Assembly: GCF_004010195.1 (NCBI RefSeq)
Contig: NC_057719.1
Coordinates: 37,178,535-37,198,534, forward strand
From: Chiloscyllium plagiosum
Lineage: Eukaryota
Direction of reading: 5' to 3'
DNA: 20,000 nucleotides
Position 1 is the first letter of the stretch. Every line of letters begins with the position of its first letter. Both the position numbers and the translations under genes were made by a program. The notes below the pieces were generated by a model. That model did no database searches, had not been told where the DNA came from, and was given only the letters and a program-made list of their open reading frames with translations. Of the stretch, positions 1-20,000 are shown one piece after another.

Positions 1-714
1 TTTTTGAGTAGGTAACAAGCAAGTTAACAAAGGAGAATCAGTGGATGTGGTTAATTTGGATTTCTGGAAGATCTTTGAAAAGGTCCCGCACAGAGGGCTG
101 CGAAATAAGACTCCATAGTGTCCAGAGCAAGGTACTGGCATAGATGGAGGATTGGCTGACTGGCAGAAGGCAGAGAGTAAGGATAAAGGGGTCTTTCTCA
201 GGACGGTGGCTGGTGATTAGTGGAGTCCCGCAGGGGTCCTTGTTGGGAGCACAATGATTCATGTGATACATTAAGGATCCGGACAAAGAAAGTGAGGGTA
301 TTGTTGCGAAATTGCAGATAATAAATATTAAGTGGAGGGACAGGGCAGGCTGCAGAAGGACTTGGGTGCACCGGGGAGTGCGGGCAAAGAATTGGCAGAT
401 GGAATACAATGTGGGAAAGTGTGAGGTTATCACTTTGGTGGAAAGAGTAGAGGTATTAACTATTTTCTAAATGGGGGAAGGCTGCAGAAATCTGAAATAC
501 AAAGGATCTTGGGAGTTCTAGTTCAGGATTCTCTTAAGGTTAACATGCAGGTTCAGTTAGCAGTTAGGAAGCAAATGCAATGTTAGCATTCATTTCAAGA
601 GGCTGTGAATACAAGAGCAGAGATGTACTGCTGAGGGTGTATAAGGCTCTGCATTTGGAAGATTGTGGGCAGTTTTGGGCCTTTTATCTAAGGAAGGATT
701 TACTGGCTTTAGAG
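1..714 (+). mobile_element. CR1-clade LINE, decayed ORF2 reverse transcriptase region (left part, continues beyond window start)
   Basis: Frameshifted translation gives CR1 RT motifs: KGESVDVVNLDFWKIFEKVPH (consensus VDVVYLDF.KAFDKVPH), GRRQRVRIKGSFSGRWLVISGVPQGSLLGA, KLQIII (decayed KFADDTK), WQMEYNVGKCEVIHFG, and VLLRVYKAL near 625-650. Confidence 0.9.
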
Positions 715-1320
715 AGTCAGAGTCATACAGCATGATCCAACTAGTCTCTGTGGACCAAATTCCCAAACCAAACTAGTCCCACTTGCCTGCATTTGGCCCA
801 TATCCTTGTAAACCTTTCCTATTCATGTACTTATCCAAATGTCTTTTAAATATTGTAACTGTACCTCCATCCATACTTCCTCTAGCAGTTTATTCCACAT
901 ACGGACCAGTCTCTAGGTAAAAAAGTTACTCATGTCCTTTTTAAATCTTTCCTCTCTCACCTGAAAAATATGCACCCTAGTTTGGAGCTCCCCCATCCTA
1001 AGGAAAATACCTTTACTATTCACCTTATCTATGCCCCTCATGATTTTATAAATCTTTATAAAGGTCACCCCTCAACTACCTGCACTCCAGTGAGAAAAGT
1101 CCCAGCCTATTCAAAGTATCTTTATAACTCAGACCCTCCATTCTCAGTCCTAGTCTATCCAGCCTTTCTTTATAGTTCAAACCTTCCATACAAGGCAACA
1201 TTCTGGTCAATCTTCTCTGATCCTTCTTCAATTTAATAATATCCTTCCAGTCCACAGTATTCCAGAAGAGGCCTCACCAATGTCCTGTACAACCTCAACA
1301 TGACATCCAAACTTTTATAC
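711..1320 (-). mobile_element. 5'-truncated CR1-clade LINE 3' end inserted antisense into the LINE above
   Basis: The reverse complement is a CR1 ORF2 C-terminus plus 3'UTR ending in a (GACTCT)-like tail at 711-726. The host LINE sequence 'tactggctt|gagggggtccagagaaggttt' is split around it. Confidence 0.8.
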
Positions 1321-1808
1321 TTGAGGGGGTCCAGAGAAGGTTTATGAGCGTGATCCCAGGAATGAAGAGTTTGTTACACGAAGGGCAGTTGAGGATTCTG
1401 GGTCTGTATTTGATGCAGTTTAGAAGGCTGAGAAAGGATCGGATTGAAACTTACAGAATACTGAAGGGCCTGGATAGAGTGTATATGTTTCTGGTAGGAG
1501 GAAAGACTTGCATTCAAGGGCACAGCCTCACAGTGAAGGGATGGCCTTTTTGAATTGAGATGAGGAGGAATATCTTCAGCCAGAGGTTGGTTAATCTGTG
1601 GAACTCATTGCCACAGTAGGGTGTGGAGTCCAAGTCAGATGAGTATAATTAAGACAGAGATGGATAAGTTCTTGATGAGTCATGTGATCAGGTGAAGAAG
1701 GCAGGAGAATGAGATGGAGAAACATATCAACTGTGATCAAATCTTGGAACAGACTCAATGAGCCGAATGACCTAATTCTGCTCTTATAAATTGCAGTTTT
1801 ATGGTCTA
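1321..1808 (+). mobile_element. CR1-clade LINE 3' end (continuation of 1-714)
   Basis: LEGVQRRFMSVIPGMKSLLHEGQLRILGLYLMQFRRLRKDRIETYRILKGLDRV matches the CR1 ORF2 C-terminus. It is followed by the typical 3'UTR 'gagccgaatgacctaattctgctctt'. Confidence 0.9.
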
Positions 1809-2478
1809 ATTGAATTCTGACCAGTAAGTATAGCAAAAATATGGAGGGTGAAAATATTTTAACTCTCCTGGAATCTAGGTGACTCCCCCAGCTTCAGACT
1901 TAGAGTATATTTATGCTTTTTACACAAGTGCACACTTCAGTTTTATGATACAGTACTTGACATCTACAATGTTTCCAATTCACAAGAATGCTAATGCCAA
2001 CCAATTTGCACTCTCCTCCTGTGCAGTATAATTGTGGTGTTACTTTGGAGTGTCATTCTTGCCAATTGACCCGATGAAAAGCTTCGACAAAGTGTGCTTT
2101 TTGTTTTAAGCGATGCCCAAGTTCTGTAAAATCAAACAACATTTTTTCCAATATTGACAAGGCCCAGTTACTGCTCCTCTCTTAACCAGACAATAGTTAT
2201 GTGGTAAGGGGAAAGCTTTAAAAAGGAAAGAGGCGACACTAAAAATAACAACACTGTGAACAAACAGGCACTTCTTTAAACTACAGTGATTATAATAAAA
2301 TCGTGTCGAGGTTTTATGCCACCTAAATTAGAAAGGGTGAAAATAGGATCATGTGTCTTTCATATGCATACTTAATTTCTAGAGATTGTACAACCAGTTT
2401 AGCCTATATAGTTATACAGTAATTGAATTATAGTCTGTATTGGTCCTCTACGACTAGCACCATAGTGCTGGTAGTAGA

Positions 2479-2816
2479 GGCCGGGTGGCACAGTGGTTAG
2501 CACTGTTGCCTCACAGCGCCAAGGACCTTGGTTCAATTCTAGCCTCAGGTGACAATCTATGTGGAGTTTGCACATTCTCCCCATGTCTGCGTGGGTTTCC
2601 TCCAGTTGCTCTGATGTCCTCCCGCAATCCCAATATGTGCAGATTAGGTGAATTGGCCATGCTAAATTGTTCGTGGTGTTCAGGAATGTGTAGGTTGGGT
2701 GCATTAGTCAGGGGTAAATGTAGGGGAATGGGTCTGGGTAGGTCACTCTTTGGAGGTTTGGTGTGGACTTGTTGGACTGAAGGGCCTTTTCCCACACTTC
2801 AGGGATTCTGTGATTT
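2479..2816 (+). mobile_element. HE1-type V-SINE (tRNA-derived shark SINE)
   Basis: Pol III A box TGGCACAGTGG (2486-2496) and B box GGTTCAATTCT (2530-2540). V-domain 'tgtggagtttgcacattctcccca..tctgcgtgggtttcctcc'. LINE-like 3' tail 'gactgaagggcct...gggattctgtgatt'. Confidence 0.9.
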
Positions 2817-2849
2817 TACCACTCCGATGTCTTCTTACACCACTCTGCA

Positions 2850-3135
2850 TATCTTTGTCTTTGGATGTTTATCCAATTCTCTTTAGAAAGCCACAATGGA
2901 ATTCTGCTCTAGCATCCTCCCAGGCAGTGATTCCATATCATAACTACACATACTGCATTAAAAAAAATTGTATTGCTATCACCTCTAAGTCATTGCTAAT
3001 CTCCTTAAATGTCTGTCCTTGAGTTCTTGTCTGAAAGGGTACAGTTTCTCATCCATTCTTTCTCTGCTCTTCATGATTTTGAGCATTTTTATCAAATATT
3101 CTCTAAATCTTCTCTACTCTAAGGTCAACAACACT
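2850..3135 (-). mobile_element. Old CR1-clade LINE 3' fragment (part 1; continues at 4291-4660)
   Basis: Antisense CR1 3' motifs 'ttatccaattc', 'caggcagtgattcca' and 'ttcatgattttgagcatttttatcaaatattctctaaatcttctctactctaagg'. Heavily decayed. Confidence 0.6.
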
Positions 3136-3139
3136 TGTG

Positions 3140-4290
3140 TTTATTGTGAGCAAAATGGAATAATGAAGGACAGAAGTTTTACTGCAGCTATACATGCCCT
3201 TGGTGAACTCGCAGCTGTGTTCAGTTTTGGTCTATTATTTGAGAAAAGAATATAATTACTTTAGAAGCAGTTAAGAGAATGTTCACTTAATCTATTCTTG
3301 GGATGAAGGCCTTGTCTTACAAGGAAAACTTGAACATACTGGGCCTACATCCTTTGAAGTTTAGAGAAATGAGAGGTAATTTTGCTGAAACATATGATCC
3401 TGAGGTGACCTGAAAGCATGGATATGAATGCAATGATTTCTTTTAATGGGGAGGCTAGAACTAGGAGACATAAGTTAAGAATAAATTGTGTCCTCTTTCA
3501 CATGGAGATGAGGTTTTCTTTCCCTCAAAGAGCTCTTAGTCTGCAGACATTTCTTCAGAAAGTAGTGGAGGCTAGTCATTGAATTCAGTTGAGGCAAAGT
3601 TTTGATCGAAAAGAAAATCAAGGGTTATGGGTGCAAGTAGGAAAGTGGAAATGTCAAGACAATAATCAAATCAGCCACAGTCTTATTGAATAGTGAGTAC
3701 ACAAACAGGAGACTGGAAGAACACATCGTGCCAGGCAGCATCAGGAGGTGGAGAAGTCAATGTTTCGATGTAACTCTTCTTCAGGACTGCCCTTCTTCGG
3801 GACTGGGGGTGGGTGTAAAGAGAGCTGCAGATAAAGGAGGTGGTAGGGGCAGAGTGGTGAAGACAGGTAGAAGGTACGATCTGCTTGGTCAGTGGGAGGA
3901 ATGAATCTAGTAGGTGGCTGGGAGCAGTGGAAGGTGGGGGTGGGGCTAGGAAGTGAGTCAGGGGGTAAGAAAGGTTATTTGAAATTGGAGAATTCAGTGT
4001 AGAGTGCTCTGGCTTGTAGGCTGCCCAGGCGGAAGATGAGGTGTTCCTCCAATTTGTGGTTTGGTTCATTGTGGCAATGGAGGAGGCCAAGGATGGTCAT
4101 GAAGAAGGGTTACACCCAAAACATTGATTTCTCCACCTCCTGATCTTGCCTGGCTTGCTGTGTTCTTCCAGCCTCCTGATTGTCTACTTTGGATTCCGGC
4201 CTCTGCAGTTTTTTTGTCTCTAACCTGATTGAATAGTGAGGCAGGTTTGAAGAGCTGAATAGCCTACTGCTGTTCCTAAGCCCTATGTTT
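3140..4290 (+). mobile_element. Decayed CR1-clade LINE 3' end, interrupted by a Penelope-like insertion at 3698-4227
   Basis: EVLLQLYMPL / VQFW / GMKALSYKENLNILGLHPLKFREMRGNFAETY-like remnants. The 3'UTR is split at the duplicated attgaatagtgag and resumes 'gcaggtttgaagagctgaatagcctactgctgttcct'. Confidence 0.8.
3698..4227 (-). mobile_element. Penelope-like retroelement fragment (GIY-YIG endonuclease C-terminus) with inverted pseudo-LTR copies and 13-bp TSD
   Basis: Minus-strand 4100..3975 reads MTILGLLHCHNEPNHKLEEHLIFRLGSLQARALYTEFSNFK*, typical of the PLE ORF end (LEE.HLIFRLG.LQP.GLN). 3700-3785 and 4100-4185 are inverted copies. TSD attgaatagtgag at 3685-3697 and 4228-4240. Confidence 0.85.
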
Positions 4291-4660
4291 CATCCTCATC
4301 TGAACCAAATTTCCACATCCCGGAACCCACCTCATAAATCATTTCACGCGCTCTAAAGCCGTCACATCATTTTTAAGGTGTGATGCCCAGCACTATCAAT
4401 AATAAAGCAGTGTCATCAAAGCTTCATCACAACTTCCTTTTATACTCAATGCCTTGATTTATAATGTCCAGGATCCTGTGTGCTTTATTAACTGCTTCCT
4501 CAAACTGATCTGAGTGATTTATACAAATATACACCTCACTTCACTGTGCCTGAACTTCTTTAGAATTTGTATCCTTTGCATTATCCCACGCCAGTCTTAC
4601 AACAATGTAACACTTCAAATTCAGCTGATTTAATTTCATATGCCATGTATATGCCCTTTA
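4291..4660 (-). mobile_element. Old CR1-clade LINE fragment (part 2 of the 2850-3135 element)
   Basis: Antisense CR1 motifs 'gtgtgatgcccagcacta', 'tatactcaatgcc...aggatcctgtgtgctttattaactgc' and 'tttaatttcatatgccatg' are collinear with where 2850-3135 stops. Confidence 0.6.
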
Positions 4661-5870
4661 TCGTTCCAGTGAGGTATGAATTATTCAAGTCCTTACACAG
4701 AAATGTACGTTGAAAAATCTTTCTAAAACACTGGGTATATTAATCTACAGCTATTTTAATATCCACGATCTGTCATTGGAATTAGTTACTCACCATTTGC
4801 TATGCTGCTGATTTTGCAATCATTTTAAATTATGCGTGTCAAGTTTGGATTATTTTTAGAGTGGCCAGACTGATTGGTGATCATTCATATTTGATTGTTG
4901 AAATGTTGGGGCTACAAGGTTTAGATGCATGGAAACGAATCACACTCCATGATTTTTACAATAGCAGATAAAGCCAAAATTGTGAGCCAATGTTTTCCTT
5001 TTTACTGATGTAAGCTCAGTTTTTAACGTCTGATCAAATAATTCAAAGCATTTTAATTTCTTATCACAGTTCAGATATTTTAGGCTTGGGTCCAGTTAGA
5101 TTGATTGATTGCTTCTGACCTGCCTCCAATGCCTTTACAGCCTTGGTGACCAAAATAGTCTACAATATTCCAGACAAGGTTGTACAAGTGCCTTGTCATC
5201 AGCCTAGGGGTTTGTACACTATCGCTTAATTACACATCAAGAGCTGGTTACCTTCCTACTGGTCTAGTACACTATGTTCTTGGGTTCACAAGTCATGCAT
5301 CAGATCTCACTCCTGTGTTGTGATTTGTAAACTGCTGCCATCTACTTTATGATCCCACCAATATTTCCATTTCCTAGATTTATTGACTTACATTAAAAAA
5401 CATTTGCAGCCAAGAATGACATAATCTATACAGCTACTTCTGGCACAGCCCCTCTTCTCTCTGCTCATAAAGCAAGCCAACTGCCATGTTCCAGTTCATT
5501 ATACTCTTTTGGTCAATGTTTTTACAATTGTAAGAAACAAACCATTATAAAGTCATGCTTCGTATTTAACTTTTGGCATTTTGAGCTTCAGACAGTCCTA
5601 AGTCTCAAATAGATACCTAATTAAATATGGACACACAAAACTAACTAGAGAATTCACATGTCTTTGTTTAAGGATGGATTGACATAAAAAAACTAAAGAA
5701 TTCCCAAAGGCATGACTCTCTCTTTACACATTGACAAAAGTGAACATCGAAAATCAATGTATATATGATAAATGTGTGTTGGTATTATGTCATGTTGGCC
5801 CCTCATTCAAAATAGAAAGACTGCTCCAAACTCTCAGGGTGTCAAACAACAACGTGGGATGATTAGAATC

Positions 5871-6557
5871 AACACTTCCATAAGATGGTAGTGGAGTAGG
5901 GCTTCTGAACCCAAGACTCGTCCACTCTGTCTGCTTTTTGGTTCATTTCTTTTCTTTTTTCTCTTCTCTCATTTATTCTCCTCTGTTGTTTTATTTTACT
6001 GGCGTCTTGGTGAAGAGCTCAGTCATGGTGATGGCATCAGCAGCAGCAAGTAGGCCTAGCGGCGCGGACTCGCAGCATCAAAATCGGAGGTGAGTCTGGT
6101 TCCCAATAGTGGCTGTGTCCAGCACAGATTAATGGAGGCAGCAACCAAGGCGAGTTCAGGCCCAGCTCTAAGCCTGGTGGCAATAGCAACAGCTGTAGTG
6201 GCGAGGCGGGCCTGAAGCGGACTCCTGGCACCGGTGGAGTTGAGTTTGGGCTGGTGCAGTACCAGGTCCAGGAAGGACTCATAATGGCGAGGGCATCGGT
6301 GGAGGGAAGGTGGTGCTGAATAGTGGCAACTTTCATTCCAACAGTGGCAGCGTAGCAAAGAAGACTCATGCCTAGCCACCAGGCCCATGGCCGACAATAG
6401 AGCACTTAACCAGAAGGACTTTTTCATTATTTTTCATTTTTCTGCCTTTTATATTCTATTTTTCTGTGCTTAAAGGTGGCGCTAGAGAGACACACTACAA
6501 CAATTTTCATTATTTTTGTAACAAGATCCATGTGACAATAAATCAATCAAATCAAAT
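5871..6557 (+). mobile_element. Unclassified non-autonomous retroposon with GC/CpG-rich core and AATAAA+(TCAAA)n tail
   Basis: 5' 'acttccataagatggtagtgg', pyrimidine tract 5935-6000, CpG-rich core 6000-6400, and 3' 'catgtgacaataaatcaatcaaatcaaat', a simple-repeat tail of the kind made by non-LTR retrotransposition. Confidence 0.55.
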
Positions 6558-6689
6558 ATCACCCTTTGATTGGAAACATGACTTAGACTTGGCAAGCTAC
6601 ATTATGATGAAGTCTTTTTGTCTGCTTTTAAATGAGCTGGAAATTATTTGTAAGCAGAGAGAATTTCACTGAAAGCCAATGTAATAAAT

Positions 6690-7205
6690 AGTAATAAAAA
6701 TAAAAAGCACCAGAAAACATAGCAAGCCTGATAAGATTTGTGGACTGAGAAATGGAGTTAACATTTCAAGATCAATGATACTTCCTCAGAACTGCAGGGA
6801 GCTGGAAAATTTTGATACTGTTGACAAGGTGGAAGGAGAAGCCAGTAGAATAGATGATGAGGGTTCCTGGAGCAACAAAGGGTGTGCTAGTGGTTGTACA
6901 AGAGAAATGTTGATACAAAAATACACATTAATGATAGGAATGAATAGTAGAAAATACATCAGTTCTGCTGAAGGCAAATCCATGCATGACACCGGAAAGG
7001 GAATGGACAAAAGGATTGCAATCAATATGGACCACAGGTTCATGCTTTAAAGCTGCTGAACTCAATATTGAGTCCTGAAAGCTGTAAAATGCCCAAGTGG
7101 AAAGTGGTGTGCTGATTTTCTGTTTGCATTAGGCTTCACTGGGACTCTGCAACAGGCTTGGGATGAAAATGTCAGCATGGGAGGAAAATGGCATATTGTA
7201 ATGTA
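6690..7205 (-). mobile_element. Old Penelope-like element 3' fragment (GIY-YIG C-terminus plus pseudo-LTR)
   Basis: Minus 7114..7040 = QHTTFHLGILQLSGLNIEFSSFKA*, homologous to the peptide at 3975-4100. Pseudo-LTR motif at 6700-6795. Confidence 0.75.
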
Positions 7206-7464
7206 TCTGTAATATTTTGCTTTCAATAAGCAACAATGCTTGGAATCCTCAAAGTTTTTCCTATTGTGATTCGAATGAGAATCAACCTCATGGACATTTG
7301 ACTGCAGGAAATCTTGAGGCTTACCGAGATTTCATCATTTTAAAGATCTTCACATCAATACAAGTGTCAATTTAATCTATAAAAAACACATGCTTGACAT
7401 GAAAGCTACTGAAACAATTATAAACTGGACCAATATTTATGTTATTATCTGAATAACAGCAATA

Positions 7465-9225
7465 TGCCAGCTGAAGCAGCCATTCCACTCTTTTGCCTGT
7501 TCCAGAATTCGAGATCAGGGATGATCATGCACCTCAAAGCCAATTTCCTGCGCTATCCCCAATTCCCTCAATGTGATTAATATCTATAAACTTATCAATG
7601 TCAGTCTTTAACTTACTTAATGATTCAGCTTCCACATCCTCTGATGCAGAGAATTTCAAAGATTCAATTCAAAGATTTTCCTGAGTGAAGGAAGTACTCT
7701 CACCATGTCCTAAACGGCAAGCTTTTATTCTGAAACTGTGTCCACTGCTTCTATGATCATCCCATACCCCCACCAATGTTACAGCCCCACACCAGGAGAA
7801 ATATCCTTTCGACCTCCACTCTGTCTGGCACTTTAAGAATTTTGTAAGTTTTAACCAGACCAACTTTCAACCTTCAAATTCAATCCAATCTAAACCCAGT
7901 CTCACTTTCTCCTCAAACTCTCTCCATTCTATAAATTAGTCTGGTAAACTTCATTGCACTCCCTCTATAGAAAGTATATTATTTCTTAGGTAAGGGCACC
8001 AAAACCGCACACAATACTCCAGGTACAAGTTCTCTGAGGCTCCATACAATTGCAGCAAGACTACTTCTGCACCCATATCTTCAGATGATAACGGTCAACA
8101 TATCGTTTGCCTTCAAATTGTTTATTACACATTAGTTATGAACAAAGACACGAGGTCTCTTTGGTCAAACATTTCCTAATCTCTATGTAAGCCATATTCT
8201 GCAATTCCATTCCTGTTACATTTGCCCAATCACGGAGCTTGTACAAATCCCCTTGAAGACTCTCAACATCTTGCACACAATTCCTACCTTATTTTGTGCC
8301 ATCTGCAAACTAGGAAGTAATGTATTTGATTCTTGCGGTACCCCACTAGTCACATCCTGCCAATCAGAGAATGATCAATTTCTTCCTACTCCATTTTTCT
8401 TTCTGAAAACCAATTCTCAATCTACAAACACTTTTTATACCTATCTCAGGCTGTAATTTTGTTTATTACCTGATTGGTAATTTGAAAACTTCCAGAAAAT
8501 CAAAATACATGACATCAGCTCATTCCCCCTCATAACAGTCTACAATAAATCCAAACTCAAAAGCTCAAAAATCCATGTTGATACTGCCCAATCAGATAAT
8601 TATATTCTTACTGTCTTATTATCATATCCTTTAAAATAGATTACAGTATTTTTTTGCTGCTACTGACATCAGGCGAATAGATGTGTAGTCTCTTAATTTC
8701 CCTCTCTCCTTTTAATTAATGAAGTTACATTTGCAACCTTCAATCTGTAGGCACCATTCAGGAACCTACAGAATATTGAAGTATGACCAGTGCATTTGTT
8801 ATCTCTACAGTCATCTCTTTTAGCAGGCTTAAATGTAGATCATCAAGTCCTAGGGATTTATTAACTTCCAGTCTCATTAACTTCCCCGATCCTGCTTTTT
8901 ATACTGTTCTGATTTGTCATTCTCACAACGCTCTTGGATCACAATTATTTCTTGGAGATTTCTTGCATTGTCCGCCATGAAGGCAGACACAAAATAATTG
9001 ATTAGTTTTTCTGTCATTCCCTTCCCTAACATAAACTTTCCTATCTCTGCCTACAATGTATCCATATTTACCTTTGTTGACTTTTTTTTTAACATACTTA
9101 TACAAGCTTTTACAGTTCATTTTTATGTTCCTTGCTAGTTTACATTCATAATCTAGTCTCCCTTTTCTTAAATCAGTTTCTTGGTCCTCCATTGCTGAAT
9201 TCTAAAATGTTCCCAATCTTTAAAG
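7465..9225 (-). mobile_element. Decayed, internally deleted CR1-clade LINE (ORF2 linker to 3'UTR)
   Basis: ORF 8923-9192 DLRKGRLDYECKLARNIKMNCKSLYKYVKKK matches the CR1 ORF2 linker. Antisense 'gcggtaccccactagtcacatcctgccaatcaga' = SDWQDVTSGVPQ. 3'UTR motifs at 7470-7700. Confidence 0.85.
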
Positions 9226-9227
9226 TT

Positions 9228-9362
9228 TCCAAAACCAGAACAGTATGGATGCTGGCAATGTAAAATCCACACAGAAAATGCAGGAGAACCTCAGCTGGTC
9301 TGGCAGAATTGGCAGAGAGAGAAACCAAGTTCATGTCTTGAGTCCAATATAACCCTTGCTCA
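9228..9362 (-). mobile_element. Old Penelope pseudo-LTR remnant (target of the younger fold-back insertion)
   Basis: 'ggatgctggcaat...acagaaaatgcaggagaacctcagctggtctggcag...gagagagaaaccaagttcatgtcttgagtcc...acccttgctc' is homologous to 9390-9500 and 6700-6795. Confidence 0.65.
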
Positions 9363-9373
9363 AAAGAAAATTA

Positions 9374-9602
9374 TGAGGAGAAAGTGAGGTCTGCAGATGC
9401 TGGAGATCAGAGCTGAAAATGTGTTGCTGGAAAAGCACAGCAGGTCAGGCAGCATCCAAGGAACAGGAGAATCGACGTTTCGGGCATAAGCCCTTCTTCA
9501 GGAAGGATTCCTGAAGAAGGGCTTATGCCCGAAACGTCGATTCTCCTGTTCCCTGGATGCTGCCTGACCTGCTGCGCTTTTCCAGCAACACATTTTCAGC
9601 TC
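9374..9602. mobile_element. Young palindromic (fold-back) Penelope pseudo-LTR-derived element with TSD
   Basis: Arms 9410-9504 and 9508-9602 are reverse complements (2 mismatches in 95 bp, 3-nt loop GGA). Direct repeat gctcaaaagaaaatta at 9358-9373 and 9599-9614. Confidence 0.9.
9507..9542 (+). ncRNA. Minimal hammerhead-ribozyme-like motif in PLE pseudo-LTR (mirror copy on the minus strand at about 9470-9505)
   Basis: ATTC-CTGAAGA-A-GGGC(TTAT)GCCC-GAAA-CGTC-GATT gives core CUGANGA/GAAA, a 4-bp stem II, a GUC cleavage triplet and palindromic ACGU in place of stem III. PLE terminal repeats are known to carry minimal hammerheads. Activity is not shown. Confidence 0.6.
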
Positions 9603-9964
9603 AAAAGAAAATTAAACTACCTGAAAGTGTTTCTACAAAGATTACAATTTAAAGAAAAGGGGGAGTATGTAAGGTAATACTGGAATTCACCTTTGTCATC
9701 AAATATGAAGCAACAGTGCCATAAACTGGCAATTACTGTTCATTTTCACAGGTTGCAGCACAAACCGTACAGATATTCTCTTGTACAGAACCGTTCTATT
9801 TTTGATAATAGTTCATTTTCACATTACACATATATTGATGTATGACTAAAAATAACTAACTCAAGGAAAAGCTAACCACATTTCTAATTTTGCACAATTA
9901 GAAATATTTTAGGAAATTAAAATATAACTACTTAATTTGGCATGTATGTTATGTGCTTTTAGTA

Positions 9965-10315
9965 GGAGATGGTGGCGCACTGGTAATGTCAATAGAATAT
10001 GATCCCAGTTAATGCTTCAGGAACACAGGCTAAATCCCACAATGATAACTGGTTGAATTTACTAAATCAATAAATATGGAATTGAAAGCTAGTGCCAGTG
10101 ATGGTAACCATGAAAACTGTCATGACTGTTGTAAAAGTCAATCTGGTTCACTAATGTTCATTAGGAAAACAAATCTATCATCCTTACCTGATTTAGCCTA
10201 TATTTGAATCCAGGCCTTCAGATGTGTGACTGACTCTTAAAATCCTATGAAATGGCCCTAGCTTGCCACTCAGACAAACAGCAATTAGGGATGGACAAGA
10301 AATTCTGACCTTGAT
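9965..10315 (+). mobile_element. SacSINE1-like Deu-domain SINE, decayed
   Basis: tRNA-like head 'ggtggcgcactggtaatgtca'. Body 'tctggttcactaatgttcattagga...atccttacctg', 'gactcttaaaatcctatgaaatggccctagc..gccactcag'. Tail 'gcaattagggatggacaa'. Confidence 0.75.
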
Positions 10316-12354
10316 GATTTATTTAAACTCTGCTGTGTTGTTTAATATTACAGCTTATAAAAAGTGACATATTTTGAAAATTGCTAATTAAGATTTAGTA
10401 CATAAAGTTTACAAACAATGTGTGGCCAATAACTTTATTGCTCATTAAATATTTGATATAAATAAGATGTATAAATAGCAGAGGTATATTTATATAAATA
10501 TTCAATTCATCCTGTAATAATGTCTTAGATCTTTTCTATAAATAATGCCAATAAAACAAAAAATTATATTAAAGAAGTACTAATAAATGAAACTTTTTTA
10601 AAAATTGATGCTAAAGATTATTTGTCTAGAAGATAAACACAACCTTTCAATGATTTGCTACAATTCAGATACAGAGACCTAATATTATTCTTGTGTTGGA
10701 CATAATTTATAATAAGGAAAATTCAGAAAAACATTATATCCAATTGCAATAAGTTGATGACACAGGAGTTGTCAGTGGTGTCAACATAATAATCCTGTTC
10801 CTGACAACTGTATTTGTCACTATTAAGATTGAATTCAAGTACACAATATGTCAGTGTTGAGGCCAGATTCTGTTCATCATTGACCCCTCTCTTCCAGCAA
10901 ACCATCCTTCTCTTCCACTTTCTAATTAATTACCTCATCCATTTTTTGGTGAAGCTACATGTAAGCAAGCTTAATAAGAAACACACTAAGGATAAAGAAA
11001 AAATATTTTAGCTTTAAAATAAAACTCAAATCTACTTGCACCAATGAATCAGATATTTAAAATGACATAAATTCTAATCCATTACATATGAGGTTTCAAT
11101 TCTGCTCATCATCTTTAAATATGAATGAGAAAGATCTGACATTCTACTTGCTTTTTATAGAATATTACAGACATAGCATTCAGCCGTTCGATAAAAAATA
11201 AAGCATTGACACAGTAGGTTTCCTACCTGAGTTCTTCAGTTAGATACATGGCCTAATATAAAGGGTAGATCCTTTTGAAGAATTCAAAAAAAAAAGCAAA
11301 TCAGCATGAATACATCTCTGCAATTTCTAGAAATGACTGAGCCATAAATATGAATAAAAAAGGATTTTAACAATCAATATGATGCCTTTCGGTTAAGCAG
11401 AAAGAGCATGCCTGCAGTCTTCTTGCCAGAATGCTGCACATTATGATCAGCTTGTAAGGCTGAACCATGTGATGATTCCAGCAAGTTTCATTACTCTGAC
11501 AGCTGTACATTCACTGAAACATCTTTAATGAATTCTTCCACATTTATCATTCTTTTTGTACACAAAATTTAAAACGGTAGCTGTGACAAGCTACATAATA
11601 TATTATCCATATATTTACTTTAGCCATTTCACAGATGCTGCAGAAGACAGATATTTACGCAGCATTATGTTGTATTAAAATGAAAACCTACTCCTGAGAG
11701 ATCTATGAAACAGATTCCATGGGTGGCCATTGTTTAAGATGCAGTTGAAGGTCAATGGCTTCTTTCACTGTTGTAATTTATATGACGTTTTTTCAGATCT
11801 ATAAATAAATCAATGCTGACATTTTATTTAACCAGGTTCAAAATTTCGTACAATTGATCATTTCTGTTTGGAGAAAGATAACATTTATTTGAAATGATCC
11901 TGAGAGACCTGGTAAACAAATACTTGTAAAATCATAACGTGTTAAGACCTACGATGGATTCAAGAACAGTGCCCCAATTAGTTAAGATTTCCAGCATTGC
12001 AGAATTTTTCTTTTGTTCCAAATAAACTGTTGGAGCTTTGCAATCATGTGAAAATCTTGGTGTACAAGAGAAATGCATTTCACACTGCAGGCTTCAATTT
12101 TCTTTAAATTTTGGACAGTGACAATTAAATCACCTTCCATTATGTCCTGGATTTTAATAAAAACATTGACTTTAAAACAGCTATTGTCTTTGTCTTTATA
12201 AACAATAATTATTTACTTGCAGGAGGTCCTCAATTATAATAAATGTTATAATCACTGCACAGCTTTTGTTTCACTGAAAACATCTGGTTCTCCCTCTAGT
12301 GACTGGATGAAAGCACTGTAAATCATTATGACTTTTTTTACTCCACTGATTATG

Positions 12355-12435
12355 AAGCAAGGACAGATTTCACTGCCAATCTCAAGTTGCCCTCAAGAGG
12401 TGGAAGTGCATCTTTTTGAACTGCTTCAATGCAGC
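12355..12435 (-). mobile_element. Short remnant of a LINE/SINE 3' tail related to the Deu-SINE tail
   Basis: 'tttcactgccaatctcaagttgccctcaagaggtgg...tttttgaactgct' resembles the antisense of the 'gggcaattagggatgggcaataaa' tail family. Confidence 0.4.
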
Positions 12436-12669
12436 TTCCACAAAGCTGGTTGGTACAGAATTTGATTAAATGACAATGAAGAAACAGCAATAAATGTTGA
12501 AATTAGCTTAGTGTCTGATATACAGGTTACCATGCTCCCAGAAAATTGCTTTCTTTGTCCTACTTGGCAATGAAAGGTACAGGATTGAGAAAAAATGCTA
12601 ATATGCTTGAAAATTGATGCAGTGTATCTGTAAATAACACACAGCAATAGTGGATGTTTACGCAATTGC

Positions 12670-12995
12670 ATAAGAACATTAGAATTAGGAGCTGAGTAAG
12701 ACCCTTCAGTCCCTTGCACCATTCAATAGAATCATGGGTTTACCTTACAAATTAACCCTGTATTTTTGCACTCCATACAAATCATTTAGTCCCCGAGAAC
12801 TTCATTTGCTTCCAGTGATCTATTGTCTTCAATATATGCAAACAATTGTACATCAAGGCTTTTCTAGGGTATAGAATCCCAAAGGTTCACAACTCTTTGA
12901 GTAAAGGAAGTTCTCTTCTTCTTAGTTTGAAATGGAGAATCCAGTATGCTGACTCTGCAATCCTGTGTTTTAGATTTTCCTGCCAGGAGATAAAG
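12670..12995 (-). mobile_element. Decayed CR1-clade LINE 3' end
   Basis: Antisense tail 'cataagaacattagaattaggagctgagtaag' and 'agaatcccaaaggttcacaactctttgagtaaaggaagttctc'. Confidence 0.7.
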
Positions 12996-13904
12996 GGCCA
13001 CTTAAGTGAACTATGCTTTCCTGTACAGCACAAGCATCGTGCATGTTGTTCTGGCTACATACATTTAAATAAGTGAAATGTATTCCATTACGTCCTTGCA
13101 CATATCTTCTTGTTGATGGAGACACTTTAGAGCTATTTACCACCAAGCAATTAATTTCTGACCAGGGTGAATAGTCACATACCTTATGTGACTCATGTTG
13201 CAATGTCAATGGAAGAAACATAAATCAAAATTACCAGACATAACAACGTACTGTGCAAATGCCACATTATTAACAGGGTTGTACTTTACATTACATAAAT
13301 CAGGACTTACACAAATTGAAATGTTTTGATGGGCAAATGATTCTTCCAATAAAATGATAAATTTCAGTTTAAATATGTCTTTCAAACCAAAAACAGTTGC
13401 ATCATCCCTGTAGATATGTGGCACCAAACGTAGTTTCAAAGCTCTCTAATTTAGCTACTCATGTAAAGGATTTCTCACTTTGCCCACCCAATCAATCCGG
13501 CCCTTGGGTCATGTTTACCACCAATTACATTTCATCCAACATCACCTGAAACAGCAACCTGATGGCACACTCCTACAGCATATCCCTAACTAGGCTAATG
13601 ACAAGCTGGATGGCATAGATTCCCCAGAGATAGCTTTATCTGATCCTTTTAATAAGCCTTGTTAAGTGGTCTGATTGGGTTTGTAAAAACCAAAGCAACC
13701 GCAGTACAATTGTCAATACGCAATTCCTGCTATAAACCTTTCAGTTTTGAGTTCTGTCCAACTATATTAAATACCTACAGCTTCTTGTCAGCATACCTTC
13801 TTCGTTCTCCCTCTGCTGCATCTCTACTTGTTATTTGCAGCTGTCTTCTGTGTTTGATCACAGAGCTTTCATATGCTAACTTACTTCCCATTAGTACAGC
13901 TTTC

Positions 13905-13925
13905 AGGTCAAGGGTCATCAGGTCA
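13905..13925 (+). promoter_or_regulatory. Candidate composite nuclear-receptor response element (DR1 + DR2)
   Basis: AGGTCA-a-GGGTCA-tc-AGGTCA: three perfect RGGTCA half-sites in direct orientation within non-repeat DNA. Confidence 0.4.
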
Positions 13926-14973
13926 CACAGCTTGTATTGATTATTAATGAAGACAATTACAACTGATCTATTCAGAATTGATACAAACTATTAAATGCCT
14001 TCCTTTTCGAACATTCATCTAACCAATTACAAAATTTCTTAATTGTGCTCTCCCCGGATCAAAGGTTGTCAGATTGGTTAATTTGAGTTTTTGGTCAATG
14101 GCGAGTCTCCCCCTCACCCCATTCCATTTGCACCACAGCAAACTGCTTCATAAATTATACATCCTGTTGCTTATCTGAAAGTAAATTGCTAACTTAAGGC
14201 TACTTCATAAAGAGTGAAATGAATCACGGTGTCAGACTGCCACAATTACACCACGACGCTAGACTGAATCAGATGCTTGAAAAATACTCCCAAATGACAT
14301 TCACCTCATTGATTATTAATTCTCTTCATTTAAAGGATGCACTTGAACTAATAACAGCAACTTTTAGGATGAGAATTAAGGAATGTATCTATTCATTAGA
14401 AACAGATTATTGAGTGAAGTTGATGTTGTTGTAATGAAATGGATGCAACTTTGTGCCATTGCATAGTGAATCTTTTTCCATGCATTGGGAAATATTCAGA
14501 CTAACATCACAATATAATATGTGCTTTAATACATGTAACTGAGAAAAATAGTTTTGAAGTTGAGGACTACTGAATGAGTATTGGAAGTTAGTCAGACGTC
14601 AGGGGCATAATCACATTAATAATACAGGGTTCAGTAATTCTTGAATATGATGTAGAGATATCATACCATAATAATATTCTCAAACTTTAAAAGAAGATTA
14701 TCTTGATAACAAGCAAAAACACTTTACAGAGTTGAATGAACTGGTTTGAAGGTCCTTTTATCTACATTCATCAGTGAAGAACCTTGCTTATTTTTAAACC
14801 TGAAAGATGCTAAATGAATGCGGTGTTACTACAGTACTTTCTGCCTTACTGCACTTTACATTTATAAAACACATCTGTCTCCGCATTGAAATATATGGAA
14901 TTTATTTACTGTTGCAGTATAATTGATTTAACAGGCAAAACAATGTCATGTGAGTACTATAGAATGTGAGAAT

Positions 14974-17750
14974 GGGTGAAATCTTCCCAGTCTCTGAACA
15001 ATATGGGTAATGCTGATTCAGATCAGAAAATGAGGCAAAAATCAGGGAAATGAGATCCTCAATGTTGACAAAAAAAATTCAATTCTGTACCTTAGCTTTG
15101 AAAAGACAGTCAAGAACCTCACTAGTGAATGGTGAGAGATCTCTATGCATTTGTTATTGGTACCCAGTATCGCCTTATTAATAAGCAATTTCCCATTCTT
15201 CTACGACCAGATAGAAACTAGATGGTAATAATTCTTGGCAATGAAACTCAAAGTGGACATCTGGCAGCTCCAACACGTGGCGTGCTCCTCGGGGCTTCAA
15301 TTGTGAACAGCAGTCACCAACATTTCAGGCTACTCTATCCCATCCACACAGGTTGGCATTGGACATGTATCAGCCTCACCACAACATTATGACACATCTC
15401 TTCTGCATGTTGGAACACACCAACACCTTCCATTGGAGTGCTGCGGCTGCCAGTGCACTTTGTGTACAGGGATAGGGACCCATCTCTGGACCACGTTACA
15501 TCTCAGGGCTCTTCACTTCCCCTTTTTGCACTTCCTCGCTTTGTGCTTTCACTTTCAGATGCTCACAGCCTTTCTGTCTTTTTGCACTCTGCCACTTCAT
15601 TCAAAACTTAAAACCTTACAGTACTTCTGTCTTGGCTTGCTAGTTAGTACAGATGCAAAGCTAGGCAATTTTTCATGGTTGTCAGCATTGATCAGTCACG
15701 GGATCAGAAATGTTGCTGCATAGCACGATGTTGTGTCAATATCATCCCTACATCATGAGCCAACAGCTATACGGCAGGCACACTACATGTGATTCAACTA
15801 AATGACGATGTTTCCAAGTCTAAGAGAAAAAATTCTCATTCTTGTCAAGGGGACTGTCGTCAGTCAGGGGTCTTACCACATTCAGTCATGGGCAGAGTCT
15901 GAACTCAGTCCAGGGCCTTGGACATAATTGATCGGCCTCTTGGAATGGTCAGGGTCAGAGGTTCCATATCTCTGCAGCCCAGGGAACTAGGCCAGACCTG
16001 CATGTCCTGTTTAACTTGGTCTGGGATTCTCAGTAAGTCAGTCTGGGAGCTCTGCAAGGATGAGACTCATCAGTCAAGGCTGTCTACCCAGGTTAGTCAG
16101 AGCAGTGGGCTATGGTCAGTCGTAGGGGTCTGCCAAATGAAACTGAAGGGCATTAGCAAGGGAGGTTGTTATGGTCAGAAAGTTGGAGAATTGTAGAGAT
16201 TGAATGCAGCGTGCTGGGATGCAGAATTGTAGATGCAGTGTGTGAGGTACAGATAGACGTGAAGAGGAAGGGACAATGCAATATTTATGGATGGGAGACA
16301 ATAGTGCATTGGAGGATAGGGATAATGGTAAAGGTAGGGTCATCGATAGTTATAACCACCCTGGGCCTTGACAAGGAAGGACAGTGTGGCATGGCTAAGC
16401 TATACACATAGGGTTCAGGGGGTAACATTGGGAATTGAAGACGTAAATGAAAAAGTTATAAATGAACTACAAGGTATCAGTAACTACCAGACTACAGATT
16501 CCTACTCTGCTTATGGGGCATAGCTAGTGCTGCACACACCGGATTAAGGTCCATATGTCTAATGTCCATGTAGAGACCCGCCTTCTCAGAGTCCTCCATG
16601 TCCCATTGTATTGAGGACATTGTTAAACAGTAATCTGTGTAATGTGAATGTTGACTGTTCACATTACCTAGGCCCTATACTGTTTCTGATATTCCCGCCA
16701 CAGGTTCTTTGGAATGGTGACCAATGGATCCAGTCACAGCTGGGGTCATCGTCACTGTGGCTGCAGTGCTAAAAATGTGCAGAGAAGTTGAGGATGAACA
16801 AGCCAAGTCCAATGATTGTCAAGCCGCCTTCATACAAAGTAGTCACAAATGAAAGTCCACTCAATATGAGGAGAGAGAAAGCCCAGGGCCACGTTCACTA
16901 GATGAATGAGGGGCAGTGTTACTTTAGACTGTGGATGTCTGGGACACCACCACATGAACTATGTCAACTGCTGAAGTAGATCTTGAGGAGGTGAGTGGCC
17001 ATCCTATCCTTGGGATTGCCAAAGTTTCAGATGCACCATGTTTTTATAAAATTGGCTCCCAATGAACCACTTCGACCACTGTGGCATCTCTTAATGCACA
17101 AATGTATCAAGGCTGTTACCAATGCAATTACTGATGACACTATCTCATTTCTTAATGACAAGACCAGTGCTGCAGCCTGGGCATTAATAAAACAGGGTTC
17201 CATTCCATCAGTGTATAAGTCAATTGCAATCATCTATACCACATTCTTTAAGTCTGCACAAGGTACCCTGGAACTGGCCAGGGTGCCTATATCCTTAAGA
17301 ACCCCTCTGTTTGTGCTTCATCCCAAAGGCTAAATGCTTTACAAGGACGGCTGCTGGGAGTGTAGGGCCAACCTTTGTAAATATGACAGAGGACTCCACC
17401 TTGCAACTCCCCAGCCAATGCTGAGTCTACATTGTTCCCAATCATCAACCAGGGCTATCATGAAGGAGACTACATGCCTTCTGAAGATGAGGTTCCAATG
17501 TTTGGATCATTGAGGGTGGATGAGGAACTTGCAATACACTCCAGACAAGGTACGGCACAGAATTCTGAACGCCACGCTCTGCACAACTAAAGCAGGTAAA
17601 GGGGGACAGGATGGACTGAAGAGCTTAGGGAGCAGCAGCAGTCTTTCAAGGAAGAACATTAGGCCATTGAGCAGGAGAAACATTACCTACTGCATGATAG
17701 AATGATGCAACATGGACTTAAATAAATGTTACTAATCCCACTTCCTTCCC
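14974..17750 (+). mobile_element. Probable extent of a degenerate PIF/Harbinger DNA transposon (boundaries uncertain)
   Basis: GC content rises from about 15 kb. 'gggtgaaatcttcc' at 14974 resembles a Harbinger-type terminal inverted repeat (TIR). The region contains the transposase fossil. No matching right TIR found. Confidence 0.35.
16902..17590 (+). pseudogene. PIF/Harbinger (HARBI1-like, DDE_Tnp_4) transposase fossil
   Basis: Frameshifted pieces in family order: MNEGQCYFRLWMS, HELCQLL, HKCIKAVTNAI, GFHSISV*VNCNHLYHIL*VCTRYPGTGQGAYILK, GRLLGV*GQP, TRAIMKETTCLLKMRFQCLDH, LQYTPDKV, ALHN. These match NRKGFHSINVQ..CD, RYPGS.HDAYIL, WLLGDKGYP, TR..IER..GLLK.RFRCLD and CC.LHN. Confidence 0.85.
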
Positions 17751-18044
17751 TCCCCAAAAGGACTAATACAGCAAAGTAACCAGGGTTTTATTTTTAAAAA
17801 ACATGCATACTATTTTATACATGTCACACAAAATTAAAATAGCATATTTTAATTGATTACCTAATTATCTTTCTCTCTTCTTCAGCATTTTCTCATGTTA
17901 CATGGTGTCACAACAGTGCTTCTCCATCTCCATTCATATCAGTCATCATTTTTGGATTTGGTGGGTGGTTTGGCAGCCACTAACAATCCCCATTTATCTG
18001 AGCTGGGGATTGCTGACATGCCTGCACTGATGCTTGAGCTTAGC

Positions 18045-18110
18045 ACTGGCATGGAACTCGAAACTGAAACGTTTGGCTTAGAGGCAGGTGCACTACCATC
18101 TGAGTCTCAA
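18045..18110 (-). mobile_element. Decayed tRNA-derived SINE head
   Basis: The reverse complement 'gactcagatggtagtgcacctgcctctaagccaaacgtttcagtttcgagttcc' has A-box-like and B-box-like (tttcgagt) segments at tRNA spacing. Confidence 0.45.
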
Positions 18111-19036
18111 TAATATTTAACCTCCTAATTTATCATATAATCATTTTGAGTTGTAGTCCAATGCAGTAATTAATATGTCAATAATCCTTCAATGTGACAC
18201 ATGAAATATCTTTCTGACTTCCCTCAACATTATTATTTCTGTAAATTATCTTCAAATACCAGTGTTTTATTGTCAGACAATTCCCCCCTTCCTTTTTCAC
18301 AGTAACAGCAAACTCCTATTCAGTGAAGTGCATCATCCTGCATTTCATATTAATTCCTAATAAAGTCTATTCATATAATTCGCTCTCAGTGACAACAGGA
18401 GTGAAACGTTTAATCTATTTCATTTAGATATAAAATTGAGAGCTGCAATTTTGCTGATTGGTGGTTTAACTTCAGTATTCCATTTAAATGTTGCATACTG
18501 AAATTTACAATGTTTCTACACAATAAAAAGCCAGGGCACTTACTGCTGCATAAATGTCTAAAATACTAAACACCTTAGATATGAGACCGGTCCCACAACT
18601 TGATACAGCAATCCTTGCAGAACTTGAATATCTCAATTCAGTACTTATCTTGGGGTAGAATTAATTTGCTATAAGTTCACTTCATTACACCTCTGTAATT
18701 TATCTAAGATATCCACAACTCTGAAAAGGTTTTGATTTGCATCCAAAGCTGAAAATATTTCATGAAAGAAAGATTTTCATGCCTGAGAAGTATATTCAGG
18801 AATTGAGGCTATTCTTTGTTTGGTATTTCAACATGAAATGTTATTACGTGCGATAAGTCATATCATAATACTCAATGCAGTAGTAAATACAGCATTCAAA
18901 AGAATCCTCTTGGAAGGGAACATTTTCAAAGTTATCTGCAGTCTGATTTCATAATAAAAGACACAGCATTACTGGTAAAAGTAATTAAGTGACATAACTA
19001 CATATGGGTTTGTCAATTCAAAAATACCTTGAAGAA

Positions 19037-20000
19037 TAGGGAGAGAATAGGGTCCTTCAAAGATCAGCCTTGTGTGGAGCCACAGAAAATAGGGGAGACA
19101 CTGAATGAATATTTTGCATCAGTATTTACTGTGGAAAAGGATATGGAAGATTTTGACTTAGGGAAATAGATGGTGACATCTTGCAGATTGTCCATATTAC
19201 AGAGGAGGAAGTGCTGGATGTCTTGAAATGGTTAAAGGTGGATAAATCCCCAGGACCTGATCAGGTGTACCCAAGAACTCTGTGGGAAGCTAGAGAAGTG
19301 ATTGCTGGGCCTCTTGCTGAGATATTTGTATCATCGATAGTCACAGGTGAGATGCCGGAAGACTGGAGGTTGGCAAACATGGTGCCACTGTTTAACAAGG
19401 GTGGTAAAGACAAGCCAGGGAACTATAGACCGGTGAGCCTGACCTCAGTGGCGGACAAGTTGTTGGAGGGAATCCTGAGGGACAGGATGTACATGTATTT
19501 GGAAAGGCAAGGACTGATTAGGAATAGTCAACATGGCTTTGTGCGTGGGAAATCATGTCTCACAAACTTGATTGAGCTTTTTGAAGAAGTAACAAAGAAG
19601 ATTGATGAGGGCAGAGCATTTGATTTGATCTATATGGACTTCAGTAAGGCGTTCGACAAGGTTCCCCATGGGAGACTGATTAGCAAGGTTAGATCTCACG
19701 GAATACAGGGAGAACTAACCATTTGGATACAGAACTGGCACACAGGTAGAAGANNNNNNNNNNNNNNNNNNNNNNNNNNNNNNNNNNNNNNNNNNNNNNN
19801 NNNNNNNNNNNNNNNNNNNNNNNNNNNNNNGTGGTGGAGGGTTGTTTTTCAGACTGGAGGCCTGTGACCAGTGGAGTGCCACAAGGATTGGTGCTGGGTC
19901 CTCTACCTTTTGTCATTTACATAAATGATTTGGATGCGAGCATAAGAGGTACAGTTAGTAAGTTTGCAGATGACACCAAAATTGGAGGTGTAGTGGACAG
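19037..20000 (+). mobile_element. Young 5'-truncated CR1-clade LINE ORF2 (reverse transcriptase), running off the window end
   Basis: LKVDKSPGPDQVYPRTLWE, PEDWRLANMVPLFNKGGKDKPGNYRPVSLTSV, SQHGFVRGKSCLTNLIE, DLIYMDFSKAFDKVPH. After the N gap: [23 protein letters not shown]...[13 protein letters not shown]. One frameshift near 19160. Confidence 0.95.
19754..19830. other. Assembly gap (77 N)
   Basis: Run of N inside the CR1 RT. Confidence 0.99.

Follow-up and report, generated by a model that had tools for sequence, protein, structure and literature searches.

The window, a 20,000-nt stretch of the genome of the shark Chiloscyllium plagiosum, carries the ends of Penelope-like retrotransposons (PLEs) of three families (A, B and C), each with a minimal hammerhead motif on the sense strand of its pseudo-LTR (pLTR). 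The initial annotation of this DNA had read the motifs in the same way and had reported covarying stems, and both statements hold. The following features were recognised (window coordinates and strand):

3696..3754 (-), family B tail, downstream of the predicted cut
3755..3788 (-), family B minimal hammerhead with intact core and 4-bp stem I
3789..3804 (-), 16-nt partial tandem duplicate of the 5' part of the ribozyme, seen in the sequence
3830..3835 (-), TATA-like box, TTTATC, with its start 31 nt ahead of the native stem-I A (3804); a putative promoter element
3975..4100 (-), C-terminus (GIY-YIG end) of the family B PLE ORF by translation, 41 codons plus stop, 5'-truncated
4096..4226 (+), inverted pLTR arm, 5' junction of the family B insertion, containing the partial hammerhead 4100-4129
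6756..6793 (-), family C minimal hammerhead with intact core and 4-bp stem I
7048..7114 (-), remnant of the family C PLE ORF end
9233..9362 (-), heavily decayed family-C-like pLTR remnant (blastn of 9320-9233 against a natural copy, E 2e-10)
9376..9504 (-), family A arm with intact hammerhead core (C3 = 9501, C17 = 9474)
9505..9506 (+), GG filler between the two family A arms, directly 5' of the stem-I A
9507..9542 (+), family A minimal hammerhead with intact core, 4-bp stem II and ACGU; predicted cut after C9538
9543..9602 (+), family A short tail, part of the element 5' UTR, ending 64 nt past the cut

All four strings of the initial annotation were located where it had placed them, and its expected cut position, C9538, is hammerhead position 17. 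Two further motifs had been absent from it: a fifth at 9504-9470 (-), which is the other arm of a 95-nt inverted duplication (98% identical), and a sixth, the remnant at 9233..9362. The arm at 9376..9504 begins 3 nt ahead of the core, and its long tail stops 98 nt past the cut. The CUGANGA and GAAA core and the NUH site are all intact at 9507 and 9504, and the core is intact at 3788 and 6793. Three copies had been described as full, with fixed cores; the cores are indeed intact, but the copies at 3788 and 6793 keep only two and one pairs of stem II, which measures 5 bp in intact family C copies elsewhere. Similarly, the ACGU palindrome is present in the 9507 copy, whereas stem III reads ACAU (not palindromic) at 3788 and AUGU at 6793. 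CATT and TGTT are CpG-decay products of CGTT/CGTC, as had been proposed. The partial hammerhead at 4100-4129 (+) has lost C3 and G12, and stem I of the 9507 copy contains a U.U mismatch (ATTC/GATT) that is common to the whole of family A.

An Rfam scan of the window gave 12 matches up to E 10, none of them to a hammerhead family. They were only hairpin-shaped miRNA models below gathering, reflecting the 95-bp hairpin of the two family A arms (9410-9602), which has a folding energy of -189/-196 kcal/mol. Since stem II is broken in two of the copies, the intact pair is locked in this hairpin, and inserted copies lose the catalytic G8 at close to the background rate (see below), the window copies are likely to be inert insertion remnants.

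The motif itself is well distinguished from chance. With a strict descriptor (zero loop III and four Watson-Crick pairs in stem I) two matches were obtained in the window, at 3788 and 6793, while among 300 dinucleotide shuffles 297 gave none and 3 gave one. An unselected 800-kb sample yielded 156 core matches, of which 43 satisfy the stem filter; the corresponding figure was 0 in every one of 10 shuffles. When the 156 unfiltered core matches were clustered by their tails alone, so that stems played no part in the selection, four repeat clusters (47, 5, 4 and 4 members) were obtained, all with hammerhead stems; two further clusters, of 2 members each, are without them. The compensatory changes reported earlier for stem I (AGTC/GACT vs AGTT/AACT) and stem II (GGGC/GCCC vs GGGT/ACCC) both occur in natural family copies. 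Across 16 natural copies, double-sided changes are found at 6 of the 7 stem I/II pairs, and the covariation score is 0.709 vs 0.229 after shuffling, with 0/500 shuffles reaching it; this is not a probability, because the aligned copies were chosen among descriptor matches and are mutually related. The pair at position 10.1 is G-C or G-U in all 16. A loop III of zero nucleotides, as reported in the initial annotation, is present in 118 of 118 passing motifs even though 0-4 extra nucleotides were allowed in the search. Stem II forms with a bulged base between A9 and 10.1 in 117 of these 118, and in 101 only with it. The palindromic positions 15.2-16.2 are CG in five families and GC in family F, departures being mostly CpG decay. 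A non-LTR retrozyme was rejected as the source, as there is no tandem array in the window and the copies are the dispersed ends of coding elements.

The 41-aa fragment of the window alone matched no Pfam family and no homologue, and longer natural frames were used for the domain searches in its place. The fragment (3975..4100) shares 81% identity with the end of a natural frame of 213 aa in locus L144, on which GIY-YIG (PF01541) scores E 0.001, below the curated cut-off; this domain is above cut-off in the homologue P0028 and below it in the genomic frames. RVT_1 matches a natural 674-aa frame in locus L185 (35.9 bits, cut-off 29.6), and tblastn gives the domain order as RT, then C-terminal GIY-YIG, in one ORF. 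Between the two lies a CX2-5CxxC linker (CDRKRCKTC and CNRRRCKTC in natural frames), which is missing from the family E frame. Judged from these frames, the families of the window carry a CX4CxxC linker of Neptune/Nematis type, a linker common to both clades. On the sense strand, the hammerhead follows the end of the RT/GIY-YIG ORF at a distance of about 190-290 nt. Downstream of the cut the sequence continues into the ORF start, with the N-terminus about 130 nt past the cut, and tails end at about +54-64 and +97-98. The pLTRs, the inverted 5' copy and the optional 30-40 nt tail are all present, as in EN+ PLEs. No intact tandem source element was found in 20 long-ORF loci, 30 N-terminal matches and 8 extended loci, and no one recovered element has a 5' hammerhead, a full ORF and a 3' hammerhead together; assembly gaps lie inside most long copies. 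Among the 30 N-terminal matches an upstream sense motif was seen only in L223/L236, and there it is gapped and rearranged.

The loopless form had been presented as a shark variant. The same minimal hammerhead (min-HHR), without helix III and loop 3 and with a bulged base and a palindrome, was already defined by Cervera and de la Pena in 2014 in fishes, coelacanth and Xenopus (PMC4209133), and the loopless palindromic stem III, the bulged A and the dimer model were all published there. The shark motifs share its type I topology, the A9-10.1 bulge, G10.1-C11.1, the palindromic 15.2-16.2, a 4-5 bp helix I, many covarying families and a prevalence of dispersed single copies in truncated PLEs. They differ in the U.U of stem I in the main shark family, and stem II in families A-C has 4-5 bp, compared with 7-8 bp in the Schistosoma min-HHR as described. 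At least 113,756 exact cores were counted in the shark genome, more than 10x the 4,000 of coelacanth and 9,000 of Xenopus given in that paper, where the descriptors differ. Its main text, as accessible, does not name the present host group and contains neither the AGCU family nor the 5'-end/cap signature described below. According to the same source, monomers of the min-HHR are inactive in vitro and dimers weakly active. The proposal that cleavage in the shark would require an obligate dimer is plausible. In the cofolding of two copies the double hammerhead is not the minimum-energy form, a result which is not decisive as nearest-neighbour models lack the tertiary energy of the core. The palindrome reading is supported by family F, in which ACGU is replaced by AGCU, a compensatory change in the dimer palindrome, with 14,930 exact copies; the dimer model has in family F a natural compensatory mutant. 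This swap was not found in the literature searched, which did not cover overlap with the variants of Lunse et al.

The initial annotation had further viewed the dispersed copies as high-copy, self-cleaving modules; on such a reading they would act on host transcripts. The copy number stands: besides the minimum of 113,756 intact cores, a single 35-mer (9511-9545) has 29,004 exact copies genome-wide, core and palindrome are both intact in 16 of 24 sampled copies, and polyA RNA reads include copies in either orientation. Activity of the inserted copies is very unlikely, as those in the window are decayed or hairpin-locked, a lone copy has no partner while min-HHR monomers are inactive in vitro (PMC4209133), and the copies do not terminate at the cut. 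The catalytic G8 of inserted copies decays near background: it is altered in 337 copies vs 456 for a context-matched tail C (29,004 exact), i.e. at 74% of the rate of the matched non-core base. Changes at G8 are 26% rarer than at the matched site (p 3e-5), and decay is thus not fully neutral. In 24 flank-anchored copies rare changes are found at 5/240 core and 23/1145 tail positions, while variants that separate sub-lineages occupy 10 of the 26 upstream columns and none of the 10 in the core.

The 5' ends of the copies are informative about the template RNA. After removal of duplicate sites, the start falls between -6 and +2 relative to C3 in 70 of 192 family A copies, and 39 of these 70 are fused to an inverted arm; only 4 of the 192 start 2 nt or less from the cut. 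The pile-up was not seen in families D (0/4) and E (1/18). Many non-native ends carry an additional G before the +1 A, in 65/100 (family A), 78/100 (F) and 38/100 (B) of the first 100 matches listed per search, on which all junction letter counts rest, against 26% expected; neighbouring junctions have G in 19/100, 13/100 and 37/100 of the first 100 matches listed, with a mildly raised value also at C3 (37/100 matches listed). The signal is weak in family B, and in family C (13 G vs 11 A, p 0.13) not significant. About 3,700 copies are estimated to carry the extra G (65% of 5,724), and it is present in 10 of 18 junctions with unique flanks. A native sub-lineage was rejected as its source, native upstream sequence occurring in 0 of 40 fetched junctions, and so was an unrepresented subfamily behind the pile-up (shared upstream sequence in 0 of 31 non-inverted boundary copies). 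TTTATC is found at -31 in 21 of the 53 upstream sequences of family A and in 12 of the 24 of family B; TATAAA lies at -30/-32. TTTATC is not a canonical TATA box. Stem I begins with the inferred +1 A in families A and B; in family F this A lies 8 nt ahead of the core. The element RNA is therefore likely, judged from these ends, to be capped, to start at the ribozyme and to be reverse-transcribed uncleaved, and the GG at 9505..9506 is likely a copy of the RNA cap, given the G enrichment at such junctions. This signature of a start at the ribozyme edge was not found in the literature searched.

Two other sources of these ends were considered. The pile-up might mark a point where the RT stops or folds back on local self-complementarity (TTCCTGAAGAAG against its own complement), a possibility suggested by the commonest single start, -3, where C and T dominate (54/100 and 33/100 matches listed), by the many junctions that are fold-back inversions, and by the self-priming proposed for rotifer PLEs. 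It is an improbable source, since it predicts neither a G specific to the +1 A nor the recurrence of this G at another offset in family F, nor the TATA box 30-32 nt upstream. A cleaved and religated circular PLE RNA, proposed as template in PMC4209133, would be compatible with 15,396 long copies that span the religated junction with the native C before ATTC, and with a core invariant between sub-lineages. A circle, however, has no 5' end, yet the 70 copies stop at the 5' edge of the ribozyme, the roughly 3,700 with an extra G there; a linear cut RNA predicts copies starting at G1.1, as only 4 of 192 do; and hammerhead mutants insert normally in vitro (PMC11167929). This template is likewise considered doubtful.

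The role of PLE hammerheads was "still a mystery" in a 2020 review (PMC7761336). That the motifs are loopless type I hammerheads of three PLE families, probably cutting only as dimers or with the element protein in active sources, and that the element RNA likely starts at the ribozyme and serves uncut as template, is a reading we hold with good confidence. Each pLTR would supply a TATA-like box and an initiator whose +1 A falls at stem I in families A and B and, in family F, 8 nt ahead of the core. The capped RNA would then have one hammerhead at its start and a second in the 3' pLTR, and the two would pair through their ACGU (or AGCU) palindromes. On uncleaved RNA, the RT would begin within the tail at some 60 or 98 nt beyond the cut. 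From the 5' tail it would make a cDNA of 95-130 nt stopping at the cap, often with an added G, and from the 3' tail a long product truncated at random; these two products would integrate head to head. As cleavage would remove the cap and about 32 nt, it is likely a brake or late processing step rather than a means of making templates. The more specific version, in which the hammerhead is transcribed first, the initiator overlapping the 5' strand of stem I and the cap sitting on the first ribozyme base, and acts as a self-decapping switch gated by family-specific ACGU/AGCU end pairing, only uncut RNA being integrated, is favoured by a narrow margin of belief. A ribozyme placed in this way would be unable to release the RNA from a co-transcript upstream, which is what R2 ribozymes do. 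If the RNA does start at the ribozyme, cleavage equals decapping, which narrows the models and yields single-base predictions. The 100,000-plus copies may then be read as a fossil record of the template RNA: its start point, its uncut state and the bases that sources had to keep.

Alternatively, the fold could be mainly an RNA pairing or protein-docking signal rather than a working ribozyme, its palindrome joining the two ends of one RNA, or two RNAs, for an RT dimer that primes both tails and gives head-to-head insertions. Uncleaved templates, the inverted arm joined to 39 of the 70 boundary copies, and the weak stem I with its U.U retained in the main family would all suit such a signal, as would the anole protein, which is described as a predicted dimer extending both strands (PMC11167929). 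We regard it as unlikely, given that all catalytic bases, beyond the palindrome, are kept across families, that the 4-bp duplex contributes only -1.7 kcal/mol and the double hammerhead is not the cofolding minimum, and that Naiad PLEs make inverted copies without canonical hammerheads.

In RNA data, one polyA single-cell run (about 2% read) gave 3,460 and 1,094 reads with no end pile-up, the library being unsuited to cuts or starts, and loose read ends at 7515/7514 of locus L078 coincide with genomic junctions. A second raw-read run had 0 reads on the copies.

The start-at-ribozyme, uncut-template model can be compared with known systems. The anole element PAc (Frangieh et al. 2024, PMC11167929), a PLE of the Poseidon clade, also has its hammerhead at the pLTR-ORF junction, an uncleaved RNA template and a 30-40 nt tail set by two internal RT start sites, to which the shark ends at about +54-64 and +97-98 correspond; as reported there, the hammerhead cleaved in vitro only with the element's protein, its mutants did not block insertion in vitro, and RNA-seq had no ends at the cut. 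Its ORF starts in stem II, that of the shark about 130 nt past the cut; and the window families differ from Poseidon in their linker of Neptune/Nematis type. The accessible text on PAc contains no start site or cap signature. In full-length L1/SVA an untemplated 5' G at a fixed end is likewise read as reverse-transcribed cap (Hancks and Kazazian 2016, PMC4859970); these belong to another element class, and the shark G marks internally primed copies of 95-130 nt, not full-length ones. Rotifer and Drosophila Penelope elements share a pLTR core promoter (TATA plus Inr-like TCACT in Adineta; Arkhipova 2013, PMC3846280; Schostak 2008, PMC2377424), an inverted 5' pLTR, an optional tail and palindromic junctions, and the hammerhead is not mentioned in the accessible promoter accounts of these two papers. 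In D. virilis Penelope, as described, an intron begins 46 nt past the start and ends at helix I, while the inferred shark start is helix I itself.

All four strings listed in the initial annotation are present in the window as written, and their assignment to the minimal hammerheads of Penelope-like elements (PLEs) is upheld: the feature is real and the class correct. A strict loopless descriptor finds 2 matches here, versus at most 1 in any of 300 shuffles. The core strings of the full-length copies stand, but stem I of the copy at 9507 (+) holds a U.U. Likewise, the strings of copies 3788 (-) and 6793 (-) are correct, but stem II retains only 2 and 1 pairs, respectively, and stem III reads ACAU and AUGU. 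Two further motifs had not been listed:

9504-9470 (-), fifth motif, the opposite arm of a 95-nt inverted duplication
~9362-9233 (-), remnant of a sixth motif

The tails (sequence 3' of the predicted cut) of the inverted pair end at +64 and +98. Their head-to-head junction (arm, GG, ATTC; window 9495-9520, L001, L002, L003, L007, L011, L020) is found again at five further loci within the top 20 matches, a set chosen by similarity; the recurrence may reflect independent formation or spread of a hairpin unit. Within 9525-9605 (+), an ATG in loop II starts a short frame running through the tail, which also carries CTGAC, then a stretch of pyrimidines and a CAG, presumably resembling a branch point and splice acceptor.

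An unselected genomic sample, made up of 80 10-kb segments at fixed coordinates with 776,778 non-N bases in total, yielded 156 core matches; 43 of them passed the stem filter, versus 0 in each of 10 shuffles. Clustering all 156 unfiltered matches by tail alone gave four repeat clusters of 47, 5, 4 and 4 members, holding 31, 4, 2 and 4 passers; the remainder comprised 92 singletons and two clusters of 2 members each that lacked stems. Among 118 distinct passing motifs from the loci examined, loop III is zero nucleotides in all 118 and stem II has one bulged base in 117. The proposed covariation of the stems is supported by 16 natural copies picked from the families, with a score of 0.709 (0.229 when shuffled) that 0 of 500 shuffles reach and slid controls scoring at most 0.16. 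Paired cells amount to 87.5% versus 61.3% in shuffles, and the number of pairs with double changes in these copies is not above shuffles (119/500). Six families (A-F) were seen. Those of GGG...CCC type total 98,826 copies genome-wide, the reversed-pattern controls giving 0. Families D and E are Poseidon-type (L102:5663-5708 (-) and L146:60-104 (-), loci elsewhere in the genome) and share the loopless motif, in their case with a U as the bulged base, a longer stem II and A-U as first stem I pair; family E has TATAAATAG ~46 nt 5' of the core.

Family F, with 14,930 exact genomic copies and none within the window, has A-G-C-U where the other families have A-C-G-U, an exchange that CpG decay is unable to produce. 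Its predicted cleavage triplet is AGC-UA (A17), and a canonical TATAAA precedes the inferred start by 30-32 nt. Examples are:

L155:1498-1538 (-), family F copy
L163, family F copy

Motifs 3788 and 6793 are in sense orientation, downstream of ORF ends. A 41-aa piece (4100-3978) shares 81% identity with the end of a natural frame that itself matches GIY-YIG weakly, and a natural 674-aa frame lying 5' of a family A motif has an above-cut-off match to RVT_1. A CX4CxxC linker occurs in natural frames and is given as a Neptune/Nematis feature in PMC8557442. The element's protein has its closest named relatives in Chiloscyllium punctatum (81%), Mobula, Stegostoma and Rhincodon, consistent with a shark host. 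At L236 and L233 the sequence beyond the predicted cut runs on into the ORF N-terminus, which makes the tail the 5' UTR. Most tails stop at +54 to +64 or +97 to +98, two zones that match the two internal RT starts described for an anole element (PMC11167929). A search of 20 long-ORF loci, 30 N-terminal matches and 8 extended loci yielded no intact tandem source element. The ORF start region of L232-L234 and L236 has CCTTCCTTGAAGAAG, resembling the 5' part of the ribozyme and possibly a template-switch site; L234 and L236 adjoin minisatellite arrays.

The copies have a fixed 5' boundary. Among 192 family A copies located by tail, 70 begin within -6 to +2 of C3 (first base of CUGANGA), 25 start within the 53 positions beyond that, 47 reach at least 60 nt upstream, and 4 have their first base no more than 2 nt from the predicted cut; the templates were uncleaved. 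An inverted arm is joined to 39 of the 70 boundary copies, and the other 31 share no common upstream sequence. Immediately 5' of the stem-I A, the first base of the ribozyme, family A has the native C in 15,396 copies and another base in 5,724; among the first 100 of the latter listed, 65 have G, where 26% would be expected. Among 100 listed each, G occurs 19 times one nt upstream, 13 times one nt downstream and 37 times at C3. Native upstream sequence was found at 0 of 40 examined family A junctions, G being present in 15/22 inverted and 10/18 unique flanks, and at L254 and L265 both arms reach the stem-I A exactly with a single G between. Family F copies starting at an A 8 nt 5' of the core had G in 4/4, prompting a larger test that gave 78 of 100 listed, of 1,411. 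Family B has G in 38 of 100 listed (p 0.005) and family C 13 G versus 11 A (p 0.13); D and E show no pile-up of 5' ends. Letters were counted by eye from listed matches, the first 40 of family A being confirmed separately.

The A itself lies within a YYANWYY match, which we take to be an initiator-like consensus, in 6/6 A/B/C copies checked and 0/4 for D/E/F. TTTATC starts at -31 in 21/53 family A and 12/24 family B upstreams, and TATAAA at -30 or -32 in 10/21 family F upstreams, denominators that include truncated copies. In L1 and SVA an untemplated 5' G is interpreted as a copied cap (PMC4859970), and we infer a capped RNA start at the ribozyme. Pol II would then start at the stem-I A, each mobilised RNA would carry two hammerheads paired via the palindrome, RT priming in both tails would yield head-to-head insertions, and the predicted cleavage would work as decapping.

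The suggestion of working self-cleaving modules across the genome is not supported; the dispersed copies are likely fossils and probably inactive. The window's intact pair is predicted to fold as one hairpin (-189 or -196 kcal/mol by strand), and copy 3788 to pair with its own inverted arm. Among 24 copies anchored by tail and flank (of 174 usable tail matches), 16 retain core and palindrome. Counts of rare non-CpG changes are 5/240 for core, 23/1145 for tail and 24/622 for upstream positions (p 0.29), and sub-lineage variants occupy 0/10 core versus 10/26 upstream columns. Genome-wide, versus 29,004 exact 35-mers, 337 copies have an altered catalytic G8 and 456 an altered context-matched C in the tail (p 3e-5). 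Selection therefore falls mainly on source lineages, inserted copies decaying close to background.

Frangieh 2024 (PMC11167929) describes hammerhead cleavage as protein-assisted and dispensable for insertion, with zero reads ending at the cut. Further sources are PMC6765202, PMC6155905, PMC6466107, PMC7761336, PMC2377424 and PMC3846280; bioRxiv 10.64898/2026.07.22.740005 takes in one chondrichthyan. A literature search, mostly of open papers and their main text, found nothing about PLE hammerheads in sharks, nor about a cap-G or start site at a PLE hammerhead, and this absence of precedent is therefore weak evidence of novelty. C. plagiosum is a new host for an already described motif; the interest lies in the AGCU family and in the start-site signature, through which the function of PLE hammerheads can be put to a direct test.

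Elsewhere in the window, 1-700, 1320-1800 and 19060-20000 hold what are presumably fragments of CR1/L2-type LINE reverse transcriptase, one matching a similar piece in L102, and 2480-2810 holds what we take to be a tRNA-derived SINE-like repeat. Five stop-to-stop frames of at least 90 aa occur in 9700-19100, with no obvious host gene among them, and a coding-like stretch lies near 11380-11800.
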